From NCBI GenBank assembly GCA_037130655.1, contig JBAXSP010000002.1:13125-77124 (forward strand): a stretch of 64,000 bases of DNA. Direction: 5' to 3'. Both the position numbers and the translations under genes were made by a program. This DNA is from a bacterium (GTDB taxonomy: Bacteria > Patescibacteriota > Minisyncoccia > Phycocordibacterales > UBA9973). This document shows, piece after piece, positions 1 through 64,000 of this stretch. The notes under the pieces are model-generated. The model searched no databases, was not told the DNA's origin, and saw nothing but the letters and a program-made list of their open reading frames with translations. Numbering within the stretch: position 1 is the stretch's first letter; each line of letters begins with the position of its first letter.

Positions 1-1153
1 AAATACTTGTGTCTTTGATCAATTCATACAAGACAGACAATGCTTCTGCAGTATTCAAATCATCTTCAACTGCTCTACCAAATGAGGTGATATATGAACT
101 ATCTATTTCACCAAGAACGTCACCAAGCCGTTTATATGCATCATAGATACGTCCCAGTGCCGTTTCTGCAGCAGTTACAGATTCCCAGGTGAAGTTCAAT
201 GGCTTGCGATAATGTGTTTGCGCAAAGAGCAACCGAAGTGCAAACGGATTGATATGGTGAGCACGAATATCATCAATGGTATAGAAATTATCTTTACTCT
301 TACTCATCTTTTCTCCATCAACATTGAGGAATGCATGGTGTACCCAAAATCGTGCAAATGGGCGACCGGTCGCACATTCACTCTGGGCAATTTCGTTTTC
401 ATGGTGAACTGGCACATGATCAATACCACCGGTGTGGATGTCGAGCATTTCACCCAATTCACTCATCGCAATTGCAGAACATTCGATGTGCCATCCAGGA
501 AAGCCGTCACCCCATGGACTCGGCCAGTGCATACTGTGGTGTTCAAATCGTCCAGTTCGTTTGAACCACAATACAAAGTCTTGTGGATTTCTTTTTTCAC
601 TATCTACGATCACGTCATCACGTACACCAGTTTGTTTGTCATCCAATGATTGTCCAGAGAGTGCACCATAGGTATGAAAAGAGCGAACATCGAAATAAAT
701 CGCTTGTGATGTTTCGTATGTTGCACCAATGTTTTCTAATTTGCGAATGAGTGCAATCATTTCTTCCACCTTGTCAGTCGCTTTGATTGTCTTGGTTGGA
801 GGAATGACACCAACAGCGTTCATTGTGTCTTCAAAATATTTTGTATAAAAATCCGCCAATTCCCAAACGGTCTTGCCGTATTTCTCGGCGCCACGCTCCA
901 TTTTATCACCACCTTCATCACCATCATCAGTCAAATGACCGACATCAGTAATATTCATAATATGCTTCACATTGTATCCAAGGAACAGCAATGTGCGTTT
1001 GAGCACATCATCACCAATATATTTGCGCATATGACCAATGTGCGTATAGTCGTACACTGTCGGACCACACGTATACATACGCACAAAATCATCCGATATC
1101 GGAGTAAATGTTTCAATTTCTTTAGAGAGGGTATTGTAGAGTTTTAGAGCCAT
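1..1153 (-). CDS. cysS: cysteinyl-tRNA synthetase (5' complete, 3' end beyond window)
   Basis: Translating the minus strand from the ATG at 1153 gives MALKLYNTLSKEIETF... It has the class I HIGH motif (THIGHMRKY) and KMSKS, and the CysRS-typical WPSPWG and GWHIECS. Not in the ORF track because it runs off the window edge; the start overlaps the corA stop by 10 nt. Confidence 0.85.
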   Translation of the reverse strand, partial: MALKLYNTLSKEIETFTPISDDFVRMYTCGPTVYDYTHIGHMRKYIGDDVLKRTLLFLGYNVKHIMNITDVGHLTDDGDEGGDKMERGAEKYGKTVWELADFYTKYFEDTMNAVGVIPPTKTIKATDKVEEMIALIRKLENIGATYETSQAIYFDVRSFHTYGALSGQSLDDKQTGVRDDVIVDSEKRNPQDFVLWFKRTGRFEHHSMHWPSPWGDGFPGWHIECSAIAMSELGEMLDIHTGGIDHVPVHHENEIAQSECATGRPFARFWVHHAFLNVDGEKMSKSKDNFYTIDDIRAHHINPFALRLLFAQTHYRKPLNFTWESVTAAETALGRIYDAYKRLGDVLGEIDSSYITSFGRAVEDDLNTAEALSVLYELIKDTSI

Positions 1154-2082
1154 TTTCGAAGTTTGAAGTAAAGGAACATTATCGCACCGGTGAGCGTCAT
1201 TGCTCCGATAACAATAATGAAATCTGGAATATCGTGAATAAAGACGAAGTCTGCATTCATTCCAAAAATACCAGATATGAGCGTCAACGGCAACATAATG
1301 AAAGACATAATGGTCAATGTTTTGACGGTTTCGTTGGTCTTGGCAGAAAGCAGTGATTCATTGGTCTCACGGAGATCATTCAAAATTTCTTTGTGTCCAT
1401 CGAGAATTGCCTGAACCTTGTTGTATTCACCAATAATAGCAGAGAGATAATAGTCGAAGTTTGAGCCGAAAAATTCCTTACCAGCATTTTCAAAAGAATG
1501 AAGTGTTTCGCGATGAAAACGAATTGCTTGTTTGAAATCGAGCAATTGACGATTCATATGAGAGATTTGCTGTACCATCTTTTCTTCTTCACGAGCAAAA
1601 ATATTCTTTTCAATTTCGCGCATTTGCACATTGAGTAATTCAAGTTGTTCTGTTGAATCATGATAGAGCTCCTTCAAAATAGAAAAGAATAGGAAACCAG
1701 CATGTTCGTCACGAATACCTTTTTTGAGTAATGCGTTCACTTCAAAAGCTTTTGAGAATTCATGGAGTGGATTTGAAAGCTCATAGTGGACCGTAATCAG
1801 GAAGTTTTTCCCTAGAATGAAGTCTATTTCTTGATCAATATCTTTGACATCTTTGTGGAGTGTACGAGGGAAGTGCAAAATCAGATAAATAAGGTTATCA
1901 TGCAAATCAACCTTCGAACGAAGGGTGCTGGTAAGCAATTCTTCAGAGACAGACTGGGGAATAGTGTACTCTTCAGACAAATGAAGAATCTCTTCTTTGG
2001 TTGGAGACTCGACGTCAATCCAGGTAAGCTTTTTATAGGTATATTTTGAAATCATTACATATAGTATACCGTATAGAAGCAA
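1144..2082 (-). CDS. corA: magnesium/cobalt transporter CorA
   Basis: 312 aa with the C-terminal GMN motif (GMNADF) and two C-terminal TM helices. The start lies 7 nt after a TATACT box. Confidence 0.9.
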   Translation of the reverse strand: MLLYGILYVMISKYTYKKLTWIDVESPTKEEILHLSEEYTIPQSVSEELLTSTLRSKVDLHDNLIYLILHFPRTLHKDVKDIDQEIDFILGKNFLITVHYELSNPLHEFSKAFEVNALLKKGIRDEHAGFLFFSILKELYHDSTEQLELLNVQMREIEKNIFAREEEKMVQQISHMNRQLLDFKQAIRFHRETLHSFENAGKEFFGSNFDYYLSAIIGEYNKVQAILDGHKEILNDLRETNESLLSAKTNETVKTLTIMSFIMLPLTLISGIFGMNADFVFIHDIPDFIIVIGAMTLTGAIMFLYFKLRKWL

Positions 2083-2294
2083 GTACTTTATAGTGGATAG
2101 CGTGTGGAGTACAACATGAAGACTAGGGAAGTTTCTAGTGACTAGTTTCTAGGTTCCAGGTTTCGAAATAAATCACAAGGCGAATTTTGGCGGAGCCAAA
2201 ATTCGCCAGACTAGCAACTAATCACTAGAAACTAGAACCTAGGCAAATAACACTTGCAAAAAAAGTGAAATAGTATATAATCTTCTTATAAATT

Positions 2295-2648
2295 ATGGCA
2301 ATCAAAAAAACCACAAAAACTGAAGAAGTCAAGGAGTTTGCAGTCATCGCAACAGGTGGCAAACAATACCAAGTCTCTGTAGGCGAAATCATCCAAATCG
2401 AGAAGCTCGATGGTGAATTCAAATTGGGTGACAAAATCGTTTTTGACAAAGTACTCCTCGTAGACAATGGCAAAGATACAACTATCGGCGCTCCATACAT
2501 CAAAGGCGCAAAGGTAGAAGCATTGTTCCAAAAAGCTGACCGTTACAAGACAATTGATGTTATCAAATACAAGTCAAAGTCTCGTTACTTCAAGAAAAAT
2601 GGTCACCGACAACCATACATCGAAGTAAAGATCTCAGCAATTGCGTAA
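2295..2648 (+). CDS. rplU: 50S ribosomal protein L21
   Basis: 117 aa; FAVIATGGKQYQV is the L21 signature. TATAAT sits about 12 nt upstream of the ATG. Confidence 0.9.
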   Translation: MAIKKTTKTEEVKEFAVIATGGKQYQVSVGEIIQIEKLDGEFKLGDKIVFDKVLLVDNGKDTTIGAPYIKGAKVEALFQKADRYKTIDVIKYKSKSRYFKKNGHRQPYIEVKISAIA

Positions 2649-2672
2649 GCAAAAGCACCTAGCTACTAGCCA

Positions 2673-2716
2673 AAACAAAAGAGCGACAACCCTAGGATTG
2701 TCGCTCTTTTGTTTAT
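2673..2716. terminator. bidirectional rho-independent terminator (15-bp stem, CCCTAGG loop)
   Basis: acaaaagagcgacaa-ccctagg-attgtcgctcttttgt between the convergent rplU and recR, with A/T tracts on both sides. Confidence 0.7.
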
Positions 2717-2739
2717 TAGTCATTGGTCATTAGTAATTA

Positions 2740-3345
2740 TTATTGTCTATTTCTGAGCGCATATTTGATCGTATCTGCATCAGAGTATTCGAGCTCCGTA
2801 CCAGTTGAAAGTCCTCGTCCAAGACTGACCAATTTGATGTCAGTACCTTCCAAATAATTTTTCAATGTATTTCTAATATATTCATCGGTATGTGTGCCTG
2901 ATGGAGTCAAAGAAAAAGCCAGAACAATTTCTTTCAATCCGTCTTTTTTCAAATCAACTACACGTTTGACCATTTCTCGTAGACGCAAAAATTCACTCGG
3001 ATTCTTTTCCAAAATCGGCACCAATCCACCGAGCACAAAATAAAAGCCGTTATATGTTTTGCTTTTTCGAAAGGCTTCGAGGTCTGCATCTTTTTCGACA
3101 ATCAATAGGGAAGTTGTATCTTCAGCCGTAGTACAAAACAGACAAATCTCTTGAGGACCAGAGAAAAATCGCTGACACAACGGACAAATTCGCACCCCGT
3201 CTTTCACATGAGTAATTGCATCAGAAAGTGAGTCCAAATACTGTTTGTCTTTGGTCAGCAAGAAATAAACAAAGCGTTTTGATTGACGTTCACCAATTCC
3301 AGGAAATTGTTTGAAATATTCAGCTAGTTTGTCGATAGGGTTCAT
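2740..3345 (-). CDS. recR: recombination protein RecR
   Basis: 201 aa with a C4 zinc finger (CPLCQRF...CLFC) and Toprim-like core typical of RecR. The start is preceded by tctGaTATACT and then 9 nt. Confidence 0.9.
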   Translation of the reverse strand: MNPIDKLAEYFKQFPGIGERQSKRFVYFLLTKDKQYLDSLSDAITHVKDGVRICPLCQRFFSGPQEICLFCTTAEDTTSLLIVEKDADLEAFRKSKTYNGFYFVLGGLVPILEKNPSEFLRLREMVKRVVDLKKDGLKEIVLAFSLTPSGTHTDEYIRNTLKNYLEGTDIKLVSLGRGLSTGTELEYSDADTIKYALRNRQ

Positions 3346-3460
3346 TGAAACTACAGTATATCAGATGATGTTATTTCAGAATATAGAAGCGCGCGACCCA
3401 AGGGTCGCGCGCTTTTACTTGGTCTATATTCTGATATACCAATTACTGAAATACCTTATA

Positions 3461-4876
3461 TTAAAAGTCCGACAAATCGTATTTGTTCGTAGCTGCTGGC
3501 CCTTGTGGAGCAGTAACGCCGGCATATTCATTGGCAACTTCAAGGAAGCTGGTAGTATTTCCATCAATCATCATAGACACTGCTCCAATCGGACCATTTC
3601 GGTGTTTTCCGATAATTACTTTGATTTCTCGAGAGCTATTGTTACCACCTGTTTCAAATTTGTCATCAACACGGTGCAAGAACATCACCACGTCAGCATC
3701 TTGCTCAATAGATCCAGAGTCACGAAGGTCAGAAAGCTTTGGTTCACCACCACGAGATTCAACGGCACGAGAAAGCTGTGACAATGCAATAACTGGCACA
3801 TCGAATTCTTTTGCAAGTGCTTTGAGTCCGCGAGAAATTTCGGTCACCTGGTTGACCATGTTGTCATAGGTTTTGACTGGAGTCATCAATTGCAAGTAGT
3901 CGATTACAATCAATCCGAGTCCGTGTTCTTTTTTGATACGTCGAGCAGTATTGCGAAGACGGATGATGTTACTTCCGGCTTGGTCATCGATGAAAATCGG
4001 CGCTTGTGCCAATTCTCCAACCGCTTGTTGCAACTTTTCATATTCTTCTTCTTTTTTAAAACCAATTCCAGTGCGAAGTTTCCACGCATCAACTTGTGAA
4101 TGAGAAGCGACCATTCTATCGATCAATTGATGAGAACTCATTTCGAGTGAGAAAATAATAGTCGGTTGACCGTGTTTGACCGCAGCATTTTTGGCAACAT
4201 CAAGTGCAAATGTTGTCTTACCGACAGATGGACGAGCGGCGAGAATAATCAAATCAGATTTTTGAAAACCAGAAAGCATGTCATCCAATTTTTTGAAACC
4301 ACTTGGTACTCCACGAAGTCCACCAGGATTTTGATGCAAACTTTCAAAACGTTCCATTGCTCCGGTCAACACTTCTTTGATTGGTACGGCACGAGTCGCG
4401 TTCGGACGCCCCTTCATATCAAGTAAGTGCTTTTCGGCTTGATCAACAATAGAATCTGCGTCTTCATCTGATTCTGCAAAACCAAGCTCGGCAATGTGAT
4501 CAGCTGCACGAATCAATTCACGAAGAATGTGTTTCTTCTGCACGATGTCTGCATAATATTTTGCATTCGTTGAAGAGGGAACAGAACTAGTCAATTCTGC
4601 CAAATAGGCATTTCCCCCAACACTATCAAACTGCTTTTTATCTTTGAGCTTCGTTGCAACAGAAAGCATGTCGATTGGTTCATTCTTCATCGACAAATCT
4701 CTCATTGCTTCAAAAATGATTCCATTTTTATCAGAATAAAATGTTTTCGGATCAAGAATGTCCGTAACTTCGTGAATTGCTCCAGAACGGACCATAATAG
4801 AACCGAGCACTGCGCGTTCTGCGTCAGCATCTTGTGGCGGTATTCGGATTTGCGGATTTCCTTTGTGTTGTGACAT
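3461..4876 (-). CDS. dnaB: replicative DNA helicase DnaB
   Basis: 471 aa; Walker A (ARPSVGKTTFALDVAKNAA), IIDYLQLM and the RecA-like C-terminal domain. No intein. Confidence 0.9.
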   Translation of the reverse strand: MSQHKGNPQIRIPPQDADAERAVLGSIMVRSGAIHEVTDILDPKTFYSDKNGIIFEAMRDLSMKNEPIDMLSVATKLKDKKQFDSVGGNAYLAELTSSVPSSTNAKYYADIVQKKHILRELIRAADHIAELGFAESDEDADSIVDQAEKHLLDMKGRPNATRAVPIKEVLTGAMERFESLHQNPGGLRGVPSGFKKLDDMLSGFQKSDLIILAARPSVGKTTFALDVAKNAAVKHGQPTIIFSLEMSSHQLIDRMVASHSQVDAWKLRTGIGFKKEEEYEKLQQAVGELAQAPIFIDDQAGSNIIRLRNTARRIKKEHGLGLIVIDYLQLMTPVKTYDNMVNQVTEISRGLKALAKEFDVPVIALSQLSRAVESRGGEPKLSDLRDSGSIEQDADVVMFLHRVDDKFETGGNNSSREIKVIIGKHRNGPIGAVSMMIDGNTTSFLEVANEYAGVTAPQGPAATNKYDLSDF

Positions 4877-4992
4877 CGTGAACTCATTGTAACAGTAGGA
4901 AAAGTAGCTGGGAAATCAGACCCCCCTGTGCACACTGTGAAAAACTCTTTTCACCTTTGTATTTTAAGCTTTGTTCAACTATAATGGGGGAT

Positions 4993-5958
4993 ATGCAAAA
5001 GAAAATTCTCCTATCAGGAATCCAACCATCAGGTACGCTTCATATTGGTAATTATTTTGGCGCCATCAAGCAATTTGTCGAATTACAAAAAGACTACGAT
5101 ACTCGTATTTTTATCGCTGATCTTCACGCTATCAATTCAACGCAAGACGCACTGCAACTATCAAAAAACATTTTTGATATTGCGGTAGATTATCTCGCAC
5201 TCGGACTTGATCCAGAGAATGTTATTTTATTCAAACAATCAGATGTACCAGACGTTGCAGAGCTCTGCTGGTATTTCAACTGTATTACAACCGTTCCATA
5301 TCTCGAACGCGCACACGCATACAAAGATAAGGTCGCAAACGGTAAAGAAGCCAATGTTGGATTGTTTGACTATCCGATATTGATGGCCGCAGATATTTTA
5401 GTGCAAGATGCACAAGTGGTTCCAGTCGGTGCCGATCAACGACAGCATGTAGAATTCGCTCGTGACATTGCGGAGAAATTCAATCGAATCTACGGAGAGA
5501 CATTTGTATTACCGGAAGCAATGATTTTGGACAATGTTGCAACGGTTCCAGGAATCGATGGACGAAAAATGAGTAAGAGTTATAACAACACAATTCCACT
5601 GTTTGCAGAACGAGACGAAATCAAAGCATTGGTCATGCGTATTGCAACTGATTCAAAAGCACCAGATGAAGTCAAAAATCCTGATGATATGGTGTTGTAT
5701 CAAATTCACAAACTCTTCAATCAAAGCGAAGACTTGAAACATGCATACACACAAGGTATGTCATACAAAGAAGCCAAAGAGCGTTTGGTTGACGATATCG
5801 ACACATTCATCGAACCATTCCGCAAACGTCGCAGTGAAATTGCTTCACGTCGCGAATATGTACTCGAAGTACTTCGCCAAGGTGCCGAAAAAGCTCGCCC
5901 GATCATCCAAAAGAAAATGAATCTTATTCGCAAGAGAGTAGGGGTGCATTTGGAATAA
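4993..5958 (+). CDS. trpS: tryptophanyl-tRNA synthetase
   Basis: SGIQPSGTLHIGNY (HIGH) and KMSKS. The start is set at MQKK (ATG 4993), 6 nt after a TATAAT box; the ORF-track start at 4957 is likely too far upstream. Confidence 0.88.
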   Translation: MQKKILLSGIQPSGTLHIGNYFGAIKQFVELQKDYDTRIFIADLHAINSTQDALQLSKNIFDIAVDYLALGLDPENVILFKQSDVPDVAELCWYFNCITTVPYLERAHAYKDKVANGKEANVGLFDYPILMAADILVQDAQVVPVGADQRQHVEFARDIAEKFNRIYGETFVLPEAMILDNVATVPGIDGRKMSKSYNNTIPLFAERDEIKALVMRIATDSKAPDEVKNPDDMVLYQIHKLFNQSEDLKHAYTQGMSYKEAKERLVDDIDTFIEPFRKRRSEIASRREYVLEVLRQGAEKARPIIQKKMNLIRKRVGVHLE

Positions 5959-5968
5959 TCTCTTAATC

Positions 5969-7774
5969 ATGGAAACAGAAAACAAAGCACAAAAAATTAC
6001 CATTAAAGACTTGTGGATGACTATAAAGAAAGTTTTACAACTTTCTTTTAAAGTTGACCGTAAAAGATTTTGGATTATCCTACTAACAAACATCTTTTTA
6101 GCAATATTTGCAACCATTTCTGCGTGGTATTTTTCTCGTTTCTTAAACATTGCAATATACAACAACGGAGAAAGATTTTTCAGCAACACCGTAATCTTTA
6201 CCTTACTGATTATAATTTCTGCAAGAATATTAAATTCGATACTGTCTACATGGAACTGGAGAGTCTATAGCTTTTTCTCAAGAAAATTTTTTACCGAAAC
6301 TTTCTTATTAAGTGCACAAGCATCAGAACGAATCGATATCCAAACATATGAAAGTCCTGGTTTTTCTCTATTACGCACAAGAGTTTCGATGTATTTCGGC
6401 AAACTACAAAACTACGGAGACGTTTTGACTGATTGTATTAATTCATTGATACCAATGCTTATTAGTACTGTCATTATTCTTTCTATTGGAAAATGGTGGC
6501 TATTACTCCTTGTTATTATTCCTGCCATCTTAAATTTCTGGACCGAATTACTTGATGGAAAAACAATGTGGGACTGTGAAAATCAAGCAGGCGAGGAACG
6601 TAAAAAATTCTCAGCTTTTTATAATTTCTTCGGATCAAAAAACTATGTTGAAGAAATTAAGATCAACGGACTAAAACCATTCTTTCTGAAAGGAATTATT
6701 GAAACACGAGAAACAATCAATGCTATTTTTCTAAAACGCGATAATGCGTACATGAAGAAAAAACTTATAGTAAATATTATTACAAACATAATGGAACTTG
6801 TTGTGCCTATCGTTCTTATTCATCAGATATTCACTAAACAATTATTGATCGGTGCTTTCTATTTCATCAATGGGCGCTTCGATACATTCACCAACAACTT
6901 ACGTCAAATGCTTCGCACACTCGGACGCATGTACAAAGACGCACCATATGTATCAGATATATTCAAATTCATTGAAATGCAACCGGTACTTCCAAACGGC
7001 AAAAGCACTCTTTCAACATTCGAATCACTGCAAATCAAAAATGTAGATTTTACGTATCCAGAATCTGACAGAGTGATCTTGGAAGGATTAAATTTTGAAA
7101 TCAAGCGTGGAGAAAAAGTCGCGATGATCGGTCTCAATGGAGCAGGGAAGACAACAATTACAAAATTACTGTTACGATTTTATTTTTCAACAAAAGGAGA
7201 CGTGTTGTACAATGGAAATAAAATCGAGGATTTAGACAAATACAATCTCTATCAAAAAATCGGATTCCTTCCGCAAGATTTCGCTAAATTTGATTTAACG
7301 TTCGAAGAAAGTATTGCCCTTGGAAACATGTCGAAGGATTTCAATAGCGACAAAGTGATTGAGTCTGCTAAAAAAGCTCACATTCATGAATTTATTATGT
7401 CCCATCCAAATGGTTACCAAACACAGATTGGTAAGAAATACAAAGATGGAGTAGAACTTTCTGGTGGACAGTGGCAAAAATTAGCTATTGCAAGTATGTT
7501 TTATCGTAATGCAGAATTCTGGATTCTCGATGAACCAACAAGTGCAATAGATGCAGAAGCTGAGGCAAACATTTTTGAAGAACTCGAAAAACTACCTGAT
7601 GATATTACAGTACTGATGATCTCACACCGATTCTCAACAGTTCGAAACGCAGATAGAATTATTGTTGTTGGAGAAGGAAAAGTACATGAGCAAGGTACAC
7701 ACGAAGAACTACTCAAACTCAAAAAAGGTGAGTATGCTCGATTGTTCAAATTACAAGCTGAAGGGTATAAATAA
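5969..7774 (+). CDS. ABC transporter, fused permease/ATP-binding protein (exporter type)
   Basis: N-terminal 6-TM domain, Walker A (GLNGAGKTT), signature (LSGGQWQKL) and Walker B (ILDEPTSAID). Confidence 0.85.
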   Translation: METENKAQKITIKDLWMTIKKVLQLSFKVDRKRFWIILLTNIFLAIFATISAWYFSRFLNIAIYNNGERFFSNTVIFTLLIIISARILNSILSTWNWRVYSFFSRKFFTETFLLSAQASERIDIQTYESPGFSLLRTRVSMYFGKLQNYGDVLTDCINSLIPMLISTVIILSIGKWWLLLLVIIPAILNFWTELLDGKTMWDCENQAGEERKKFSAFYNFFGSKNYVEEIKINGLKPFFLKGIIETRETINAIFLKRDNAYMKKKLIVNIITNIMELVVPIVLIHQIFTKQLLIGAFYFINGRFDTFTNNLRQMLRTLGRMYKDAPYVSDIFKFIEMQPVLPNGKSTLSTFESLQIKNVDFTYPESDRVILEGLNFEIKRGEKVAMIGLNGAGKTTITKLLLRFYFSTKGDVLYNGNKIEDLDKYNLYQKIGFLPQDFAKFDLTFEESIALGNMSKDFNSDKVIESAKKAHIHEFIMSHPNGYQTQIGKKYKDGVELSGGQWQKLAIASMFYRNAEFWILDEPTSAIDAEAEANIFEELEKLPDDITVLMISHRFSTVRNADRIIVVGEGKVHEQGTHEELLKLKKGEYARLFKLQAEGYK

Positions 7775-7775
7775 T

Positions 7776-7806
7776 AAAAAAGCCTCGCACTGCGAGGCTT
7801 TTTGTT
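7776..7806. terminator. bidirectional terminator (gcctcgcactgcgaggc hairpin)
   Basis: aaaaaagcctcgcactgcgaggcttttt between the convergent ABC gene and the 195-aa gene. The identical hairpin recurs at 8474-8505. Confidence 0.75.
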
Positions 7807-8393
7807 TAGAAGAACTCATCTTCACTAATACCCCAATCATGGATTCTATCAGTATTTAGAATAAATCCAGTACAAGACAAAACTTTTTCAGGAGGAACAT
7901 TATGTGTTGATAAGAAATCAAAAATATCTTTTTGCATTTTTTCTGATATCTCAAAAGTCAATAAATTAATTTCATTAAAGAATGCTTCTTTTTCGTTTTC
8001 ATCAAGTATTGGTTTTTTGTTACGATTACAAGGCATTACACCTTTAAAAAAGATATTTTCACCAATTGACAGTAATTCAGGAAAAACAAAGAGTGGTATG
8101 TTTGAAGTCTGAAATGCTCTTTTGTGAAAAAGCTTACCTTTTGAATCGACTAAACTTTCGACTATCTTGCTGTGTTTTTCAAAAGTAAAGTTTTGAGAAA
8201 GCCCACCCATGAAATGTTTTGAAATATCGATATTTAGCTTATAAAATGCAATCCAAAAATTTCTAATATCAATACTATTTACTGTTTCTTTTCTTTTAAA
8301 AGATAGAAACACTCCTTGCTCTTCAAACTCATAAGATTCCGGAAATTGAGACGCAATATCTTTCAGATGAATTTTTAATATTTCACTATCCAT
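7806..8393 (-). CDS. hypothetical protein, paralog 1 of a tandem family
   Basis: 195 aa, very AT-rich, with an acidic C-terminus (ISEDEFF). The segment GVFLSFKRKETVNSIDIRNFWIAFYKLNID aligns with the next gene, so the two look like paralogs. Confidence 0.55.
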   Translation of the reverse strand: MDSEILKIHLKDIASQFPESYEFEEQGVFLSFKRKETVNSIDIRNFWIAFYKLNIDISKHFMGGLSQNFTFEKHSKIVESLVDSKGKLFHKRAFQTSNIPLFVFPELLSIGENIFFKGVMPCNRNKKPILDENEKEAFFNEINLLTFEISEKMQKDIFDFLSTHNVPPEKVLSCTGFILNTDRIHDWGISEDEFF

Positions 8394-8473
8394 TTTTATA
8401 AAGAATATAAACCAAAAATATTTTATTACATAAAAGATGTTTTGTCAAATATATCATTTACAGAAAAACGTAA

Positions 8474-8505
8474 ATAAAAAAACCTCGCACTGCGAGGCTT
8501 TTTTG
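8474..8505 (-). terminator. terminator, duplicate of the 7776-7806 hairpin
   Basis: aaaaaaacctcgcactgcgaggctttttt immediately 3' of the 177-aa gene. Confidence 0.7.
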
Positions 8506-8510
8506 ATTCC

Positions 8511-9044
8511 TTAATAATCTTCTTCTGGTGTTTCGTCTTCGTGCATTCTTATTCTGTAAATATTTTTAAATTTTACAGAAAGCCAAATATCGAAATACTC
8601 GAAATTTGATTGATCGATACGCTTAAGTTGATCTAGCTCGTTGTTTACGATATTCATGTACTTATCAATCGGTGGAATTAGTTTGAAATTTTCTGAACAA
8701 AAATTAAACATATTTTCATAACTATGTGCATCAATCGGCAATACAAACATCAATTCATCTGAAGATTCTAAGGGAAGGCAAATAACATTTAGGGCAAAAC
8801 TTTTATTAATCCAAACAGTTAAATAAAAAGGGTCTTTATTTAAAGAAAAAATACAATTCCAAAATTCATACACAGACTCCTCAGTACTTTCTTTGTTTAG
8901 AAAGAGACTAAATCCATCTGAGTGTTGAACGAACCTATAAGAACCGCAGTTCTCCGCATAGATTCTAGTGATTATTGCTTCCATGTTTTCGTTTTTAAAT
9001 TCCGAAATTATTCTATTATATATAATGATATTTGTCAAATTCAT
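8511..9044 (-). CDS. hypothetical protein, paralog 2 of a tandem family
   Basis: 177 aa. DGFSLFLNKESTEESVYEFWNCIFSLNKD aligns with paralog 1. Acidic tail HEDETPEEDY. Confidence 0.55.
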   Translation of the reverse strand: MNLTNIIIYNRIISEFKNENMEAIITRIYAENCGSYRFVQHSDGFSLFLNKESTEESVYEFWNCIFSLNKDPFYLTVWINKSFALNVICLPLESSDELMFVLPIDAHSYENMFNFCSENFKLIPPIDKYMNIVNNELDQLKRIDQSNFEYFDIWLSVKFKNIYRIRMHEDETPEEDY

Positions 9045-9065
9045 TATTTAGAAACACTCACCTAG

Positions 9066-9096
9066 AAAAAGAAAAGCCCTGCAATGCAGGGCTTTG
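9066..9096 (-). terminator. rho-independent terminator
   Basis: agccctgcaatgcagggct hairpin followed by a T-tract, in minus orientation after the 169-aa gene. Confidence 0.65.
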
Positions 9097-9099
9097 GTC

Positions 9100-9609
9100 T
9101 TAGCAATCAAGAAAGGTAACTGTTTTGATATGTTTGACAGGGATAAGTAATTTTATCGGCAGAGAGTCAGGATCTACTGGTTTAAAATCAGCATTCTCAA
9201 TTTCGATACTGCAACTTTTACATTTCTCAAGCAATTCCTCAAAATTATCACCAGTAGGTAACGCAACTAAAGCAACAACATATTTCTTTTCAGAAATCAT
9301 ATTAAGTGGAGAATGTAGGTATACATTGGTAAAAGTAAAATACTCATTTGCAACTACCATAAAACGCTTTTTATTAGAAGATTCATTCATCTGCTCTACA
9401 ACAGCAAAACCTTTTGCAAGTGTTACAGAAACATTTGCTCTGTCATTATTACACAATGGCGGATCGAGTGCGATTTTTTCCCAAAAATCAATTTGATTTG
9501 ATGTTTCAAATCGGGGTTCGATTTCAACGGTAATTTGATTGTCGATTTCCTGTGTAACGTAACAATGCTCAGTCATACTGATTGCCGCTTTTAAAAGTAT
9601 AGGGTCCAT
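9100..9609 (-). CDS. hypothetical protein, possible third paralog
   Basis: 169 aa; ETSNQIDFWEKIAL weakly resembles the FW motif of the two downstream genes. TTGACA-N17-TATATA promoter upstream. Confidence 0.5.
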   Translation of the reverse strand: MDPILLKAAISMTEHCYVTQEIDNQITVEIEPRFETSNQIDFWEKIALDPPLCNNDRANVSVTLAKGFAVVEQMNESSNKKRFMVVANEYFTFTNVYLHSPLNMISEKKYVVALVALPTGDNFEELLEKCKSCSIEIENADFKPVDPDSLPIKLLIPVKHIKTVTFLDC

Positions 9610-9713
9610 ATTTTTTTGTTATTTATTCGAATTTACTATATATTAAATATATACACTTGTCAATATTTATTTAATTTAGAAAAATCAGTATTTTTTGGTA
9701 TAATCAAAAAATT

Positions 9714-11003
9714 ATGGAACGAACATATATCAAAGATATTGGTAATAAAAAAGGGGAGGAGGTTAGTATTTCGGGCTTTGTTCAGACACTTCGAGTGCAA
9801 AGTAAAATCATCTTCATGGTGGTTCGCGATATTACCGGTACAACTCAAGCAATTATTGAAATCTCAAATGAGACAACTTTTGATATTGCAAAAGAATTAT
9901 CACACGAATCAGTCGTCCGAGTGACAGGGCTTGTCAAAGACGGACCAAAAGACACATTTGAAATTGGAGTGAATAATCTCGAAGTACTTTCTGTAGCAAA
10001 CCCAGAACTTCCAATTCCAGTGGTTATCAAAGGGAGCGATGAAGAAACAGAGGCACCAACTCGTTTTGATTACCGATGGATTGATATTCGCAAACCAGAA
10101 AAAACACAAATTTTCAAAGTTTGGACTTCACTTGAAAAAGGATTCCGCAACTATTGGAATGACAACAACTATCTCCAAATCTATACACCGTCATTTATGT
10201 CGACACCAAGTGAAACTGGCGCAGAAGTGTTTGCGGTAGATTATTTTGATCGCAAAGCGTATCTCGCACAATCTCCACAATTCTACAAACAAATGGCACA
10301 GGCTTCAGGTCTTGAACGTGTCTTTATGGTTGGTCCAGTATTTCGTGCAGAAGAATCTTTCACCAGTCGTCACTTGACCGAATTTACTGGTTGGGACTTC
10401 GAACTTTCATATATCAATTCTCACCACGACATCATGGACCAAGAAGAAGGAATGATTGTTGCAGGATTTGAACAATTACAAAAAGATCTTCCGGATCTGA
10501 ACATTACGATTCCGTCTCGTCCATTTCCACGAATGCAGATTGTTGAAGTCAAAAAAATTCTTGCAACGCTCGGTGTGCCAAGTTCTGAAGACCACGATCT
10601 TTCTCCAGAAGAAGAACGAGCAATTTCTGACTACGTACAAAAAGAAATGAACCACGAATTTGTATTCATTACTGATTACCATGTTTCAAAAAGTGCGTTC
10701 TATCATATGCGACATGATGATGACAATACTCGTTCGAAGCGCGCAGACTTACTATTCCGTGGAATTGAAGTAACAACACTTGCTCAACGTGAACACCGTG
10801 TAGAAATCCTAGAGAAACAAGCGATTGAAAAAGGAATGAGTCTTGAACCACTCAAAGACTATATCAACTTCTTCCGTTACGGATGTCCTCCACACGGAGG
10901 AGCAGGAATTGGTCCAGGACGTTTGATTATGAAATTACTCGACCTACCAAACGTTCGCGAAGCAACATATCTCCCACGCGACGTAAAACGATTGAATCCA
11001 TAA
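9714..11003 (+). CDS. aspS: aspartyl-tRNA synthetase, archaeal/eukaryal-type class IIb (asparaginyl not excluded)
   Basis: 429 aa; OB-fold N-terminus, QSPQFYKQM, motif 2 FRAEESFTSRHLTEFTGWDFE and motif 3 GGAGIGPGRL. TGgTATAAT box 9 nt upstream. Confidence 0.8.
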   Translation: MERTYIKDIGNKKGEEVSISGFVQTLRVQSKIIFMVVRDITGTTQAIIEISNETTFDIAKELSHESVVRVTGLVKDGPKDTFEIGVNNLEVLSVANPELPIPVVIKGSDEETEAPTRFDYRWIDIRKPEKTQIFKVWTSLEKGFRNYWNDNNYLQIYTPSFMSTPSETGAEVFAVDYFDRKAYLAQSPQFYKQMAQASGLERVFMVGPVFRAEESFTSRHLTEFTGWDFELSYINSHHDIMDQEEGMIVAGFEQLQKDLPDLNITIPSRPFPRMQIVEVKKILATLGVPSSEDHDLSPEEERAISDYVQKEMNHEFVFITDYHVSKSAFYHMRHDDDNTRSKRADLLFRGIEVTTLAQREHRVEILEKQAIEKGMSLEPLKDYINFFRYGCPPHGGAGIGPGRLIMKLLDLPNVREATYLPRDVKRLNP

Positions 11004-11036
11004 AAAAATCCCGCATTGATTAGGTGCGGGATTTTA
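11003..11036. terminator. bidirectional terminator
   Basis: aaaaaaatcccgca-ttgattaggt-gcgggatttt. Confidence 0.6.
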
Positions 11037-11053
11037 TATGAACAAAGGAGCTA

Positions 11054-11233
11054 TTATGTCAGTTCTTTTTTTCTTTTATCTATTCGTTCAAAAATCTCAA
11101 AAACAAATTCGGCACTTAAACCTAACCCTTGGCCATCATCGTTGTTTTCCTCACTGAGCGATTCCGAAAGATTTTTTTCTAACTCTGTCAGTTCTTCCAT
11201 GTTCATTTCTTCTATGTCTTTGTTATTTTCCAT
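11054..11233 (-). CDS. small acidic protein (59 aa), not in ORF track
   Basis: Manual translation: MENNKDIEEMNMEELTELEKNLSESLSEENNDDGQGLGLSAEFVFEIFERIDKRKKELT. Codon usage looks genome-like, and it sits between a terminator and the scpA promoter. Confidence 0.3.
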   Translation of the reverse strand: MENNKDIEEMNMEELTELEKNLSESLSEENNDDGQGLGLSAEFVFEIFERIDKRKKELT

Positions 11234-11338
11234 TTATTATTTTATTTTAGGTTTAATAAATGATATCACATATAATATATATGTCAATATATCAAAACTA
11301 ACTTTCACATTGTGCCATAGTCACGGTATAATAACGAC

Positions 11339-12088
11339 ATGTCATTTCTAATCAAAACAGAGCAATTTGAAGGACCATTGGACCTCTTATTGACCTTAAT
11401 TGAAAAACGAAAACTCTTTATCAACGATATTTCTATTGCAGGAGTTACCGAAGAATATCTCGGATATATCAACGAATTACGAGATATTAATCTCGAAGAA
11501 AAAACAGGTTTCTTGGTCATTGCGGCGACTTTGATCTTAATAAAATCTCGCTCATTATTGCCAAACCTGACGCTGACTGTCGAAGAAGATGAACAAGTTA
11601 CTTCACTTGAAGATCGCCTCAAGCGATACCAAGCAGCGAAACGCGGCAGTGAATGGATTATCAAACGACTCGGTAATCGATTTATTTTCTTAGCACCAGA
11701 ACGTAAAAATGACGCACCAGTATTTGCGCCAGATGAAAAAGTAAATCTCGCTGTTCTTCGTGATGCTATCAACAAAGTAATGAAAGAACTTCCAACTATC
11801 GAAGAGGTCCTTCCTGAAGTATCAGTTGGCAAAGCAATTTCAATCGAAGAAATGATCGGCAATCTCGAAGAGCGTATGCAAAACGCGATGTCGATGAAGT
11901 TGTCTGATTTCGGTGGAACACGTACACCAAAAACAAAAGAAGAAAAGGTGTATATGATTGTCTCGTTTTTGGCAATGCTTGAATTGGTCCGCCAAGGGAT
12001 TTTTGAAGTCATGCAAAATGATACCGATGGAGAAATCACCATTTCTAAACAAGAGACATTACCAGAAGTTAGTGTTGCAACAAATTAA
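11339..12088 (+). CDS. scpA: segregation and condensation protein A
   Basis: N-terminus FEGPLDLLLTLIEKRKLFINDISIAGVTEEYL is typical of ScpA. Confidence 0.85.
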   Translation: MSFLIKTEQFEGPLDLLLTLIEKRKLFINDISIAGVTEEYLGYINELRDINLEEKTGFLVIAATLILIKSRSLLPNLTLTVEEDEQVTSLEDRLKRYQAAKRGSEWIIKRLGNRFIFLAPERKNDAPVFAPDEKVNLAVLRDAINKVMKELPTIEEVLPEVSVGKAISIEEMIGNLEERMQNAMSMKLSDFGGTRTPKTKEEKVYMIVSFLAMLELVRQGIFEVMQNDTDGEITISKQETLPEVSVATN

Positions 12089-12091
12089 TAT

Positions 12092-12640
12092 ATGCAAAAC
12101 GAATTATTACTTGAAGCAATCTTATTTGGAGAATCAGAACCATTGTCAGTAGAAAAATTGGCAACTATTATGAGTGTTAGTACTGATGAAGTTGTTCGAG
12201 TAATCACCATACTCAAAGAGTCATTGGAAGGAAGGGGCATCGTATTGATTGAATCTCCACAAGGTTTTGCACTCGGCACTCATCCTGAAGCAAGTAAGGT
12301 ACTTGATCAAATTCGCAAAGATGATTTGACTCGAGAACTTTCAAAATCAGCTGTTGAAACATTGGCTATTATTTTGTACGGCGAAAATATTTCAAAAGGG
12401 GACATTGATTTTATTCGAGGAGTTAATTCGGGTTTTATCTTACGAAACTTATCGATCAGAGGACTCATCGAGAAACTAGTGGATGAAAACGATGGACGAA
12501 AATATATCTACCAACCAACACTCCAATTGATGCAATCGCTCGGCATTACGAGTCCGACAGATTTGGAAAATCGAGAAGAAATCAAAAACATCTTACTTGG
12601 CAGAGTGGTCGAACACAACAAACAAACTGAAGAACAATAA
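12092..12640 (+). CDS. scpB: segregation and condensation protein B
   Basis: 182 aa winged-helix protein immediately after scpA; LEAILFGESEPLSVEKLA. Confidence 0.8.
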   Translation: MQNELLLEAILFGESEPLSVEKLATIMSVSTDEVVRVITILKESLEGRGIVLIESPQGFALGTHPEASKVLDQIRKDDLTRELSKSAVETLAIILYGENISKGDIDFIRGVNSGFILRNLSIRGLIEKLVDENDGRKYIYQPTLQLMQSLGITSPTDLENREEIKNILLGRVVEHNKQTEEQ

Positions 12641-12648
12641 TCATTTAT

Positions 12649-13707
12649 ATGAACAACGCAATCAAAATTTTATTACCAGTTATCATTTCCTTCATTGTAG
12701 GATTTCTTATTACTGGACCATTGTCAAAATTTTTTATCAAATACAAACTCTGGAAAAAACACGCCCGTACTGATAGTGAAATGGTTTCAGAAGAATTTAA
12801 AAAAGTTCACAACACCGAAGCAGAGCTCGGTACACCACGTGTTGGAGGAATTATCATTTGGGCATCAGTCTCAATCACGATTGCATTGTTTTATATTTTT
12901 TCAATACTTTCTCACTCACCACTTGCAATCAAGCTCAATTTCCTGAGTAAGAGTCAGACAGTCGTGCCCCTTGCAGCATTTTTGCTTTCTGCAGGACTTG
13001 GATTGATTGATGATCTTGCGCAAGTGTTTGGTAAAGGATCTTATGCTCGTGATTCTATTTCAAATCGCAAAACAAAAGTTGGACTCATTATCTTCATCAG
13101 TCTTCTTATTTCACTTTGGTTTGTATTCAAACTCGGAAGAACATATATCGGCGTTCCATTTCTGGGGCCGATTGAACTCGGCGGAATTGGGTTCACGCTT
13201 TTCTTCATCATTACTACACTCGCAGTTTTTTCATCAAGTGTTATTGATGGCATCGATGGACTCGCCGCTGGAGTTCTCACACCAATTTTTGGTGCATACA
13301 CCGTCATTGCGTATAGTAACAACCAGATTAACCTCGCAGCTTTTTGTGCGGTGATCACTGGAGCAATTTTGGTATTTCTCTGGTTTAATGTTCCACCTGC
13401 ACGATTCTACATGGGAGAGACAGGAATGCTCGCATTGACGGTAGTCCTTTCTGTTATTGCATTTCTTACTGACACCGTACTTGTATTGCCATTGATTGCA
13501 TTTCCACTTGTCATGACTTCATTCTCTGTTGTTGTCCAAGTGCTTTCATACAAATACCGAAACAAAAAGCGAGTGTTTCTTGTGACACCGCTTCATCATC
13601 ACTTCGAAGCAAAAGGTTGGACTCGTCCATGCATCACGATGCGTTATTGGATTATTAGTATTGTCTGCAGTGTTCTTGGAACAATCATTGTAATCATTAG
13701 TCGTTAG
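12649..13707 (+). CDS. mraY: phospho-N-acetylmuramoyl-pentapeptide transferase MraY
   Basis: 10-TM protein with DGIDGLAAG and TPLHHHFE motifs. Confidence 0.9.
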   Translation: MNNAIKILLPVIISFIVGFLITGPLSKFFIKYKLWKKHARTDSEMVSEEFKKVHNTEAELGTPRVGGIIIWASVSITIALFYIFSILSHSPLAIKLNFLSKSQTVVPLAAFLLSAGLGLIDDLAQVFGKGSYARDSISNRKTKVGLIIFISLLISLWFVFKLGRTYIGVPFLGPIELGGIGFTLFFIITTLAVFSSSVIDGIDGLAAGVLTPIFGAYTVIAYSNNQINLAAFCAVITGAILVFLWFNVPPARFYMGETGMLALTVVLSVIAFLTDTVLVLPLIAFPLVMTSFSVVVQVLSYKYRNKKRVFLVTPLHHHFEAKGWTRPCITMRYWIISIVCSVLGTIIVIISR

Positions 13708-13810
13708 GCGCTAGCTTGTAGGCTCTAGCAGATTATTTTGCGGAGCAAAATAATCTTAGTGTATTTTTTCCTAGAGCCTAGCGTCTGTCACCTAGAGCCT
13801 TTCAAAAACT
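13708..13810. repeat. CTAG-rich nested palindromic intergenic element (GCGGAGC-core family)
   Basis: gctctagc-agattattttgc-ggag-caaaataatct...cctagagcctagc. It shares the core TTTTG(G)CGGAGC(C)AAAA with the element at 2101-2250. Confidence 0.5.
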
Positions 13811-13853
13811 CTCTATTGTATAAAAGAAAATTCAAGTATAATAATCATTACTA

Positions 13854-14981
13854 ATGCCTGCACAAGATATTAAAAATAAACCATTCGACAAAATATTTTT
13901 TGGAATTGTCATCACACTACTAGTGATTGGTGTTTTTTCTTTTGTGTCAGCATCATTTGGTATTCTAGCCAAAAATACGGCGAAATTTTATAGTGTTGTA
14001 CTCAATCATATTTTACTTGGTTTAGTTGGTGGCTTGATAGCTTTGTATATCACATCTCGTATTCCATACACCTTTTGGAAAAAACGAGCATTTTATCTTT
14101 TCTTGGGAGCTGTCGGCGCAACTTGTTTAGTTTTCGTACCAGCACTTGCACTCAAACACGGCGGAGCACAACGTTGGATCTCTATTGGCCCAGTATCATT
14201 TCAACCAGCTGAATTATTGAAAATCGCATTCGTGATTTATTTTGCAGGCTGGTTATCATGGGCAAAAGGCAGAGTCAAAGATTTCAAATTTAGTATCTTG
14301 CCACTGATTATCCTCCTCGGTATTGTTTCTGTGGTACTCCTCAAACAACCTGACACAAAGAGTCTTATTTTGATGATTGTATCAGCACTCGGTATGCTCA
14401 TTGTTTCTGGTGTTCGTTGGAAACACATTCTACTCACTGGCGGGGTAGCAGTACTGGCGCTATTGATACTACTTACCTTCAAACCATACCTCAAAGACCG
14501 TTTAATGACCTTTATGGACCCTTCTCGAGACCCATCTGGCTCTTCATATCAATTACAACAATCACTTATTGCTATCGGCTCAGGAGGTATTACTGGACGG
14601 GGATATGGCCAAAGTATTCAGAAATTCAGCTATCTTCCAGAACCACAAGGTGACTCAATTTTTGCCGTCATGGGGGAGGAATACGGCTTTATTGGAGGAA
14701 TACTCATCATTGCACTCTATGTGGCTTTTGCGTTGCGTGGACTAAAGATTGCCAATAATACCAATGATCAATTTGGTAAATTACTTGTCACCGGACTTGT
14801 TATTTTAATCACTGCTCAATCATTCTTGAACATTGCTTCGATTGTCGGACTCTTCCCGTTGACCGGCGTTCCACTTGTCTTTATGAGTCACGGAGGAACC
14901 GCATTACTCTTTTCACTCGCAGCAGTTGGAATCATTTTGAATGTGTCGAGAAGCAACAAATATAATACTGTGGTAAAATAA
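13854..14981 (+). CDS. ftsW: cell division protein FtsW (SEDS family)
   Basis: 375 aa, 10 TM, SEDS motifs (GQS...PEPQGD, MSHGGTALL), between mraY and murG. Confidence 0.85.
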   Translation: MPAQDIKNKPFDKIFFGIVITLLVIGVFSFVSASFGILAKNTAKFYSVVLNHILLGLVGGLIALYITSRIPYTFWKKRAFYLFLGAVGATCLVFVPALALKHGGAQRWISIGPVSFQPAELLKIAFVIYFAGWLSWAKGRVKDFKFSILPLIILLGIVSVVLLKQPDTKSLILMIVSALGMLIVSGVRWKHILLTGGVAVLALLILLTFKPYLKDRLMTFMDPSRDPSGSSYQLQQSLIAIGSGGITGRGYGQSIQKFSYLPEPQGDSIFAVMGEEYGFIGGILIIALYVAFALRGLKIANNTNDQFGKLLVTGLVILITAQSFLNIASIVGLFPLTGVPLVFMSHGGTALLFSLAAVGIILNVSRSNKYNTVVK

Positions 14982-14988
14982 TACAACT

Positions 14989-16113
14989 ATGAAGATACTA
15001 TTTACAGGCGGAGGAACAGGAGGACATTTTTATCCAATCATTGCAGTTGCAGAACGTGTAAATGAATTGGCAGACAGAGAAAAACTCTCTGGTGTCAAAC
15101 TCTATTACATGTCGAATGAGGAATACGACAAGAAAGCCTTGTTTGAAAACGGCATTACATTTGTCATGGTCCCAGCCGGCAAACTTCGCATCTATCCGTC
15201 TATCAAAAACTTTTTTGATATGTTCAAAACAGCAGGTGGGGTACTCACTGCTATTATCAAAATGTTTGTGATTTATCCTGATGTTGTTTTTTCAAAAGGT
15301 GCGTATGCGAGTTTCCCTGCACTAATGGCAGCGCGAATTCTTCGAATTCCAGTAGTCATACACGAATCAGATTCTGCTCCAGGACGAGTAAATAAATGGG
15401 CAGGAAAATTTGCAAAACGAATCGCTATTTCATTCCCTGAAGCTATCGAATTTTTTCCAAAAGAACGCACTGCGTGGACCGGGCAACCAATCCGCAAAGA
15501 ATTATTGCAACCCGCAAAAGAAGGTCCGTACGAATTTTTCAAATTACAAAAAGGTATTCCTACCATTTTTATATTAGGAGGGTCACAAGGCTCTACTATT
15601 ATCAATGACGCAGTTCTTGAAGCACTACCAGTATTGCTCCCAAATTACCAAATCATCCATCAAGTAGGAAAAGCAAACAAAGATGACGTACTCAAACGCA
15701 CCAGTGTCATTCTTGATGATTATGAATACAAAGACCGCTATCATCCAATAGACCTCCTCAATCCAGTTCAAATGAAAATGGCCGCAGGTGCTGCTTCTGT
15801 CGTTATTTCTCGTGCAGGTTCAACAATCTTTGAAATCGCTTGTTGGGGAATTCCATCAATCCTTATTCCATTCAATCAATCAAACGGTGATCACGCCAAG
15901 AAAAATGCTTTTGCATATGCACGTGCAGGTGCGTGTACAGTACTTGAAGAAGACAACATCTCTCCAAACATTCTCGCTAATGCAATCAACGATATTATCT
16001 CAAACGAAAGCACTCATGAAGCAATGCGCACTGCCGCAAAGAAATGGAGTCGCCCTGACGCAGCAGAAACAATTGCTACTGAAATTTTGGATATCGCAAA
16101 ATCACACGATTAA
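14989..16113 (+). CDS. murG: undecaprenyldiphospho-muramoylpentapeptide beta-N-acetylglucosaminyltransferase MurG
   Basis: GGGTGGHFYPIIAVAE N-terminal G-loop; GT28 fold. Confidence 0.9.
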   Translation: MKILFTGGGTGGHFYPIIAVAERVNELADREKLSGVKLYYMSNEEYDKKALFENGITFVMVPAGKLRIYPSIKNFFDMFKTAGGVLTAIIKMFVIYPDVVFSKGAYASFPALMAARILRIPVVIHESDSAPGRVNKWAGKFAKRIAISFPEAIEFFPKERTAWTGQPIRKELLQPAKEGPYEFFKLQKGIPTIFILGGSQGSTIINDAVLEALPVLLPNYQIIHQVGKANKDDVLKRTSVILDDYEYKDRYHPIDLLNPVQMKMAAGAASVVISRAGSTIFEIACWGIPSILIPFNQSNGDHAKKNAFAYARAGACTVLEEDNISPNILANAINDIISNESTHEAMRTAAKKWSRPDAAETIATEILDIAKSHD

Positions 16114-16168
16114 TTAATTTTGTCAAACAGGGGACAAAAGTCTTATAAAATGGTATATTGTCGATATT

Positions 16169-17533
16169 ATGACAGATAAAAAAGTCGTTACTCGTTTTGC
16201 CCCAAGTCCGACAGGACACCTACATATTGGTGGAGTTAGATCTGCGCTTTTTAATTATTTGTGGGCACGCAAACACGGTGGAGAATTTTTGCTTCGCATC
16301 GAAGACACTGACAAAGAACGTTCAAAAAAAGAATTCGAGGATAGTATCTTGGAGTCTTTCAAATGGCTCGGACTTTCATATGATGCAATGTATCGTCAAT
16401 CAGAAAACACCGAGGTTTATAAAAAATACCTTGAGCAATTGATTGCTGACGACAAAGCATATATCTCAAAAGAAGAACCGAAAGAACCTGGTGATCGTGA
16501 CTCAGTGATTCGTTTTCGTAACCCAAACAAAGTAGTCACGTTTGATGACAAAATCATGGGAACCATCTCAATCGATACAACTGATCTTGGTGACTTTGTC
16601 ATTGCTAAAGATTTCGAAACACCGGTCTTTCATTTTGCCAATGTTGTTGATGACTTTGAAATGGGTATTACACTCGTTATGCGTGGACAAGAACATGCAC
16701 CAAATACTCCTCGCCAAATTCTTATTTGGGAAGCATTTGGATGGGAACTTCCTGAATATGCACACATTCCACTAATTCTTGCCCCAGACAAAACAAAACT
16801 CTCAAAACGTCATGGCGCACTTGATACACGTGAATATCGTAACCTTGGATATCTTCCAGAAGCGATTACAAACTTTATGGCACTCATTGGATGGAACCCT
16901 GGAACTGAACAAGAAATTTTTTCACTCACAGAACTGATTGAACAATTTGATTTAGCTCGTGTACAGAAAAGTGCAGGAGTATTTAATATTGAAAAACTTG
17001 ATTGGATGAATCGTGAATACATCAAACTTCTTGGTCCTGATGCAACACAATCTGCAATGCTTATGTACATTCCAAATATAATCAGAAATCTTACTGGATA
17101 TTCAAATGAAATGACTGCACGTATTGCGCCAATCATCATGGAACGAATTTCAAAATGGAGTGACATTACAACATTAGCTGAAGCTGGCGAACTTACGTAT
17201 TACTTCGAACAACCAGTTTATGAAAAAGATGCACTCTTTTTTGCAAAAACAAAATTAACTACCGATACTAAATATACTGAGTTAATCGCAATAATTGAAG
17301 GTCTTAAAATGCGATTAGAGGCCCTCGAAAATACTGACTGGAATACTGAGTCAATTAAAAAATCTATTTGGGACTACACAGAATCAGTTGGTCGCGGTGA
17401 TGCGCTTTGGCCAATGCGATATGCGTTATCTGGCAAAGATAAGTCTCCGGATCCATTTATATTGAGTGAAGTACTTGGAAAAGAAGAGACCTTAAAGCGA
17501 CTTGATATAGCTATCCAAAAATTACAAAATTAG
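16169..17533 (+). CDS. gltX: glutamyl-tRNA synthetase
   Basis: TRFAPSPTGHLHIGGVRSALFNY and KLSKRHG. TGgTATATT box 9 nt upstream. Confidence 0.9.
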   Translation: MTDKKVVTRFAPSPTGHLHIGGVRSALFNYLWARKHGGEFLLRIEDTDKERSKKEFEDSILESFKWLGLSYDAMYRQSENTEVYKKYLEQLIADDKAYISKEEPKEPGDRDSVIRFRNPNKVVTFDDKIMGTISIDTTDLGDFVIAKDFETPVFHFANVVDDFEMGITLVMRGQEHAPNTPRQILIWEAFGWELPEYAHIPLILAPDKTKLSKRHGALDTREYRNLGYLPEAITNFMALIGWNPGTEQEIFSLTELIEQFDLARVQKSAGVFNIEKLDWMNREYIKLLGPDATQSAMLMYIPNIIRNLTGYSNEMTARIAPIIMERISKWSDITTLAEAGELTYYFEQPVYEKDALFFAKTKLTTDTKYTELIAIIEGLKMRLEALENTDWNTESIKKSIWDYTESVGRGDALWPMRYALSGKDKSPDPFILSEVLGKEETLKRLDIAIQKLQN

Positions 17534-17552
17534 ACAGGGAAGTCAAAAAGAA

Positions 17553-17590
17553 AATAAAAATCTCCAACATATTGGAGATTTTTATTTTTC
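17553..17590 (+). terminator. rho-independent terminator of gltX
   Basis: aaaatctccaa-catat-tggagatttttattttt. Confidence 0.7.
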
Positions 17591-17660
17591 AAAAATTTTT
17601 AAAAAAGTGACAAAATCCTTGGGGAATTAAGGTGATTAGAAATCTGACCATGCCGCAAAA

Positions 17661-17758
17661 GCCCTTGTCCGACACGTAGCAAAACCACGTGTCGGACAAG
17701 GGCGTCAATCTTATTGCGACATTAATCCTTATATAATATATAAGGATTAATGTCGCAA
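17661..17758. repeat. two adjacent long perfect hairpins (17-bp and 21-bp stems)
   Basis: GCCCTTGTCCGACACGT-agcaaaacc-ACGTGTCGGACAAGGGC (17661-17703) and TTGCGACATTAATCCTTATAT-aat-ATATAAGGATTAATGTCGCAA (17714-17758). A third partial tgcgacat copy follows. Confidence 0.6.
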
Positions 17759-17795
17759 AAGATATATTGTGCGACATATATATAGTTTTCCACAC

Positions 17796-18725
17796 CTAGT
17801 TCCCTGAAGCAGCACAGTTGTTGAATGACTTGACCTCGTCATTATATTCTTGCACTAATTTTCTTGTATCCGAAACAAGTTTATTATATTCATCGACAAG
17901 TTTGTTATAAGATTTAATTTTGTCAGCGTATCCAAGGAGACTGCTCGCTGAAGGTGCTGTTACCTCCCCCTTCATGGTGGTCAAAGTTTTTTCAAGTGTC
18001 GCTAAATGTATTTGATTATTTTCAACTTGGTTTTTTATTGTCTCACTGACAAATGGACAAGCATTTCGTGGTAAACCAAAATGTTGAACAGCGAACCATA
18101 CCTCATTACCGTGATAATTTCCTTTCACAATTCCGACACCAATTTCGGTATATCTAAAATTCAAAATATTTGCTCGGTGTCCAGGACTATTCATCCACGC
18201 AGTGACAACAGCATCACTGTTTTCAAAATTACCTAATGCCAAATTTTCACCAATCATAATATATTCATACCCTTGATTTTCAACTAAATCAGAAACACCT
18301 TTTCCGTCGGGTGATTGGTGTTCAAAATATTGTCGAACCAACATATCATTGGCTTTGAATTCTGCAGAATTATCCAAATTCAAACTTTCTTTCAAAGGTG
18401 AGAGTCCGTGAGAAACACGCTCTCTGTTTGTTGCGCTGATAATTCCTGCCAATGTTAGTGGGTCGTTTTTTGTTGATATCTTGTCTTTGAAATTTTTAAT
18501 AACAGAAAAAGCGCCTGCGTTATTTACTGTCTTATCTTTGACTTGTTCAGTGTCATTTGTATTTTCAACAGAACTTGTAGAACTAGCATGATTAAAATCA
18601 TTCAAGAAAGTACTAATCTTTACATAAGCAATTTTAAGATCATCACGCATCGTATAGATGGAGAAAATGACAAACAATATGAGAAGTATTCTAAAAAATT
18701 TCATTGTATATAAATTATATGACAA
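17796..18725 (-). CDS. CAP/SCP/PR-1 domain secreted protein (YkwD-like) with C-terminal coiled coil
   Basis: N-terminal TM anchor, CAP core (HQSPDGKG...NSPGHRANILNFRYTEIGVGIV) and a coiled-coil tail. Confidence 0.75.
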   Translation of the reverse strand: MSYNLYTMKFFRILLILFVIFSIYTMRDDLKIAYVKISTFLNDFNHASSTSSVENTNDTEQVKDKTVNNAGAFSVIKNFKDKISTKNDPLTLAGIISATNRERVSHGLSPLKESLNLDNSAEFKANDMLVRQYFEHQSPDGKGVSDLVENQGYEYIMIGENLALGNFENSDAVVTAWMNSPGHRANILNFRYTEIGVGIVKGNYHGNEVWFAVQHFGLPRNACPFVSETIKNQVENNQIHLATLEKTLTTMKGEVTAPSASSLLGYADKIKSYNKLVDEYNKLVSDTRKLVQEYNDEVKSFNNCAASGN

Positions 18726-18731
18726 AAAGAC

Positions 18732-19097
18732 CTAGCAACCATCAGAAGATGACAGTCCTTTTGCCTCTGCCTGCTCAGCACTTTCAAAGTATACCCTATT
18801 TTCAACCTTTAGTTTTGAACTAGAAAGACAGTTTATCGGGTAATATTTCTTCCCTCTTTTTGAGGCGAAATAGCTAGCAGTTGATTGTATTGAACTCATT
18901 TGAGTCTTGTTAATCGGCTTATTTTGGACTGACAAAGCGCTTTTTTGTGTATTATAGGTATTTACGCCATAAATAAGCACCGGGTCTTCTGCTGGTCTTT
19001 CCTGACTTCCCTTCCCAATCAAAAAACCACCAATAAAACTACATATTGATATGATTGTCAATACTGCCACAGTGACCCAAAACTCCTTTGTAATCAC
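18732..19097 (-). CDS. hypothetical membrane-anchored protein (start uncertain, possibly GTG)
   Basis: The ORF-track ATG at 19184 lies 2 nt from the divergent rpmA start, where the rpmA promoter must be. A GTG at 19097 precedes the TM segment (VITKEFWVTVAVLTIISICSF). C-terminal Cys-containing tail. Confidence 0.45.
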   Translation of the reverse strand: MITKEFWVTVAVLTIISICSFIGGFLIGKGSQERPAEDPVLIYGVNTYNTQKSALSVQNKPINKTQMSSIQSTASYFASKRGKKYYPINCLSSSKLKVENRVYFESAEQAEAKGLSSSDGC

Positions 19098-19186
19098 CGC
19101 TTTTATAGCCTTGATTTTATTAGACAAAAGATGTATACTGTCCACACAACTAATTATAAAGCATTTTAGATTTTTAATCATCATTT

Positions 19187-19459
19187 ATGGCACATAGAAA
19201 AGCCGGTGGTTCCGCTAAGAACCTTACCGATTCAAATGCACAATACCTTGGTACAAAAAAGTACGCCGGCGAAAAAGCAATCGCGGGTAACATTATTATT
19301 CGCCAACGCGGATCTCGAATCATTGCAGGTGCTAATGTTGGAACAGGAAAAGACTACACTCTTTATGCTCTAGCAGATGGAACAGTTTCTTACGGAACAA
19401 AAAGAAAGAAGCATTTCGATGGTAGTACTCAAGTCAAAAAAGTAGTGCACGTAAAATAA
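19187..19459 (+). CDS. rpmA: 50S ribosomal protein L27
   Basis: MAHRKAGGSAKNLTDSNAQYLG...IIIRQRGSR is the L27 signature. Confidence 0.9.
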   Translation: MAHRKAGGSAKNLTDSNAQYLGTKKYAGEKAIAGNIIIRQRGSRIIAGANVGTGKDYTLYALADGTVSYGTKRKKHFDGSTQVKKVVHVK

Positions 19460-19494
19460 TAAAAATCCCGACACTGTCGGGATTTTTATTTTGA
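19460..19494. terminator. bidirectional terminator
   Basis: aaaaatcccgacactgtcgggatttttatttt between the convergent rpmA and rplI. Confidence 0.7.
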
Positions 19495-19510
19495 TAAAAA
19501 AGAATCTGTC

Positions 19511-19948
19511 TTATTTTTTCTTAGAAACCAAAATAAGCGTTAGTTCTTTGTGATCAATTTTTATTTTATGTTCACCTACCTCCTTTAGTACACCATCTAG
19601 ATGAATAAGCTCTTCTGGAATCGCAATCTTCTTTGTCTCCTTAATAATCTTTGCGATATCTGCTTTATGAAGACCGCTCCACATATGACCTTTTTCATTT
19701 GTCAGTACTTCATGAACGATAGGCTCAGCCACAACAGCGTCAATCGTTTCAGCAAGCAATGCTTGTTTGACTTGTTTTCCTGATTGAATAGCTTTTTGTT
19801 TTGCAAGATGTTGTTCCAATACTTTAGGTGTCGCTTCTACGCCGTAGCCATTCTTAATGACAAAATTTCTTCCGTATCCTTCCGCAACCTCCTTAACGTC
19901 ACCCATTTGAGCGACACCTTTCAGTGATTTTGTAAAAATTACTTTCAT
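19511..19948 (-). CDS. rplI: 50S ribosomal protein L9
   Basis: MKVIFTKSLKGVAQMGDVKEVAEGYGRNFVI is the L9 N-terminal domain. Confidence 0.85.
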   Translation of the reverse strand: MKVIFTKSLKGVAQMGDVKEVAEGYGRNFVIKNGYGVEATPKVLEQHLAKQKAIQSGKQVKQALLAETIDAVVAEPIVHEVLTNEKGHMWSGLHKADIAKIIKETKKIAIPEELIHLDGVLKEVGEHKIKIDHKELTLILVSKKK

Positions 19949-19951
19949 ATA

Positions 19952-21154
19952 TTATTTCATTAACTCTAATGCTTTTTCCATTTGCAAATCCTTCTTTGGA
20001 TCACTGCCCGATTTTATAACATAATCGGGTTGTAGTCCATTTTCAGATATAGACACTCCGTTTGGTGTAAGCCATTTGGCAATAGTAACTTTCAAGGCAG
20101 TATCTTTTGTAATATCAACAACTTCTTGAACAGAACCTTTACCGAATGTTTTTGTTCCAACAAGCTTTGCTTTACCTTGTTCTTTGAGGGCACCTGCCAA
20201 TATTTCTGACGCAGAAGCTGATCCTCCATCCACCAAAATAATCATTTTCAAATTTTCATTGAAGATGTTATATCCACTACTGTGATAAATAACGGGGTCT
20301 TTCTTTGTACCAAAATCCTCACTCACCACAACAGCTTCTTTTGGAAGAAACCATGATGCAATATCCACCGCTGATTCAAGGTATCCACCAGGATTGCCAC
20401 GCAAATCAATAATCAATTTTGATTTACCTGAAAGAACAAATGTCTTCAATGCATCTCTAAATGCATTACTTGATTGTTCACCGAAGTTGTAGAGACGAAT
20501 CACATACACATCACCTTTTGTTTCAGTATCAATAATCGGCGGAACAATTGTTGCTCGAGTGAGCGATATTACACGTGTGTCTTTTTCTCCATCTCGGTAA
20601 ATAGTAATATCAACGGCAGTTCCAGCTTCACCTCGTATTAATGCGATAGCATCTTCAATGGTCATATTGTTTGTTGATTTAGTTCCTATCTTCAACACCT
20701 TATCACCACTTTTGATACCAGCTTTTTCTGCTGGAGTACCTTTGAGCGGAGCAACGACGGTAATAACTCCGTCTTTCATTGCAACTTCCATACCGACTCC
20801 ACCAAAGTGACCCTCTATTTGAGACTTAAACATTTTGTTTTCTTCTGGATTAAAGAACACGGTGTATGGATCTTTGAGTGACTGAGCTAATCCTTGTGCT
20901 GCACCATAAACTCTTGCTTGTGCATCTGCCTTATCTTTATAAACAGATTTTTCATCCAGTGTTTTCCAGACTTTCCAAAAAACACTCATATCAACACCAC
21001 TCATTGATTCACCACCAATAGTTTGCGCTTCAACGTTGTGTGTTTTTGTTCCCGCAAAAAAACCACCGCAAAACAAAAGAGCTCCGACTATTACAAGCGT
21101 TACTCCTTTTGATATTTGTAGTTGTTTTTTATTACTGCCTGTTTCCATACACAC
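19952..21154 (-). CDS. ctpA: carboxyl-terminal processing protease (S41 family)
   Basis: Signal anchor, PDZ domain and S41 catalytic region (GNPGGYL, VDGGSASASEILAGALKE). Confidence 0.85.
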   Translation of the reverse strand: MCMETGSNKKQLQISKGVTLVIVGALLFCGGFFAGTKTHNVEAQTIGGESMSGVDMSVFWKVWKTLDEKSVYKDKADAQARVYGAAQGLAQSLKDPYTVFFNPEENKMFKSQIEGHFGGVGMEVAMKDGVITVVAPLKGTPAEKAGIKSGDKVLKIGTKSTNNMTIEDAIALIRGEAGTAVDITIYRDGEKDTRVISLTRATIVPPIIDTETKGDVYVIRLYNFGEQSSNAFRDALKTFVLSGKSKLIIDLRGNPGGYLESAVDIASWFLPKEAVVVSEDFGTKKDPVIYHSSGYNIFNENLKMIILVDGGSASASEILAGALKEQGKAKLVGTKTFGKGSVQEVVDITKDTALKVTIAKWLTPNGVSISENGLQPDYVIKSGSDPKKDLQMEKALELMK

Positions 21155-21399
21155 TAGATAGTTTCTTCAATTATTTCTTCATGATATTCCTCTGTTGTCA
21201 CTTCTGGTACTATTGCTGCTAGTTCATTTTTGATTCGATTATTTCTTATTGAATATGCAATAAAGCCAACACAGAGGCCGGTAATCAATAACAATATCTT
21301 TCTCCAACTTGGAGGAAAACCGAGGTTTGGAAAAACAATAATCCAAACAGCAAGTATCATCAATAATTTTTCTTTTTTCATACAACAAGTATATCGCAC
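21154..21399 (-). CDS. small membrane protein (2 TM), hypothetical
   Basis: 81 aa, tightly packed between rsmI and ctpA with overlapping stop and start. Confidence 0.4.
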   Translation of the reverse strand: MRYTCCMKKEKLLMILAVWIIVFPNLGFPPSWRKILLLITGLCVGFIAYSIRNNRIKNELAAIVPEVTTEEYHEEIIEETI

Positions 21400-22080
21400 T
21401 TACTCTGGGGCAACAATGAGAACAAACTCCCCTTTTTCTGTTTTAGGATTATTATCCAAATAGTCAATAATCTCTCCTGCACTACCATTGATAAACGATT
21501 CGTGCATTTTTGTTAATTCTTTGGCGAGAACAATATGACGCTCGGGCATTATTTCAGAGAGCGAAATAAGGGTCTTTTTGAGACGATGGGTAGATTCATA
21601 AAAAACAATAACTTTATCACTTTGTTTTATTTGTTCAAAAATACTTTGTCGCCCTTTCTTGTGTGGAAGAAAACCAAGAAAAGTGAATTCACTACACGGA
21701 ATCCCACAAGCACACAGTGCAGTAATCACCGCTGACGCACCAGGTATTGGCACAATCGTTTCTGGTCCACATACGGCGATTATTTCTTTAATCAAAAAGA
21801 CTCCTGGATCAGAAATACATGGTGTTCCTGCATCGCTTACCAATGCTAGATTCTTACCTTCTTGCAACAGTTGGATTGCCTTGGTAATAGTGGTTTGTGT
21901 TGTGTGAGCATCTGCCCGAATCAATGGTTTTTTGATTTCATAATGATTGAGTAGCTTGCCAGTCATTCTTGTATCCTCACACAAAACAGCATCCACTAAT
22001 TTGAGTGTATCAATTGCTCGAAACGTAATGTCTCCGAGGTTTCCTATTGGGGTGGCGACAATATAGATTTTACCGGTCAT
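21400..22080 (-). CDS. rsmI: 16S rRNA (cytidine1402-2'-O)-methyltransferase RsmI
   Basis: MTGKIYIVATPIGNLGDITFRAI...VLCEDTR, tetrapyrrole-methylase fold. The start is set at the internal Met (22080), 7 nt after TATACT; the longer ORF would overlap the next gene. Confidence 0.85.
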   Translation of the reverse strand: MTGKIYIVATPIGNLGDITFRAIDTLKLVDAVLCEDTRMTGKLLNHYEIKKPLIRADAHTTQTTITKAIQLLQEGKNLALVSDAGTPCISDPGVFLIKEIIAVCGPETIVPIPGASAVITALCACGIPCSEFTFLGFLPHKKGRQSIFEQIKQSDKVIVFYESTHRLKKTLISLSEIMPERHIVLAKELTKMHESFINGSAGEIIDYLDNNPKTEKGEFVLIVAPE

Positions 22081-22135
22081 AATTCTCAGTATACAGGAAG
22101 GTAATAAAAAAGGCACCCAAATTGGGTGCCTTGTG

Positions 22136-22777
22136 TTAAAAGTGTTTAATGATATCTTTCTCATATGAAAGACAGATGTCTATCAACTGATCTTCCAACT
22201 TGATGGGACAGTGTGTTTTTCCAAGGAAAACAAGGGATGGTATTTTGGGAAACTTGTTTTTGTGAGCAACTTGATTAACAGTAGAACTTTTTATTTGCAA
22301 TGGAACAACCCATTCAGCACCTTTATGGTCTCTACAAGTAACACGAACATCTATTCCCTTTAAATCCTGTTTTCTTTTAACAAAGCGTACTGATTTTAAA
22401 ACTGATACATCTTTCTTGATTATTTCCTCTATATTCTCAAAAACAGACATTTCGTGAGAATATCCGAGCTGATAATCATTGATTAATTTTTTAAAAAATG
22501 AATAGAGTTGATGCACAGAAATAGTAGTTACCACTTTTATCAAAAAACGATCCTGTTCACAAGTATCAATATCTCTGCCAAGAAGTTCTTTTTCAAACAT
22601 AATTTCTCTACTGATAGTTATTTTTGTTGTTCCGGTTTTGAATATTTTAAACTTAAAACTAAACGTTTTTTTACTTGTTTCTGTAACAGAATAACTGAGT
22701 ATCTTCTTTCTTTTAATCAACAGATCTCCGACAGCAATAATAACACCTTTTAAAACATCTTTATTTTTTACTTTCAT
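22136..22777 (-). CDS. hypothetical protein (AT-rich, adjacent to tRNA-Ile)
   Basis: 213 aa; no motif I recognise. Confidence 0.5.
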   Translation of the reverse strand: MKVKNKDVLKGVIIAVGDLLIKRKKILSYSVTETSKKTFSFKFKIFKTGTTKITISREIMFEKELLGRDIDTCEQDRFLIKVVTTISVHQLYSFFKKLINDYQLGYSHEMSVFENIEEIIKKDVSVLKSVRFVKRKQDLKGIDVRVTCRDHKGAEWVVPLQIKSSTVNQVAHKNKFPKIPSLVFLGKTHCPIKLEDQLIDICLSYEKDIIKHF

Positions 22778-22909
22778 TAATTAAGTACTTTTTACCGTTG
22801 TAACTATAGTACACAAAAAGTAAAATAGCAATAGACATCGAGTGACACTTTATTGAACTTACTCATTGCTAAAATAGTCTTTTTTTGGTATATTTTGGCA
22901 ATAAACCAC

Positions 22910-22981
22910 GCGTGTATAGTTCAGTGGTAGAACGCTGTCCTGATAAGACAGAGGTCCTTGGTCCGATTCCAAGTACACGCA
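22910..22981 (+). tRNA. tRNA-Ile (anticodon GAT)
   Basis: Cloverleaf: acceptor GCGTGTA/TACACGC, D-arm GTTC-AGTGGTA-GAAC, anticodon stem CTGTC/GACAG with loop CTGATAA, T-arm CTTGG-TCCGATT-CCAAG. CCA not encoded. TGgTATATT promoter at about 22886. Confidence 0.9.
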
Positions 22982-23051
22982 CAATAAAAATTGGAACTTT
23001 TTAGGTTCCAATTTTTGATTTCATTCCTAATTCTTAATTCGTAATTCCTAA

Positions 23052-24020
23052 TTATTCCCCTTCTTCCTCGCCCACCTCGCCAGCTTGCAATGCATCAATA
23101 ATTTTACCGATATTTCCAGCCATAATACCTGGAAGGTTTGACCAGGACTGTCTGATTCGGTGATCTGTTACACGGTCTTGTGGGAAGTTGTAGGTACGAA
23201 TTTTTTCACTTCGATCCCCTGTTCCAATCTGATTTTTTCGTTCACCTGCATATTTTTTTGCTTCTTCTTCATCTTTCAGTGTTTGCAATTTGTTCATCAA
23301 AATAGCCATGGCTGTTTCTCTGTTTGCTAATTGACTTCGCTCTGAGGTAGAACGAACATCGAGACCTGTTGGCTTGTGAATGATACGCACCGCTGTTTCA
23401 ACTTTGTTCACATTCTGTCCTCCTGCACCACCTGAACGAGAATATTCCATTTCAAAATCAGCAGGATTAACCTCTATGGTTGTCTTCTTGCGAAGTGGAA
23501 GCACTGCCACTGTTGCTGTAGATGTGTGTATACGGCCATTTTTTTCAGTATCAGGTACACGTTGTACTCGGTGTGTCCCTGTTTCAAACTGAAGCATTTT
23601 ATAAATATCTTTTCCATGAGCCTCAGCTACTACTTCTTTGAATCCACCAACATCACTATTTGAGCGGTCGATAATCTTGAAATTCCAACCTTTTGATTCT
23701 CCGTATTTTTGATACATTTCATACAACTCAAAAGCAAAGAGCGATGACTCGTCCCCTCCTGCACCTGCACGGATTTCCAAAATAACTTCATTAGGAAATT
23801 CTATTTCTTCTTTTTCTGTATCGAGTATTGCTTTTATTTGAACAAGCACACCTTCTTTTGTCGTTTTCAATGTATCCAAATCACTTTTAGCTAATTCTGC
23901 CATTTCAGGATCTTGTGACATCAACAACAAATCGGCTTCCTCTTTTTCTAGGCGCTCCAAATATTCTGCCAAATAAGCAGTTTTGTGATCTTGTTTGAGT
24001 TGTTGTATATCGTATTCCAT
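23052..24020 (-). CDS. prfA: peptide chain release factor 1
   Basis: GGQ motif ([11 protein letters not shown]) and the RF1-type recognition loop [17 protein letters not shown] (PxT type, not SPF). Confidence 0.85.
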
Positions 24021-24083
24021 AGTGTGTATTTTATTATAGCAAACAAAAAAGCCACATGGTGAGGCTTTTTTGTTTGTAAGAAT

Positions 24084-24338
24084 TTATTTTTTGACAGCTG
24101 CTGCGCGCTTTTTGAAACGATCCACACGTCCTGCAGTATCAAGTACCTTTTCATTTCCAGTGAAGAATGGGTGTGAAGCACTTGAGATTTCAACACGGAA
24201 AAGCGGGTATTCTTTACCATCAGTCCATTGTGCAGTTTCTTTACTTGCTACAGTTGACATAACCAAAAAGCGTGCTCCATTTGAGTTATCTTCAAATATC
24301 ACGTATCGGTTATTTTCTGGGTGGATTTCCTTTTTCAT
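24084..24338 (-). CDS. rpmE: 50S ribosomal protein L31
   Basis: [17 protein letters not shown]...HPFFTG is the L31 signature. Confidence 0.85.
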
Positions 24339-24360
24339 AATAAAGCTATTCTAGCATATT

Positions 24361-25743
24361 TTACAGGTTCTGCAACGGGTCAATCATTGTTTCTTGAATC
24401 TTCTTGGCAATTGCCGTCACACTGTTTCCATAGAACGAATTTGGTGGTTTACGTCCATCTTTACAAGCCGCCCCTGAATAATACCGACAAGCGGCATTAC
24501 GCTCTGCGGTGTATCCACCAGCCGCTGCCCCACGATCAGCCAAATAAAGTGCGGTAGCCATAATTGCATCTTCCGGATTCCATGGATTTGCATGAGCCTT
24601 ACCGACAGCTGTAGCTACGCGATTACGGATAGATATCCAAGTAGATGGAATAAACTGTGATGGCCCCATGGCGCCTCCCCAACCTCCTCCTGATGGACAA
24701 GAAAGCGGTGTGGTGTCTGGATCAAGCCCAAGTTCGTTCACAATTTGCAAGAAGAGTGATTGATCATCGCGCCCAGATTTTCCAGAAGCAACCTGCGCTG
24801 GACCCGGCATAATATTTCGATAACTCTTTGACGCAGGATCCCCTGCACGATTACAAGTACCAACATTTTTTCCCATATTTGACTCTTGGGTCAAAATTGC
24901 CAAAATCATTGCAGGACGAACACCGGTCTTTGCGGATGCTTCTTTGGCATACTCATACGCATCTTTGAATTGAATTGAACCAGTGTCACGCAACTTGAAC
25001 AAACTAGTCAAAATTGCATTCTTTCTTCTTTGTCTATCAGCGAGTTCTCCTTCATAAGAAGATTTTTGTTTTTCATTCAAACTCAACAATTTTTGTTGTT
25101 CTTCTTGGGTTAATTTCAATTTTTTATTTTGACTTTCAAGCTCAACTTTCGCATCCAACTGCTGATTCTTATTTGTTTCCAATTGTTTCTTTTCTGTCTC
25201 AGTATCTTGTTTTACTACCTTGATCGTATCAACAGCACTTTTTACAGAACGTTTCAATGATGCAAACGAATCTAAATCTCGATAAAAATCAGAAACTGTT
25301 TTTCCAGACAACAATACGTGCATAATATTATTCTGATCTATTTCATTGGTTTTTTTGATTAGCTGTGCCAACGAGTCGCGAGATAAATCAATCTTGTCAT
25401 CAAGCACATTAATCTTCTCAACGTGTTTTGTAATCTCTTTTGAAAGCTTTGTGATGATTGCGGTTTTTTGACTAATCAATGCTTTCAATTTTGTAATCTG
25501 AGCATTGAGTAAATCAATATCTTTTTTCAAAGAACTACTTTTACCTTTCAAATTATCAATAACCACCTGAATACTAGCAATTTCTGCATCACACACAGGA
25601 AGACGTAGACGAAGATCATCCTCACTCAAGTTTTTAATTTCAGCAGGTGTTGGACAAGTCAAAGTTTCAGCTGAAGCAATATGCGCAACAGGTGAAAAAA
25701 CAAGTATTCCAATAACAAAAATGAATAAGATTTTATTTTTCAT
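24361..25743 (-). CDS. secreted coiled-coil protein with C-terminal lytic transglycosylase (SLT/lysozyme-like) domain
   Basis: Signal peptide from MKNKILFIFVIGILVF, with the start 9 nt after TGaTATAAT. About 250 aa of coiled coil, then GVRPAMILAILTQESNMG (SLT catalytic Glu motif). Confidence 0.7.
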   Translation of the reverse strand: MKNKILFIFVIGILVFSPVAHIASAETLTCPTPAEIKNLSEDDLRLRLPVCDAEIASIQVVIDNLKGKSSSLKKDIDLLNAQITKLKALISQKTAIITKLSKEITKHVEKINVLDDKIDLSRDSLAQLIKKTNEIDQNNIMHVLLSGKTVSDFYRDLDSFASLKRSVKSAVDTIKVVKQDTETEKKQLETNKNQQLDAKVELESQNKKLKLTQEEQQKLLSLNEKQKSSYEGELADRQRRKNAILTSLFKLRDTGSIQFKDAYEYAKEASAKTGVRPAMILAILTQESNMGKNVGTCNRAGDPASKSYRNIMPGPAQVASGKSGRDDQSLFLQIVNELGLDPDTTPLSCPSGGGWGGAMGPSQFIPSTWISIRNRVATAVGKAHANPWNPEDAIMATALYLADRGAAAGGYTAERNAACRYYSGAACKDGRKPPNSFYGNSVTAIAKKIQETMIDPLQNL

Positions 25744-25801
25744 GTATCCGTGTATTATATCATAAAAAATAATGACCAATTACTAATGACCAGTGACTAA
25801 T

Positions 25802-25838
25802 AAAAAAATGGAACCCGCTGGGTTCCATTTTTTTATTT
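25802..25838. terminator. bidirectional terminator flanked by TAGTCA-type inverted repeats
   Basis: aaaaaaatggaaccc-gctg-ggttccattttttt. The flanks taatgaccaattactaatgaccagtgactaat and ggtaactagtcattagtcactagtcatta are CTAG/TAG-rich. Confidence 0.7.
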
Positions 25839-25870
25839 TGTATTTATTATTGGTAACTAGTCATTAGTCA

Positions 25871-26503
25871 CTAGTCATTACTCTCTGCTTCTTCTTTCTT
25901 CCCTTTCTTTTCTACTTCAATAGCAGAGAGATCGAGCGGAGCAGATTCTTCTGATTCTTCTTTTTGAGCTGCTACAAGCGCAACAACTTCTTCACCATCA
26001 GTGATCATTGTCACACCAGCTGGAAGTTTGATGTCTGCAACAGTGATTTGAGTATCCAAATCAACCAAAGTTGAAATGTCTACTTCAAGTGTGTGTGGCA
26101 AATCTTTTGGAAGCGCCTCAACTTCAACTTCGTGAAGCACTTTAACCAAAGTTCCTAGGTTGTTCTTTTCAGCAGGTGCTACACCAACGAATTCAAGTTG
26201 GATTGCTACTTCTACTGGTTTGTTCATATCAACAGCAAGGAAATCAACATGCATAATATGCCCTTTTACTGGGTGAAATTGCACGTCTTGGAAAAGAACG
26301 TTTTTCTTTTCTGAATCATATGAAAGTGCTACTGGAGTACTTTCACCTGCTTCTTTCCATGCTTTTACAAGGATACGAGACTCGATAGCGAGACTAGTAA
26401 CTTCTGTGTTAGCGCCATAGACAACAGCTGGTACCATGCCGTTAATTCGCAATTGGTCCAACTTGTCTGCCTTACTTCGCTTTGTTGCTGTAATACTTAT
26501 CAT
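25871..26503 (-). CDS. rplY: 50S ribosomal protein L25 / general stress protein Ctc
   Basis: Two-domain L25/Ctc form; RINGMVPAVVYG. Acidic C-terminal tail. Confidence 0.85.
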   Translation of the reverse strand: MISITATKRSKADKLDQLRINGMVPAVVYGANTEVTSLAIESRILVKAWKEAGESTPVALSYDSEKKNVLFQDVQFHPVKGHIMHVDFLAVDMNKPVEVAIQLEFVGVAPAEKNNLGTLVKVLHEVEVEALPKDLPHTLEVDISTLVDLDTQITVADIKLPAGVTMITDGEEVVALVAAQKEESEESAPLDLSAIEVEKKGKKEEAESND

Positions 26504-26617
26504 GGCAATATCTTAACATTAAAACGTCTTTGTATCAAGAGGTTTCTTATACTCATTGACAATACGCCTTGTGAGTGATATTTTGAATAAGGAACCTTCA
26601 AAATTACATACACATAC

Positions 26618-28351
26618 ATGCAACACATTACCCACTTCCGCCAAGGTCTATTGTTGACCTTATTATTTGTATTTCTTTTCGGAAACGAAAAGATCTTAGC
26701 CCAACAAAAGCATTATCCACTCACCGTGGTTGATACTTTTGATTTGTACAAAAAGTACATCAAAAATGACTCTTTCGCCTCTTTTAGTGCTAATGCACTG
26801 ATAGAACAGAGTACGTATTCTCATTTAGTTTTTTATGGTAAAAACCGTGATTTATATTTTTATAAATACGGACCAACACTTACTACTATTGATTCAATAG
26901 CATTTGAATCACCAACCAATCAATCGACACAAAACACTTTTATTTCAAACAACACTGGTTGTATTGTAATGAATTACCGTGGTGTTTATCAGTATGCAAA
27001 GGATGGAAAAGTGACGTGGAAAATTGAAACGGTTGGTGAAAGTTTTTTTCAATCAATCGTACAAGTAACTAATGGGTACATTCTCTGTGGAGGTATTGTA
27101 CAAAATGATAGTTTGTTTAACACACTTTCTTTTATCAATATCGATGGAAGCATCAAATGGCAACGGAATTTTTATAGCTTGCAAAATAGCTATGTATCAA
27201 TTTGCCAGGCATTAGCATATTGCAATAAGCACATATACTTCATGTATGCTGATTCAAATCAAATACGTGCAGATATTAGTGGTAACGGATTAGTCCCTTC
27301 TGCCAAAGTTGTAAAAATTGATTTAGATGGAAACAGTATTACCGAAACAACAGTAGCTGTATCGCCGAGAAGTTTTGTTATCAAAAACAATCAGCCGTTT
27401 TTATTTGGAGATGTTGTTGATGGAACAGGTCAATCACTCTATCGAGTGTATAAAATCGACACCACAACACTTACTGCAACACTGTATTTCAACAATGCAA
27501 CAAATGGATTATTACCTTATGGTGATAAATGGCTTTCGGTCAGCAGTAAAAATGTTCGAAGTGCTGACAAATTGCACAAAGAATTTATTACTTCCATTAG
27601 TGTGTTTGATATCATCGACACAGAAAGCATCAAAACTTCGTATGTTCAGCATTACACCAATGTATTCGATACACTGACTCAAGTAAGTTCAGATATAAAC
27701 AATCTGCAACTAGATGGAGATAACAATATCTTACTTACTTTTACCGTGAATCGAAAGTTTACCAACGGATCAGGATTGTTGTTATACAAAATTGTTTTAA
27801 GAAAAGATACGTTGCCAAATGTTGACTCTCTTTGGGCAACACAAACAACGGTAGCAAAACAAGAAGTAACGATTAGTTGTCAAACACTATTCAAACGAAC
27901 ACTACTTGTTACTGTTTGGAAAAAAGACAATTCTTCAACAATCAAAACATATGTTGATACGAACATTGCAACCAATCATGCTATCAGAAGTTTTTTCTCA
28001 GAACCAGGTGAATATGTATATACTGCGTATGCTATAGGCGGTCCGTACAAAGACACGATTACTTCAAATGAACATTCATTCACTGTTGATGCAGGAACCA
28101 ACGGAATCACACAAACAAACAACGATCAATTGATCAGTGTGTTTCCGAATCCATCGAATGGTAGTGTTGTTTTTGAAATAACTATTCCAGGAAATCTGAC
28201 GGTGTACACACTGGAAGGCAAAATGGTTTTGAATAAAAATATTCAAACCACTACCCCATTGGATATTTCAGTATTCGGTACTGGCATGTATGTATATAAG
28301 TTCTCGACAGATAAAAGCACTCTGACTGGAAAAATCATTGTTCAGCAATAA
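26618..28351 (+). CDS. secreted repeat protein with T9SS-type C-terminal sorting domain (Por_Secre_tail-like)
   Basis: Signal peptide. The last ~70 aa, VFPNPSNGSVVFEITIPGNLTVYTLEGKMVLNKNI...ISVFGTGMYVYKFSTDK...GKIIVQQ, match the PNP...G-l-vyd..G+.v...GvY.v+ pattern of the TIGR04183 CTD. Confidence 0.6.
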   Translation: MQHITHFRQGLLLTLLFVFLFGNEKILAQQKHYPLTVVDTFDLYKKYIKNDSFASFSANALIEQSTYSHLVFYGKNRDLYFYKYGPTLTTIDSIAFESPTNQSTQNTFISNNTGCIVMNYRGVYQYAKDGKVTWKIETVGESFFQSIVQVTNGYILCGGIVQNDSLFNTLSFINIDGSIKWQRNFYSLQNSYVSICQALAYCNKHIYFMYADSNQIRADISGNGLVPSAKVVKIDLDGNSITETTVAVSPRSFVIKNNQPFLFGDVVDGTGQSLYRVYKIDTTTLTATLYFNNATNGLLPYGDKWLSVSSKNVRSADKLHKEFITSISVFDIIDTESIKTSYVQHYTNVFDTLTQVSSDINNLQLDGDNNILLTFTVNRKFTNGSGLLLYKIVLRKDTLPNVDSLWATQTTVAKQEVTISCQTLFKRTLLVTVWKKDNSSTIKTYVDTNIATNHAIRSFFSEPGEYVYTAYAIGGPYKDTITSNEHSFTVDAGTNGITQTNNDQLISVFPNPSNGSVVFEITIPGNLTVYTLEGKMVLNKNIQTTTPLDISVFGTGMYVYKFSTDKSTLTGKIIVQQ

Positions 28352-28453
28352 TTTTTCCAACATCCAGTCACAAAGCCTCGTATAATGCGAGGCTTTTTTC
28401 TATGGTAATAAAATATGATACAAAACGTCTTATTTATGGAAGGAATAATATAT

Positions 28454-28481
28454 TGACATTATATTAATAATATGATATAAT
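28454..28481 (+). promoter_or_regulatory. sigma70-type promoter: TTGACA, 17-nt spacer, TGaTATAAT
   Basis: tatTTGACAttatattaataatatgaTATAATaca. A rare full -35/-10 pair here; it drives the conserved leader. Confidence 0.65.
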
Positions 28482-28488
28482 ACAATTA

Positions 28489-28556
28489 GTAAAGTTCTTT
28501 GATTTAGTTAGGTGTACAGAGCGGATCTTGGTCCTTTGTGTCCACCTAATTAAATA
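28489..28556 (+). ncRNA. conserved 5' leader element, copy 1 (candidate cis-regulatory RNA)
   Basis: agttctttgatttagttaggtgtacagagcggatcttggtcctttgtgtccacctaatt, about 80% identical to the leader at 33293-33385 (minus). Outer stem aggtg/cacct versus atgtg/cacat shows a compensatory change. Confidence 0.5.
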
Positions 28557-28559
28557 CAA

Positions 28560-28886
28560 ATGAAAAAAATATATTCAATCCTTATCTGTCTTGTTGCTTT
28601 GTCGAGTCAATCTTGTAAAAAAGAAATTTCTCAAAGCTATAAAGATAGTTTACCGAAAATAATATCTATAGAAAAACCTGAAGGACATTTTACTTATAGA
28701 TATAAGATGAAAGGTCAAGATACAAATTCGAAAGATCCTAAAACAGGAACTGTCTATAGAAGTTACGGAATTGCATTAGTTTTTTCCAACAATGTTTACA
28801 AAGTTGGAAGAATTATATCTGACGAACCCCTGGATCGATCAGATAGTACCAGCGTTATCGACTTTGTAACAGAAGTTGATAAATAA
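28560..28886 (+). CDS. lipoprotein, hypothetical
   Basis: MKKIYSILICLVALSSQSC lipobox; 108 aa. Confidence 0.6.
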   Translation: MKKIYSILICLVALSSQSCKKEISQSYKDSLPKIISIEKPEGHFTYRYKMKGQDTNSKDPKTGTVYRSYGIALVFSNNVYKVGRIISDEPLDRSDSTSVIDFVTEVDK

Positions 28887-28892
28887 AAAAAT

Positions 28893-28927
28893 AAAAGCTC
28901 TGCATTTTTGCAGAGCTTTCTTTTTTA
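28893..28927. terminator. bidirectional terminator
   Basis: aaaagctctgca-tttt-tgcagagctttcttttt. Confidence 0.7.
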
Positions 28928-30622
28928 AGACCCATGAACCATATCGTGTTTTTCTAACACAATGTGCGATGACATATATTCTTTCGTCGTACCAACTTTC
29001 TTGTTCGGATTGAAAATGTTTTCCGGATCAAACAATTCTTTTGTTTGCTTGAACAGATTCAAAATCTCAGGAGAAAAGATCTTTCCAAGATACGGCGTAC
29101 GAACAAGTCCGTCATTGTGTTCGGCGGTAATTGTTCCATTGAACTCTCGGACCAAATCATAGACTTTTTCAGATAACTCCATAATCACCTCTTTAGTGTG
29201 GGTATCAGTGAAATCCATCAGTGGAATGATATGGAAGTTGCCATTACCTGCGTGTCCGGCAATCGTGTAGACCAACTTGTATTCTGCAAGTAACGCATTG
29301 AGTCTTGGCAAAAATACAGGAAGAAATTCTGGCTTGATACACACATCATCAATAAATGGCGCCGTGTGCTTGCCTTTGACATGTTTACGGAGCATATTGA
29401 AACTTTCTCGTCGCATCCGCCAATACTTTTCTCCATCAGCTTTTGATTTGGTCACCCGTGTTTTGAAACCAAATGATGCAATTTGCTTTTGTGCATTTCT
29501 TGTTGCTCGCTCAACTTCATCTAGATTATTACCAGTAAATTCTGCAATCATGACGAGTTTTGGTACACCGCCAGTTGCCATCATAAACACTTCAGGAATG
29601 AACGAAATTCCCATTTTGATAAATTGCCACAAACTCATTCGCTTCAAGAAATCAGGCATGAACTTCACTGCCAATTTCAAACTATAATCATCGTAACTTT
29701 CGATACTTTCTGGACCAAGCGGAAGAATCGTATCAACCAAATGTCCCAATCGAGAAAGGTCATTCATAAACACAACAAGAAGTCGTGATTCTTTGGTCAC
29801 ATCAGTCAGGTTGAATGTAATCTCTGTAACAATTCCGAGTGTCCCTTGTGAGCCCACAATCAATCTACACAAATCAAAACTTTCGGTTTCTTTATCATAA
29901 ATATTCCACAAATAATAACCGGCAGAATTTTTTGATACTTGCGGTTTTGCAGAAGTTATCAACATGTCGTTATCATTAATCAGTTGCAACAGTTCTTTGT
30001 AGAGTTCTGCTTCGACACTAACCTCTGCGACTTTTTGATAGAGTTCTTTCTTCGTCATTCGTTTGACGGTGTATTCATAGCCATCACGAAAGACGACTTT
30101 CAATTCACGAATCCAGTCTTCAGTCTTGCCAAATTTGATAGACTTTTCTCCACCACTATTGTTCCCTACCATTCCACCAACCGCGCACAATTCCTTTGAT
30201 GCGGTATATGATGGCAAGATCAAATTTTCAGCCAATGTAACTTTTTCAAAATCTCGGTAGAATGTTCCCGGAAGTACAGTCGCATAACCTGTCACTTTGT
30301 GACCATACGACATTTCATCAGTCTTTGTAATCTTCCCAATACCGTTCATATAACGAGACATATCAAGAATGATTGATTCATTGATCGAACCACCTGACAT
30401 ACAAGTTCCTGCACAACGTGGAGTGATTGAGAGAGTCGGATCTTCTTTCTTGTGTTCATTGACCCATTTGACCAACAAACAAACATCAGTGGAATCTTTT
30501 GGAAATACAATCACCTTTGGACGAACTACGAATATACTCGCATCACGAGAATATTTCTCCAATGCTTCGTCACTCATTTCTACATCCCCTCTTATTATGT
30601 TCTTTAAATCGTCGAAATTCAT
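28925..30622 (-). CDS. FAD-linked oxidoreductase (GlcD / D-lactate dehydrogenase family)
   Basis: FAD-binding PCMH domain (CAGTCMSGGS, GGNNSGGEKS) and a FAD-oxidase C-terminal domain. Leaderless: TATACT-ttatat-ATG. Confidence 0.8.
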   Translation of the reverse strand: MNFDDLKNIIRGDVEMSDEALEKYSRDASIFVVRPKVIVFPKDSTDVCLLVKWVNEHKKEDPTLSITPRCAGTCMSGGSINESIILDMSRYMNGIGKITKTDEMSYGHKVTGYATVLPGTFYRDFEKVTLAENLILPSYTASKELCAVGGMVGNNSGGEKSIKFGKTEDWIRELKVVFRDGYEYTVKRMTKKELYQKVAEVSVEAELYKELLQLINDNDMLITSAKPQVSKNSAGYYLWNIYDKETESFDLCRLIVGSQGTLGIVTEITFNLTDVTKESRLLVVFMNDLSRLGHLVDTILPLGPESIESYDDYSLKLAVKFMPDFLKRMSLWQFIKMGISFIPEVFMMATGGVPKLVMIAEFTGNNLDEVERATRNAQKQIASFGFKTRVTKSKADGEKYWRMRRESFNMLRKHVKGKHTAPFIDDVCIKPEFLPVFLPRLNALLAEYKLVYTIAGHAGNGNFHIIPLMDFTDTHTKEVIMELSEKVYDLVREFNGTITAEHNDGLVRTPYLGKIFSPEILNLFKQTKELFDPENIFNPNKKVGTTKEYMSSHIVLEKHDMVHGS

Positions 30623-30750
30623 ATATAAAGTATATCAGAGTATAGATATTCAGAGTATAGACAAAACTATTCGCATATTCGCGCGAATTAGGAAATAAAA
30701 AAAACACAAAAAAAACCCGCACAATGTACGGATTTTCCGTTAGTCGTGCG
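30623..30750 (-). promoter_or_regulatory. upstream module copy A: terminator, ATTCGC-ATTCGCGCGAAT operator-like palindrome, tandem TATACT boxes
   Basis: About 110 nt shared with 32797-32962. Palindrome at 30669-30688; two ctatactctga repeats immediately before the ATG. Confidence 0.55.
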
Positions 30751-30759
30751 GGCTATAAT

Positions 30760-31116
30760 TTATTTCTCTTGTTTTGTATTATTTAAATCTTCTGCGCTAC
30801 AGTCAGCATTCAAGAAAAAGTTATCTCCTTTTTGTAAACAGTTATATTGCTTAGAGGTTACATATACATCTTCAGTACGATTTTTGCCTCCAAATAAGCC
30901 TTCTATGGTTATTACCCAATCTTCATTGTCGGTAACAATATAAGGTTTTAATACCATTGATTTACCACAAGGGATTGTCATAAACATGATGTAATTTCTT
31001 GTTGGTTCATAATGTTTTGAAACTACTTTTCCTTCTTTAAGTTGATTACAACCTGTTGATATAAAAAGTACTAACAAAACAAACAGAGAAATAGCAAAGT
31101 TAATTATTTTTTTCAT
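30760..31116 (-). CDS. lipoprotein, hypothetical
   Basis: MKKIINFAISLFVLLVLFISTGC lipobox. Start set at the internal Met. Preceded by a TTGACA-N17-TATAAT promoter and a 14-bp 5'UTR hairpin. Confidence 0.55.
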   Translation of the reverse strand: MKKIINFAISLFVLLVLFISTGCNQLKEGKVVSKHYEPTRNYIMFMTIPCGKSMVLKPYIVTDNEDWVITIEGLFGGKNRTEDVYVTSKQYNCLQKGDNFFLNADCSAEDLNNTKQEK

Positions 31117-31327
31117 TTTTAGAGTTGGTTTAAGAGAAAAGACCTTATCTACTCTCTTAAACCAACTAGTCAAAATGAATCCTGAAAAGAACTATTATAG
31201 TTATATTATAGCATATAATATAAGTATTTGTCAATAGATATAAAAAGAGGCGGAAAAGCTTTGCTTTTCCGCCTCTTTTTATGTTCTAGCTAGAGCCTAG
31301 ATGCCTAGCACCTATTAGTCTAATTAA

Positions 31328-31834
31328 TTACAGCATTGTCGCTTCTGACATACTGTTTGGAGCTGTCTCCTCCTTCCCTGTTCCTCCGCAAGCTTTGATA
31401 TCAGTCTTGAACGTATCCCAAGCTGATTTACGAACTGATTTGAGTGTTGTACGAGCAGATTTTGAAGCAGTTTCAAAAACTTGTCTTCCAGTCTTACGGG
31501 CCATGTTTCGTTCGTTTGGAGTTGTCTTTGTCCAAGCATCTTTCAAAGATGTAGCACGGGCAGTCAAAGCAGTTTTCATTGAAGCGTTGAATGTATCGAG
31601 TCCGGCAATCAAAGCATTTTCACGCTTTTCAACTGCAGTTCCAGCACAAATTGGATCTGCTGAACTTTTCTTACTAGACATTTTTTCTTTCAAATCACGT
31701 ATGAGTCCCCCTTTGTCTGAATGTTCAACTTCACCTGTTGATGAGGCCGATGTTGTTGTGATCATTTCTTCTGCAAAAGCAACGTTTCCAAGAATCAAAG
31801 AAAGTGCGAGTGTCGATACAAGAAATTTTTTCAT
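31328..31834 (-). CDS. secreted alpha-helical protein, hypothetical
   Basis: Signal peptide MKKFLVSTLALSLILGNVAFA. Start 7 nt after TATAAT. Confidence 0.5.
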   Translation of the reverse strand: MKKFLVSTLALSLILGNVAFAEEMITTTSASSTGEVEHSDKGGLIRDLKEKMSSKKSSADPICAGTAVEKRENALIAGLDTFNASMKTALTARATSLKDAWTKTTPNERNMARKTGRQVFETASKSARTTLKSVRKSAWDTFKTDIKACGGTGKEETAPNSMSEATML

Positions 31835-31932
31835 AATTATGATTATATAGTTATACGAGTAATACATTGATTGTACCATTTAGGCACACTACTTATGACG
31901 AATGACTTTGTGGAAAATTTCTTAGTATAATC

Positions 31933-32796
31933 TTAGAGATTATTGAATAGTTTCAATCGTGCTTCAACTACTTTCTCTATAGCATCAACGGCTGGTTGCA
32001 GAATTTTTGCAGGAGTGATTTCTTCCGGATTTTCTTCCATGAATTTGTCTGTAGCTTCTTTGAAAGCTAAACGGATTTCACTATTGATATGAACAATAGA
32101 AATTCCTGCTTGTATTGCATTAGTAAAATCTTCATCACGAAGCCCTGAACCTCCGTGCAGTACGAGTGGTACACCGGTCACACTCTTAATCTCTGCAACA
32201 AGTTCCGCATCAATATGCGGTTTACCAGACTTGATGAGCCCGTGAATACTACCGACAGATGGAGCGAATAAATCGATACCAGTCATATCAACAAAGTTTT
32301 TTGCATCTTCAGGTTTTGTCAGTACTCCAGCGCCTTCAGGGATACTATCTCGAACAATTGAACCTGAACCGATAAAACCAAGTTCTGCTTCAACCAAAAT
32401 ATCTCTACCGGTTTGACTAGAAACTTCACGTGCATAATCGACACATTGTTTGGTAAGTGCAACATTTTCTTCAAACGGCAATTTTGCAACATCAATAATG
32501 ACCATATCAAATCCTGCATCAATACATTTTTTGACTGATTCGAAACTACCATGATGATCAGCATTTAAGAATATTGGATAATTATCACGGTCACGTATTG
32601 CGTGTACCAATGCAACAACTTCTTCAAGCCCAGCAAATTTTTCTTCACCTTCTGAAACTCCAATAATAACTGGTAAATTGAGCTTCTTTGCTGCGTTGTA
32701 AATACCATGCAATGCTTCTAAATTTGAAATATTAAAATGCCCAATGGCAACCTTGTTTTCCTCTGCTTCTTTGATGTATGTGCGTAGTGTCTTCAT
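31933..32796 (-). CDS. fba: fructose-bisphosphate aldolase, class II
   Basis: HFNISNLEALHGIYNAAKKLNLPVIIGVSEGE, DHHGSFE and LHGGSG motifs of the class II FBA/TBP aldolase family. Start at MKTLRTY (32796), 8 nt after TATACT. Confidence 0.85.
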   Translation of the reverse strand: MKTLRTYIKEAEENKVAIGHFNISNLEALHGIYNAAKKLNLPVIIGVSEGEEKFAGLEEVVALVHAIRDRDNYPIFLNADHHGSFESVKKCIDAGFDMVIIDVAKLPFEENVALTKQCVDYAREVSSQTGRDILVEAELGFIGSGSIVRDSIPEGAGVLTKPEDAKNFVDMTGIDLFAPSVGSIHGLIKSGKPHIDAELVAEIKSVTGVPLVLHGGSGLRDEDFTNAIQAGISIVHINSEIRLAFKEATDKFMEENPEEITPAKILQPAVDAIEKVVEARLKLFNNL

Positions 32797-32962
32797 ATAA
32801 GATAAGTATATCAGAGTATAGATATTCAGAATATAGAAAAACAGGACAGCTTTTACTTGTCCCATTTAAAACTATTCGCCTATTCGCGCGAATTAGGCAA
32901 TAGCGAAATCAAAAAGAAAAAAACCCGCACACTGTGTACGGGGTTTTTTCCGTGCACATTGT
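32797..32962 (-). promoter_or_regulatory. upstream module copy B (terminator, ATTCGCGCGAAT palindrome, tandem -10 boxes)
   Basis: Palindrome at 32874-32893, ctatactctga/ctatattctga repeats, and a terminator hairpin cccgcacactgtgtacgggg serving the upstream gene. Confidence 0.55.
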
Positions 32963-32971
32963 GCGAGTTTG

Positions 32972-33292
32972 TTATTTTATAAGACCACAATTGTAATCAA
33001 TATAAAATTTTGCTCCTCTTCTGTAAAAGATTTTAAACAGACTGTCTTGGAGATCCATTGACCAAGGCACCAGTTTTTTCATATTGAGGAATACATACAA
33101 AATAGTAGCACCTACAGTAATGAGAAAACCGGCAAGATTTACGTATGGATTATCGGAATCTCGCATCATGTCAATTCCTATTATTAAAAATGGAAAGTCC
33201 ATTAATATAATAAGAAGTTTGGCAATGACGCATCCGAGACCTCCCATAGTCTGTTTTTTGGAGTAGAGTTTGTTGAATAATCTTCTTTTCAT
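32972..33292 (-). CDS. small membrane protein, hypothetical
   Basis: 106 aa, 2-3 TM. Preceded by copy 2 of the conserved leader. Confidence 0.5.
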   Translation of the reverse strand: MKRRLFNKLYSKKQTMGGLGCVIAKLLIILMDFPFLIIGIDMMRDSDNPYVNLAGFLITVGATILYVFLNMKKLVPWSMDLQDSLFKIFYRRGAKFYIDYNCGLIK

Positions 33293-33385
33293 TTTGGTAT
33301 TTAATTAATTAATTATGTGGACACAAAGGACATAATCCACTCTGTTCACATAACTAAATAACAATGTATTAATGAACTCTACCTA
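33293..33385 (-). ncRNA. conserved 5' leader element, copy 2
   Basis: Minus-strand leader gtagagttcattaatacattgttatttagttatgtgaacagagtggattatgtcctttgtgtccacataattaattaattaa-ATG, with a TTGACA-N18-TGgTATACT promoter upstream. Confidence 0.5.
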
Positions 33386-33481
33386 TATAAGTATACCATA
33401 CTATATGAATATTTGTCAATAGACTGAATTTTTATCACTTTCCCCTACATTATAAGAATAGTACTCTGATATACTTATTTC

Positions 33482-34486
33482 ATGAACTTATTTGGAAATA
33501 AATCCTATGACATTGTATGTATCGGAGACATTGTGACCGATGCTTTTATTAGACTTAAAGATGCGAATGTGCACTGCAAGATTGATCAAACTGCTTGTGA
33601 GCTTTGTGTACGTTTTGGTGACAAAGTACCATTCGAGTCTTCGACTATCGTGCGAGCTGTCGGTAACAGCGCAAATGCTGCCGTCTCAGCTTCACGACTT
33701 GGACTTTCTACTGGATTGATGAGCGTTGTTGGAAATGATGAGGAAGGGAAAAAATGCCTAGAAACATTGAAAGAAAATAATGTTGGAACAGCGTATATGG
33801 AAACTGATCCAAAACTACCGACCAATTATCACTATGTACTTTGGTACGATGTTGAACGAACAATCTTAGTTAATCACTCGCCTTTTGAACGACATATTCC
33901 AAAAAACTTCAAAGCACCAAAATGGATTTATCTGACATCACTCGGAGAAAACACTGAGGCATTTCATCACGAAATAACTGCCTGGCTCAAAGCACATCCA
34001 GAAACAAAATTGGTTTTCCAGCCTGGAACATTCCAAATGAAATTAGGAAAAGAACATTTGGCTGATATATATAAAATGAGCGAACTATTCTTTTGTAATG
34101 TCGAAGAAGCACAAAGAATTCTTGGTACACAAGAGGCTGATAAAAAAACGTTGATGAATATGTTGGCAGGACTTGGACCAAAGATTGTCGTGATGACTGA
34201 TGGGATCAATGGTGCGTACGCACGAGACACAGACGGAACATGTTACTTTATGCCGGTGTATCCACATGATCCATACGAACGTACTGGCGCAGGAGACGCA
34301 TTTGCTTCAACTGTCGTGTCAGCACTCGCACTTGGGAAAGATTTGAAAACTGCGCTCACTTGGGGCCCAATCAATTCAATGTCAGTCGTACAAAAAATTG
34401 GCGCACAAGCCGGATTGCTCCCAAGAAAAGAACTTGAAGATTACTTGAGCAAAGCTCCAGAAGATTACAAATTGAAAACTATATAA
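33482..34486 (+). CDS. carbohydrate kinase, PfkB/ribokinase family
   Basis: N-terminal IVCIGDIVTDAF and C-terminal ERTGAGDAFAST (anion hole). Leaderless: TGaTATACT-tatttc-ATG. Confidence 0.8.
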   Translation: MNLFGNKSYDIVCIGDIVTDAFIRLKDANVHCKIDQTACELCVRFGDKVPFESSTIVRAVGNSANAAVSASRLGLSTGLMSVVGNDEEGKKCLETLKENNVGTAYMETDPKLPTNYHYVLWYDVERTILVNHSPFERHIPKNFKAPKWIYLTSLGENTEAFHHEITAWLKAHPETKLVFQPGTFQMKLGKEHLADIYKMSELFFCNVEEAQRILGTQEADKKTLMNMLAGLGPKIVVMTDGINGAYARDTDGTCYFMPVYPHDPYERTGAGDAFASTVVSALALGKDLKTALTWGPINSMSVVQKIGAQAGLLPRKELEDYLSKAPEDYKLKTI

Positions 34487-34517
34487 AATAAAAAAAATCC
34501 GCTTAAAGCGGATTTTT

Positions 34518-35546
34518 TTATTTTATTTTTCTTAATAAAACTGTCTTTACAGCATTTGTAATATCAGACACATCCATTCCATAATGAGCAATCAGTTCAG
34601 CAGGTGTACCAGATTGACCAAACATATCTTTGACACCAATAAATTCTATCGGCACTGGATGATATTTTGCGAGACATTCTGCTACAGCAGAACCCATACC
34701 ACCGGCAATTTGATGTTCTTCGACGGTGACAATCGCTCCGCATTCTTTTGCAAGTAGAATTATTGCTTGTTCATCAAGTGGTTTGATTGTTGCAAGATTA
34801 AGGACTTTGACACGAGCACCATCACCAGTGATTGCATTGTCAGTCAGTTCTTTTGCGGCAAGCAGTGCTTTGTGAAGCAATGCACCGGTTGCAATGATTC
34901 CAACATCGGCATTCCCTGCCCTGAGCGTAGTCGAAGGGTCGTACATAACTTGGGCTTTGCCGATTTCAAATGAAGTATCGTTTGTAGTAATGACAGGAGT
35001 TTTTTCACGAGCAAGACGAAGATATGCCGGCTTGCCGAGTTTCGCAAGCGCAAGTATGGCTTTTTTGGCTTCGATACTGTCACACGGAGAAATGACAATC
35101 ATATTTGGAATCACCCGAGTAATGGCGATGTCTTCGATTGCTTGATGTGTACCACCGTCTGGACCAACAGAGATTCCTGCATGAGAACCTGCAATAATAA
35201 CTCCACGATCATTGTATGCAATCGTTGTACGAATTTGTTCCCAGTTTCTTCCCGGAGAAAACATTGCATATGAAGAAATGAATGGAATCTTACCCATTGC
35301 TGACATACCAGATGCAACAGATGCGAGATTTTGCTCTGCAACACCAACTTGCACGAAGCGATGTGGAAATGCATCTTTGAATAAATTCATTTTGGTACTT
35401 TCGGTAAGGTCTGCACAAAGTCCGACAATTCGTTCGTCCAACTTCCCTGCTTCAAGAAGCCCTTCACCAAAACCTTGGCGAATTGGAACTTGCTCAACAT
35501 CTGTATCAAACAGTTTTGTATTTAATTTTGCATTTGGATTAAGCAT
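34518..35546 (-). CDS. transketolase, C-terminal subunit (pyrimidine-binding and C-terminal domains)
   Basis: 342 aa matching the C-terminal half of Tkt; pairs with the N-terminal subunit at 35809-36705. Confidence 0.85.
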   Translation of the reverse strand: MLNPNAKLNTKLFDTDVEQVPIRQGFGEGLLEAGKLDERIVGLCADLTESTKMNLFKDAFPHRFVQVGVAEQNLASVASGMSAMGKIPFISSYAMFSPGRNWEQIRTTIAYNDRGVIIAGSHAGISVGPDGGTHQAIEDIAITRVIPNMIVISPCDSIEAKKAILALAKLGKPAYLRLAREKTPVITTNDTSFEIGKAQVMYDPSTTLRAGNADVGIIATGALLHKALLAAKELTDNAITGDGARVKVLNLATIKPLDEQAIILLAKECGAIVTVEEHQIAGGMGSAVAECLAKYHPVPIEFIGVKDMFGQSGTPAELIAHYGMDVSDITNAVKTVLLRKIK

Positions 35547-35572
35547 GTATATTAAAAGTATATCATAGTGAA

Positions 35573-35803
35573 TTATTCACTAACTAAGGTAAAACGTATT
35601 ACACTTTTTCCTTCCCATTCAACTTCATTAAAAAATAAATCTACTGGGCGAAAATAAACATTACCATCTTCTTGTCTTTGATATGCGACTAACTCTTCTC
35701 CTGTTTCAGAATGTTTACCTAAGACAATAATTTTATAATGATTACCTTTGTAATGACGATAAATTTGTCCTGGTTTAATTGTTTCGTGAATTACTTGTGA
35801 CAT
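35573..35803 (-). CDS. DUF1653 domain protein
   Basis: 76 aa; IYRHYKGNHYKII...RPVDLFF resembles DUF1653. Sits between the two transketolase halves. Confidence 0.6.
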   Translation of the reverse strand: MSQVIHETIKPGQIYRHYKGNHYKIIVLGKHSETGEELVAYQRQEDGNVYFRPVDLFFNEVEWEGKSVIRFTLVSE

Positions 35804-35808
35804 ACTAC

Positions 35809-36705
35809 TTATTCGTGTTCACTTATAATTTTACCTCCTAATGTTCGAAGTTCCGCAAGTGCAACTTCACCTTGTTTGTCTTTTGGAATTTTATCTGTGG
35901 GACCAAGTCCTGGTGGATTACCGTGCCAACGAAAATCTCGTTCAAACTCCTTGACACCTTTTCCTGGAATTGTTTTAGCAATGATCACTGACGGTTTATC
36001 AAACGTTGCTTTTGCTTTGCCGATTGCATCATTAATCATTTCAAAATTATGCCCGTCGATTTCCTGAACGTGCCAATTGAATGCTTCCCATTTTTTGTTG
36101 ATATCGTTCAAAGGCATGATGTCTTCAGTGAAGCCATCGATCTGGATATTGTTGCGATCAACAATTGCAATCAATTTGTGCAATTTTTCTTTGCCGGCAA
36201 GCATGACTGCTTCCCAGTTCTGACCTTCATCGAGTTCACCGTCACCGAGCAGACAGTAGAAAAATTTGTCACCACTGACACCATTGTCTATGCGGTCAGC
36301 AAGTGCCATACCTACAGACTGAGAAAGACCGGAACCAAGTGGTCCAGATGAATTCTCAAGCCATGGCATAAATTCGCGATGTGGGTGACCTTGGAGACGA
36401 GAACCAAACTTGCGGAGGGTCAAAAGCTCAGAGACTGGCATATAGCCACTGTGGGCCATTGTAGCGTAGAGAACTGGATTAATGTGGCCATTTGAAAGGA
36501 CTAATCTATCGCGGTCTTCCCAAGCAGGATTCTTCGGATCATGGCGAAGTTCATGGAAATATAAATAGGTGAAAATATCAGCCATACCAAGTGGTCCAGC
36601 TGTGTGTCCGCTTCCCGCAACAATCAACATTTCGATAATTGAAATACGAATGTCGTTAGCTTTAATTTCCAATTCTTTAATTTTTTCATCGGTGAGATTG
36701 CTCAT
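35809..36705 (-). CDS. transketolase, N-terminal subunit (TPP-binding)
   Basis: GHTAGPLGMADI and LGDGELDEGQNWEA TPP-binding motifs. Confidence 0.85.
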   Translation of the reverse strand: MSNLTDEKIKELEIKANDIRISIIEMLIVAGSGHTAGPLGMADIFTYLYFHELRHDPKNPAWEDRDRLVLSNGHINPVLYATMAHSGYMPVSELLTLRKFGSRLQGHPHREFMPWLENSSGPLGSGLSQSVGMALADRIDNGVSGDKFFYCLLGDGELDEGQNWEAVMLAGKEKLHKLIAIVDRNNIQIDGFTEDIMPLNDINKKWEAFNWHVQEIDGHNFEMINDAIGKAKATFDKPSVIIAKTIPGKGVKEFERDFRWHGNPPGLGPTDKIPKDKQGEVALAELRTLGGKIISEHE

Positions 36706-36751
36706 AATATAATTTCAGTATAACAAGTATCAGACAAACAAAAAAGGAAGT

Positions 36752-37102
36752 TTATTCACCTCCTTTTAATTTTGGGATAGATTCTATTTTATTCTTTAAA
36801 ATTTCTTTTATCCTAACTTCAGCTTCATCTGTTAAAACATATACCTCTGTTTCCTGTCCCTTTTCATCACTACCAGAATCAAATTCAATTATTCCACTAT
36901 CTCTAAGAAATAAAACTTCTACATAATACACCTTCAACTGTTTTTCCTTCCATCCTAAAAATATGTAACATTCTTTCAAACCCCAATCAACAACACACTC
37001 AAACTTTCTACCATAAAAACCAGCCATAACCGCAATTATTTCATGGATTCTATTTGGGTCTAATTCTATGTATTCGTCATCACCGCTATCATAGTCCTCC
37101 AT
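36752..37102 (-). CDS. hypothetical protein
   Basis: 116 aa, acidic N- and C-termini. Confidence 0.45.
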   Translation of the reverse strand: MEDYDSGDDEYIELDPNRIHEIIAVMAGFYGRKFECVVDWGLKECYIFLGWKEKQLKVYYVEVLFLRDSGIIEFDSGSDEKGQETEVYVLTDEAEVRIKEILKNKIESIPKLKGGE

Positions 37103-37231
37103 GTATGTAATTTTTAATTCCTTTTTATGTATAACACATTAAATAACAGAAAACAAAAATTTTATATATTCACCCAAAGATTACATTTATTCTCACGTGT
37201 GGGAATAAGACAGAGACTTGTGTACAATAGC

Positions 37232-38041
37232 TTATTTTATCTGTAACCGAATTTTATATTCTTGATACAACTCTTGGACACCAAGTCGTCGTAGCCAATT
37301 TTCAAAATATTCGACAAGTGCATCACTTCTTTCATGTGTATTCAAATGATAGAGTTCGAAATCTTTGTAGTTTTGAATTTTATCAGCAATCAACATGTCA
37401 TTCACGTCTTTGAGTGGCGATAATCGTATTTCATCAATCGATTGGATTTTTCTTTTGCTTAGATATTCATTTGCTACCGATCGATATTCCATTGTGGCAA
37501 TCAAAACAGCAGGATCAATATTTTCGTAATTTGTCATATAGTTTTCTATCAAAGCTTCGTCTGACTGTAATAATGGATGCAAACAGTATGCACGTTGTGC
37601 AATAGTAGTTGCTCCTATCCAATGCAAAATAGCCAAACCTTCATCGATGTGATTGATCAAATACACTCCGCTTCTTTTGGCTTTCTGATTGCCATAGTAT
37701 TGGGCAATCAATTTATATTCAACAGAATCTTCAAGCTCAAATTCGATATACGGAATTTGTTTCTTTTCTAAATAATCTGCAACCAAACATTCTTTTGAAG
37801 TCAGCACTGGAAGATTTAATTCTTGTTGGATCTTTGGATACAGGCCTTTATTTCGATAATCAAACAGTAAATAGATCGCTTGATATTCTTTTCCATCGTA
37901 TTCAAAAATAGCAATGACACATTCATCTTTCACAATAATCTCTTTCAATGACACATCGAATTTGAGCAATTGCAAAGCTCTGTGATGTAAATATGAAACT
38001 GCTTCATCTTTTGTATTGGCATCAAAATTAAATCTTTCCAT
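37232..38041 (-). CDS. hypothetical protein
   Basis: 269 aa; no domain I recognise. Confidence 0.45.
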   Translation of the reverse strand: MERFNFDANTKDEAVSYLHHRALQLLKFDVSLKEIIVKDECVIAIFEYDGKEYQAIYLLFDYRNKGLYPKIQQELNLPVLTSKECLVADYLEKKQIPYIEFELEDSVEYKLIAQYYGNQKAKRSGVYLINHIDEGLAILHWIGATTIAQRAYCLHPLLQSDEALIENYMTNYENIDPAVLIATMEYRSVANEYLSKRKIQSIDEIRLSPLKDVNDMLIADKIQNYKDFELYHLNTHERSDALVEYFENWLRRLGVQELYQEYKIRLQIK

Positions 38042-38050
38042 ACAATAAAA

Positions 38051-38734
38051 CTACTTTATCTTATTAAATGTTCTTATTGTTTGTGAAATATCCCCACTAC
38101 TGAAAACTCCTGTCCCTGAGACAAGTCGAGTTGCACCGGCATCAAAAAGGTTCTGTGCATTTTGCAGGCTCACTCCACCATCAACACTGATTTCTTTGTT
38201 TGGAAATAATGTTCGAACAGCTGAAATTGTTTCGTATGTAGTTTCGAGTAAATGAGATCCTTGTACACCAATAGTATCCATACCCATTACTTGTACGAAA
38301 TCATATTGCTCTATTGCGTCTTTGTAGGTATCGACATTCTCTTTGTGCGGAAGAATCGCAATTCCCCACTCAATATTTTCCCGTGTGTATGAATCGAGTT
38401 TTTCAAGAATTACAATCGGGTCTGGCACACTACTTGCGTGAATAATAATTCGCTTGGCGCCGATACGAATAAGATTATCAATAATATCTTGCGGTTCTTT
38501 CATCATCAAATCCCATTCGATATCGAGTGTGTCCCAAAATGGCATCGCAATTTCTTCATTGGCGAGCTTTTCAAATTGTCGTTCATTGCCCTGCCAAAAC
38601 GGCCAGGTAATTGTGTGAACAAATCGTCCGTCACACAAATCTATTTGCACGACATCAATAAGCCCATTTACTTGGGCCATTTTTTCTTTGATTTCTTCGA
38701 ATTTTTTAGGCAATATAGCCGGTATGATTTGCAT
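38051..38734 (-). CDS. rpe: ribulose-phosphate 3-epimerase-like (ribulose-phosphate-binding barrel)
   Basis: IIPAILPKKFEEI...VVQIDLCDGRFV matches the Rpe N-terminal pattern (iDvMDGhFV). C-terminal VDGGVS. Divergent from canonical Rpe. Confidence 0.65.
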   Translation of the reverse strand: MQIIPAILPKKFEEIKEKMAQVNGLIDVVQIDLCDGRFVHTITWPFWQGNERQFEKLANEEIAMPFWDTLDIEWDLMMKEPQDIIDNLIRIGAKRIIIHASSVPDPIVILEKLDSYTRENIEWGIAILPHKENVDTYKDAIEQYDFVQVMGMDTIGVQGSHLLETTYETISAVRTLFPNKEISVDGGVSLQNAQNLFDAGATRLVSGTGVFSSGDISQTIRTFNKIK

Positions 38735-38735
38735 G

Positions 38736-39221
38736 TTATTTGTCTATTTCTTTTATTCTTCGAACATGTCGAACATCTTCTGAAAAAGGAGTTTCGAGGA
38801 AATATTTTACTGCTTGTTTGGCCTCATCAACTGAGATAAATCTCGCGCCGAGTGATAGCACGTTTGCATCATTGTGTTCGCGACCGAGCACCACAATCTC
38901 CAAATCACCACCATAGTATTCGATAGCCCGTACACCCTCGTGACGATTCGCAACGATGGCTTCACCTTGTCCTGAACCGCCGATAATAATTCCACAAACG
39001 TCTGTCTGATGAGCTATTTTTTCTTGTCCTTCGATAGACTCAGGACCTTCGCTATTTGCAATAGCTACGGCAAGCGGTTCGATTGTTATCGGGTAATCAT
39101 CATTTGCATCATAAGTATGTGGACCCAAGTCTTCTACTTCATAACCTAAAGAACGCACATATTCGATAAGTGCGTTCTTTAGTTCGTATCCAGCATGGTC
39201 TGAGGCAAAATAAACTTTCAT
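38736..39221 (-). CDS. rpiB: ribose-5-phosphate isomerase B
   Basis: MKVYFASDHAGYELKNALIEYV, RpiB/LacAB family. Confidence 0.85.
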   Translation of the reverse strand: MKVYFASDHAGYELKNALIEYVRSLGYEVEDLGPHTYDANDDYPITIEPLAVAIANSEGPESIEGQEKIAHQTDVCGIIIGGSGQGEAIVANRHEGVRAIEYYGGDLEIVVLGREHNDANVLSLGARFISVDEAKQAVKYFLETPFSEDVRHVRRIKEIDK

Positions 39222-39227
39222 TTTTAT

Positions 39228-39449
39228 TTACGCAGCTAGTTGATGTTCAGCTTCTAAACCAAGTTTATCTTCGAGTTCTTTGGCTTGTGCTTCAAGTTCC
39301 GCTTTTTTGACTGGATCTATTTCTGAAACTAACTGCAGATTGATGTCGTCCAATTGTTGCTTATCTAACATTTCTTGTGAAAGAGATACTACTGCCCCAT
39401 CTTCTCCAACTGCAGTTATTGTAGGTGTCTTGTATTCATTGTTTTCCAT
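39228..39449 (-). CDS. small acidic protein, hypothetical
   Basis: 73 aa, sits between gap and rpiB. Confidence 0.45.
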   Translation of the reverse strand: MENNEYKTPTITAVGEDGAVVSLSQEMLDKQQLDDINLQLVSEIDPVKKAELEAQAKELEDKLGLEAEHQLAA

Positions 39450-39461
39450 ATATTTTATAAA

Positions 39462-40517
39462 TTATTTAGTAATGCTGTTTCCTGTCTTAATCACATGATC
39501 GACAAGTGTATAGGTGTACCCCATCTCATTATCATACCACGCGAGGACTTTGACAAGGTTTCCTCCTACTACACGAGTCATTTCCAAATCCGCAATAGAT
39601 GCGTGACTATTTCCTAAAATATCACTTGAGACCAATGGCTCTTCGGTGACCGCAAAAATTCCTTTCCATTTGTTGTCCATAGAAGCTTTTTTCAATACAG
39701 CGTTTATTTCTTCGGCGGTCGTGTTTTTCTTTGAGATGAATGTCACGTCAACGATTGAACCTGCTGGTACTGGCACACGGAGTGAAATGCCGTCGAAAAG
39801 TCCTTCGAGTTTTGGATATGCTTTGGTCACGGCGATTGCAGCACCTGTTGAAGATGGGACGATGTTTTGCGCAGCGGCACGACCTTCACGAAGATCCTTT
39901 TTACTTGGACCATCGACAAGTGCTTGAGTGCCAGTATATGCGTGCGTTGTTGAAAGTACTGCTTTTTCGACACCAAAAGCTTCATCGAGAATTCCAATCA
40001 GTGGTGATGCACAGTTGGTTGTACAAGAAGCGTTTGAAGTGATATCACATGTACCGAACTTTTCTTCATTGACCCCCAGAAGGATCGTTTCCCCGCTAAC
40101 AGAACCGTCTCCCTTACTTGGTGCAGAAATCACAACTTTCTTTGCACCTTGATCAATGTGGAATTTTGCTTTTTCAAATGCAGTGAACAGACCCGTTGAT
40201 TCAACAACAACATCAATATCCAACTCTTTCCATGGAAGCTTGGTAGTGTCTTTTTCTCCGATAAACTTCACTACTTTTCCATCGATACTAATTCCTCCTT
40301 CTACCACCTTGACTTCATGAGGAAATTGTTTGTACACCGTGTCGTATTTCAACAGATATGCGAGTGATTCGAGTGTTCCCAAATCATTCACTGCAACAAT
40401 TTCAATTTCTGGTCTATTCCAGGCAATCTTCAAAAATGCACGACCAATACGACCAAATCCATTAATAGCTACGCGAACCTTTTTATCTTTTGATCCAAAT
40501 AATTTCATATAGATCAA
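39462..40517 (-). CDS. gap: glyceraldehyde-3-phosphate dehydrogenase
   Basis: VAINGFGRIGR Rossmann motif and the catalytic SCTTNC. Start 8 nt after TGaTATAAT. Confidence 0.9.
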   Translation of the reverse strand: MIYMKLFGSKDKKVRVAINGFGRIGRAFLKIAWNRPEIEIVAVNDLGTLESLAYLLKYDTVYKQFPHEVKVVEGGISIDGKVVKFIGEKDTTKLPWKELDIDVVVESTGLFTAFEKAKFHIDQGAKKVVISAPSKGDGSVSGETILLGVNEEKFGTCDITSNASCTTNCASPLIGILDEAFGVEKAVLSTTHAYTGTQALVDGPSKKDLREGRAAAQNIVPSSTGAAIAVTKAYPKLEGLFDGISLRVPVPAGSIVDVTFISKKNTTAEEINAVLKKASMDNKWKGIFAVTEEPLVSSDILGNSHASIADLEMTRVVGGNLVKVLAWYDNEMGYTYTLVDHVIKTGNSITK

Positions 40518-40545
40518 TTATATCACTCACAAACGCTGACACAAA

Positions 40546-40585
40546 CGAAAAACCACCCGAACATAAGTCCGGGTGGCAAAAAGTT
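40546..40585 (-). terminator. rho-independent terminator in minus orientation, not attached to any CDS
   Basis: ccacccgaacataagtccgggtgg followed on the minus strand by a U-tract. It lies inside a divergent intergenic region, which implies a transcript on the minus strand. Confidence 0.55.
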
Positions 40586-40845
40586 ACTCTCTTTTTACCT
40601 TGTGATTTATTAGATTATTCCCTAAAAACTCTATAATCTAATGGATTCCATTGAAATCGACTGATTCCAAATCACTTCAATACTGTGAGTTTAGTATCTG
40701 TAATACAAGAAACACATTTTGTATACACACGTGCCATTTAATCATCTAATCTATCATATGGCCCGGACATTTAGAATCATCTCCTTTTCGCTCTCCACTA
40801 CTTGGGACGACAGTAAAAGAACTTTTTATTAAATGCATTATATAC
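40586..40845 (-). ncRNA. putative ~260-290 nt non-coding RNA (identity unknown)
   Basis: Bounded by a minus-strand TGTATATAAT-like box near 40850 and the terminator at 40546-40585. No ORF longer than 21 codons. Internal 10-bp perfect stem attagattat/ataatctaat and an outer gtgattt/aaatcac pairing. Confidence 0.3.
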
Positions 40846-40868
40846 AAAAGTGCTATAATAGCAACAAT

Positions 40869-41918
40869 ATGAACACAATATTTTTCATCGTAATTATTGC
40901 ATTACTGGCCGGAGTTCTGTTTTTTTTGTTAAAAAAACAACATGCCGCCCCTGCCCCAGCTGACCAAAGTGGGCTCAATCTCCTGCTCCAACAAATCAAC
41001 GAACTTTCTCGTACCGTTGATGAAAAGCTTTCTCATTCACAAAAAGAAGTCGCAGAAAATATGCGCTTCCAAAGCACACAATCTCAAACACTGATTCGTG
41101 ACATTACCGAAAAACTAACTCGTCTTGATGAGACCAACAAACAAGTTATTTCATTTACCGACCAATTGCAAAGTCTGCAAGACATTTTGAAAAACCCAAA
41201 ACAGCGTGGAACTATTTTGGGAGAATATTATTTAGAAACAATTTTATCAAAAGTATTACCACCGAAGACATTTCAAGTACAATATAAATTTAAAAACGGA
41301 GACACTGTAGATGCTGTTGTTTTTGTTGGAGATAAAATCATTCCGATTGATTCAAAATTTTCTTTAGAAAATTATAATAGAATTATTGAAGCAAATAGTA
41401 CAGGAAACAATCCTGAACCATTTGTTCAAGAATTTAAAAAAGATATCAAAAAAAGAATCGATGAAACATCAAAATATATAAAAACTGAAGAAAATACTTT
41501 GGAATTTGCTTTTATGTTTATTCCTCACGAATCTATATATTATGATCTATTGGTTGCGGAAGTTGGTGCTGTAAAAATAAATACGCAAGATCTTATAGAA
41601 TATGCATTTTCTAAAAAAGTTATCATAGTATCACCCACTTCATTTCTTGCTTATTTACAAACAGTATTACAAGGAATGCGAGCTTTAAAAATAGAAGCGT
41701 CTGCTAAGGATATTATCGAAAGAGTAAAGCAACTTGGAAATCATTTACAAAAATATGATACCCACCATCAAAGTCTAGGAAAAGCACTTGCTACAGCAAC
41801 TAATCAGTTCGAACTTTCTCAAAAAGAATTTAATAAAATAGACAAAGATGTTATTAAAATAACCAGTAATACAATCAATCCAGACACATTGATAATTGAA
41901 GGATCCCCAGAAGAATAA
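40869..41918 (+). CDS. rmuC: DNA recombination protein RmuC
   Basis: N-terminal TM, coiled coil, and the RmuC C-terminal domain. Start at MNTIFF (40869), 9 nt after TGcTATAAT. Confidence 0.8.
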   Translation: MNTIFFIVIIALLAGVLFFLLKKQHAAPAPADQSGLNLLLQQINELSRTVDEKLSHSQKEVAENMRFQSTQSQTLIRDITEKLTRLDETNKQVISFTDQLQSLQDILKNPKQRGTILGEYYLETILSKVLPPKTFQVQYKFKNGDTVDAVVFVGDKIIPIDSKFSLENYNRIIEANSTGNNPEPFVQEFKKDIKKRIDETSKYIKTEENTLEFAFMFIPHESIYYDLLVAEVGAVKINTQDLIEYAFSKKVIIVSPTSFLAYLQTVLQGMRALKIEASAKDIIERVKQLGNHLQKYDTHHQSLGKALATATNQFELSQKEFNKIDKDVIKITSNTINPDTLIIEGSPEE

Positions 41919-41955
41919 AATATCAATCACCTCTTCGGAGGTGATTTTTTATAGA

Positions 41956-42531
41956 TTATTCATTAAAATGTTTTTCCCAAGGTAGCTCAAAATCTTTTAC
42001 ATAACTAGCATATTCTTCTCTTCTGGGGTATTTTGAGATCATTGTATTAATGGTTTTTTCTAAAACTTTCTCGGATGTAATTTTTGTTTTTTCATTAAAA
42101 ACAGCGTATTCATTTACCTCTTCTTTTATTTTCCAATCATGGCCTTGTATGTGAATACGATTTCTTTTTCTTCTAAGACTATGCATTGCTTCGTAAAAAT
42201 TAGTATCTTTTGCATCAAATAAATCATACTTTTCTGCTTGTGTTATATAATGTTCAAATTTATCAAGTTTTTTACTTAATAAAGTATCTAATATATCCTC
42301 CAGTATTTTTTCTGTTCTATTTGCTTTTCTTATTCTATTTTCTATGAAATCATACAAAATTGCTTCTGTTATAGATATGTTTATGATAACTATTGGTTTA
42401 ACAAGAAGCCTACTTTCTTCTGGTGAGTTATTGTAAGCTTTATACAAAACCTTTAAAATACTTAAACTATAATTAATGTTATCTCCTATCTTATAAATAT
42501 CTATAAAATTAGCTGATTTAAAAAAACTCAT
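41956..42531 (-). CDS. hypothetical alpha-helical protein immediately downstream of tRNA-Glu (possible HEPN-like Rx4-6H motif)
   Basis: 191 aa; LRRKRNRIHIQGH contains an Rx5-6H spacing. Very AT-rich. Confidence 0.45.
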   Translation of the reverse strand: MSFFKSANFIDIYKIGDNINYSLSILKVLYKAYNNSPEESRLLVKPIVIINISITEAILYDFIENRIRKANRTEKILEDILDTLLSKKLDKFEHYITQAEKYDLFDAKDTNFYEAMHSLRRKRNRIHIQGHDWKIKEEVNEYAVFNEKTKITSEKVLEKTINTMISKYPRREEYASYVKDFELPWEKHFNE

Positions 42532-42538
42532 ATCATTG

Positions 42539-42610
42539 TGACTCTACAGGGAATCGAACCCTGCTTCCATCCTTGAGAAGGATGTGTCCTAACCGATAGA
42601 CGATAGAGCC
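42539..42610 (-). tRNA. tRNA-Glu (anticodon CTC)
   Basis: Minus-strand cloverleaf: acceptor GGCTCTA/TAGAGTC with one G-U pair, D-stem GTCT/GGAC, anticodon stem CATCC/GGATG with loop TTCTCAA, T-arm CAGGG-TTCGATT-CCCTG. Confidence 0.85.
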
Positions 42611-42737
42611 TTATTTATAAAGTGATAATAACATAAGTTTTTAAAATAGAAAATGAGCGCGAACGGAGGTCGCGCTCATTTCCTGTTTATGTTTTTTATT
42701 TACTAGAACCTAGTCACTAGCAACTAGTCACTCAGTT

Positions 42738-44465
42738 CTATCGATCCGGTGGAATTTGATAATAGTTGATCAAATATTTTGAAATTTCACCAAATTGTGG
42801 AAGTAGTGTTTGGGCGGCATATTGCACACCTTTTGGATCGCGAATATACATATAGACAATAAAACGAGGTTTACTTGCTGGGAAATACCCGAAGAATGAG
42901 TGCATATGTTTGTCATCATAATAGCCACCACCATTTGGCAAGGCAATCTGAGCAGTACCAGTCTTACCAGCGATACTGTAGTGAGGTAAACTATATTTTC
43001 CTTCGAGATACGCTTTGTCGATAATGTGCACCAACATTTCGGTAATCTTTGGTGTTGTTTCTGGTTTTAGTGCATTTCGAGCAGTAGGATATTCCAATAC
43101 TTTTGAACCAGTGTCTGCGTATAAAATCTCTTTGGCAATATGTGGGGTCACCAAGATGCCACCGTTTGCAATTGAAGCGAATGCACGAATCGCACCAACC
43201 GGCGTCAAAGCAATACCTTGCCCGAAAGAAGCATTGGCAAGTTCAACTTCATTGTTTCTTTTCAGATTACTCACCAGACCACCGATTTCAGAAGGTAGAT
43301 CAATACCGGTCTTTTCGCCAATCTTATAGGCCAACATATAGTCGCGCATTTTTTCTTTACCCAATTGTTGTTCAGTAAACACCATTCCAGTATTGAGAGA
43401 CTGATCAAGTACCGTTTGCATCGTTGCTTTTCCTCGTCCTTTTTTATCAAAGTTATTGATCGTTCTATCACCGACTTGCACGAAACCTTTGTCCATATAC
43501 GTAGTGTCCTTGGTAACCACACCAGCATCAAGTGCCGCAGCCATTACGAGTGGTTTGATAACAGAACCCATTTCATAGACTTTTTCAGTCATTGGATTGG
43601 TAAAGTTCCCGACAGATGAAGTACCGTATTCGTTTGGATTAAATGATGGCAATGAACCAATGGCTACAATCTCACCATTGTTTGGATCCATCACAATGAT
43701 ACCCGTTGATTCCGGTTGCCACTTGGTATTCAAGTCAATCAACATTTTTTCAACGTACAACTGCACTTGCGGTTCGATCGTTGTAATAATATCTCCTTCT
43801 CTGTTTGTATTTTTGAAAAAGGTCTTACTGATATTGGTAAAAATTTCAGCAAATGGATTGGTATACGCATCATCTTTACTACGAGAAAGCGTGTTGTCAT
43901 ATGAACGTTCAAGTCCATATCTACCGGTCAGTAAATCACCATCAAAACCAACGAAACCGAGTGTCTGAGCAGACATCGTACCTCCTGGATAAAAACGCCA
44001 TTTTTCTTTGTACAAAGAAACACCGGTCAAATGCAGTCCTTCAACTTGATCTGCTTGTTCTTTGGAAATACGGTTTGCAATTTCTTCATAGGGATCATTT
44101 TTACGAGCAACACTTTTGTCGAATGAAATGCGATCAAGCGGAACGATGGCATTTATTTTTTGAAATATTTCTTCAGGATTTACAATCTTTTTAGGATTGA
44201 TAGCAATACGAAAACCAGTCATCACGGTTGCAGCAGATACGGTGGTGCCGTCTTTTTTTGAAAAATAAATAGTACCCCGTTCAAAAATTGAACCAGCTGG
44301 TGTTGAGTATTGACGATCAGCTTTGTCGCTATAACTTCTCCCATGAACTACCTGCAAAAAAAATAAGCGTACCACAATAAGCACACCAGCAAAGATGATT
44401 AGTATCGAGATCCAACCGATACGATTAAGACTTGTATATTTTTTTTTGAGATTAGTGATCTGCAT
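42738..44465 (-). CDS. ftsI: penicillin-binding protein, class B transpeptidase (FtsI)
   Basis: SVIKP (SxxK), SLN and KTGTAQ motifs; N-terminal TM. Sits in the mraZ-rsmH-ftsL cluster. Confidence 0.85.
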   Translation of the reverse strand: MQITNLKKKYTSLNRIGWISILIIFAGVLIVVRLFFLQVVHGRSYSDKADRQYSTPAGSIFERGTIYFSKKDGTTVSAATVMTGFRIAINPKKIVNPEEIFQKINAIVPLDRISFDKSVARKNDPYEEIANRISKEQADQVEGLHLTGVSLYKEKWRFYPGGTMSAQTLGFVGFDGDLLTGRYGLERSYDNTLSRSKDDAYTNPFAEIFTNISKTFFKNTNREGDIITTIEPQVQLYVEKMLIDLNTKWQPESTGIIVMDPNNGEIVAIGSLPSFNPNEYGTSSVGNFTNPMTEKVYEMGSVIKPLVMAAALDAGVVTKDTTYMDKGFVQVGDRTINNFDKKGRGKATMQTVLDQSLNTGMVFTEQQLGKEKMRDYMLAYKIGEKTGIDLPSEIGGLVSNLKRNNEVELANASFGQGIALTPVGAIRAFASIANGGILVTPHIAKEILYADTGSKVLEYPTARNALKPETTPKITEMLVHIIDKAYLEGKYSLPHYSIAGKTGTAQIALPNGGGYYDDKHMHSFFGYFPASKPRFIVYMYIRDPKGVQYAAQTLLPQFGEISKYLINYYQIPPDR

Positions 44466-44796
44466 TGGTTCTCATTGAAAGAAAAGCTACTCCTGCACTC
44501 TTCGAAGCAAATACAGGGTTAGCGGAAACAAAACCATGAGCATATGCGTACGAGGTATCGATATTATTTGTCGCTTGTAGATATTGTAATTCAAGATCAC
44601 CGACCGCAGTACGAACAATTTTGATTTGATTATCAACGGTTTTTTTAGCAACCACAGAAAATGTAATAAATCCGATAGCTACACAGTATGTCGCAATAAG
44701 TGAGAAAAACGTATATTTTGTTATAGTAAAAACCGCCCGTTTGTTTTGTAAAAAGGTGTCAGTGGCAGAAGAAAATTTTATGGTAACGTAATTCAT
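44452..44796 (-). CDS. ftsL: cell division protein FtsL-like (single TM)
   Basis: 114 aa bitopic protein between rsmH and ftsI; start overlaps the ftsI stop. Confidence 0.5.
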   Translation of the reverse strand: MNYVTIKFSSATDTFLQNKRAVFTITKYTFFSLIATYCVAIGFITFSVVAKKTVDNQIKIVRTAVGDLELQYLQATNNIDTSYAYAHGFVSANPVFASKSAGVAFLSMRTNADH

Positions 44797-44809
44797 ACTG
44801 TGTTTGAAA

Positions 44810-45700
44810 TTATATTTTTTCTATAATGCGCAACTTTGAACTTCGAGCTCGAGGATTCTTGTGTGACTCTTCCTCAGTTGAAACAATTGGTTTTTTGGTT
44901 ATGGATACTCCCCTTCCTTCAGCGACTTTTTCACGAAAGAAATTTTTGATAATACGATCTTCAAGTGAGTGAAAACTGATCACCAGCAATCGGCCATGTG
45001 GAGCAAGCAACTCGAATGCTTTTGCTACGCCTTCTTCAATGTTGCCGAGTTCGTTGTTGACCGCAATACGAATCGCTTGAAAGGTTCGTGTTGCTGGATG
45101 AATTCGTCCTCGTCGATAGATAGATGGCACTGCTTGTTCAATAATATGTACCAGCTCAAATGTTGTCTTGATTGGAGTGATTTCACGCTTCTCGCAAATC
45201 GCCTTGGCAATCCTTCGAGAATATCGCTCTTCACCGAAACCATAAATGATATCAGCAAGTGATGTTTCGCTCCAATAATTGACGACATCATAGGCAGTCA
45301 CTGTACTTCCTGCTCCATCTTTCTCCATTGTCATCAGAAGTGGTTCATCTTTTCTAAAAGAAAAACCTCTGCCTGAATCATCAATTTGTGGAGAGGAAAG
45401 ACCGAGGTCCATCAATACTGTATTGACTGAAGCTATACCGAGCTCATTGATCACAACATCAAGATTACGAAACTCTGACAAAACAAAAGATTTTTTGTTT
45501 TTGAGTGTTTTGCATATTTGCGTTGCGCGCTCAATTGCATCAGCATCTCGGTCAATACCAATCAAATGAATTGATGGGCCGAATTTTTCTGCGATTGCTT
45601 TGGTGTGACCTCCACTACCAAGTGTGCAATCAAGAAAAACATCATTTTCTTTGAGCTTTGTATTATCAATAATTTCTTGTAAAAGAACGGGAATATGCAT
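44810..45700 (-). CDS. rsmH: 16S rRNA (cytosine1402-N4)-methyltransferase RsmH
   Basis: FLDCTLGSGGHTKAI SAM-binding motif; MraW family. Confidence 0.9.
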   Translation of the reverse strand: MHIPVLLQEIIDNTKLKENDVFLDCTLGSGGHTKAIAEKFGPSIHLIGIDRDADAIERATQICKTLKNKKSFVLSEFRNLDVVINELGIASVNTVLMDLGLSSPQIDDSGRGFSFRKDEPLLMTMEKDGAGSTVTAYDVVNYWSETSLADIIYGFGEERYSRRIAKAICEKREITPIKTTFELVHIIEQAVPSIYRRGRIHPATRTFQAIRIAVNNELGNIEEGVAKAFELLAPHGRLLVISFHSLEDRIIKNFFREKVAEGRGVSITKKPIVSTEEESHKNPRARSSKLRIIEKI

Positions 45701-45881
45701 AAGAGAATGAATAATTAGTAATGCATAATTAATGATGAATAATCACAAAATTACGAGAACACTCATAAATGAATGTAGTTCGAGGCGAGATGGCTAAACT
45801 GTGAGGAAATGTACTTGGTTTGTACATTGACGAATAGTTTAGTCATTTCAACGAAGAAATACGTCATTTATGTGGGTTCTT

Positions 45882-46316
45882 TTACAAAGCACCCACGGCG
45901 CCCAGCTTTTCGGCCAAAGTATCGGCTTCTTTTTCTATATTTTGCTTGTATGACAACCAAGCACTTTCGTCCCAAATTTCGACACGGTCTTGAACACCGA
46001 CAAAGACTGCTTTAGCACTGATACCAGCCTTCTCTCGAAGCGTATCTGGAATCAATACTCTACCGGAAGCATCAATGTCGACGACTCCTGCCTGTCCAAA
46101 AAGGAAACGATTAAATCCACGATTGTCAGACTGCAAAAAAGATAACGAAGAAAGCTTGTTTGAAATTTCTTTCCATGAACTCATGGTGAAAATAAACAAA
46201 CAATTGTCCAACCCTGGAGTGATTACGATTTGCTTGCCAAGTTCCTTGCGGAATTTACTCGGCAATGAAACGCGTTTTTTATCATCTAGGGTGTGTGTGT
46301 ATTCTCCGATCAACAT
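45882..46316 (-). CDS. mraZ: transcriptional regulator MraZ
   Basis: MLIGEYTHTLDDKKRVSLPSKFRKEL with duplicated DxxxR MraZ domains. Confidence 0.9.
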   Translation of the reverse strand: MLIGEYTHTLDDKKRVSLPSKFRKELGKQIVITPGLDNCLFIFTMSSWKEISNKLSSLSFLQSDNRGFNRFLFGQAGVVDIDASGRVLIPDTLREKAGISAKAVFVGVQDRVEIWDESAWLSYKQNIEKEADTLAEKLGAVGAL

Positions 46317-46338
46317 ATTCTCGTGAAATAAAGTCTAA

Positions 46339-46363
46339 CCCACTTTATCCCACTTGTTCCCAT
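46339..46363 (-). promoter_or_regulatory. MraZ operator: three GTGGG/ATGGG direct repeats at 10-bp spacing
   Basis: Minus strand reads aaTGGGaacaaGTGGGataaaGTGGG upstream of mraZ; this matches the (TGGGN-N5)x3 architecture known for MraZ binding. Confidence 0.55.
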
Positions 46364-46474
46364 TGTACTCCCTTTTGCACCAGTATGCATATGATTGTTT
46401 GTGGAAAAGTATCGTCAGGTGGACAAAAATATCTGTAGTGGTATGATAAACAAGGATTATATTCATCAAACAAC

Positions 46475-46789
46475 ATGGAATATGTTTACTCAAAAACTAC
46501 ACTCGGTCAGATACTTTCAAATGTTGATTTTTATGAAAAAACAAACAAAAAAGTAACTGACAAATTCATCGTCAAACATTATAGAGAGATTGTTATTTCT
46601 TCAATAAAACGTAAATTTCAGCAAATGGTATTAGGTGGATTGGAGATGACCAAAAAACATCGCACCCAAATCCAAACTGCCTGGAAAAAAATAACAGAAA
46701 AAGAAATACGAATTCTTGAAGAAGAAGCAGAGCTTCACCCAGAAACAATGCTCGACATGGATGACGAAGCAGAAACATTCGTGCATTAA
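46475..46789 (+). CDS. hypothetical protein
   Basis: 104 aa, basic and helical with an acidic tail. Confidence 0.45.
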   Translation: MEYVYSKTTLGQILSNVDFYEKTNKKVTDKFIVKHYREIVISSIKRKFQQMVLGGLEMTKKHRTQIQTAWKKITEKEIRILEEEAELHPETMLDMDDEAETFVH

Positions 46790-46828
46790 GCACAAAAAAA
46801 ATCAGCCCTTATCAGGCTGATTTTATTT

Positions 46829-48307
46829 TTATTCTTCACGCTTCATTATTGGGAAGAAGATTACGTCTCGGAGATTTTTTTGTTCAGTGAATAGCGCAAC
46901 CAGTCGATCAATCCCCATTCCGAATCCAGTCATTGGTGGCATACCATGCTCCATTGCGGTTAAGAACCGTTCATCAATTTCCATTGCTTCATCATCTCCT
47001 CCTTCTTTGGCTTTGGCTTGAGCTTCGAGCAATGCACGCTGGATAGTTGGATCAACAAGCTCTGCGTATTGATTAGTGATTTCTGCTCCAGCAATAATTA
47101 ATTGAGCAACACGGGCTGTTCCATCAGTATTTTGAATTGCCAACGGTTTCAAATCACTTGGATAATCAAGCACAAATGTTGGTTGAATCAAATTGAGACG
47201 AACTGACTTTTTGAAAATATGGTCGAGAAGATTTCCTTTGCCAGTTTTTTCTGCCTCAGTTTTATCCATACCGTATTCAATTGCCTTAGCCTTAATATCT
47301 TCGATCGATGCAGTGACTTCGATACCAGAACTTTGTTTGAGTAATTGATTGAATGGAATTCGTGGCCATTCTGCAGTGAAATCAATTTCGTGAGCGACAT
47401 CTTCTTTGTCATAAACAGTGAAAGTAGTTTTGCCGACAACATCAGTTGCTAGTTTCTTGAGCAGTGTTTCAGTCCAGTGCATATTCTCTTCGAGTGATGC
47501 ATAAGCCGCATACCATTCGATCATCGTAAACTCTTGGATGTGTGTCGGATCACTGCCTTCGTTTCGGAAATTTTTACCGATTTCATAGACTCGGTTGAAT
47601 CCTGCAGTAGTCAGAATCTTGTGATCAAGTTCAAGTGCAATACGAAGTACCATCGGCATCGCATAGTCATTGTGATAGGTTTCAAATACTTTTGCCATAG
47701 CCCCTCCTGCTTGGTTTTGGAGAATCGGTGTTTCAATTTCCATAAACTCTTTTTCATCAAAAAATGCACGAATTGCAGTGATGATCTTTGAACGAAGCAC
47801 AAAACGTTCTTTGACTTCTTTGTCCATCAAAATATCCAAATAGCGTTTGCGATATGATTCTTCGATATCTTTGATGCCGTGATATTTGTCTGGCAACTGA
47901 CGAAGTGCTTTGGTCAACATTTTCCAATCAGTTACGAGTAAACTTTGTGCACCACGTTCTGTAGTAAAAATAGTTCCAGTCACAGAAATAAAATCTGCAC
48001 CATCAACAGTGTCGACAAACAAATTCATCTTATCTTCTGCTAATGTATCTTTTTTGATGACCGCTTGAAATTCTCCAGTACCATCATTGAGCGGGACAAA
48101 CAAAATAGCACCTTGTCCGCGAACACCCATCACACGCCCAACAAGCGTCACTACTTCGGCACTATTTACCAATTCATCAAATTGCTCAAGTACTTGTGCA
48201 ATCGTATGTGTATACGAAACAGAAGAAGCATAAGCTTCCATTCCTGCTTCATTCAGCTTTTGTATTTTTGAGAGACGAACGTCTCGTAATTCTTCGATTG
48301 ATGCCAT
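46829..48307 (-). CDS. lysS: lysyl-tRNA synthetase, class II
   Basis: OB-fold N-domain plus class II motifs (FRNEGSDPTHIQEFTMIEWY; GFGMGIDRLVALFT). Confidence 0.9.
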   Translation of the reverse strand: MASIEELRDVRLSKIQKLNEAGMEAYASSVSYTHTIAQVLEQFDELVNSAEVVTLVGRVMGVRGQGAILFVPLNDGTGEFQAVIKKDTLAEDKMNLFVDTVDGADFISVTGTIFTTERGAQSLLVTDWKMLTKALRQLPDKYHGIKDIEESYRKRYLDILMDKEVKERFVLRSKIITAIRAFFDEKEFMEIETPILQNQAGGAMAKVFETYHNDYAMPMVLRIALELDHKILTTAGFNRVYEIGKNFRNEGSDPTHIQEFTMIEWYAAYASLEENMHWTETLLKKLATDVVGKTTFTVYDKEDVAHEIDFTAEWPRIPFNQLLKQSSGIEVTASIEDIKAKAIEYGMDKTEAEKTGKGNLLDHIFKKSVRLNLIQPTFVLDYPSDLKPLAIQNTDGTARVAQLIIAGAEITNQYAELVDPTIQRALLEAQAKAKEGGDDEAMEIDERFLTAMEHGMPPMTGFGMGIDRLVALFTEQKNLRDVIFFPIMKREE

Positions 48308-48308
48308 A

Positions 48309-48776
48309 TTAGTGTATAGATACTATTGTATACGACACATCACCTTTTGGTGTTGTGAGTACTGCAGTGTCGCCCACTTTTTTGCCGAACAAAATTGCAC
48401 CAAGTGGTGAATGGTGAGAAATTTTTCCATTCAAAATATCTGTTTCTTCTGCACCAACAATAGAGAATGTTTTTTCTTCAATATTATCTTTCTTAACAAC
48501 AACAGTCGCACCAACGCAAACACTGTCGCGTTTTGCATCTTCATCAACAAGAATACTCGTTTTGAGTACGTGATTGATGTATTTGATACGATCTTCATTT
48601 CGGCCTTGTTGTTCACGAGCGTCGTGATATTCAGCGTTTTCAGACAAATCACCAAGCGCTTTGGCACTTTCAAGCGCAGTCAAAATCTCTCGACGGCGAG
48701 GCCCTTCGAGGTATTCGAGTTCTTTTTCAAACTCAGCCTTACGGCTCTTGGTAATGTATTCTTTATTGGAATCCAT
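48309..48776 (-). CDS. greA: transcription elongation factor GreA
   Basis: GDLSENAEYHDAREQQ signature. Start at MDSNKEY, 6 nt after TATGAT. Confidence 0.85.
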   Translation of the reverse strand: MDSNKEYITKSRKAEFEKELEYLEGPRRREILTALESAKALGDLSENAEYHDAREQQGRNEDRIKYINHVLKTSILVDEDAKRDSVCVGATVVVKKDNIEEKTFSIVGAEETDILNGKISHHSPLGAILFGKKVGDTAVLTTPKGDVSYTIVSIH

Positions 48777-48824
48777 AGGGCAATCATAGCGTAATTTGAC
48801 ACAAAAGGTCAAATTATAAAAAGC

Positions 48825-50516
48825 TTATTTCAAGTATTCTGGTGTATTCATATTCATCCACTCAAGCGTATATTTCATCGCATGAGAAGCTGAAGTGTGG
48901 TCATCTGCCCGTCCTCGTTCCATCAATATAACAAATGCATATTTTGGATTCTCATAAGGGAAAAATCCAGTAATCCACGAGTTGACCTGACTCTTTGAAA
49001 TACCAACTTGGGCAGTTCCTGATTTCGCAGCAACTTCAATAAAAGGCAACTTGAGCGCACCTCCAGTACCATCAGTCACCACCATTCGCATTCCTTCCCG
49101 AACCACCTTATAATCTTTTTCATCTTTGATGGTGATTGCTGTTGAATCTTTTGTTGTGGCCATTTCTTTCAATACATGCGGATTGACCAATGTACCACCA
49201 TTTGCAATAGCAGCAACTGCACGAACCATTTCAATCGGAGTCACTTGAAATCCGTACTGCCCGATTGCGGTGTGATACGTGTCTCCGACTCGCCATGGAT
49301 CATTGGGGAACACTTTTTTCTTCCAATCAATACTTGGAATATTTCCAGCAAGTTCATTTGGTAAATCGATACCGGTTTTCTTGTTCAATCCAAATTCTTT
49401 GGTGTATTTTTCTATATTATTGATTCCCAATCCTTTTTGATCTTTGAATCCCCCACCAATCTCATAGAAATACACGTTTGAAGAAACAGCTAGCGCATGA
49501 CGCATGTCAACATATCCATGAGCTTTGTTGTCTTTGAAGATAGTATCGTTTCCAGGTGAATATTTGTTTTCAAGAACCAATTGACCAGTACTCAAAATTG
49601 TCTTTAGTGGATCAATGACATTTTCATGAAGTGCAGCAAGTGCCATATAGGGCTTCACAATAGAACCTGGAGTATAGATACCTGACACTACTCGATTGAT
49701 AAACACTCGTCTACTGTCAGAAATATAGGCAGCGATTTTTTCTTGATCATTCCCCAAAGACAATATTTCTCCGTTGTATTCGGGATAACTCGTCAGTGCC
49801 AAAATTTCCCCGGTATCAATATTCATAATAACCCCTCCGCCACCACGATATCCTGAAGCTTGTGCCAGATCCGCAATTCCTTTTTGTAGTCCCTCTTGCA
49901 CTTTTGCGTCAACAGTGAGAATCAAATCTTTTCCTCGCTCTGGATTATTAATCATTTGTTCAGAATGAATATTTCCTTTGACATCTTTTTCATATAATCG
50001 TGCGCCGTTTTTACCTTCGAGTAATTTGCCGTATGTTTTTTCTACCCCATCTTTTCCGATAAAGTTTTGTTGCCAAAAATTTCCAGCATCATCTTTTTGT
50101 GGATAGGCAACATATCCAAGTAAATGAGCAAATCCTGGTGTCTTAATATATTTACGAATAGCAAATGGATCGTCTTCTTTGAGTCGTTCGTTCCATGCAA
50201 GTTCTACCATGTTGCGATCATAAATAATTCCACGGTCGGCAAAAATAGCAGTTGATTGCAAACTATTTTTTTCACTCTTTGCAAAATATTCTTCACCTTT
50301 AATTATTTGCAAACTAAAAAGTTTTATACTAAAAATAACAACTACACAAGCAAAACAAACGAGTACTGCCATGATAGAAGTATAGTTAATTGGTTTTTCA
50401 AGACGTCCTTCAAATTGTTGTGTATTGAATTCTGGTAAATTTTTTGAATCCAAAAATATTTCATCCGGAGCAATTTCTTGATATGTTCTTTTTTTGAAAA
50501 ATGAAAAACGCATCAT
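48825..50516 (-). CDS. mrdA: penicillin-binding protein 2 (class B, elongasome-type)
   Basis: SIVKP, SSN and KSGTAQ motifs. The start overlaps (ATGA) the stop of an upstream small membrane-protein gene. Confidence 0.8.
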   Translation of the reverse strand: MMRFSFFKKRTYQEIAPDEIFLDSKNLPEFNTQQFEGRLEKPINYTSIMAVLVCFACVVVIFSIKLFSLQIIKGEEYFAKSEKNSLQSTAIFADRGIIYDRNMVELAWNERLKEDDPFAIRKYIKTPGFAHLLGYVAYPQKDDAGNFWQQNFIGKDGVEKTYGKLLEGKNGARLYEKDVKGNIHSEQMINNPERGKDLILTVDAKVQEGLQKGIADLAQASGYRGGGGVIMNIDTGEILALTSYPEYNGEILSLGNDQEKIAAYISDSRRVFINRVVSGIYTPGSIVKPYMALAALHENVIDPLKTILSTGQLVLENKYSPGNDTIFKDNKAHGYVDMRHALAVSSNVYFYEIGGGFKDQKGLGINNIEKYTKEFGLNKKTGIDLPNELAGNIPSIDWKKKVFPNDPWRVGDTYHTAIGQYGFQVTPIEMVRAVAAIANGGTLVNPHVLKEMATTKDSTAITIKDEKDYKVVREGMRMVVTDGTGGALKLPFIEVAAKSGTAQVGISKSQVNSWITGFFPYENPKYAFVILMERGRADDHTSASHAMKYTLEWMNMNTPEYLK

Positions 50517-50773
50517 AGAATTTTTGGAATACGAATTTGTGATCTAAAAAACAAAAAGAATAGAAAAAGGAATATACCAATAATTGAGTATTTCATAGAA
50601 ATCGCTGTATGAGCTCCCATGAGAATATCAGCCGAAAAACCGATACATAATCCGGCATACCACAACTCTTCCTGCAAAATAAATCCTGCTATATATAGCA
50701 GTCCAAAAATCCACCAAGGACCGGTAAATAGTGTCGCTATAAGAAGTATATAAAATATAACCTTTTTAAACAT
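50513..50773 (-). CDS. small membrane protein (MreD-like position), hypothetical
   Basis: 86 aa, 2-3 TM, translationally coupled to PBP2. Confidence 0.4.
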   Translation of the reverse strand: MFKKVIFYILLIATLFTGPWWIFGLLYIAGFILQEELWYAGLCIGFSADILMGAHTAISMKYSIIGIFLFLFFLFFRSQIRIPKIL

Positions 50774-50830
50774 TATGGAAAGATTATAACATGAATATAC
50801 CTGCTTGTTATTGATGAATAATTAGCAACA

Positions 50831-50866
50831 AAAAGCGGCGAAACCGAAGGTTTCGCCGCTTTTTGT
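50831..50866 (-). terminator. rho-independent terminator
   Basis: aaaagcggcgaaaccgaaggtttcgccgcttttt. Confidence 0.7.
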
Positions 50867-50872
50867 GTTCTA

Positions 50873-51745
50873 TTACTTTCTTCTACCTATAATAATTCTT
50901 AAAATGAGAATGATTATGAGACCTATCGCTCCGTAAAAAAAGAGTTTATTTGAAAACAAAAACAACAGTAAGCCGATACCATAATACTTCAAATATGCGA
51001 GTGGTTTTTTCAAACTATTTGAATCCTTAAGTTCTTGCACACTTGTTGCGTGTGAAAAATCTTTGAGCTTATTTTCATATACAGTCGCATCAGTCGAAGT
51101 TGCTCCGGTCATATCAACTGCATCCGGAATCGTATGCGCAACACTCCATAATTTTTTCATATCATCTGCAGTCAGCGGTACCCCCATATCAGCTTTTGCT
51201 TCAGCTTGTGCGCGCTCTAGTGAATCACTTGTTTTTGTTCGGAAAGAATCGAGTGAGTTGAGTGTATTTTCAAAAAGATTTTTTGCTGGATCATCAATTG
51301 ATGTACTTGATGCATTTACGGGAATGATTGGATTTTTGATAACAATCAAATCTTCACCGGTGGATGTGTCTTCAAGGACCGCTTGAATTTTCTTTCCAGT
51401 TGTGTCAGTCATTATGGAATTTGAAACTGATGCGGAAATTTTGTGAGTACCGCCGGTAACTTTCCAATCAACTGCAACATCTTTGGTTGTTTTTGCGTTA
51501 ACAGAAACTGAACGTTTTCCAATCAATACACCGCTATCAAAAAATGATACGGTTGTTGTGAGTGTGTTTACTGACCCATTCCAAAGCAATGTATAAATTT
51601 TGATTGTATCCCCTACCTGTGGCTCATCTTTGCTGTACCAAATATTTTTTTGAATAATCCCAACATTAGCAAAATCAACAGCTTGTGCAACTGAACATAG
51701 GAGCAAAAAACCAAATAATGAAATAAAAACTTTTTTACCTATCAT
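50873..51745 (-). CDS. secreted/membrane-anchored hypothetical protein
   Basis: Signal peptide, a beta-rich middle, a Thr/Ser-rich linker, and a C-terminal TM plus basic tail. Confidence 0.5.
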   Translation of the reverse strand: MIGKKVFISLFGFLLLCSVAQAVDFANVGIIQKNIWYSKDEPQVGDTIKIYTLLWNGSVNTLTTTVSFFDSGVLIGKRSVSVNAKTTKDVAVDWKVTGGTHKISASVSNSIMTDTTGKKIQAVLEDTSTGEDLIVIKNPIIPVNASSTSIDDPAKNLFENTLNSLDSFRTKTSDSLERAQAEAKADMGVPLTADDMKKLWSVAHTIPDAVDMTGATSTDATVYENKLKDFSHATSVQELKDSNSLKKPLAYLKYYGIGLLLFLFSNKLFFYGAIGLIIILILRIIIGRRK

Positions 51746-51760
51746 TACTTTAGTATATCA

Positions 51761-52405
51761 CTACGAAGCAAAAGTAAAGAAGCCCAAAAGCACTGCAACA
51801 AAATTGAGAATAATGTGTGTGATACTGATCAATATAATATTTGGACGATAGAGATACAGTGCAGCAAATCCAAGTCCTCCAGCAAATGCAAGTGGCAACA
51901 TAAGCGCAGGTTCTGGGTAGATAATATGAAGCAAAGTAAACAATGCTGCGTTTACCAAAACAACAGTCATTCTTGTCTCAAATAATTCTTTCAACTTTGG
52001 CATCAAAAACATTCGGTATAGAACCTCTTGTAATACAGACAATGGAATAAACAACAAAAGAAATTGTTCATTCTTCCACCAATTATCTTGTGGGCGAAAA
52101 CCAAATTCGCGAGCAAAATGAAGCAACCCCCATAAACCAATAGCCGTAAACATACAATACAAAATAATCGTACTTAAAGAATATCGCTTAAATAGGCCGA
52201 TCTTTGCACTATCCCATTTTTCACGAACCATAATAAAAACGGTAATGAGCGCAACAATGGCTAATAATTGTACGCGAAATTGTGCAGGAATAATATTTAG
52301 ATAAATCAACAACACCGGAAGTATGAATAAATAGACGATTTGCAAAAGTGCTTTGTCTTTTGTTTTTTGTTCGATTGGCATATGTTGTATGAGTATATCA
52401 TTCAA
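51761..52405 (-). CDS. CPBP family intramembrane metalloprotease (CAAX protease/Abi)
   Basis: Motifs LQEVLYRM (EExxxR), FTLLH (FxxxH) and HIILN (HxxxN) in TM helices. Confidence 0.7.
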   Translation of the reverse strand: MNDILIQHMPIEQKTKDKALLQIVYLFILPVLLIYLNIIPAQFRVQLLAIVALITVFIMVREKWDSAKIGLFKRYSLSTIILYCMFTAIGLWGLLHFAREFGFRPQDNWWKNEQFLLLFIPLSVLQEVLYRMFLMPKLKELFETRMTVVLVNAALFTLLHIIYPEPALMLPLAFAGGLGFAALYLYRPNIILISITHIILNFVAVLLGFFTFAS

Positions 52406-52469
52406 AAAGTATTTTTGACAAAAATATCAGCTATGCTACGATGAGCAAGGAATCAAGATATTTTAAATA

Positions 52470-52862
52470 ATGTTAGTAAAATCAATACACGAACCAGCAC
52501 TCGTAGGTGTTATTCTTTTTTTACTAGGGTTTCTTTTTTATAAGATATACCTAAAAATCAAAAATTTCAAAATTAATCGTATTGCAGAAAAAATTTGCAA
52601 TAAACTCAATGAAGGATTATCTGTTGAACTAGCGATTGCCGAAGTCACCAAAGATAGTAGAGCTTATTTTTATTGTGAAATAAAAACGAGCACAGAATAT
52701 GTAATTCATATTCATATTGATGGATTGGTAGAAGATACGAGTCATGATATTTATTTTGAAAAAGAAGAGTATCCGTTTGGAGAAAAAAAGGACAATGATT
52801 GGTTTTTCAAAAAACCAACAGTAACACTTCACAAAGAACATTATGACAAAATCACCACATAA
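52470..52862 (+). CDS. hypothetical membrane-anchored protein
   Basis: 130 aa with an N-terminal TM. Confidence 0.45.
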   Translation: MLVKSIHEPALVGVILFLLGFLFYKIYLKIKNFKINRIAEKICNKLNEGLSVELAIAEVTKDSRAYFYCEIKTSTEYVIHIHIDGLVEDTSHDIYFEKEEYPFGEKKDNDWFFKKPTVTLHKEHYDKITT

Positions 52863-52876
52863 CAGTGGTGATTTTT

Positions 52877-54544
52877 TTATAGACACAATCTCACTAAACG
52901 GATTGTTTCGTAATCATATTTGCCTTTCAATAATTCAAAGACTGGTTTGAGTGGACGTTGTCCACCATCTTGTGTACCGAGTTTATGAAAAGCCATTGCA
53001 ATCGTTTTGTATTTTGTCGCACCAAGATCTTTCATCAATCGTTTGAGGTAAAATGACGGATCTTCTTCTTTGAGTTTTTCCAAGTGATCAACAATCGTAC
53101 CGATAGTTACATCACGTTCTTTGGCGATTTCTTGTACCGTCATTCCCGCTTCAAATAATTCACGCGTAATTTGAGTGGTTGGTTTTTTGACGATTTTTTC
53201 TTTTTTGTTACTCGTGCGAGCAATGAAGTCGGTGTGGGCGCGCGAAATTTCGTCCTCTTTCAGAGACGAAATTTCGCGCGCCATATCCTCCGACTGTATC
53301 TTAAACTGCTCATCAAAATACACCACCTCATCGTGCATTATATATGCTTGCTCTGAAATACCAAGCAGGTGCACTCCATCTAATGTTCGAAGACGCGAAA
53401 GTGCCACATATCCCATCCCTGGTTCAAATACATCAGAGAGATCCATCACCGCTCGATCGAGTGACATCCCTTGACTTTTGTGTACCGTAATAGCCCATGC
53501 CAAACGAAGTGGATACTGCATAATTTCCGCTTTCTTTTTTCCGTCCTCATCAATAGACCAAGACTCTTGCGGAACAATCACAATGTCACCATTTCTTTTT
53601 TTGACATGAATTTCACTGGTCGACAAAAACACGACTTCTCCCTGAGTTCCATTGACGAATTCTTTGTCAAAATTATTTTTGACAAACATCACCTGTGCCC
53701 CAACCTTAAGCCGTAGAATTTCAGGAGCCAAACAACTTTTTTTCAACATCAAACAGAGATTCGGATTCCCCCGCTCCGTCATAATATATTCAACAAAATT
53801 AGTATCAATTTTGTTGAGCTCTCGTTCATTTTCTACATCAACATTGATATTTTTTGCGTACAATTTTGTTGTACCAACGACATCACTGTGTTCAACCATT
53901 CGCTCATGAAGCAATGCTTTAATGTCTCGGTCAACGCGACGATCACGCATTGCATTCAACACATCAAGCAACATATCATCAGCTTGTCGGTGTTGTTCGT
54001 GAATATAACAAATCGCCAAATCCAAATCTTTCCATGAACGACTATGGTACGCGAAACTTGTTTTCTCTTCTTCAAACAACTGAGAATCTGCATCATTGTT
54101 TCTCCGTGTAATCGGTGGTAATTGGAAAAAGTCTCCAGAAAAAATAACCTGCATTCCACCAAACGGCAAATCAACCCCTTTGACTCTTCGAACCACTCGA
54201 TCAATCAAATCAATTCGAAAATCATGCAACATTGAAATTTCATCAATGATCAACACTTGTGTTTCAAAAATTCGCTCTCGTAAATAGCGACGTTCGCACA
54301 ATGCATCGATATCATCTTCGTTCAAATAATCCTTGATACCGATACCACTCCACGCATGAATCGTAATTCCTCCCATATGAGTCGAGGCAATACCCGTTGA
54401 CGCAGTAATAGCAACTGGAATATGGTGCTCTTCCAGCCATTTGATATATTCGCGCAATACATACGTTTTACCAGCACCAGCGGCTCCGGTAATAAAAGCA
54501 CTTCTGCCGGTCTTCAAAATAGTGAGTGCTTCTGCTTGTGTCAT
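52877..54544 (-). CDS. Pif1/RecD-like SF1B DNA helicase with C-terminal HTH-like domain
   Basis: Walker A ITGAAGAGKTYVL, Walker B LIIDEISML, and SF1B motifs through ~aa 420. C-terminal ~100 aa are helix-turn-helix-like. Confidence 0.8.
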   Translation of the reverse strand: MTQAEALTILKTGRSAFITGAAGAGKTYVLREYIKWLEEHHIPVAITASTGIASTHMGGITIHAWSGIGIKDYLNEDDIDALCERRYLRERIFETQVLIIDEISMLHDFRIDLIDRVVRRVKGVDLPFGGMQVIFSGDFFQLPPITRRNNDADSQLFEEEKTSFAYHSRSWKDLDLAICYIHEQHRQADDMLLDVLNAMRDRRVDRDIKALLHERMVEHSDVVGTTKLYAKNINVDVENERELNKIDTNFVEYIMTERGNPNLCLMLKKSCLAPEILRLKVGAQVMFVKNNFDKEFVNGTQGEVVFLSTSEIHVKKRNGDIVIVPQESWSIDEDGKKKAEIMQYPLRLAWAITVHKSQGMSLDRAVMDLSDVFEPGMGYVALSRLRTLDGVHLLGISEQAYIMHDEVVYFDEQFKIQSEDMAREISSLKEDEISRAHTDFIARTSNKKEKIVKKPTTQITRELFEAGMTVQEIAKERDVTIGTIVDHLEKLKEEDPSFYLKRLMKDLGATKYKTIAMAFHKLGTQDGGQRPLKPVFELLKGKYDYETIRLVRLCL

Positions 54545-54564
54545 AGAGATATTGTAACAAACTG

Positions 54565-55749
54565 TTATGAATTAGCTGTATGATGCGAACTATGAATACT
54601 GCTGATTTTACTGATCAATGGAAAACATGCCAGCGTACAAAGTCCTGCAAGAATAAACGGCACATGGGCGTTTAGTGGATATACCACCGTCGCAATAAGT
54701 GGGCCTGCCACCATCGAAAGTGACATGATTGATGTCGCAATACCAATATACTCCCCTGTTTTTTCACGATTATAACTTGCAATCATATTCATAAACACAC
54801 TACGCAAGTTTCCTTGTCCAATAGTAGTGAAAATCAATCCAGCATAAAAGAATACTACTACCGGTGTTGCCGTGATAAAAATACCGAGTGAAAAAACAAT
54901 CAACATTATTTTTGCTAATTTTCGACTATTGTATTTGACCCAAACTTTTTTGAATAAAAAGATTTGATTGATAAGCAACACGATTCCAACAAATGCCATG
55001 ACGAGTCCGATTGTTTTTGGACTCATTGCAAAGACACGATACATATAGAGTGAGAACACTGATTGTTGCATTGCAATTGCAGTGCCGAACAAAAAGAAAA
55101 TTCCAAACAACATACGCATGTCTTTGTTTTTGAAACCATCAATAATCGGTTTGATTGGATTTGCGCTCACTTTACCAATACTACGTTTTTCTGTTTTGTG
55201 TGTTTCAGGCAAGAAGAAGTATGCAAGCACTGTGTTGATACTTGCAAGAATTCCAACGAACCAAAACGGTGCAGTGTGCCCAAGCGTTCCAATGAATCCA
55301 CCAAGCACCGGACCAATAATCAGACCAATACCGAACATCGCACCAATGTATCCCATATTTGTTGCGCGTTCTTTTTCATCTTTTGCAATATCAGCCAACG
55401 CACTTTGTGCAGAAGAAATATTTCCCGCAGCAAGCCCATCGATAATACGCCCGAGAAATAATGCAAAAATACTTTTTGCTCCAGCAAATACCAACCACCC
55501 AATCGCACTACTTGCAATACTCAAAATGAGCACTGGGCGTCGTCCATATTTGTCAGACAACGCACCAAGAAATGGCGCAGAGATAAATGAGAGTAGTGCA
55601 TACACAGTGAACAATATAGTAACCACTGCATCACTAACACCAAACGACTGCACATAAAATGGCAGTGTTGGAATAATTACTCCAATACCGATAATGTCGA
55701 TAAAGACGGTAAATAAGACGATCGCTTTGATTTTAGAAATTTTTTTCAT
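54565..55749 (-). CDS. MFS transporter
   Basis: 12 TM; MFS motif A GALSDKYGRRPVLILS. Confidence 0.8.
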   Translation of the reverse strand: MKKISKIKAIVLFTVFIDIIGIGVIIPTLPFYVQSFGVSDAVVTILFTVYALLSFISAPFLGALSDKYGRRPVLILSIASSAIGWLVFAGAKSIFALFLGRIIDGLAAGNISSAQSALADIAKDEKERATNMGYIGAMFGIGLIIGPVLGGFIGTLGHTAPFWFVGILASINTVLAYFFLPETHKTEKRSIGKVSANPIKPIIDGFKNKDMRMLFGIFFLFGTAIAMQQSVFSLYMYRVFAMSPKTIGLVMAFVGIVLLINQIFLFKKVWVKYNSRKLAKIMLIVFSLGIFITATPVVVFFYAGLIFTTIGQGNLRSVFMNMIASYNREKTGEYIGIATSIMSLSMVAGPLIATVVYPLNAHVPFILAGLCTLACFPLISKISSIHSSHHTANS

Positions 55750-55753
55750 AATT

Positions 55754-56857
55754 TTATTTTTTAACAAATGTTACAACAAGCACTTCACTTTGCGTACCGA
55801 TGCGTTGAGGCGGCCCCCAACTTCCAACACCACTCGTTGTATAAAACAATGTATCTTTTTCTTTTGAAGATCCATATGCATGTTTACCGTAGATCTTTTT
55901 GACTAGCAATGAGAACGGCCATGCTTGTCCATTGTGTGTGTGACCTGAGAATGCAAACGTACTTCCTGCATCAACAATACTAGCTATACCAATCGGAATA
56001 TGTTTGAGTACGATACTAGGCTTATTTTGTGAAAGTCCTGCGAGTCGTGATTGCGTCATCTTGGTATCGGTATCACTGCCAGTGTTGGTAGTATACGGGA
56101 CACCAACGATTTGCATTCCAGCAACTTGCATAATCCCTTCATTGTCCAAAATAGTGAATGATCCTTTTTGAAGTGCCGTGATACTTTTGAGTAAATCAGC
56201 ATATGTCTCATGATTTCCACTGACAAAATATTTTCCAAGCGGAGGAACGACAGTGTTGTATGGAGTAACAAATTGATCCATATTATCAATCGGCCCATCA
56301 AAGAAATCACCTGCCATAAAGATAGCGTCTGGAGCAAGTGACGCAATCAACCGTGCATCTTTCTCTGCTTTGTTTTTTGTATGAATGAATCCATAGTGTG
56401 TATCAGCAAAAAAGATTGCACGCTTTCCTTCCCATTGTGCCGGCAAATGTGCAACAGGTATTGTCTGATAGACGACTTTAGTATCGAGTCCATGATAGAC
56501 ACCGTACACATTGATGCAGACAGCGACGAACAACACAGCAACAGACCACCAAAGATTCCAAAACGGAATAATTTTCAAACACACCACACAAAGCACGGTT
56601 GCAAAAAATAACCACAAAATCATTCCGAGCCAAATCGCAGAAACAGTATAGATTGATGCAGTAATTTTGTTTTGAGCAACACGCAACAGTACCATGCTCA
56701 CCGTAAATGAAATTGAGAGCACAAAAAGCATCGCACCAAAGAAAACTTTGTGTCGTGCCAAAAAAGATACTTGCTCAGCCCAAAAACGAAACAAGACATA
56801 GTGAACAAACAGCAATACTGCTTGACTAATAGTTGCAACAATAACAAATCCTGCCAT
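55754..56857 (-). CDS. membrane-anchored metallophosphoesterase (calcineurin-like)
   Basis: 4 N-terminal TM, then the GDFFDGP, GNHE and GHTH phosphoesterase motifs. Confidence 0.75.
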   Translation of the reverse strand: MAGFVIVATISQAVLLFVHYVLFRFWAEQVSFLARHKVFFGAMLFVLSISFTVSMVLLRVAQNKITASIYTVSAIWLGMILWLFFATVLCVVCLKIIPFWNLWWSVAVLFVAVCINVYGVYHGLDTKVVYQTIPVAHLPAQWEGKRAIFFADTHYGFIHTKNKAEKDARLIASLAPDAIFMAGDFFDGPIDNMDQFVTPYNTVVPPLGKYFVSGNHETYADLLKSITALQKGSFTILDNEGIMQVAGMQIVGVPYTTNTGSDTDTKMTQSRLAGLSQNKPSIVLKHIPIGIASIVDAGSTFAFSGHTHNGQAWPFSLLVKKIYGKHAYGSSKEKDTLFYTTSGVGSWGPPQRIGTQSEVLVVTFVKK

Positions 56858-56862
56858 AGAAC

Positions 56863-57228
56863 TTAGAGAACGAGGAACAACATAATAATTGCTCCAAGTA
56901 GTGCAAGGTTCTTTTGGAATCCAATTGATTCGTTCATCTTGCGCATTGGATCAGTTGCCTTCCAAAATTGGTGCATCATAAATGTTGTTGGAATCAAAAA
57001 GAGTGCGAGTAACAACAATGCAATTTTCACATACACGAAGAATACTACCCCAAGACCTCCAAGCAACAACATGATTCCAGAAAGAACCACCATGAGCTTT
57101 GGGGACGGGATTCCTTTTGACTGTGCGTAACCAGCCATTCCTGCAAGATTCTTGAAATGTTTGTATCCTGACAAAACAAAAAATCCACCGAACAATACGC
57201 GCCCAATAATAAATAGTGTCATCATCAT
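56863..57228 (-). CDS. DoxX family membrane protein
   Basis: DoxX-like 4-TM protein. Start trimmed to MMMTLF to avoid overlapping the upstream gene. Confidence 0.65.
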   Translation of the reverse strand: MMMTLFIIGRVLFGGFFVLSGYKHFKNLAGMAGYAQSKGIPSPKLMVVLSGIMLLLGGLGVVFFVYVKIALLLLALFLIPTTFMMHQFWKATDPMRKMNESIGFQKNLALLGAIIMLFLVL

Positions 57229-57256
57229 AAAATAAATTGAATAAACTTGTATGGCT

Positions 57257-57532
57257 TTAGTATAGCACAGTCGTGCCATTGAATTTCACCCCTTCTTTTT
57301 TCAAAAGCGCAATTTTGGCCGATTCTCCACCTCGATTGTATTCACCAACATGCCTATCGCTTCTGATTACCCGATGACACGGGACAGTCAAATCATAATT
57401 ATTTTTCATCACTGTGCCGACAGCACGAGGTGCATTTGGACTATCGGCTTTTTCAGCAACCTCCTTGTAGGTAAGCACGTTGCCTTGTGGGATCTTGCGA
57501 ACAATAGCAAGTACTTTTTCTTTAAAATTCAT
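57257..57532 (-). CDS. methylated-DNA-protein-cysteine methyltransferase, stand-alone C-terminal domain
   Basis: 91 aa with the active-site PCHRV(I) motif; matches only the MGMT C-terminal (DNA-binding) domain. Confidence 0.7.
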   Translation of the reverse strand: MNFKEKVLAIVRKIPQGNVLTYKEVAEKADSPNAPRAVGTVMKNNYDLTVPCHRVIRSDRHVGEYNRGGESAKIALLKKEGVKFNGTTVLY

Positions 57533-57581
57533 AGGTCGATTATATAATAAAAATCCCCTTTCGGGGATTTTTATTGAAATA

Positions 57582-58175
57582 TTATTTCTTCTTTTTCGCT
57601 ACAACTTTCTTTGTTGCAACTTTTTTAGCTGGAGCCTTTACTTCTTTCTTAGCTGGAGCTTTTGCTACAACTTTCGCAACTGTCTTAGATTCCACAACTT
57701 TTGCCACTGGAGCTTTTGTTGCAACTGTAACAGGTTTTGGTTGAGACATTTTTTCAATTGCACTGATCAAACGATCAAGCTTTGTACTGATTTCTGACAA
57801 TGCTTTTTTTGTATCACCGTTATCTGATGCAGGTTTTGCAAAAGATGGTCGTTGTTCGAAATTTGTATTTGATGTACGTTTTTCAAATTTGTTACCAAAA
57901 TCTCTTTTTGGTCCACGGTCACCACCTTGTCCTCCTTCTCTTTTTGCACCGAAACAATCGTTACAAAAAACTGGTTTGTCGCCATTTGGACGAAATGGAA
58001 CTTCACAAGTTTTACCACATTCACTACAAGTAGCTTTGTGCATCATTGTGTCTCGATCACCTCCGCGATCTCCACCGCGATTTCCTCCGAAACCTTTATT
58101 TCCAAAACTTGGACGACCACCACGGTCACCACCTCTAAATCCTCCTTCTCTTTTACCTCCTTGGAAATTTCCCAT
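57582..58175 (-). CDS. nucleic-acid-binding protein: RGG/RGD-rich N-terminus, CxxC...CxxC zinc ribbon, histone-H1-like Lys/Ala-rich tail
   Basis: GGFRGGDRGGRP repeats; CSECGKTCEVPFRPNGDKPVFCNDCF; C-terminal KAPAKKEVKAPAKKVATKKVVAKKKK. Confidence 0.6.
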   Translation of the reverse strand: MGNFQGGKREGGFRGGDRGGRPSFGNKGFGGNRGGDRGGDRDTMMHKATCSECGKTCEVPFRPNGDKPVFCNDCFGAKREGGQGGDRGPKRDFGNKFEKRTSNTNFEQRPSFAKPASDNGDTKKALSEISTKLDRLISAIEKMSQPKPVTVATKAPVAKVVESKTVAKVVAKAPAKKEVKAPAKKVATKKVVAKKKK

Positions 58176-58267
58176 ATATATTAGTTAACTTTTTTATAAA
58201 ATAGAAATTACTCAAATGCGTAAGTTCTATAAATTAAACCGCTTCGCTAGCGGTTTAATTGAGCCTA

Positions 58268-58531
58268 TTATGAAAGGTGTTTTGAAACGAGCTTTGTCAT
58301 TTCAAACATACTTACTTCAGCTTTTCCACCAAACACTTTTTTCAAATTTTCATCAGCAAGAATGTTACGCTTGTTTGTTGGGTTTTGTAAATCGTGCTTT
58401 TTAATGTACACCCAGATTGCTTTGACTACTTCTGAACGAGGCATTGGACCTTTTCCAACAACTGCCGCCAATTCATCACTGATAGTCATAGGTTTCATAA
58501 ATGCAGAGTTAACCTTTTTTTCTATTGCCAT
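58268..58531 (-). CDS. SWIB/MDM2 domain protein
   Basis: 87 aa; ISDELAAVVGKGPMPRSEVVKAIWVYIKKHDLQNPTNKRNILADENLKKVFG matches the SWIB/MDM2 fold consensus. Confidence 0.8.
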   Translation of the reverse strand: MAIEKKVNSAFMKPMTISDELAAVVGKGPMPRSEVVKAIWVYIKKHDLQNPTNKRNILADENLKKVFGGKAEVSMFEMTKLVSKHLS

Positions 58532-58684
58532 AATTTTTTTTAAATATATCTCTTTCCCCTTTAGAAAGAGGTTCTAGATACGATTACATTATAATAGCAT
58601 TGATTATACCACAGATAGACACATAATGACTAGTCTTTCTATCGAGGATTATATAAAAAGATACTTTTGCGATATACTACAGAA

Positions 58685-58924
58685 ATGGAAGATGAAGACG
58701 AAATAATCATAACAAAAGATGCGCACGGCACTATTTTGGCCGATGGTGACAGTGTGACCATTATCAAAGACCTCAAAGTCAAAGGAAGTTCTCTTGTTCT
58801 CAAACAAGGAACCAAGATCAAAAACATCAAATTGACCGATGATGAAGCATTGATCGAGTGTAATGCAGATGGCATCAAAGGACTTGTCCTTCGAACTGAA
58901 TTTTTGAAAAAATTAAACCAATAA
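58685..58924 (+). CDS. PhnA-like C-terminal domain protein
   Basis: DGDSVTIIKDLKVKGSSLVLKQGTKIKNIKL resembles the PhnA/YjdC C-terminal domain. Start at MEDEDE, 6 nt after TATACT. Confidence 0.55.
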   Translation: MEDEDEIIITKDAHGTILADGDSVTIIKDLKVKGSSLVLKQGTKIKNIKLTDDEALIECNADGIKGLVLRTEFLKKLNQ

Positions 58925-58952
58925 AAAACCGCACATCGTGCGGTTTTTTATA

Positions 58953-59375
58953 TTAGTGAGCTCCTCCGTGACCAAAATCTTCATCTTCAGTATCCGCAAT
59001 TGCATCAGCTTTTGTTTGATGCAATCGTCCGTCGATATGGTTTGGTGGTGTGTATATAGTGTAGAGGCTCATTGGTACATCACCGGTATTTACGAGATTG
59101 TGTTCTACTCCAGCTGGCACTACTACTGAAATACCATCTGCAAGTTCGTATTCTTTGCCGTCGATATGAGCAGTACCTGTTCCTGATTCAATACGGAAAA
59201 ATTGATCAACGTTTGGATGCACTTCAACGCCGATATCTTCCCCTGGAAGCAATGTCATCAAAACTACTTGTAAAAATTGACTGGTGTATACCACTTTTCT
59301 AAAAGCAGTATTTTCCAATGTGTCATGTTCAATATTTGCGTGATATGGTGTTTTCATAGGTATAGTATATAGCAA
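58953..59375 (-). CDS. cupin domain protein
   Basis: Cupin 2 motifs G(X)5HXH-like (PGEDIGVEVH) and a second motif (PAGVEHN). Confidence 0.7.
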   Translation of the reverse strand: MLYTIPMKTPYHANIEHDTLENTAFRKVVYTSQFLQVVLMTLLPGEDIGVEVHPNVDQFFRIESGTGTAHIDGKEYELADGISVVVPAGVEHNLVNTGDVPMSLYTIYTPPNHIDGRLHQTKADAIADTEDEDFGHGGAH

Positions 59376-59381
59376 AAATGA

Positions 59382-59846
59382 TTACTTATCCAATTGAGCA
59401 ATATACTCAAAATGTGTTTTTGATACAGGGCCAACAGAAAGTCTACTACCAGTTTGGGTGACAAAAATTCCTGCAAGCTTCGGATCAATTTTGATATCAG
59501 TCAGCGTTACCGGCGCTTTGAATTTTTTGACAAATGCCATGTCCACACAATACCAGATTGGTTTTTCTTTGGTGGCTTTGGGTTCATAGTGCTGGTCTTT
59601 TTTGTCGAACTGACTTTCATCAGGATGTGCCTTACTTGCAACTTTTGCAATACCATACACACCAGTCGGATGTACTTTGTCACCGTTTGAATGATAGAAC
59701 AACACCAAATCTCCGACACTCATACCATTTGTCATAAAATTGCGCGCTTGATAATTGCGTACACCAACCCAAGCAGTCTTTTTGTCTTGTTTCAGATCGT
59801 CAATCGAATAACAACTCGCTTCTGATTTTATCAGCCAATAGTTCAT
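59382..59846 (-). CDS. EVE (PUA-like) domain protein
   Basis: MNYWLIKSE...WVGVRNYQARNFM...GDLVLFYHS is typical of the EVE domain. Confidence 0.75.
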   Translation of the reverse strand: MNYWLIKSEASCYSIDDLKQDKKTAWVGVRNYQARNFMTNGMSVGDLVLFYHSNGDKVHPTGVYGIAKVASKAHPDESQFDKKDQHYEPKATKEKPIWYCVDMAFVKKFKAPVTLTDIKIDPKLAGIFVTQTGSRLSVGPVSKTHFEYIAQLDK

Positions 59847-59859
59847 ATGCTGTATGATA

Positions 59860-59929
59860 GCGCAAAAATATAAAGAGCGGAAATTCCCTAGGGAATTTCC
59901 GCTCTTTATATTTTTGCGCTTACGCGCGT
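59860..59929. terminator. 70-nt perfect palindrome centred on CCCTAGGG (bidirectional terminator-like)
   Basis: gcgcaaaaatataaagagcggaaattcc-ctag-ggaatttccgctctttatatttttgcgc between csp and the EVE gene. Confidence 0.7.
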
Positions 59930-60117
59930 GCTACGTTTACAGCAGATGGGCCTTTGTCGCCTTGTACTACTTCAAAAGTAACTTCATCTCCTTCACGCAA
60001 ATCTTCGAATGTTACTCCACTCAATTCTTTTGAGTGAAAAAACAAATCTTTTGTTTCGCCTTCACGAGTGATGAATCCGAATCCTTGCTCTTTAAGAGTT
60101 TTGATTGTTCCTTTCAT
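59920..60117 (-). CDS. cspA: cold-shock protein (CspA family)
   Basis: 65 aa; KGFGFI RNP1 and FFHS RNP2 motifs. Confidence 0.9.
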   Translation of the reverse strand: MKGTIKTLKEQGFGFITREGETKDLFFHSKELSGVTFEDLREGDEVTFEVVQGDKGPSAVNVARA

Positions 60118-60216
60118 ATACTATGATTTTGACTATTCTTCTTCTAGAGCTTCGACGTTCCCTTGTATCCTACATACCCAAGAACCATAGCACACTACCG
60201 GGTATTGTCCTATTTT

Positions 60217-60783
60217 CTATGCGAACAATTCATCAATCAATTCAGGTAGGTGCTTTTTCTGTGTTGTTGAAAACGGAATCACGCGATGTTCTCGAGTAAT
60301 CTTTTTGATTGCATTCATACTCTTTTGATATTGTGATTGGTTCATCTTGTCTATCTTATTGGCGACGATTACGAAGTTTTTGCCGTGATGTTGTAATTCT
60401 TCAAACATCCCAATATCTTTGGCAGTCATACCAACTTCGGCATCTATCACAAGCACCACTCTTTTTTGATTACTCCACGGAGAAAACAAAACGGTTTCGA
60501 TTAATTCTTCAATCAATGCACGCCCTCGTCCCGAAGCGCGCGCAAATCCATACCCCGGAAGGTCAATCAAATAAAATTCATTATTCACCAAAAAAATATT
60601 GGCTTCTTGTGTACGTCCAGGAAATGAACTCGTGCGAGAAATTTTGGTATTGGTCAGCGTGTTGATGAGACTTGATTTACCCACATTCGAACGCCCAATA
60701 AAGGCAATTTGGTCTTTGCCGTCCATGAGCACCTCGTCTTGCCCCACCGCGCCTTTGATGAATTTGACTGACTTTATAATCAT
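60217..60783 (-). CDS. engB: ribosome biogenesis GTPase EngB (YsxC/YihA)
   Basis: G1 [13 protein letters not shown]3 DLPGYG and G4 NKID. Confidence 0.85.
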
Positions 60784-60880
60784 ATGTACCTATACTAGCA
60801 GAAAATCACTTTTTCTGCGATTATCGAACACAAAGCAAAACACTCCTTTCGGAGTGTTTTCGGCTTACGCGATTGTGTGC

Positions 60881-61042
60881 TTATGCAGCAATTTCTTCAG
60901 TTGCTGTTTCTTCTACAGTTTCTGTAGCTTCTGCATCAACTGGAGTTGCTTCTTCTTCAGCAACAGGAGCCATAGTAGCTGCTGTTGTTTCTTCTGTAGT
61001 TACTACTTCTTCTGCAGTAACATCTTTGATTTCGTCTGACAT
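60881..61042 (-). CDS. small, highly acidic low-complexity protein (53 aa), not in ORF track
   Basis: Manual translation: MSDEIKDVTAEEVVTTEETTAATMAPVAEEEATPVDAEATETVEETATEEIAA. Followed by the hairpin cactcctttcggagtg. Confidence 0.3.
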   Translation of the reverse strand: MSDEIKDVTAEEVVTTEETTAATMAPVAEEEATPVDAEATETVEETATEEIAA

Positions 61043-61111
61043 ATATTTTTTCTTTTAGAGATGATAAAAACGACTAAAGCGAGTATATACTATCTGACTG
61101 ACAATCCCTAA

Positions 61112-61609
61112 TTAATTCGCTGACACGATTGCATCTGCAATTTGATCTGGATTAAAAGCAACGCGTTCTGCTTTACAAGCTGATTGCTGTGGCTCATCAT
61201 AGTTTGCACATTGTGTTGCACGAAGAATAAAAGAAAGTTTTTTTACACCTGCTTCAAATTTCGTTGTGTAAGTATATGTCGTATAGACACTACCTGCAGC
61301 ACCTTCGCTTTCAATCGTGACACAGTAGATTTTTCCATTAATCTCTTTTTGTTCGGTCATTCCATTAACCTTGATTTCACTTCCTCCTATTGGACAAGTA
61401 AATGGTGTGGCACTAGTTGTTACTTTTGGTGGCCATACATCAGGACTACTGATATATATGGTAGAAAGTTTGTCTGTATTTGAAACAACAGGTGCAACAG
61501 GAACAACGGTAGTATCTATTTCTTTTCTATTGCTTGGAAAAAAATATATTCCAAGTATCACCACAAGCACCGCCAATCCGACTATTATCATCGATTTTTT
61601 ATTATTCAT
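61112..61609 (-). CDS. membrane-anchored secreted hypothetical protein
   Basis: N-terminal TM, then a beta-rich domain with Cys residues. Confidence 0.5.
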   Translation of the reverse strand: MNNKKSMIIVGLAVLVVILGIYFFPSNRKEIDTTVVPVAPVVSNTDKLSTIYISSPDVWPPKVTTSATPFTCPIGGSEIKVNGMTEQKEINGKIYCVTIESEGAAGSVYTTYTYTTKFEAGVKKLSFILRATQCANYDEPQQSACKAERVAFNPDQIADAIVSAN

Positions 61610-61633
61610 ATATTGCTGTTTATTTGCTGATAA

Positions 61634-62362
61634 TTATTTTGAAAGCTTTACGATATTTGATATCACTACTTCTTGTTCATTTCTTTCGTACATAAAACGA
61701 GCACTGCTTTGAATATGCCCATCTTCGTATGTCATAGTTCCGGTTTTTGTTTGTGGATCAATGTGTACATTTGTCACATACCAATTGCCACCAAGCACCG
61801 CTTTTCCAACTGCAAGTGTTTTGATGTTTGTACGAATATATTGCTCGACAATCAATCGATCATCCACATCAGCACAAGCAACATCACTCATCGGTACTCC
61901 ATATGTTGCTTTGGTTGCGTCTTTGTAGACATACGCACCGGTTGCATCAGGAATCATTTCTCCGAACAATGCTTGTGCTGTTCCCTCACCAAAGACAATC
62001 TTTAATTGCTCTTTTGATTGCATTCCCTCTGCCATTACGTTCCACCACACATCTGCGGTACGAGCCATAGCAACTTGATCTACTGTGCCGACCGTCCCTT
62101 CAAACTCACCAGTCTTACGGTCTTTTTCTGCTGGTACATAACGAAATTCTCCAGTCACTTTTCCTTTCAATAAACTCATCTTGAGCAGCGAAACATCATA
62201 CAATCCGCGACTTGTTTTTGTTTCCGAATAGAAACACAAATCAATCGGTGTTTCTGGTACTACTACGACCGGTTGTTCAACAACGACTTCTTTTTTATTA
62301 GCAAATCGAATAATAATTATAATAATGAGAATCCCAAAAATAACCCATAGTGCTTTTTTCAT
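61634..62362 (-). CDS. membrane-anchored secreted hypothetical protein
   Basis: N-terminal TM; 242 aa. Confidence 0.5.
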   Translation of the reverse strand: MKKALWVIFGILIIIIIIRFANKKEVVVEQPVVVVPETPIDLCFYSETKTSRGLYDVSLLKMSLLKGKVTGEFRYVPAEKDRKTGEFEGTVGTVDQVAMARTADVWWNVMAEGMQSKEQLKIVFGEGTAQALFGEMIPDATGAYVYKDATKATYGVPMSDVACADVDDRLIVEQYIRTNIKTLAVGKAVLGGNWYVTNVHIDPQTKTGTMTYEDGHIQSSARFMYERNEQEVVISNIVKLSK

Positions 62363-62442
62363 ACACTTATACTATAGCATTAATCGATACACTATATTTT
62401 CAAATTAAAAAACACTTCATCTCGAAGTGTTTTTTTGTTTGA

Positions 62443-63102
62443 TTAGTTGAGTGTAATACTTTCGATAATCACCGGATCAAGTGGTTTGTCACTACTATCA
62501 GTTTTTGTGTTATTGATTGCAGTTACCACGTCCATTCCTTTTGTTACTTTCCCAAACACGGTATGTTTTGTATCTAGGAAATTGTTTGGTGCAACGTTGA
62601 TGAAAAACTGACTACCGTTTGTATTTGGCCCAGCGTTTGCCATCGCGATTGTGCCGACATCATTATGATTTGTACTAGTTATCTCATCAGCGAATTCATA
62701 TCCCGGACCACCAGTTCCCCACATCATTTTCTTTGAATCATCTTTTGAAAGCGGGTCGCCACCTTGATTCATGAAGCCCTTGATCACACGATGAAATTTT
62801 GTTTCATTATAAAATCCTGCTTGTGCGAGCTTGGTGAAATTTTCTACCGTCTTTGGTGTTGCAGTAGAAAATTCGATCGTGATATCTCCTTTGTTTGTAT
62901 GTAATGTTGCGTGTGTCATCTTTTTTGTATTATTAGTGCTTGGTAAAGTTGTTGTTGCTGTAGATATATTAGTGTCAGTTGATGTGGCTGTTTGATTGTA
63001 ATAATCAGTATTTTTTGTTTCCTCATGATTACCTGCAATCAATGCGTATCCACCAACAATAACTACGATAATAATTCCTATTGCTATCAATATATTCTTC
63101 AT
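62443..63102 (-). CDS. ppiB: peptidyl-prolyl cis-trans isomerase, cyclophilin type, membrane-anchored
   Basis: HRVIKGFMNQGGDP and MANAGPNTNGSQFFI cyclophilin signatures after an N-terminal TM and a Thr/Ser-rich linker. Confidence 0.85.
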   Translation of the reverse strand: MKNILIAIGIIIVVIVGGYALIAGNHEETKNTDYYNQTATSTDTNISTATTTLPSTNNTKKMTHATLHTNKGDITIEFSTATPKTVENFTKLAQAGFYNETKFHRVIKGFMNQGGDPLSKDDSKKMMWGTGGPGYEFADEITSTNHNDVGTIAMANAGPNTNGSQFFINVAPNNFLDTKHTVFGKVTKGMDVVTAINNTKTDSSDKPLDPVIIESITLN

Positions 63103-63126
63103 GCAGATAGTATAGCAAATCGGTAG

Positions 63127-63357
63127 TTATTTTTTCAAACGTTGTACCGTATAAACATACAAACCTTCGACTTTCTCTCGTGCCCACGGCGTTTTGCGCA
63201 AGAAGACGAGAGATGACTTGATACTTGGATCACTAACAAAACAATTGATACGAATTCGTCTACCCAACTCTTCCCATCCATAATGCTCCACCAAAAAGGT
63301 CAAAATCGCCTCGAGTGTTTTATTGTGCAATATATTATTTTCATTACCAGTATTCAT
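63127..63357 (-). CDS. small conserved hypothetical protein (DUF2132/VF530-like?)
   Basis: 76 aa; [19 protein letters not shown]...[12 protein letters not shown] pattern. Confidence 0.45.
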
Positions 63358-63429
63358 TCCGACTATTCTAACATTTTTCCAGAAAATAATTACAAATAAA
63401 AAAGCCTCCGTATTCTCGGAGGCTTTGAG

Positions 63430-63744
63430 CTAAAATTCCACTATAGGCAGTCTAAAATATGTTCTATTTGTTTTTTGATATAAAAAACGAAAAATACTGA
63501 TTGTCACCATCAAAACGACAGTGAGCTTGATTGCAAACAAAGAGTACCCGTTTTCTTTCGAATAAACATCGAACATGTTCATAATTCTTGTATTCATAAA
63601 AGCAAGAATCGATACGGTCAACAGCAATGAACTAAGGAGAATAGCGAAACCTGTCAAAAAAATCCTTACTCGTTTTTCAGGTGAATCAACTATTACGGCA
63701 AACATGCCAAATAGTAGACCAAAGAACAAAAGTACATATTCCAT
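63430..63744 (-). CDS. small membrane protein, hypothetical
   Basis: 104 aa, 3 TM. Confidence 0.45.
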   Translation of the reverse strand: MEYVLLFFGLLFGMFAVIVDSPEKRVRIFLTGFAILLSSLLLTVSILAFMNTRIMNMFDVYSKENGYSLFAIKLTVVLMVTISIFRFLYQKTNRTYFRLPIVEF

Positions 63745-63811
63745 CTATATATTTTTTAATAAACCGTTTATACTATACAGTATTATATAAAATATGTCAA
63801 AGTACTGCCGT

Positions 63812-64000
63812 TTAATACAAACAGAGCTGTTTCCTTCGCTCTTTGTAGTCTGGAATCTGCTCCGCTACCAATGCCCAAAACTTCGGCCCGTGATTCATCT
63901 GTGCCAAATGACAAAGTTCATGGACGATCAGATAGTCCGCAAGCTCACTCGGCAAAAAGACGATTTTGTAATTGAAATTCAGGTTCTTCTTTCCTGAGCA
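63812..64000 (-). CDS. YgjP-like metal-dependent hydrolase (DUF45/M48-like HExxH), C-terminal part only
   Basis: Minus-strand translation ...LADYLIVHELCHLAQMNHGPKFWALVAEQIPDYKERRKQLCLY*. The N-terminus lies beyond the window. Confidence 0.65.
   Translation of the reverse strand, partial: CSGKKNLNFNYKIVFLPSELADYLIVHELCHLAQMNHGPKFWALVAEQIPDYKERRKQLCLY

What the first reader, a model, noticed from the sequence alone, without database searches (positions are those of the whole stretch)
30623..30750. Duplicated ~110-nt upstream module with a GC-rich palindrome ATTCGCGCGAAT in front of the FAD-oxidase and fba genes
Two blocks (30623-30750 and 32797-32962) share the same three parts in the same order. 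First comes a terminator hairpin for the upstream gene. Then comes aaactattcgc(a/c)tattcgcgcgaattagg, which holds a perfect 12-bp palindrome plus an extra direct ATTCGC half-site. Then come two tandem ctatac/tctga(a/t)ata -10-like boxes ending 6-8 nt before the ATG. A CG palindrome like this is unusual in AT-rich sequence and is placed where a -35 would be, so it looks like an operator for a dimeric regulator. Both target genes are sugar/central-carbon enzymes, and neighbouring genes carry partial versions (tctgatatact before recR, the tkt halves and the PfkB kinase).
Basis: seen in the sequence. Interest (0 to 1): 0.6.

Follow-up and report, generated by a model that had tools for sequence, protein, structure and literature searches.

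The report
ArsR-type repressor operator, duplicated before two genes
The GC-rich palindrome in front of the FAD-oxidase and aldolase genes matches the binding site that flanks a small ArsR-family regulator gene in many other Patescibacteria, so it is most likely a repressor operator, while the "boxes" beside the start codons are this genome's ordinary promoters.

Summary
ATTCGCGCGAAT occurs exactly twice in 64 kb, against 0 expected. Each copy sits in a terminator, palindrome, promoter module upstream of a minus-strand gene: the FAD-oxidase gene and fba.

The boxes next to each ATG are extended -10 promoters (TGnTATACT) for leaderless mRNAs. This is a genome-wide habit: 26 of 55 genes have a -10 ending 5-9 nt before the start, and none has a Shine-Dalgarno motif.

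The palindrome is the core of a 26-bp 12-2-12 inverted repeat, consensus TTCTCTAATTCG-CG-CGAATTAGAGAA. In all ten other patescibacterial lineages I fetched, this repeat or a close variant lies upstream of an 86-95-aa ArsR/SmtB-family gene. In nine it abuts that gene's -10 box. In eight a second copy overlaps the gene's stop codon.

A matrix trained only on those foreign sites scores the two window sites at 30.8 and 26.0 bits. The next best site scores 4.8, and the best of 30 shuffles scores 11.7.

So "operator for a dimeric regulator" is supported, but a conserved sugar regulon is not:
- 79 of 80 related genomes lack the site near fba.
- The nearest relative lacks it before its FAD-oxidase gene.
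- No regulator gene lies in the window, and its presence in this genome is not shown.

Verdict: a new member of a known kind, of moderate interest.

The parts
30716..30752 (-). Intrinsic terminator hairpin of the upstream small ORF (30760-31119), followed by a T-run at 30708-30715
   Evidence: RNA fold of the block gives -33.4 kcal/mol, z -3.5. The terminator scan also flags it. A homologous hairpin is kept upstream of the FAD-oxidase gene in L013.
30670..30695 (.). Operator copy 1: a 26-bp 12-2-12 inverted repeat with core ATTCGCGCGAAT at 30677-30688
   Evidence: Scores 26.0 bits with a matrix trained only on arsR-flanking sites from other organisms. Exact core match. A 32-nt stretch spanning it is 31/32 identical to the L013 site.
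30667..30674 (-). Second, direct GCGAATAG repeat. Its GCGAA forms the last five bases of the 26-mer's outer arm and its TAG extends 3 nt beyond it.
   Evidence: The same right arm, GCGAATAGGCGAATAG, is found at the arsR promoter of L097. The outer GAA lies 8 nt from the inner GAA, as in the consensus GAATTAGAGAA.
30654..30659 (-). First TATACT box: candidate -10 of a distal promoter whose -35 region is covered by the operator (operator centre at -35.5)
   Evidence: Read directly from the sequence. At arsR promoters the operator centre lies -30.5 to -42.5 from the inferred start. That this box works as a promoter is inferred.
30629..30637 (-). Extended -10 promoter TGATATACT, ending 6 nt before the FAD-oxidase ATG (30622): a leaderless mRNA promoter
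   Evidence: the same architecture is found at 26 of 55 genes, and no gene has a Shine-Dalgarno motif.
28925..30622 (-). FAD-linked oxidase gene (565 aa)
   Evidence: Pfam FAD_binding_4 and FAD-oxidase_C.
32924..32967 (-). Terminator hairpin of the upstream small ORF (32972-33292), followed by a T-run at 32917-32923
32875..32900 (.). Operator copy 2: a 26-bp inverted repeat with core at 32882-32893. The second GCGAATAG repeat lies at 32872-32879.
   Evidence: Scores 30.8 bits. CTAATTCGCGCGAATAGGCGAATAG is identical over 25 nt to the arsR-promoter operator of L097.
32838..32867 (-). 30-nt insertion with a small hairpin (GGGACA...TGTCC) and a T-run, absent from block 1. It moves the operator away from the promoter.
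   Evidence: Alignment and fold. The insertion is also present at the L013 site.
32805..32835 (-). Promoter cassette: TATATT, TATACT and the extended -10 TGATATACT (32805-32813), which ends 8 nt before the fba ATG at 32796
31933..32796 (-). Class II fructose-bisphosphate aldolase gene (287 aa)
   Evidence: Pfam F_bP_aldolase. 80 homologues align over the full length from this start.

Best explanation
The palindrome is the core of a 26-bp 12-2-12 inverted repeat (TTCTCTAATTCG-CG-CGAATTAGAGAA). This repeat is the operator of a small, cysteine-poor ArsR/SmtB-family winged-helix regulator that is widespread in Patescibacteria.

What is shown: the sequence match to foreign arsR-flanking sites, and the link between this repeat and that regulator gene in other lineages.

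What is inferred:
- A regulator dimer, or two dimers, binds the repeat.
- In front of the FAD-oxidase gene the repeat covers the -35 region of a distal TATACT promoter, so binding should repress that promoter.
- The proximal extended -10 promoter, which gives a leaderless mRNA, may stay constitutive.
- In front of fba a 30-nt hairpin insertion has pushed the operator about 29 nt further upstream, so control there is weaker or works differently, for example as a roadblock to read-through.

The two copies arose by copying a short intergenic cassette of operator plus promoter, not by a segmental duplication. The signal the regulator senses is unknown.
For: - The exact core occurs twice against 0.00 expected.
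- A metagenome scan for TTNCCTAATTCGCGCGAATA gave 7 contigs with GC 32-45% whose flanks continue the motif. One of them (L082) carries two intact copies and one interrupted copy around an ArsR-like gene.
- That protein has more than 1000 relatives, 64-89% identical among the hits listed. Those that carry names are from Liptonbacteria, Colwellbacteria, Azambacteria and Paceibacterota.
- The regulator matches Pfam HTH_5 at 33-38 bits for three of four members tested (cut-off 22). The fourth, P0114, scores 21.5, just below.
- The nearest solved structures are HlyU, CzrA, NolR and BigR.
- In every one of ten lineages fetched (L082, L089, L091, L097, L099, L102, L105, L107, L109, L110) the repeat, or in L107 a co-varying variant, lies upstream of arsR. 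In nine it abuts the -10 box. In L082 that proximal copy is interrupted by a GC-rich insert. In eight lineages a second copy overlaps the stop codon; in L099 and L107 the second copy lies a little way downstream instead.
- A matrix trained only on 14 such foreign sites scores the window sites at 30.8 and 26.0 bits. The next best site scores 4.8, and the best of 30 shuffles scores 11.7.
- The window's CTAATTCGCGCGAATAGGCGAATAG is identical to the L097 arsR-promoter operator.
- A 32-nt stretch spanning the palindrome is 31/32 identical between the window and its nearest relative L013, whose alignable regions are about 73-92% identical, mostly 80-88%.
- In 6 of 80 Nomurabacteria relatives a paralogous ArsR gene with a related palindrome sits between fba and the FAD-oxidase gene, immediately upstream of it in three of them.
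- ArsR/SmtB regulators are known to bind 12-2-12 repeats over the -35 region or the start site, sometimes with the regulator gene encoded far away (PMC8790569).
Against: - No gene of this regulator family lies in the 64-kb window, and none of the named homologues is from Nomurabacteria. The regulator's presence in this genome is therefore unproven.
- The site is not conserved upstream of fba in 79 of 80 related genomes, nor upstream of the FAD-oxidase gene in the closest relative.
- In block 2 the operator is about 64-90 nt upstream of the promoters, which is atypical for a repressor.
- Some copies elsewhere lie inside coding regions (mnmA, dinB) or between convergent genes.
- No binding or expression data exist.
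Confidence: 0.65

Rival explanations
1. The palindrome is a non-functional passenger. A short promoter cassette was recently copied from one intergenic region to the other, the palindrome travelled with it, and it has no regulator in this genome.
For: - The nearest relative L013 keeps the homologous terminator upstream of its FAD-oxidase gene, but has neither the palindrome nor the tandem boxes there.
- The two copies are 94-97% identical, while the flanking ORFs are unrelated.
- No regulator gene lies in the window.
Against: - A 32-nt stretch spanning the palindrome is 31/32 identical between two species whose alignable regions are mostly 80-88% identical.
- It matches foreign operators over 25-26 nt. 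Neutral sequence would not be expected to keep such a match.
Confidence: 0.15
2. It is a mobile palindromic element, of the REP or MITE type, that spreads within and between genomes, possibly moved by a Y1 transposase, rather than a transcription-factor site.
For: - Copies lie inside coding regions (L083, L084/L085 mnmA, L097 dinB), between convergent genes (L088) and after terminators.
- Insertions split the arms in L013 and L082.
- A Y1_Tnp gene lies next to one site in L102.
Against: - The copy number is very low: 2 in 64 kb, and 2-5 per 20-kb arsR locus.
- Copies sit at fixed positions relative to the arsR promoter and stop codon across ten lineages.
- No target-site duplications are visible.
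- Only one locus has a transposase gene nearby.
Confidence: 0.08
3. It is a second, tandem intrinsic terminator. The left half of the palindrome pairs with the extra GCGAAT, and a TTTT tail follows.
For: - The terminator scan flags both sites as terminator-like.
- A T-run follows the element in both window copies and in L087.
Against: - The hairpins are weak: -6.9 and -13.5 kcal/mol, with z about -1.
- Sequence, not just structure, is conserved across distant lineages.
- Many copies have no T-run and lie directly against a -10 box.
Confidence: 0.07
4. It is a parS- or Noc-like chromosome-organisation site bound by a ParB-family protein. The half-site TAATTCGC resembles TGTTTCAC (parS) and TATTTCCC (the Noc-binding site).
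For: - The resemblance to parS and Noc-binding sites is recalled from my own knowledge only.
- Occasional copies lie inside genes.
Against: - The systematic association is with an ArsR gene, not with parB.
- No ParB link was seen.
- The search for canonical parS in the window was uninformative.
Confidence: 0.03

Closest known systems
ArsR/SmtB-family repressors and their 12-2-12 inverted-repeat operators (SmtB, CzrA, AzuR, ZiaR)
   Same: - A small dimeric wHTH protein that matches Pfam HTH_5.
- A 26-bp 12-2-12 imperfect inverted repeat.
- An operator overlapping the -35 region or the start site of the regulator's own promoter (autoregulation).
- Additional sites at remote targets and inside genes, as also reported in PMC8790569.
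   Different: - No conserved Cys or His metal-binding motif (alpha3N or alpha5) in the alignment, so it is probably not a metal sensor.
- The operator sequence TTCTCTAATTCGCGCGAATTAGAGAA is unrelated to the TGAACA/TGTTCA type.
- The second operator is fused to the regulator's own stop codon.
- The targets are leaderless genes of unknown or housekeeping function.
HlyU/BigR/NolR-type non-metal ArsR regulators
   Same: They are the closest solved structures by sequence (E 3e-6 to 7e-3). They are small ArsR-fold proteins that respond to non-metal signals.
   Different: HlyU and BigR use a cysteine pair as a redox or persulfide switch. The patescibacterial family has no conserved cysteine.
Extended -10 (TGnTATAAT) promoters driving leaderless mRNAs, as in Actinobacteria and Deinococcus
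   Same: The -10 hexamer ends 5-9 nt before the ATG at 26 of 55 genes, 12 of them carry the TG extension, and no gene has a Shine-Dalgarno motif.
   Different: Here the promoter is tandemly reiterated (three TATACT-like boxes) at the two genes and at recR. Transcription start sites have not been mapped in this organism.

Membership tests
ArsR/SmtB repressor-operator system | The cognate protein has the ArsR-type winged helix-turn-helix fold | tested here: met
   P0001, P0017 and P0088 match Pfam HTH_5 at 33-38 bits (cut-off 22); P0114 scores 21.5, just below. The PDB search finds HlyU, CzrA and NolR. These proteins come from other organisms, not from the window.
ArsR/SmtB repressor-operator system | The operator is a 12-2-12 imperfect inverted repeat | tested here: met
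   The consensus of 14 sites is TTCTCTAATTCG-CG-CGAATTAGAGAA. The window sites score 30.8 and 26.0 bits. The definition is taken from PMC8790569.
ArsR/SmtB repressor-operator system | The operator overlaps the promoter of the regulator's own gene (autoregulation) | tested here: met
   In nine of ten lineages the repeat abuts the extended -10 box of arsR; in L107 it lies further upstream. In L082 the proximal copy is interrupted by an insert. Where computed, the operator centre lies -30.5 to -42.5 from the inferred start.
ArsR/SmtB repressor-operator system | The regulator gene is present in the same genome as the operator | not testable with these tools
   tblastn finds no homologue in the 64-kb window. 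The rest of the genome is not available. No named Nomurabacteria homologue appears in the top hits.
ArsR/SmtB repressor-operator system | The protein binds the DNA, and an effector releases it | not testable with these tools
   This needs EMSA or DAP-seq. No conserved metal or redox ligands are seen.
   79 of 80 fba loci lack the site within 10 kb. L013 has it before a TMEM175-like gene and lacks it before its FAD-oxidase gene.
Known RNA families (Rfam) | A match at or above a family's gathering score | tested here: not met
   Only sub-threshold matches to terminator-rich families (leader peptides, small RNAs) across 30400-33600.
REP/MITE-type mobile palindromes | Many dispersed copies per genome, target-site duplications and an associated transposase | tested here: inconclusive
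   Only 2 copies in 64 kb and 1 in 1.25 Mb of related loci. No duplications are visible. One Y1_Tnp gene lies beside a site in L102. Whole genomes were not available.

The most novel reading that the evidence does not exclude
A single small ArsR-family regulator with a nearly invariant 26-bp operator is shared across much of the Patescibacteria.
- It always brackets its own gene with two operators, one of them usually fused to its stop codon.
- It controls a recurring set of about 590-aa zinc-ribbon proteins of unknown function.
- Its operator-plus-leaderless-promoter cassette can be copied in front of new genes. Here that wires the FAD-oxidase gene and fba into the regulon.

If so, this would be one of the first cross-lineage transcriptional regulons defined for these uncultivated, transcription-factor-poor bacteria. 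I found no description of it in the searchable literature.
Probability: 0.5. Interest if true: 0.6.

Novelty: new member of a known kind. Interest (0 to 1): 0.45.

Why it matters
Patescibacteria have tiny genomes, very few transcription factors and almost no experimentally defined regulation.

A regulator-operator pair that can be recognised by sequence alone across many lineages gives a direct handle on what these organisms regulate. Candidate targets seen here are an FAD-linked oxidase, aldolase, a family of unknown zinc-ribbon proteins, acylphosphatase and dinB.

The pair is easy to test in vitro, because the protein is only 86-95 aa and the site only 26 bp.

It also shows how a short cassette of operator plus leaderless promoter can be copied to rewire individual genes between closely related species.

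For the window itself the practical result is more modest: two probable repressor sites and a set of ordinary promoters.

Tried and rejected
- Rfam scan of 30400-33600: nothing reached a gathering score.
- RNA folding of the palindrome alone: weak hairpins, z about -1, so I rejected a structured RNA or a strong terminator.
- Canonical parS search in the window: only 3-mismatch matches, 8 found against 3.85 expected, so uninformative.
- Literature search for the motif string: only eukaryotic E2F sites and unrelated hits. Searches for Patescibacteria with ArsR and regulon, and for CPR with leaderless promoters, found nothing relevant.
- Exact look-up of the fba protein found no record. The FAD-oxidase protein found one near-identical Logan contig (L001), which adds no divergence.
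- Phylogenetic footprinting upstream of fba in 80 GTDB relatives: the palindrome is not conserved there. In many of them fba follows another gene directly and is served by a -10-like box in that gene's 3' end.
- Larger segmental duplication: rejected, because only three short intergenic pieces match and the adjacent ORFs are unrelated.
- The idea that both operators lie on the same helical face: rejected. Measured to the ATG the two distances differ by 31 nt, but measured to the -10 box they differ by 29 nt, which is not a whole number of helical turns.
- tblastn for the regulator in the window, and a second homologue search aimed at finding a Nomurabacteria member: neither showed that this organism has the regulator.
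- Two quick regular-expression scans for the paralogue's operator type were mis-specified and gave counts close to shuffled expectation, so I did not use them.

Full report
**Observation**

All genes concerned lie on the minus strand:
- the FAD-linked oxidase gene, 28925-30622;
- two small secreted or lipoprotein-like ORFs, 30760-31119 and 31328-31837;
- class II fba, 31933-32796;
- a small ORF, 32972-33292.

- a terminator hairpin with a T-run for the upstream ORF;
- CCTAATTCGCGCGAATA(T/G)GCGAATAGTTTT;
- a reiterated TATACT/TGATATACT region ending 6 nt (FAD-oxidase gene) or 8 nt (fba) before the ATG.

The exact 12-mer occurs at 30677-30688 and 32882-32893 only, against 0.00 expected in shuffles. 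Pairwise comparison of the two regions finds only three short intergenic matches: 34 nt at 97%, 35 nt at 94% and 15 nt at 100%. The neighbouring ORFs are unrelated. The blocks are therefore a duplicated intergenic cassette, not part of a larger segmental duplication. Block 2 has an additional 30-nt hairpin insertion (32838-32867) between the palindrome and the promoter.

**Organism and promoters**

The fba relatives found in GTDB genomes are Candidatus Nomurabacteria and Paceibacteria, which belong to the Patescibacteria.

In the window, TGnTA(T/C)A(A/C)T motifs lie a few bases upstream of many start codons. Among 55 genes with clear starts:
- 26 have a TANNNT hexamer ending 5-9 nt before the start;
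- 12 of those carry the TG extension;
- none has a Shine-Dalgarno-like motif.

The boxes next to the ATGs, and the 'partial versions' before recR, the tkt halves and the PfkB kinase gene, are therefore this genome's ordinary extended -10 promoters for leaderless mRNAs. The same arrangement is seen upstream of fba in the relatives.

**Comparative test of the 'carbon regulon' idea**

Upstream of fba in 80 related species the palindrome is absent. Within 1.25 Mb of these loci it occurs once, in L013.

L013 belongs to the same genus by these measures: its FAD-oxidase protein is 97% identical, DNA identity is about 83% over the large syntenic blocks, and gene order is the same. In L013:
- the palindrome follows a terminator and precedes a TMEM175-like channel gene and an AI-2E transporter gene;
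- a 120-nt insertion lies between the palindrome and the GCGAAT(G)G repeat;
- the FAD-oxidase gene keeps the homologous terminator hairpin but has a plain TTATAAT promoter, with no palindrome and no tandem boxes.

So the link to these two genes is recent and lineage-specific. Even so, a 32-nt stretch spanning the palindrome is 31/32 identical between the two species.

**What the palindrome is**

A metagenome scan for TTNCCTAATTCGCGCGAATA returned seven contigs with GC of 32-45%. Their flanks continue the motif (GAATA[A/G]G[A/C]GAATRG) and extend the symmetry. One of them, L082, carries two intact copies and one interrupted copy around a 90-aa ArsR-like gene.

That protein belongs to a very large family. 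It has more than 1000 clusters, 64-89% identical among the hits listed. Named members come from Liptonbacteria, Colwellbacteria, Azambacteria and Paceibacterota. Three of four members tested match Pfam HTH_5 at 33-38 bits, above the cut-off of 22; P0114 scores 21.5, just below. The nearest solved structures are HlyU, CzrA, NolR and BigR.

I fetched the gene neighbourhoods of nine further family members: L089, L091, L097, L099, L102, L105, L107, L109 and L110. With L082 that makes ten lineages. In every one of them:
- The inverted repeat lies upstream of the regulator gene. In nine lineages it sits directly against the extended -10 box, for example L091 TCTCTAATTCGCGCGAATTAGAGAATGATGTATAATtgattttATG. 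In L107 it lies further upstream, and in L082 the proximal copy is interrupted by a GC-rich insert.
- A second copy lies at the 3' end. In eight lineages it overlaps the stop codon (TCT CTT CTC TAA ttcgcgcgaat...). In L099 and L107 it lies a short distance downstream of the stop.

L107 carries a co-varying variant, TTTACCCATTCGCACGAATGGGTAAA, on both sides.

The consensus is TTCTCTAATTCG-CG-CGAATTAGAGAA. This is a 12-2-12 repeat, the operator format described for ArsR/SmtB repressors, which bind over the -35 region or the start site and sometimes act on remote genes (PMC8790569).

A position weight matrix built only from 14 such foreign sites gives these scores in the window:

| Site | Score (bits) |
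|---|---|
| 32875-32900 | 30.8 |
| 30670-30695 | 26.0 |
| Next best site in the window | 4.8 |
| Best of 30 shuffles | 11.7 |

The window's extra 'half-site' is part of the outer arm. CTAATTCGCGCGAATAGGCGAATAG is identical over 25 nt to the arsR-promoter operator of L097.

**Other targets elsewhere**

In other lineages the motif also precedes:
- paralogous proteins of about 585-610 aa with treble-clef zinc fingers and unknown function (L091, L102, L109, L110);
- acylphosphatase, dinB, a LigT-like protein, an HAD hydrolase and a gene whose product looks like an inorganic pyrophosphatase (judged by eye, not searched).

A few copies lie inside coding regions.

In 6 of 80 Nomurabacteria relatives a paralogous ArsR gene, 31-40% identical over the aligned segments, lies between fba and the FAD-oxidase gene. 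In three of them it is immediately upstream of the FAD-oxidase gene. It has a related palindrome (ATTCTAAYRTTC-N4-GAAYRTTAGAAT) both upstream and over its own stop codon. This independently ties the FAD-oxidase gene to ArsR-type control in this group.

**Mechanism in the window (inferred)**

| Reference point | Block 1 (centre 30682/30683) | Block 2 (centre 32887/32888) |
|---|---|---|
| Start inferred from the first box (TATACT at 30654-30659; TATATT at 32830-32835) | -35.5 | -64.5 |
| Start inferred from the leaderless extended -10 promoter | -60.5 | -89.5 |

The block 1 value of -35.5 falls within the -30.5 to -42.5 range seen at arsR promoters. The most likely model is repression of a distal promoter of the FAD-oxidase gene by a bound ArsR dimer or pair of dimers. 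Control at fba would be weaker or different.

**Caveats**

- The regulator gene is not in the window, and I could not show it in this genome.
- No binding or expression data exist.
- Rfam and RNA folding give no support for an RNA element.
- The terminator scan flags the palindrome plus the extra repeat only as a weak terminator-like hairpin.

**Verdict**

The 'operator for a dimeric regulator' reading is supported, and I can now name the probable regulator family. The 'sugar regulon' reading and the 'special -10 boxes' reading are not supported. This is a new member of a known kind, of moderate interest.

Noticed in passing
window 3340-3445 (minus strand, between dnaB and recR): The recR promoter carries the same TCTATATTCTGAAATA...TCTGATATACT cassette as fba and the FAD-oxidase gene. 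Upstream of it lie a GC hairpin (GCGCGCGACCCttGGGTCGCGCGC) and an inverted copy of the cassette (TATATCAGAATATAGA). That inverted copy reads as an outward-facing extended -10 promoter, antisense to the 3' end of dnaB. The motif AAGTAAAAGC next to the hairpin is shared with the 30-nt insertion in block 2.
   Followed up: partly
whole window (55 gene starts): Gene starts look leaderless across the window: 26 of 55 genes have a -10 hexamer ending 5-9 nt before the start codon, 12 of those have a TG extension, and none has a Shine-Dalgarno-like motif.
   Followed up: yes
window 26618-28351 (+): A 577-aa protein has a C-terminal Por_Secre_tail (type IX secretion sorting) domain, which is normally a Bacteroidota feature, in a patescibacterial genome. 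The gene is also present in the near-identical contig L001.
   Followed up: no
L002-L081 (fba at about 10001 in most loci): Having fba followed by the FAD-linked oxidase gene is conserved in most of the 80 Nomurabacteria/Paceibacteria genomes, often with only 20-30 nt between the two genes. In the window and in L013, small secreted-protein ORFs have been inserted between them.
   Followed up: partly
L016, L020, L033, L049, L060, L081 (between fba and the FAD-oxidase gene): A second ArsR subfamily lies here, with its own palindrome (ATTCTAAYRTTC-N4-GAAYRTTAGAAT) upstream of the gene and over its own stop codon. This is the same 'operator - regulator gene - operator at the stop codon' layout as in the main family.
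   Followed up: partly
L091, L102, L109, L110 (downstream of, or beside, arsR): Paralogous genes for proteins of about 585-610 aa recur here. Their only detectable feature is a treble-clef zinc finger, and each is preceded by the operator. They look like the conserved core of the regulon, and their function is unknown.
   Followed up: partly
L084:230-255, L085:2461-2486 (mnmA), L097:10757-10782 (dinB), L083:464-489: High-scoring operator copies lie inside coding regions. In mnmA and in the L083 tail-fibre-like protein the motif is read as the peptide YSRELG. Whether these are functional intragenic sites, in-frame insertions or chance is unresolved.
   Followed up: no
L013:8030-8150: A 120-nt insertion with its own inverted repeats (ATTTCGTCCTCGAC ... 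CTCGACGAAAT) separates the palindrome from its outer GCGAAT repeat. In L082 a GC-rich insertion of about 40 nt splits another copy, and L087 has a 49-nt tandem duplication abutting the site. The palindrome seems to be a hotspot for insertion and slippage.
   Followed up: no
L102:7039-7642: The start of a second arsR-like reading frame (MRDLEKVLKALANRR...), preceded by the operator, lies immediately next to an oppositely oriented Y1_Tnp (IS200/IS605-type) transposase gene. It may have been disrupted by that gene.
   Followed up: no
window 31186-31237 and 33286-33428; L013:11524-11661: Another repeated intergenic cassette: a consensus TTGACA-N18-TATAAT promoter plus leader, upstream of the small secreted or membrane ORFs. 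Unlike most genes here, it has a canonical -35 box.
   Followed up: no
window compared with L013: The FAD-oxidase protein is 97% identical between the two species at about 83% DNA identity, which indicates very strong purifying selection. The adjacent fba is only 84% identical at the protein level, which hints at recombination or different histories for neighbouring genes.
   Followed up: no

What the first reader, a model, noticed from the sequence alone, without database searches (positions are those of the whole stretch)
33293..33420. Second copy of the conserved leader (minus strand) with its own TTGACA-N18-TGgTATACT promoter
This is the partner of the 28489-28556 element. It sits in a divergent intergenic region and drives the 106-aa membrane protein. 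The plus-strand PfkB kinase gene in the same region instead starts leaderless, 6 nt after TGaTATACT.
Basis: seen in the sequence. Interest (0 to 1): 0.55.

Follow-up and report, generated by a model that had tools for sequence, protein, structure and literature searches.

The report
Reused promoter plus hairpin leader module
Three unrelated small envelope-protein genes in one tiny-genome (Patescibacteria) bacterium carry copies of the same strong promoter and long hairpin-forming mRNA leader; this is a real, lineage-specific regulatory module, unusual in a genome where most mRNAs have no leader, but of a kind already known.

Summary
The stretch 33290-33419 (minus strand) holds a TTGACA-N18-TGgTATACT promoter and a 91-nt leader. 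Its core, a 47-nt imperfect hairpin, is 87% identical to the one at 28505-28552 (plus strand).

I found a third, more diverged copy at 31114-31234 (minus strand). All three share this layout:
- a consensus promoter with an extended -10;
- 11 nt, then an AGTTCWTT box;
- a hairpin with 21-nt arms;
- an A-rich spacer without a Shine-Dalgarno sequence, then ATGAAAA.

All 19 stem pairs are kept in all three copies, although the hairpins are only 56-60% identical to copy C. Six pairs show compensatory double changes, and the G.U pairs are conserved, which points to RNA folding on the sense strand.

The three downstream proteins are unrelated. Two are singletons with no homologue found. All three genes are insertions into a conserved FAD-oxidase/aldolase/PfkB block.

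No Rfam family, phage record or other genome or metagenome carries the motif.

Best reading: a reused promoter plus structured 5' UTR module whose hairpin sits in the ribosome landing zone and gates translation and/or mRNA stability. That mechanism is inferred, not shown. It is a new member of a known kind, of moderate interest.

The parts
33414..33419 (-). Copy B: -35 hexamer TTGACA
33390..33398 (-). Copy B: extended -10, TGGTATACT (18-nt spacer)
33371..33378 (-). Copy B: AGTTCATT box, 11 nt after the -10. UUCAUU is complementary to AAUGAA at the start codon.
33310..33356 (-). Copy B: leader hairpin with 19 pairs, three 1x1 mismatches and a 3-nt loop. Folding energy -17.8 kcal/mol, z = -5.7.
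32972..33292 (-). Copy B gene: 106-aa ORF with two hydrophobic segments. It is a singleton with no homologue. NCBI calls a 65-aa version starting at M42.
32797..32953 (-). Copy B 3' flank: terminator (32924-32942), the AATTCGCGCGAATA element, and the CTATAyTCTGAATATCTATACTCTGATATACTT promoter of the aldolase gene. It is homologous to the 3' flank of copy C.
28453..28481 (+). Copy A: promoter TTGACA-N17-TGATATAAT (12/12)
28493..28500 (+). Copy A: AGTTCTTT box, 11 nt after the -10
28505..28552 (+). Copy A: leader hairpin with 19 pairs and a 4-nt loop. Folding energy -20.6 kcal/mol, z = -4.6.
28560..28886 (+). Copy A gene: 108-aa protein with an N-terminal signal or anchor segment; a singleton
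31205..31234 (-). Copy C: promoter TTGACA-N18-TGCTATAAT (12/12)
31186..31193 (-). Copy C: AGTTCTTT box, 11 nt after the -10
31171..31178 (-). Copy C: UUCAUUUU, exactly complementary to AAAAUGAA at the start codon; paired with it in the MFE fold
31123..31167 (-). Copy C: leader hairpin in register with A and B. Folding energy -24.8 kcal/mol, z = -6.5. A model built from A and B alone recovers it (27.2 bits).
30760..31116 (-). Copy C gene: 118-aa lipoprotein-like protein (true start ATG at 31116). It belongs to an uncharacterised family with 309 representatives.
30615..30740 (-). Copy C 3' flank: terminator, the AATTCGCGCGAATA element and the duplicated TGATATACT promoter of the FAD-oxidase gene. 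It is homologous to the 3' flank of copy B.
33467..33484 (+). PfkB leaderless start: TGATATACT, 6 nt, then ATG

Best explanation
This is one of three paralogous copies of a portable expression module, made of a near-consensus sigma-70-type promoter with an extended -10 and a 72-91-nt structured 5' UTR. In this Patescibacteria lineage the module has been reused in front of three unrelated small envelope-protein genes. Those genes were inserted into a conserved sugar-metabolism gene block.

The conserved core acts as RNA. It is a rod-like hairpin with 21-nt arms that ends 7-17 nt before a start codon with no Shine-Dalgarno sequence, inside the region a 30S subunit must occupy. An upstream UUC(A/U)UU box can pair with AAUGAA at the start codon and close the whole leader.

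The hairpin therefore most likely gates translation initiation (by default dampening it) and/or sets the stability of these transcripts. This would put the three genes under one common post-transcriptional control.

Shown: homology of the three copies, the promoters, conservation of the stem by compensatory change, the sense-strand bias, the unrelated cargo genes, and their insertion status. Inferred: that transcription starts at these promoters, that the RNA folds in vivo, and the effect on translation or stability.
For: - Homology and promoters.
- Only three copies exist in the window plus about 30 kb of extra DNA from the same genome or a close strain. A model built from A and B alone recovers C as the only further hit.
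- Stem conservation: 19/19 pairs hold in all three copies, and 6 pairs show changes on both sides. None of 500 shuffles reaches these values, and sliding the 3' partners drops pairing to 41-47%. This holds although the hairpins are only 56-60% identical to C.
- Sense-strand RNA: G.U pairs are conserved at the same columns, and the antisense strand scores 32-39 bits against 65-76 for the sense strand.
- Folding z-scores are -4.6 to -6.5.
- In the MFE of all three full leaders the AUG pairs with an upstream UUC(A/U)UU box. C and B are among the 4 least accessible start codons of 68 ORFs.
- Genome context: SD-like motifs occur in 3/68 ORFs. 28/68 ORFs have a -10 hexamer 4-10 nt before the ATG, against 9.7% of all ATG triplets. 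In a promoter-anchored scan of the window and relatives, A, B, C and one leader in a relative (L011) were the only long leaders folding well below their shuffles, apart from one mis-called start whose upstream stretch includes a terminator.
- Cargo genes are unrelated and are insertions relative to the synteny in relatives.
- Promoter reuse before non-homologous genes is a documented phenomenon (PMC3575422).
Against: - There are no transcript, TSS or structure-probing data.
- There are only three copies, all in one genome and within 5 kb, so their shared ancestry inflates apparent conservation.
- The start-codon pairing beats shuffles of the 5' segment only in C (0.7%). It does not in A (35%) or B (13%).
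- The predicted structure does not open between 5 and 45 C, so a trigger is missing.
- Relatives with 84-85% identical PfkB carry other small genes in the same slot, with short unstructured leaders. The hairpin is therefore not required for expressing such genes.
- Compensatory-looking changes in a palindrome can also arise by template-switch mutation, without selection.
Confidence: 0.5

Rival explanations
1. The hairpin is mainly a processing or stability determinant. It would be a roughly 20-bp double-stranded RNase III substrate, or a block to 5'-to-3' decay by RNase J. It would then set transcript half-life or generate a processed 5' end, rather than occlude the ribosome.
For: The stem has 19-21 pairs with 1x1 internal loops, about two helical turns, like phage and Correia-element RNase III sites (the comparison is from my own knowledge). 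Patescibacteria generally retain RNase III, RNase J and PNPase (PMC12641178). No thermal opening is predicted, which fits a constitutive structural role.
Against: The hairpin starts 18-30 nt from the predicted 5' end, not at it, so it is poorly placed as a 5' stabiliser. The presence of rnc or rnj in this genome was not checked. Cleavage cannot be predicted from sequence.
Confidence: 0.2
2. The element works as DNA. It would be an imperfect palindromic operator (half-sites about AnAGAG / CTYTnT) downstream of the start site, bound by a dimeric repressor that blocks elongation and co-regulates the three genes.
For: It is an inverted repeat. The apical half-sites ACAGAG/CTTTGT (A, B) and AGAGAG/CTCTCT-like (C) are the best conserved part. 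The same AGTTC box lies at fixed spacing from the -10 in all three copies.
Against: The basal arms covary rather than keep their sequence: 5 of 10 basal pairs are changed on both sides in C. That is the signature of pairing, not of half-site recognition. The conserved G.T positions are mismatches at the DNA level, leaving only about 16 of 22 stem positions (the 19 pairs plus three 1x1 mismatches) complementary in A and B. The position, roughly +20 to +80 from the inferred start site, is unusual for an operator. No candidate regulator was identified.
Confidence: 0.12
3. The element is a non-functional by-product. A small palindromic or MITE-like sequence, or a locally duplicated intergenic segment, happened to carry a promoter. 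The hairpin persists through recent origin and palindrome-correcting template-switch mutation, not through selection.
For: All copies lie within 5 kb in a region with other duplicated intergenic segments. The motif was not found in any other genome, metagenome or phage record searched. Close relatives lack it. In C, two of the three mismatches are 'corrected' to pairs.
Against: At 40-44% sequence divergence between C and A/B, not one of the 19 pairs is lost. The three 1x1 mismatches and the G.U pairs are retained at identical positions in A and B. The copies always occur in the same promoter-leader-ATG register, never free-standing. No target-site duplications or transposase were seen.
Confidence: 0.13

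Closest known systems
Putative mobile promoters / promoter reuse (Matus-Garcia, Nijveen & van Passel 2012; commentary PMC3575422)
   Same: Highly similar upstream regulatory DNA sits in front of non-homologous genes within one genome. That survey also found leader RNA motifs travelling with such promoters.
   Different: Their operational window was -150 to -50, with at least 80% identity over at least 50 nt. Here the best-conserved 53 nt lie at about -70 to -4. Only the A/B pair passes 80%; C is 56-60% identical in the hairpin. B and C also share a 3' flank (terminator plus the next gene's promoter).
Start-site-occluding 5' UTR stem-loops, including RNA thermometers (fourU, ROSE) and the IS200 tnpA leader hairpin
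   Same: A stable leader hairpin lies next to or includes the initiation region. A U-rich strand pairs with the A-rich start region.
   Different: There is no Shine-Dalgarno sequence to mask. Only the AUG and flanking A's are paired, and that pairing is statistically weak in A and B. No melting is predicted between 5 and 45 C. No sequence similarity to any Rfam family was found.
Promoter-bearing palindromic repeats processed by RNase III (Neisseria Correia elements; ERIC; REPIN)
   Same: The inverted-repeat arms form a hairpin of about 20 bp on the mRNA. The element supplies or accompanies a strong promoter and is found before unrelated genes.
   Different: Those elements are dispersed in tens to hundreds of copies, have defined terminal repeats and target duplications, and occur in both orientations. 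Here there are three copies in 5 kb, always in the same register between a promoter and an ATG, with no target duplication.

Membership tests
Any Rfam 15 RNA family | Covariance-model score at or above the family's gathering threshold | tested here: not met
   The whole window at gathering threshold gives only two tRNAs. Permissive scans of both leaders give only chance hits to eukaryotic snoRNA and miRNA families, at 13-20 bits against thresholds of 47-119.
Putative mobile promoter (PMP) | Homologous upstream regions in front of genes that are not homologous to each other | tested here: met
   Upstream regions are 64-77% identical over 120-130 aligned nt. The three proteins give no BLASTP alignment at E<=100.
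Putative mobile promoter (PMP) | At least 80% identity over at least 50 nt within -150 to -50 of the start codon (the authors' operational criterion, PMC3575422) | tested here: inconclusive
   A and B are 87% identical over 53 nt, but that stretch lies at about -57 to -4 (A) and -66 to -14 (B). Pairs involving C are below 80%.
RNA thermometer (fourU / ROSE type) | The hairpin masks the SD and/or AUG | tested here: inconclusive
   There is no SD. The AUG is paired in all three MFE folds, but this exceeds shuffles only for C.
RNA thermometer (fourU / ROSE type) | The masking helix melts gradually over the physiological temperature range | tested here: not met
   Predicted AUG accessibility is essentially unchanged from 5 to 45 C (A 0.34 to 0.42, B 0.20 to 0.25, C 0.00 to 0.01). 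This is an in silico result only.
Intrinsic terminator / transcription attenuator | A G+C-rich stem directly followed by a U-tract, or alternative terminator/antiterminator folds | tested here: not met
   The hairpins are followed by AAAUACAAAUG, AUUAAUUAAAUACC and CUAAAAAUG, with no T-run. The terminator scan does not report them.
Leader-peptide (uORF) attenuation | A conserved short ORF in the leader | tested here: not met
   Read from the sequence. The GTG-initiated 13- and 14-codon frames in A and B fall out of register after the 1-nt loop indel and encode different peptides. C has only TTG-GTT-TAA.
MITE / REPIN / Correia-like mobile palindrome | Many dispersed copies independent of gene context, with terminal inverted repeats and target-site duplication | tested here: not met
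   There are three copies, all in the promoter-leader-ATG register within 5 kb. None occur elsewhere in the window, in the 7.7 kb of left flank, or in a related strain. No duplicated flanking bases were seen. The rest of the genome was not available.
RNase III substrate | A double-stranded stem of about 20 bp or more | tested here: met
   19 pairs across 21-nt arms in all three copies.
RNase III substrate | Specific cleavage by RNase III | not testable with these tools
   This needs an enzyme assay or 5'-end mapping.
CsrA/RsmA binding leader | GGA motifs presented in hairpin loops, overlapping the initiation region | tested here: not met
   A and B have GGAU inside the apical stem, not in the loop. 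C has AGAU at that position.

The most novel reading that the evidence does not exclude
The module may be a lineage-specific 'expression adaptor' for newly acquired genes in a genome that otherwise runs on leaderless, SD-less mRNAs. The consensus promoter plus conserved hairpin would be recognised by an unknown RNA-binding regulator or helicase, forming a small regulon of variable surface proteins. Together with the conserved 3' flank (terminator plus the next gene's promoter), the module would give homology arms that let small ORFs be swapped in and out of fixed slots between housekeeping genes. A leader of the same architecture in front of an inserted NUDIX gene in a relative with 72% identical PfkB (L011 14590-14707) would then be a distant member of a clade-wide class.
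Probability: 0.12. Interest if true: 0.7.

Novelty: new member of a known kind. Interest (0 to 1): 0.4.

Why it matters
Almost nothing is known about gene regulation in Patescibacteria (the candidate phyla radiation), because nearly all of them are uncultured.

This window shows a genome in which Shine-Dalgarno sites are essentially absent and about 40% of genes look leaderless. Against that background, three inserted small envelope-protein genes stand out. They carry a long leader whose stem is kept by compensatory changes, behind a perfect promoter.

If the hairpin is a regulatory RNA, it gives a compact, testable handle on three questions. How do such organisms control translation without an SD? 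How do newly acquired or orphan surface proteins get wired into expression? And can promoter-plus-leader modules spread independently of genes?

If it is only a local duplication, it is still a clean example of promoter reuse.

Tried and rejected
- **Rfam, all 4227 families.** No match at the gathering threshold, and only noise at E<=10.
- **Exact-pattern scans of public collections.** ACAGAG-N8-14-CTTTGTGTCCACNTAA gave one chance hit inside a Mariniphaga coding region among GTDB species genomes and none in the JGI metagenomes. The relaxed family pattern TAGTTNNNTNNANAGAGNNGAT-N3-4-GTCNTTTNTNT gave none in IMG/VR or the JGI metagenomes.
- **blastn against phage records.** No match.
- **Orthologous slots in relatives.** The PfkB/aldolase slot was examined in relatives with 72-85% identical PfkB and scanned with model R1. 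The closest relatives hold different small genes there, and the more distant ones no gene between aldolase and PfkB. None has the hairpin.
- **Homologues of the B and A proteins.** None besides the proteins themselves. Pfam and NCBIfam gave nothing significant.
- **Thermometer idea.** Rejected because no melting is predicted.
- **Attenuator/terminator, uORF and CsrA ideas.** Rejected on sequence features.
- **Integron attC.** Considered because A contains GTTAGGT (GTTRRRY). Rejected: B and C do not fit the consensus, the order of the two core sites is inverted relative to attC, and the hairpin lies between a promoter and a gene rather than 3' of a cassette.
- **The L011 leader as a fourth member.** It scores 24 bits with R1 but is not recovered by the model built from A and B alone, and it aligns poorly. 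I keep it only as an architectural analogue.
- **Start-codon pairing.** The shuffle test gives only modest support, so I keep this pairing as a hypothesis, not a finding.

Full report
**What is at the coordinates**

On the minus strand, 33419-33290 reads as follows:
- TTGACA at 33419-33414;
- an 18-nt spacer, then TGGTATACT at 33398-33390;
- 11 nt, then AGTTCATT at 33378-33371;
- a 47-nt imperfect hairpin at 33356-33310;
- an A/T-rich spacer, then ATGAAAAGA.

The ATG at 33292 opens a 106-aa ORF with two hydrophobic segments. The consensus scan scores the promoter 11/12 with a TG extension.

On the plus strand, PfkB (33482-34486; Pfam PF00294, E = 3e-36) starts 6 nt after TGATATACT (33467-33475).

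**Is it a real second copy?**

Yes. Aligning 33278-33440 (minus) with 28420-28575 (plus) gives 79% mean column identity from the -35 hexamer through the ATG. The 53-nt hairpin core is 46/53 identical.

The shared core (ACAGAGyGGAT...GTCCTTTGTGTCCAC) contains G and C. A 30-nt pattern built from it has no match in 100 dinucleotide-preserving shuffles.

**A third copy**

A perfect TTGACA-N18-TGCTATAAT promoter at 31234-31205 (minus strand) precedes the same layout:
- 11 nt, then AGTTCTTT;
- a spacer, then TAGTT and a hairpin with 21-nt arms (31167-31123);
- CUAAAA, then ATGAAAAAA at 31116.

That ATG is the true start of a 118-aa lipoprotein-like protein. The Logan gene call agrees.

A covariance model built from the three hairpins finds only these three sites in the window, at 75.7, 71 and 64.7 bits. 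The antisense strand scores 32-39 bits, and the next unrelated hit scores 20 bits.

A model built from A and B alone still recovers C, at 27.2 bits and E about 1e-3. It is the only extra hit in 115 kb of window plus relatives, so C's membership does not depend on a circular model.

No further copy occurs in 7.7 kb of extra left flank, in 1.7 kb of right flank, or in a closely related strain.

**Structure**

Each hairpin folds far better than its shuffles: -20.6, -17.8 and -24.8 kcal/mol, with z = -4.6, -5.7 and -6.5.

On the three-sequence alignment, all 19 pairs are standard pairs in all three copies. Six pairs are changed on both sides (five in the basal stem and one in the apical stem). None of 500 column shuffles reaches these values, and sliding the 3' partners by 1-3 columns drops pairing to 41-47%.

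This holds although the C hairpin is only 56-60% identical to A and B.

Two G.U pairs are conserved in all three copies and a third in A and B. These are mismatches on the opposite strand and in duplex DNA. Together with the sense/antisense score gap, this favours an RNA fold on the gene's sense strand.

Two caveats apply. There are only three paralogues. And template-switch mutation in palindromes can mimic compensatory change.

**What the hairpin is not**

- It is not a known Rfam family.
- It is not a terminator or attenuator. No U-tract follows it, and the terminator scan does not report it.
- It holds no conserved uORF. The short GTG frames in A and B go out of register at the loop indel, and C has a 2-codon frame.
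- It is not a CsrA-type site, because C lacks the GGA.
- It does not behave like a thermometer in silico. Start-codon accessibility is flat from 5 to 45 C.

**Start-codon pairing**

When the whole leader is folded from the predicted +1 to +27 of the ORF, the AUG pairs with an upstream UUC(A/U)UU sequence in all three copies:
- In A and B the partner is the conserved AGTTCWTT box.
- In C the partner is a second, perfect UUCAUUUU next to the hairpin.

C and B are among the four least accessible start codons of 68 ORFs in the window.

Shuffling only the 5' segment shows that this pairing is unusual for C (0.7% of shuffles) but not for A (35%) or B (13%). I therefore treat it as a hypothesis.

One point holds independently of the pairing. 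The 21-nt-arm hairpin ends 7-17 nt before the AUG. That is inside the region a 30S subunit covers (established knowledge of ribosome footprints), and no SD is there to anchor the subunit.

**Genome context**

PfkB homologues place the window in Patescibacteria. The named close relatives are Paceibacterota/Pacebacteria MAGs. The exact contig is an NCBI 'MAG: bacterium' contig of 158,922 bp.

SD-like motifs precede only 3 of 68 ORFs. 28 of 68 ORFs have a -10-like hexamer ending 4-10 nt before the ATG, against 9.7% of all ATG triplets. Leaderless and SD-less initiation therefore dominates.

In a promoter-anchored scan of the window and relatives, A, B, C and one leader in L011 were the only long (72-91 nt), strongly structured leaders. 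One further case was a mis-called start whose upstream stretch includes a terminator.

**Cargo and evolution**

The three downstream proteins share no detectable similarity:
- The B and A proteins have no homologue other than themselves among 5.8 billion proteins. NCBI annotates only a 65-aa version of B.
- The C protein belongs to an uncharacterised family of about 115-aa proteins, with 309 representatives.

In relatives with 73-74% identical PfkB (L010, L013, L014), the block reads L25, a small gene, FAD-oxidase, aldolase, a 75-nt gap, then PfkB. In relatives with 84-85% identical PfkB (L003, L004), the aldolase/PfkB slot holds different small membrane-protein genes with short, unstructured leaders.

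The three module-bearing genes are therefore lineage-specific insertions.

B and C also share a 3' flank made of a terminator, an AATTCGCGCGAATA element and a CTATACTCTGATATACTT promoter. This flank re-supplies a leaderless promoter to the displaced aldolase and FAD-oxidase genes.

This fits the documented phenomenon of promoter reuse, or 'putative mobile promoters' (PMC3575422). The authors' strict identity and position criteria are only partly met.

**Distribution**

Exact and relaxed motif patterns found nothing real in GTDB species genomes, JGI metagenomes or IMG/VR. Nothing matched in phage records.

A relative with 72% identical PfkB has a leader of the same architecture: TTGACA-17-TGATACTAT, a GTTC near +5, a 19-bp hairpin, then the ATG of an inserted NUDIX gene (L011 14590-14707). 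It does not align convincingly, and the model built from A and B alone does not recover it. I count it as an analogue, not a member.

**Verdict**

The element is one of three copies of a reused promoter plus structured-leader module.

The most likely function is a cis-acting RNA hairpin that gates translation and/or stability of three inserted small envelope-protein genes (confidence about 0.5). The rivals are:
- an RNase III or stability role (0.2);
- a DNA operator (0.12);
- a non-functional duplicated palindrome (0.13).

It is a new member of a known kind. Interest is moderate (0.4), mainly because of the contrast with a leaderless, SD-less CPR genome and the clean covariation signal.

Noticed in passing
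whole window (68 ORFs): The genome is essentially free of Shine-Dalgarno sites (3/68 ORFs). About 41% of ORFs have a -10-like hexamer, often TG-extended, ending 4-10 nt before the ATG, against 9.7% of all ATG triplets. Leaderless mRNAs therefore appear to dominate in this Patescibacteria MAG.
   Followed up: partly
window 33460-33484 (+), 32797-32841 (-), 30615-30665 (-): PfkB, the aldolase and the FAD-oxidase share a promoter element, (CTATAyTCTGA ATAT) CTATACTCTGATATACTT, just before their leaderless starts. It may be a common operator or promoter for the sugar-metabolism genes, or a duplicated promoter.
   Followed up: partly
window 30663-30715 and 32868-32920: An 85% identical 53-nt repeat containing the palindrome AATTCGCGCGAATA lies between the terminators of the C and B genes and the promoters of the FAD-oxidase and aldolase genes. 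Its function is unknown.
   Followed up: no
window 31933-32865 (-): The longest ORF for the aldolase starts at 32865 (310 aa). The conserved start is MKTLRTY, near 32796 (the Logan call is 287 aa). The N-terminal extension is translated repeat/promoter DNA.
   Followed up: partly
L011 14590-14707 (+) (JGI 3300056850, 816-kb contig): A relative has the same leader architecture in front of an inserted NUDIX hydrolase gene that lies on the opposite strand to its neighbours: TTGACA-17-TGATACTAT, a GTTC near +5, a 19-bp hairpin, 10 nt, then ATG. It scores 24 bits with R1, but the model built from A and B alone does not find it.
   Followed up: partly
window 7806-9663 (-): Three consecutive orphan ORFs of 169-195 aa each sit behind their own TTGACA-N17-TAnnAT promoter with a short A/T-rich leader. 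They may be a tandem paralogue family.
   Followed up: no
window 26618-28351 (+): A 577-aa protein with a C-terminal Por_Secre_tail (T9SS sorting) domain (PF18962, E = 1.7e-8) occurs in a Patescibacteria genome. In this lineage it is inserted between L25 and the FAD-oxidase gene.
   Followed up: no
PfkB/aldolase intergenic slot: window 32866-33481; L003 3872-4661; L004 122-622: Each close relative carries a different small membrane-protein gene (106, 182 or 74 aa) with its own strong promoter in the same slot. More distant relatives have only 75 nt there. The slot looks like a hot spot for gain and replacement of small envelope genes.
   Followed up: partly

What the first reader, a model, noticed from the sequence alone, without database searches (positions are those of the whole stretch)
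57582..58531. Adjacent chromatin-like pair: RGG-box / zinc-ribbon / histone-H1-like-tail protein next to a stand-alone SWIB/MDM2-domain protein
The 197-aa protein has an N-terminal Arg-Gly-rich region, a CxxC-x17-CxxC ribbon (CSECGKTCEVPFRPNGDKPVFCNDCF) and a C-terminal (K/A/P/V) repeat tail like histone H1 or Hc1. The next gene is a clear 87-aa SWIB/MDM2-domain protein. SWIB domains are eukaryotic chromatin-remodelling modules that are rare in bacteria (best known in Chlamydiae). Finding one beside an H1-like-tailed zinc-ribbon protein suggests a nucleoid-organising pair.
Basis: partly seen in the sequence, partly recalled or inferred. Interest (0 to 1): 0.65.

Follow-up and report, generated by a model that had tools for sequence, protein, structure and literature searches.

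The report
Two neighbouring small basic proteins, unlinked

Summary
On the minus strand, 58268-58531 encodes an 87-aa stand-alone SWIB/MDM2 protein (Pfam E=8e-32; predicted fold TM 0.79 to solved SWIB domains). 57582-58175 encodes a 197-aa protein with four RGG boxes, one CxxC-x17-CxxC zinc module (PF23477/TIGR04272, E~1e-16), a conserved amphipathic helix and a Lys/Ala/Val/Pro tail (+15 charge). The host is a Patescibacteria (Paceibacteria/Nomurabacteria-like) MAG, and identical proteins already carry these names in NCBI.

The "pair" reading is not supported. SWIB lies within 6 kb of the zinc-protein gene in only 5 of 80 species-level genomes. The zinc-protein gene lies within 5 kb of SWIB in 6 of 80 metagenome loci. 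That is as often as unrelated neighbours such as EngB, a cold-shock protein, a helicase and a cupin. Orientation and spacing vary, and hairpins usually separate the two genes.

SWIB is not rare here: at least 8,000 database clusters, many 85-97% identical. The zinc module occurs in about 5,000 50%-identity clusters, often as 2-5 tandem copies.

Best reading: two independent small basic proteins that associate with nucleic acids. Their function has not been tested, and DNA versus RNA binding of the zinc protein is unresolved.

The parts
58268..58531 (-). Stand-alone SWIB/MDM2-domain protein, 87 aa, pI 9.7
   Evidence: ORF. Pfam SWIB E=7.9e-32, full-length profile match. PDB sequence hit to yeast UAF30 at E=1.9e-17. 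AF2 model pLDDT 82.9; Foldseek TM 0.79 to 1v31, with BAF60, MDM2 and eIF2D SWIB folds also hit. An identical NCBI entry is named 'SWIB/MDM2 domain-containing protein'.
57582..58175 (-). CxxC-x17-CxxC domain protein, 197 aa, pI 10.15, net charge +23.5
   Evidence: ORF. PF23477 and TIGR04272 at E~1e-16. An identical NCBI entry is named 'CxxC-x17-CxxC domain-containing protein'. More than 1,343 homologues of 170-215 aa in Patescibacteria.
58044..58175 (-). Residues 1-44: conserved MGNFQ start and an Arg/Gly-rich region with four RGG boxes, predicted disordered
   Evidence: Composition: 17 G and 7 R in 44 residues. Conserved in alignment A1. pLDDT about 47-58.
57927..58043 (-). Residues 45-83: zinc module (C50, C53, C71, C74; invariant EVPFRP, K67, P68, F75, K78), folded as a beta-hairpin plus helix
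   Evidence: Pfam and NCBIfam match to residues 45-79. Invariant columns. AF2 strands 46-49 and 56-59 and helix 72-83, pLDDT 65-83.
57822..57926 (-). Residues 84-118: mixed-charge R/D/K/G/F linker (DRxPRRDF-like repeats), predicted disordered
   Evidence: Alignment A1. pLDDT about 46-52.
57744..57821 (-). Residues 119-144: conserved amphipathic helix (invariant L126, K132, D134, R135, L136, E141)
   Evidence: AF2 helix 119-144, with 10-residue block means of 88 and 93 over residues 121-140. Invariant columns. A KLDxφ-type motif (φ = hydrophobic residue) is also present in distant multi-zinc relatives.
57585..57743 (-). Residues 145-197: Lys/Ala/Val/Pro low-complexity tail (17 K, 0 R, net charge about +15), ending AKKKK
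   Evidence: Composition. Conserved as a K-rich tail in 61 of 74 species-level homologues. pLDDT below 50.
58232..58260 (-). 12-bp stem-loop in the 92-nt SWIB/zinc-gene spacer, followed by UUUAUAG; a possible weak terminator
   Evidence: RNA fold: 106-nt region MFE -22.4 kcal/mol, z=-2.9. The best 45-nt window, which holds the hairpin, gives -14.3 kcal/mol. It was not flagged by the terminator scan; its U-tract looks too short for that scan's T-run rule, which is my reading of the rule and not a tool result. Strong hairpins sit at the same place in L120 (-36) and L015 (-22.2).
57546..57575 (-). 13-bp stem-loop with flanking A and U runs directly after the zinc-protein stop codon; terminator-like on both strands
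   Evidence: Terminator scan. RNA fold -18.2 kcal/mol, z=-4.0.
58603..58632 (-). Sigma-70-like promoter match upstream of SWIB (TAGTCA-18-TATAAT with TG); a consensus match only
   Evidence: The 6 promoter-like sites found in the region are close to the 4.6 expected from shuffles, so this is weak evidence.

Best explanation
These are two separate genes for small, basic proteins that probably associate with nucleic acids, in a Patescibacteria (CPR) genome. They are neighbours through loosely conserved local gene order, not because they form a dedicated two-gene system.

Gene 1 (SWIB, 87 aa) is the Patescibacteria version of the bacterial stand-alone SWIB protein. It is a single MDM2-like helical fold whose known role elsewhere is to dock partner proteins. 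By inference it acts as a small adaptor on the chromosome, because bacterial SWIB domains are repeatedly fused to enzymes that act on DNA.

Gene 2 (197 aa) is the single-module form of a modular family built from CxxC-x17-CxxC zinc modules joined by RG/RD-rich linkers. By inference, the zinc module with its invariant aromatic and basic residues is the recognition unit. The RGG boxes and the Lys/Ala/Val/Pro tail would add non-specific electrostatic binding to a polyanion (DNA and/or RNA). The conserved amphipathic helix would drive self-association or partner docking, so that the protein can bridge or coat nucleic acid.

Shown here: the domains, their conservation, the predicted order and disorder, the charge, and the lack of conserved linkage. 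Inferred: nucleic-acid binding, oligomerisation, and any role in the nucleoid.
For: Domain identity.

Architecture of the zinc family:
- The layout is conserved.
- Only the zinc module and helix 119-144 are predicted ordered.
- An exhaustive domain-only search found 5,069 representative clusters. The best-scoring hits are 100-340 aa proteins with 2-5 tandem modules joined by RG/RD/RS linkers, and many end in the same helix plus K/A/V tail.
- Methanosarcina mazei small proteins with this domain bind zinc by ICP-MS (a metal-content assay) (PMC12704099).

No specific linkage:
- 5 of 80 and 6 of 80 loci show proximity, with tandem, convergent, divergent and interrupted arrangements.
- Control neighbours recur equally often.
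- No gene is a regular immediate neighbour of the zinc-protein gene.
- SWIB homologues in other long contigs have unrelated neighbours, as do zinc-protein homologues.
- Hairpins lie between the two genes in the window, L120 and L015, and an extra 84-aa ORF lies between them in L010, L011 and L020.

SWIB and DNA:
- NCBIfam matches to the C-termini of topoisomerase I/SWIB and topoisomerase III models.
- PADLOC match to the C-terminus of an orphan methyltransferase model.
- The Waddlia stand-alone SWIB protein Wcw_0377 binds heparin and gives genome-wide ChIP peaks (PMC6426960).
Against: - Proximity within 5-6 kb (5 and 6 loci observed against about 1.0 and 0.6 expected for random placement in an 0.8-Mb genome) is above chance if loci are treated as independent. 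A weak functional association cannot be excluded, although unrelated neighbours show the same excess.
- No promoter-like site was found in the 92-nt spacer, and the spacer hairpin has a poor U-tract. Read-through co-transcription in this particular genome therefore remains possible.
- Nothing here demonstrates nucleic-acid binding by either protein. The zinc module has no solved or characterised relative.
- SWIB domains are primarily protein-binding modules, so DNA association may be indirect.
Confidence: 0.6

Rival explanations
1. One reading: the two proteins form a dedicated nucleoid-organising pair. The SWIB protein would work together with the H1-like-tailed zinc protein, for example by docking the zinc protein's conserved amphipathic helix (residues 119-144) in its MDM2-like cleft.
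For: - The genes are adjacent on the same strand with a 92-nt gap.
- The same tandem order is found in L015, L096 and L120, and in L010, L011 and L020 with one ORF in between.
- Proximity is 5-10 times the random expectation.
- The SWIB fold matches MDM2 structures that bind an amphipathic helix, and the zinc protein has a strongly conserved amphipathic helix.
- One relative (L015) fuses a K/A tail directly to SWIB.
Against: - More than 90% of loci from either side lack the partner nearby.
- The excess is matched by unrelated neighbours.
- Orientation and spacing vary, and hairpins or an extra gene separate the two.
- SWIB proteins are 84-97% identical across lineages whose zinc proteins are only 45-60% identical, which gives no sign of co-evolution.
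Confidence: 0.1
2. The zinc protein is mainly an RNA-binding protein, such as an RNA chaperone or a ribonucleoprotein or translation-associated factor, and not a nucleoid protein. SWIB would then be unrelated to it.
For: - RGG boxes and tandem small zinc knuckles joined by RG/RS/RD linkers are typical of eukaryotic RNA and single-strand binders such as FUS/EWS/TAF15 and CNBP (my own knowledge).
- The family's modular 1-5 zinc-module layout.
- The commonest gene within 6 kb is an ABC-F-type ATPase, in 15 of 81 loci by the clustering (one search gives 15 of the 73 loci where the zinc gene was called). Cold-shock protein and EngB genes recur at 6-7 loci.
Against: - These neighbour frequencies are low and not position-specific.
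- The K/A/P/V tail is the kind found on bacterial DNA-condensing proteins such as Hc2, AlgP and DdbA (PMC3643593).
- No RNA-binding domain profile matched.
Confidence: 0.3
3. The zinc module is a protein-binding transcription-factor finger (DksA/TraR-like, TFIIB-ribbon-like or anti-sigma-like), and the protein tethers the transcription machinery to DNA through its tail, as Streptomyces DdbA does.
For: - It has the same CxxC-x17-CxxC spacing as DksA (my own knowledge).
- DdbA combines an H1-like domain with a DksA zinc finger (PMC3643593).
- In two Oscillospiraceae genera a 92-97 aa zf_Tbcl + zf_Tbcl_2 protein lies directly downstream of a sigma-70-family gene.
- The M. mazei authors suggest a role in transcription.
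Against: - hhalign of the family profile against E. coli DksA gives probability 0.8%.
- No zf-dskA_traR Pfam hit at E<=1.
- No sigma-factor or RNA-polymerase gene recurs near the Patescibacteria genes.
Confidence: 0.1
4. The SWIB protein is exported to act on the chromatin of a host organism, an option raised in the literature for Patescibacteria and Chlamydiae.
For: This is raised as an open question in PMC12455944. Waddlia Wcw_0377 reached the nucleus when expressed by transfection in 293T cells (PMC6426960).
Against: - The N-terminus (MAIEKKVNSAFMKP) has no hydrophobic signal-like segment.
- The very high conservation (84-97% identity across many lineages) fits a housekeeping intracellular role.
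- Known Patescibacteria hosts are mostly bacteria or archaea (my own knowledge).
Confidence: 0.05

Closest known systems
Bacterial stand-alone SWIB proteins (Chlamydia CT460, Waddlia Wcw_0377) and topoisomerase I-SWIB fusions
   Same: Single SWIB/MDM2 domain of about 85-90 aa and basic. The SWIB protein here matches the SWIB ends of the NCBIfam topoisomerase I/SWIB and topoisomerase III models (E 1e-19 to 1e-21). Wcw_0377 binds heparin and gives ChIP peaks along the whole genome (PMC6426960).
   Different: The host is a free-living or episymbiotic CPR bacterium, not an intracellular chlamydia. No SET-domain or topoisomerase-SWIB partner was seen in the window. DNA association of this protein is untested.
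Plant plastid nucleoid protein SWIB-4 (Melonek et al. 2012, as reviewed in PMC4154389)
   Same: A small basic SWIB protein combined with a histone-H1-type basic motif. It compacts DNA and complements an E. coli hns mutant. The relative at L015:4839-5165 has SWIB plus an N-terminal K/A tail in one chain.
   Different: In the window the SWIB protein has no basic tail. The K-rich tail is on a different, unlinked protein.
CxxC-x17-CxxC small zinc proteins of Methanosarcina mazei (TIGR04272/PF23477)
   Same: The same zinc-module family by profile. Zinc binding was shown by ICP-MS for two members (PMC12704099). Function is unknown there too.
   Different: The archaeal proteins are little more than the module itself. 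The window protein adds RGG boxes, a conserved helix and a K/A/V/P tail.
Streptomyces DdbA (histone-H1-like domain plus DksA-type C4 zinc finger)
   Same: It combines a Lys/Ala-rich H1-like DNA-condensing segment with a CxxC-x17-CxxC zinc finger and a long helix. The H1-like half binds and condenses DNA (PMC3643593).
   Different: The domain order is reversed and the zinc finger is not homologous (hhalign probability 0.8%; no Pfam DksA hit).
Bacterial H1-like low-complexity tails (Chlamydia Hc1/Hc2, Pseudomonas AlgP, mycobacterial HupB C-terminus)
   Same: Lys/Ala/Pro-rich repeats with high positive charge. A three-module relative (P0241) gives a sub-threshold HC2 match (18.4 bits against a cut-off of 40).
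   Different: The resemblance is in composition only. The window protein gives no Hc1, HC2 or linker-histone hit at E<=1, and its tail is unusually Val-rich (23%).
Eukaryotic RGG-plus-zinc-finger nucleic-acid binders (FUS/EWS/TAF15, CNBP); comparison from my own knowledge
   Same: Disordered RGG boxes flank small zinc fingers. Relatives have tandem zinc modules. The predicted behaviour is multivalent and polyanion-binding.
   Different: No sequence or fold relationship was shown. The zinc finger type differs, and there is no RRM (RNA-recognition motif).

Membership tests
SWIB/MDM2 domain (Pfam PF02201) | Profile match above the curated threshold across the whole domain | tested here: met
   109.3 bits against a cut-off of 25, profile positions 1-74 of 74, E=7.9e-32.
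SWIB/MDM2 domain (Pfam PF02201) | SWIB/MDM2 three-dimensional fold | tested here: met
   AF2 model with mean pLDDT 82.9. Foldseek TM 0.79 and rmsd 1.2 Å to 1v31, with BAF60, RSC, MDM2/MDMX and eIF2D SWIB domains also hit at probability 1.00.
SWI/SNF-type chromatin remodelling complex subunit | Association with a Snf2-family ATPase and other complex subunits | not tested
   No remodeller gene was seen among the annotated neighbours, but the whole genome was not searched. Bacterial stand-alone SWIB proteins are not known to be part of such complexes (my own knowledge).
Bacterial DNA-associated stand-alone SWIB protein (Wcw_0377-like) | Binds the organism's own chromosome | not testable with these tools
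   Known only by analogy (PMC6426960) and from fusions of SWIB to topoisomerase and methyltransferase models.
CxxC-x17-CxxC domain (TIGR04272 / Pfam PF23477 zf_Tbcl_2) | Profile match above the curated threshold | tested here: met
   60.1 bits against 36 (NCBIfam) and 60 bits against 27 (Pfam), residues 45-79.
CxxC-x17-CxxC domain (TIGR04272 / Pfam PF23477 zf_Tbcl_2) | Four cysteines with the CxxC-x17-CxxC spacing, conserved in relatives | tested here: met
   C50, C71 and C74 are invariant and C53 nearly so in alignment A1. Spacing read from the sequence.
CxxC-x17-CxxC domain (TIGR04272 / Pfam PF23477 zf_Tbcl_2) | Binds zinc | not testable with these tools
   Shown by ICP-MS for two M. mazei members (PMC12704099).
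Histone H1 / chlamydial Hc1-Hc2 family | Sequence homology to a linker-histone, Hc1 or HC2 profile | tested here: not met
   No such Pfam family at E<=1 for the window protein. A relative, P0241, reaches only 18.4 bits against the HC2 cut-off of 40.
Histone H1 / chlamydial Hc1-Hc2 family | Lys/Ala/Pro-rich, highly basic low-complexity segment | tested here: met
   Residues 145-197: 32% K, 21% A, 23% V, 9% P, net charge about +15. A K-rich tail is present in 61 of 74 homologues.
DksA/TraR C4 zinc finger | Homology to the DksA zinc finger and coiled coil | tested here: not met
   hhalign probability 0.8% against E. coli DksA. No PF01258 hit.
Conserved two-gene module (operon) of SWIB plus zinc protein | Adjacency conserved across lineages beyond the background level of shared gene order | tested here: not met
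   5 of 80 and 6 of 80 loci show proximity, equal to the control neighbours. Orientation varies and genes or hairpins intervene.

The most novel reading that the evidence does not exclude
The RGG/zinc-module/helix/K-tail protein could be a major, phylum-wide organiser of the nucleoid or of ribonucleoprotein in CPR bacteria, working as a bacterial counterpart of H1- or FUS-type multivalent, condensate-forming proteins. Its invariant amphipathic helix (L126, K132, D134, R135, L136, E141) would be the ligand of the MDM2-like cleft of the near-invariant stand-alone SWIB protein. The two would then form a chromatin-like system even though their genes are usually unlinked.
Probability: 0.07. Interest if true: 0.7.

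Novelty: new member of a known kind. Interest (0 to 1): 0.3.

Why it matters
The finding as proposed, a chromatin-like gene pair, would have suggested a eukaryote-style nucleoid system in ultra-small bacteria. The evidence does not support that.

Two points of moderate interest remain:
- Patescibacteria carry an exceptionally conserved stand-alone SWIB protein, 84-97% identical across many lineages.
- They also carry a very widespread, wholly uncharacterised family of mostly disordered, strongly basic zinc-module proteins with RGG boxes and H1-like tails.

Both are good candidates for abundant nucleic-acid-associated proteins in organisms whose chromosome and RNA biology is almost unknown. Both are small enough to test directly in vitro.

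Tried and rejected
- **Zinc protein against solved structures:** the PDB sequence-profile search and Foldseek gave only insignificant coiled-coil, PHD or LIM-type hits (best E 0.23 and 0.64).
- **Helix plus tail query:** a protein search with residues 112-197 found only the same family (5 hits), so this part is not a widely shuffled module.
- **DksA relationship:** suggested by the identical cysteine spacing, but rejected.
- **Phage and defence libraries:** PHROGs gave nothing. PADLOC gave only a SWIB-like end of an orphan methyltransferase model.
- **Literature:** searches for PF23477, TIGR04272, IPR026363 and zf_Tbcl found no functional study.
- **Longer SWIB entries:** the 95-105 aa SWIB entries in the database look like mis-called upstream starts and not real extensions. 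L015 is the exception.
- **Census of zinc-module fusions:** I could not list fusions to larger enzymes such as helicases. The exhaustive search shows only its best 150 hits, which are dominated by multi-copy small proteins.
Full report
**What is there.** The 87-aa protein matches Pfam SWIB/MDM2 over the full profile (E=7.9e-32, 109 bits against a cut-off of 25). Its best solved relative by sequence is yeast UAF30 (E=1.9e-17). An AlphaFold2 model (mean pLDDT 82.9) superposes on solved SWIB domains at TM 0.79 (1v31), and also on BAF60, RSC, MDM2/MDMX and the eIF2D SWIB domain.

The 197-aa protein matches Pfam PF23477 (zf_Tbcl_2, "probable treble clef zinc finger") and NCBIfam TIGR04272 ("CxxC-x17-CxxC domain") at E~1e-16 over residues 45-79. 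The N-terminal 44 residues hold 17 Gly and 7 Arg, with four RGG triplets. The last 53 residues hold 17 Lys, 11 Ala, 12 Val and 5 Pro, with net charge about +15. The whole protein has pI 10.15 and net charge +23.5.

**Host and family context.** Identical proteins exist in NCBI on a 158.9-kb MAG contig, already named "CxxC-x17-CxxC domain-containing protein" and "SWIB/MDM2 domain-containing protein". Named relatives are Candidatus Nomurabacteria, Paceibacterota and many other Patescibacteria/CPR lineages. Neighbouring genes are ordinary small-genome genes: an MFS transporter, a metallophosphoesterase, DoxX, a 91-aa MGMT-type DNA-binding domain protein, a YjdM/PhnA-domain protein, a cupin, an EVE-domain protein, a cold-shock protein and the EngB GTPase.

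**The zinc protein is one form of a large modular family.**
- More than 1,343 homologues of about 170-215 aa were found.
- A 28-sequence alignment shows one conserved layout: MGNFQ start, RG-rich region, zinc module (invariant C50, C57, EVPFRP, K67, P68, C71, C74, F75, K78), R/D/F-rich linker, helix (invariant L126, K132, D134, R135, L136, E141) and a K/A/V/P tail ending in AKKKK.
- Among 74 species-level homologues, 61 have the K-rich tail, 52 have the KLDRL-like motif and 50 have the RG-rich N-terminus.
- AlphaFold2 predicts order only for the zinc module (two short strands plus helix 72-83) and for helix 119-144. Everything else is below pLDDT 50-60.
- An exhaustive search with the 41-residue module alone found 5,069 representative clusters at E<=0.001. 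The best are 100-340 aa proteins with 2-5 tandem modules joined by RG/RD/RS-rich linkers, and several end in the same helix plus K-rich tail.
- In Oscillospiraceae the module is paired with the related zf_Tbcl domain in 92-97 aa proteins.
- The only experimental data I found are from M. mazei, where small proteins with this domain bind zinc. Their function is unknown (PMC12704099).
- No solved structure is related by sequence or fold. The identical cysteine spacing of DksA is a coincidence (hhalign probability 0.8%).

**The pair is not conserved.** I anchored on the zinc protein in one genome per species (80 loci, 6 kb of flank requested on each side). SWIB lies nearby in 5 loci: tandem in L015, tandem with an extra 84-aa ORF in L010, L011 and L020, and convergent in L021. 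I then anchored on the closest SWIB relatives in metagenomes (80 loci). A zinc-module ORF lies within 5 kb in 6 loci, and only 2 of these (L096, L120) have the window's tandem order, although 59 loci had enough downstream sequence to show it.

Random placement in an 0.8-Mb genome would give about 1.0 and 0.6 such loci, so there is an excess. The same excess is seen for functionally unrelated window neighbours:
- Near the zinc-protein anchor: cupin 8, EngB 6, cold-shock protein 6, helicase 6, MGMT-like 5, SWIB 5.
- Near the SWIB anchor: EngB 7, cold-shock protein 7, zinc protein 6, helicase 5.

The excess therefore reflects a loosely conserved block of gene order among related genomes, not a specific coupling. 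No gene is a regular immediate neighbour of the zinc-protein gene. The most frequent are a GIY-YIG protein (5 of 73), then the ABC-F ATPase, SWIB and EngB (3 of 73 each). Four long contigs examined individually show unrelated neighbours for each gene.

**Transcription.** A 13-bp hairpin with flanking A and U runs follows the zinc-protein stop codon. A 12-bp hairpin sits 8 nt after the SWIB stop codon. The 106-nt spacer region folds at -22.4 kcal/mol with z=-2.9, and the 45-nt window holding the hairpin gives -14.3 kcal/mol. Its U-tract is poor and the terminator scan did not flag it. No promoter-like site was found in the spacer. In L120 and L015 the same spacer holds strong terminator-like hairpins (-36 and -22 kcal/mol). 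Separate transcription is therefore likely in relatives, but read-through in this genome cannot be excluded.

**SWIB in bacteria.** The premise that SWIB is rare in bacteria no longer holds. All 8,000 scored candidates passed E<=0.001, and the 120 best are 84-100% identical proteins of 82-105 aa, where named from Patescibacteria. This is striking conservation for so small a protein. A 2025 study already reports SWIB/MDM2 genes in Patescibacteria and asks what they act on (PMC12455944).

Bacterial SWIB domains are fused to DNA enzymes: topoisomerase I and III models and an orphan methyltransferase model. The Waddlia stand-alone SWIB protein associates with the whole chromosome (PMC6426960). Plant plastid SWIB-4, which has an H1-like motif, compacts DNA (PMC4154389). 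One relative found here (L015) carries an N-terminal AKK-repeat tail on the SWIB protein itself.

**Most likely mechanism.** What is shown is the domains, their conservation, the predicted disorder, the charge and the absence of linkage. The rest is inference.

I read the zinc protein as a multivalent nucleic-acid binder. The zinc module with its invariant aromatic and basic residues would be the recognition unit, since it is the unit repeated in relatives. The RGG boxes and lysine tail would provide backbone contacts. The amphipathic helix would provide self-association or partner docking. The tail favours DNA or the nucleoid, as in Hc2, AlgP and DdbA (PMC3643593). The RGG and tandem-knuckle design and the weak recurrence of ABC-F, cold-shock and EngB genes nearby favour RNA. 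I cannot decide between them.

I read the SWIB protein as a small protein-docking adaptor working on the chromosome.

**Verdict.** Both proteins are members of catalogued families, and the exact sequences are already annotated as such. The zinc-module family remains functionally uncharacterised and is worth an in-vitro look. Interest is 0.3.

Noticed in passing
L015:4839-5165: A SWIB homologue in a related genome carries an N-terminal Lys/Ala tail (MAAKKAVAKKVVAKKAAPKKAVKKAG) ahead of the SWIB domain (Pfam residues 37-106). SWIB and an H1-like tail are thus in one chain, as in plant plastid SWIB-4.
   Followed up: partly
L167:2830-3108 and L168:2824-3117: In the Oscillospiraceae genera Pusillibacter and Subdoligranulum, a 92-97 aa protein with zf_Tbcl (PF13451) plus zf_Tbcl_2 (PF23477) lies directly downstream of a sigma-70-family gene. 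This may hint at a link between this zinc-module family and transcription.
   Followed up: partly
L010, L011 and L020, between the SWIB and zinc-protein genes (e.g. L020:3039-3293): An 84-aa ORF (MKISVIAKTNAKAESVERV...) is inserted between SWIB and the zinc-protein gene in three related genomes. It looks YggU/DUF167-like from memory and was not scanned against any profile library.
   Followed up: no
window 60881-61042 (-): A 53-aa, very acidic ORF (32% Asp/Glu; rich in Thr, Ala, Glu and Val) lies in the gap upstream of the EngB gene. Whether it is a real gene is unknown.
   Followed up: no
window 57257-57532 (-): A 91-aa protein consists only of the MGMT DNA-binding domain (Pfam E=3.4e-27) and retains a PCHR motif. 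Its gene overlaps the start of the downstream DoxX gene by 23 nt. A similar gene lies near the zinc-protein gene in about 5 of 80 relatives.
   Followed up: partly
window 58667-58924 (+): An 85-aa YjdM/PhnA-domain protein appears to lack the N-terminal zinc ribbon usual in this family. It is the only plus-strand gene in a long run of minus-strand genes.
   Followed up: no
window 58268-58531 and its homologues: The stand-alone SWIB protein is unusually conserved: 84-97% identity over the whole length in more than 100 database clusters, far more than the neighbouring zinc protein (45-60%).
   Followed up: partly
window 57582-58175, residue C57: A fifth cysteine (C57, in KTCEVPF) is invariant in the Paceibacteria-type subfamily. 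It is replaced by Thr, Arg or Met in more distant multi-module relatives, and its role is unknown.
   Followed up: no
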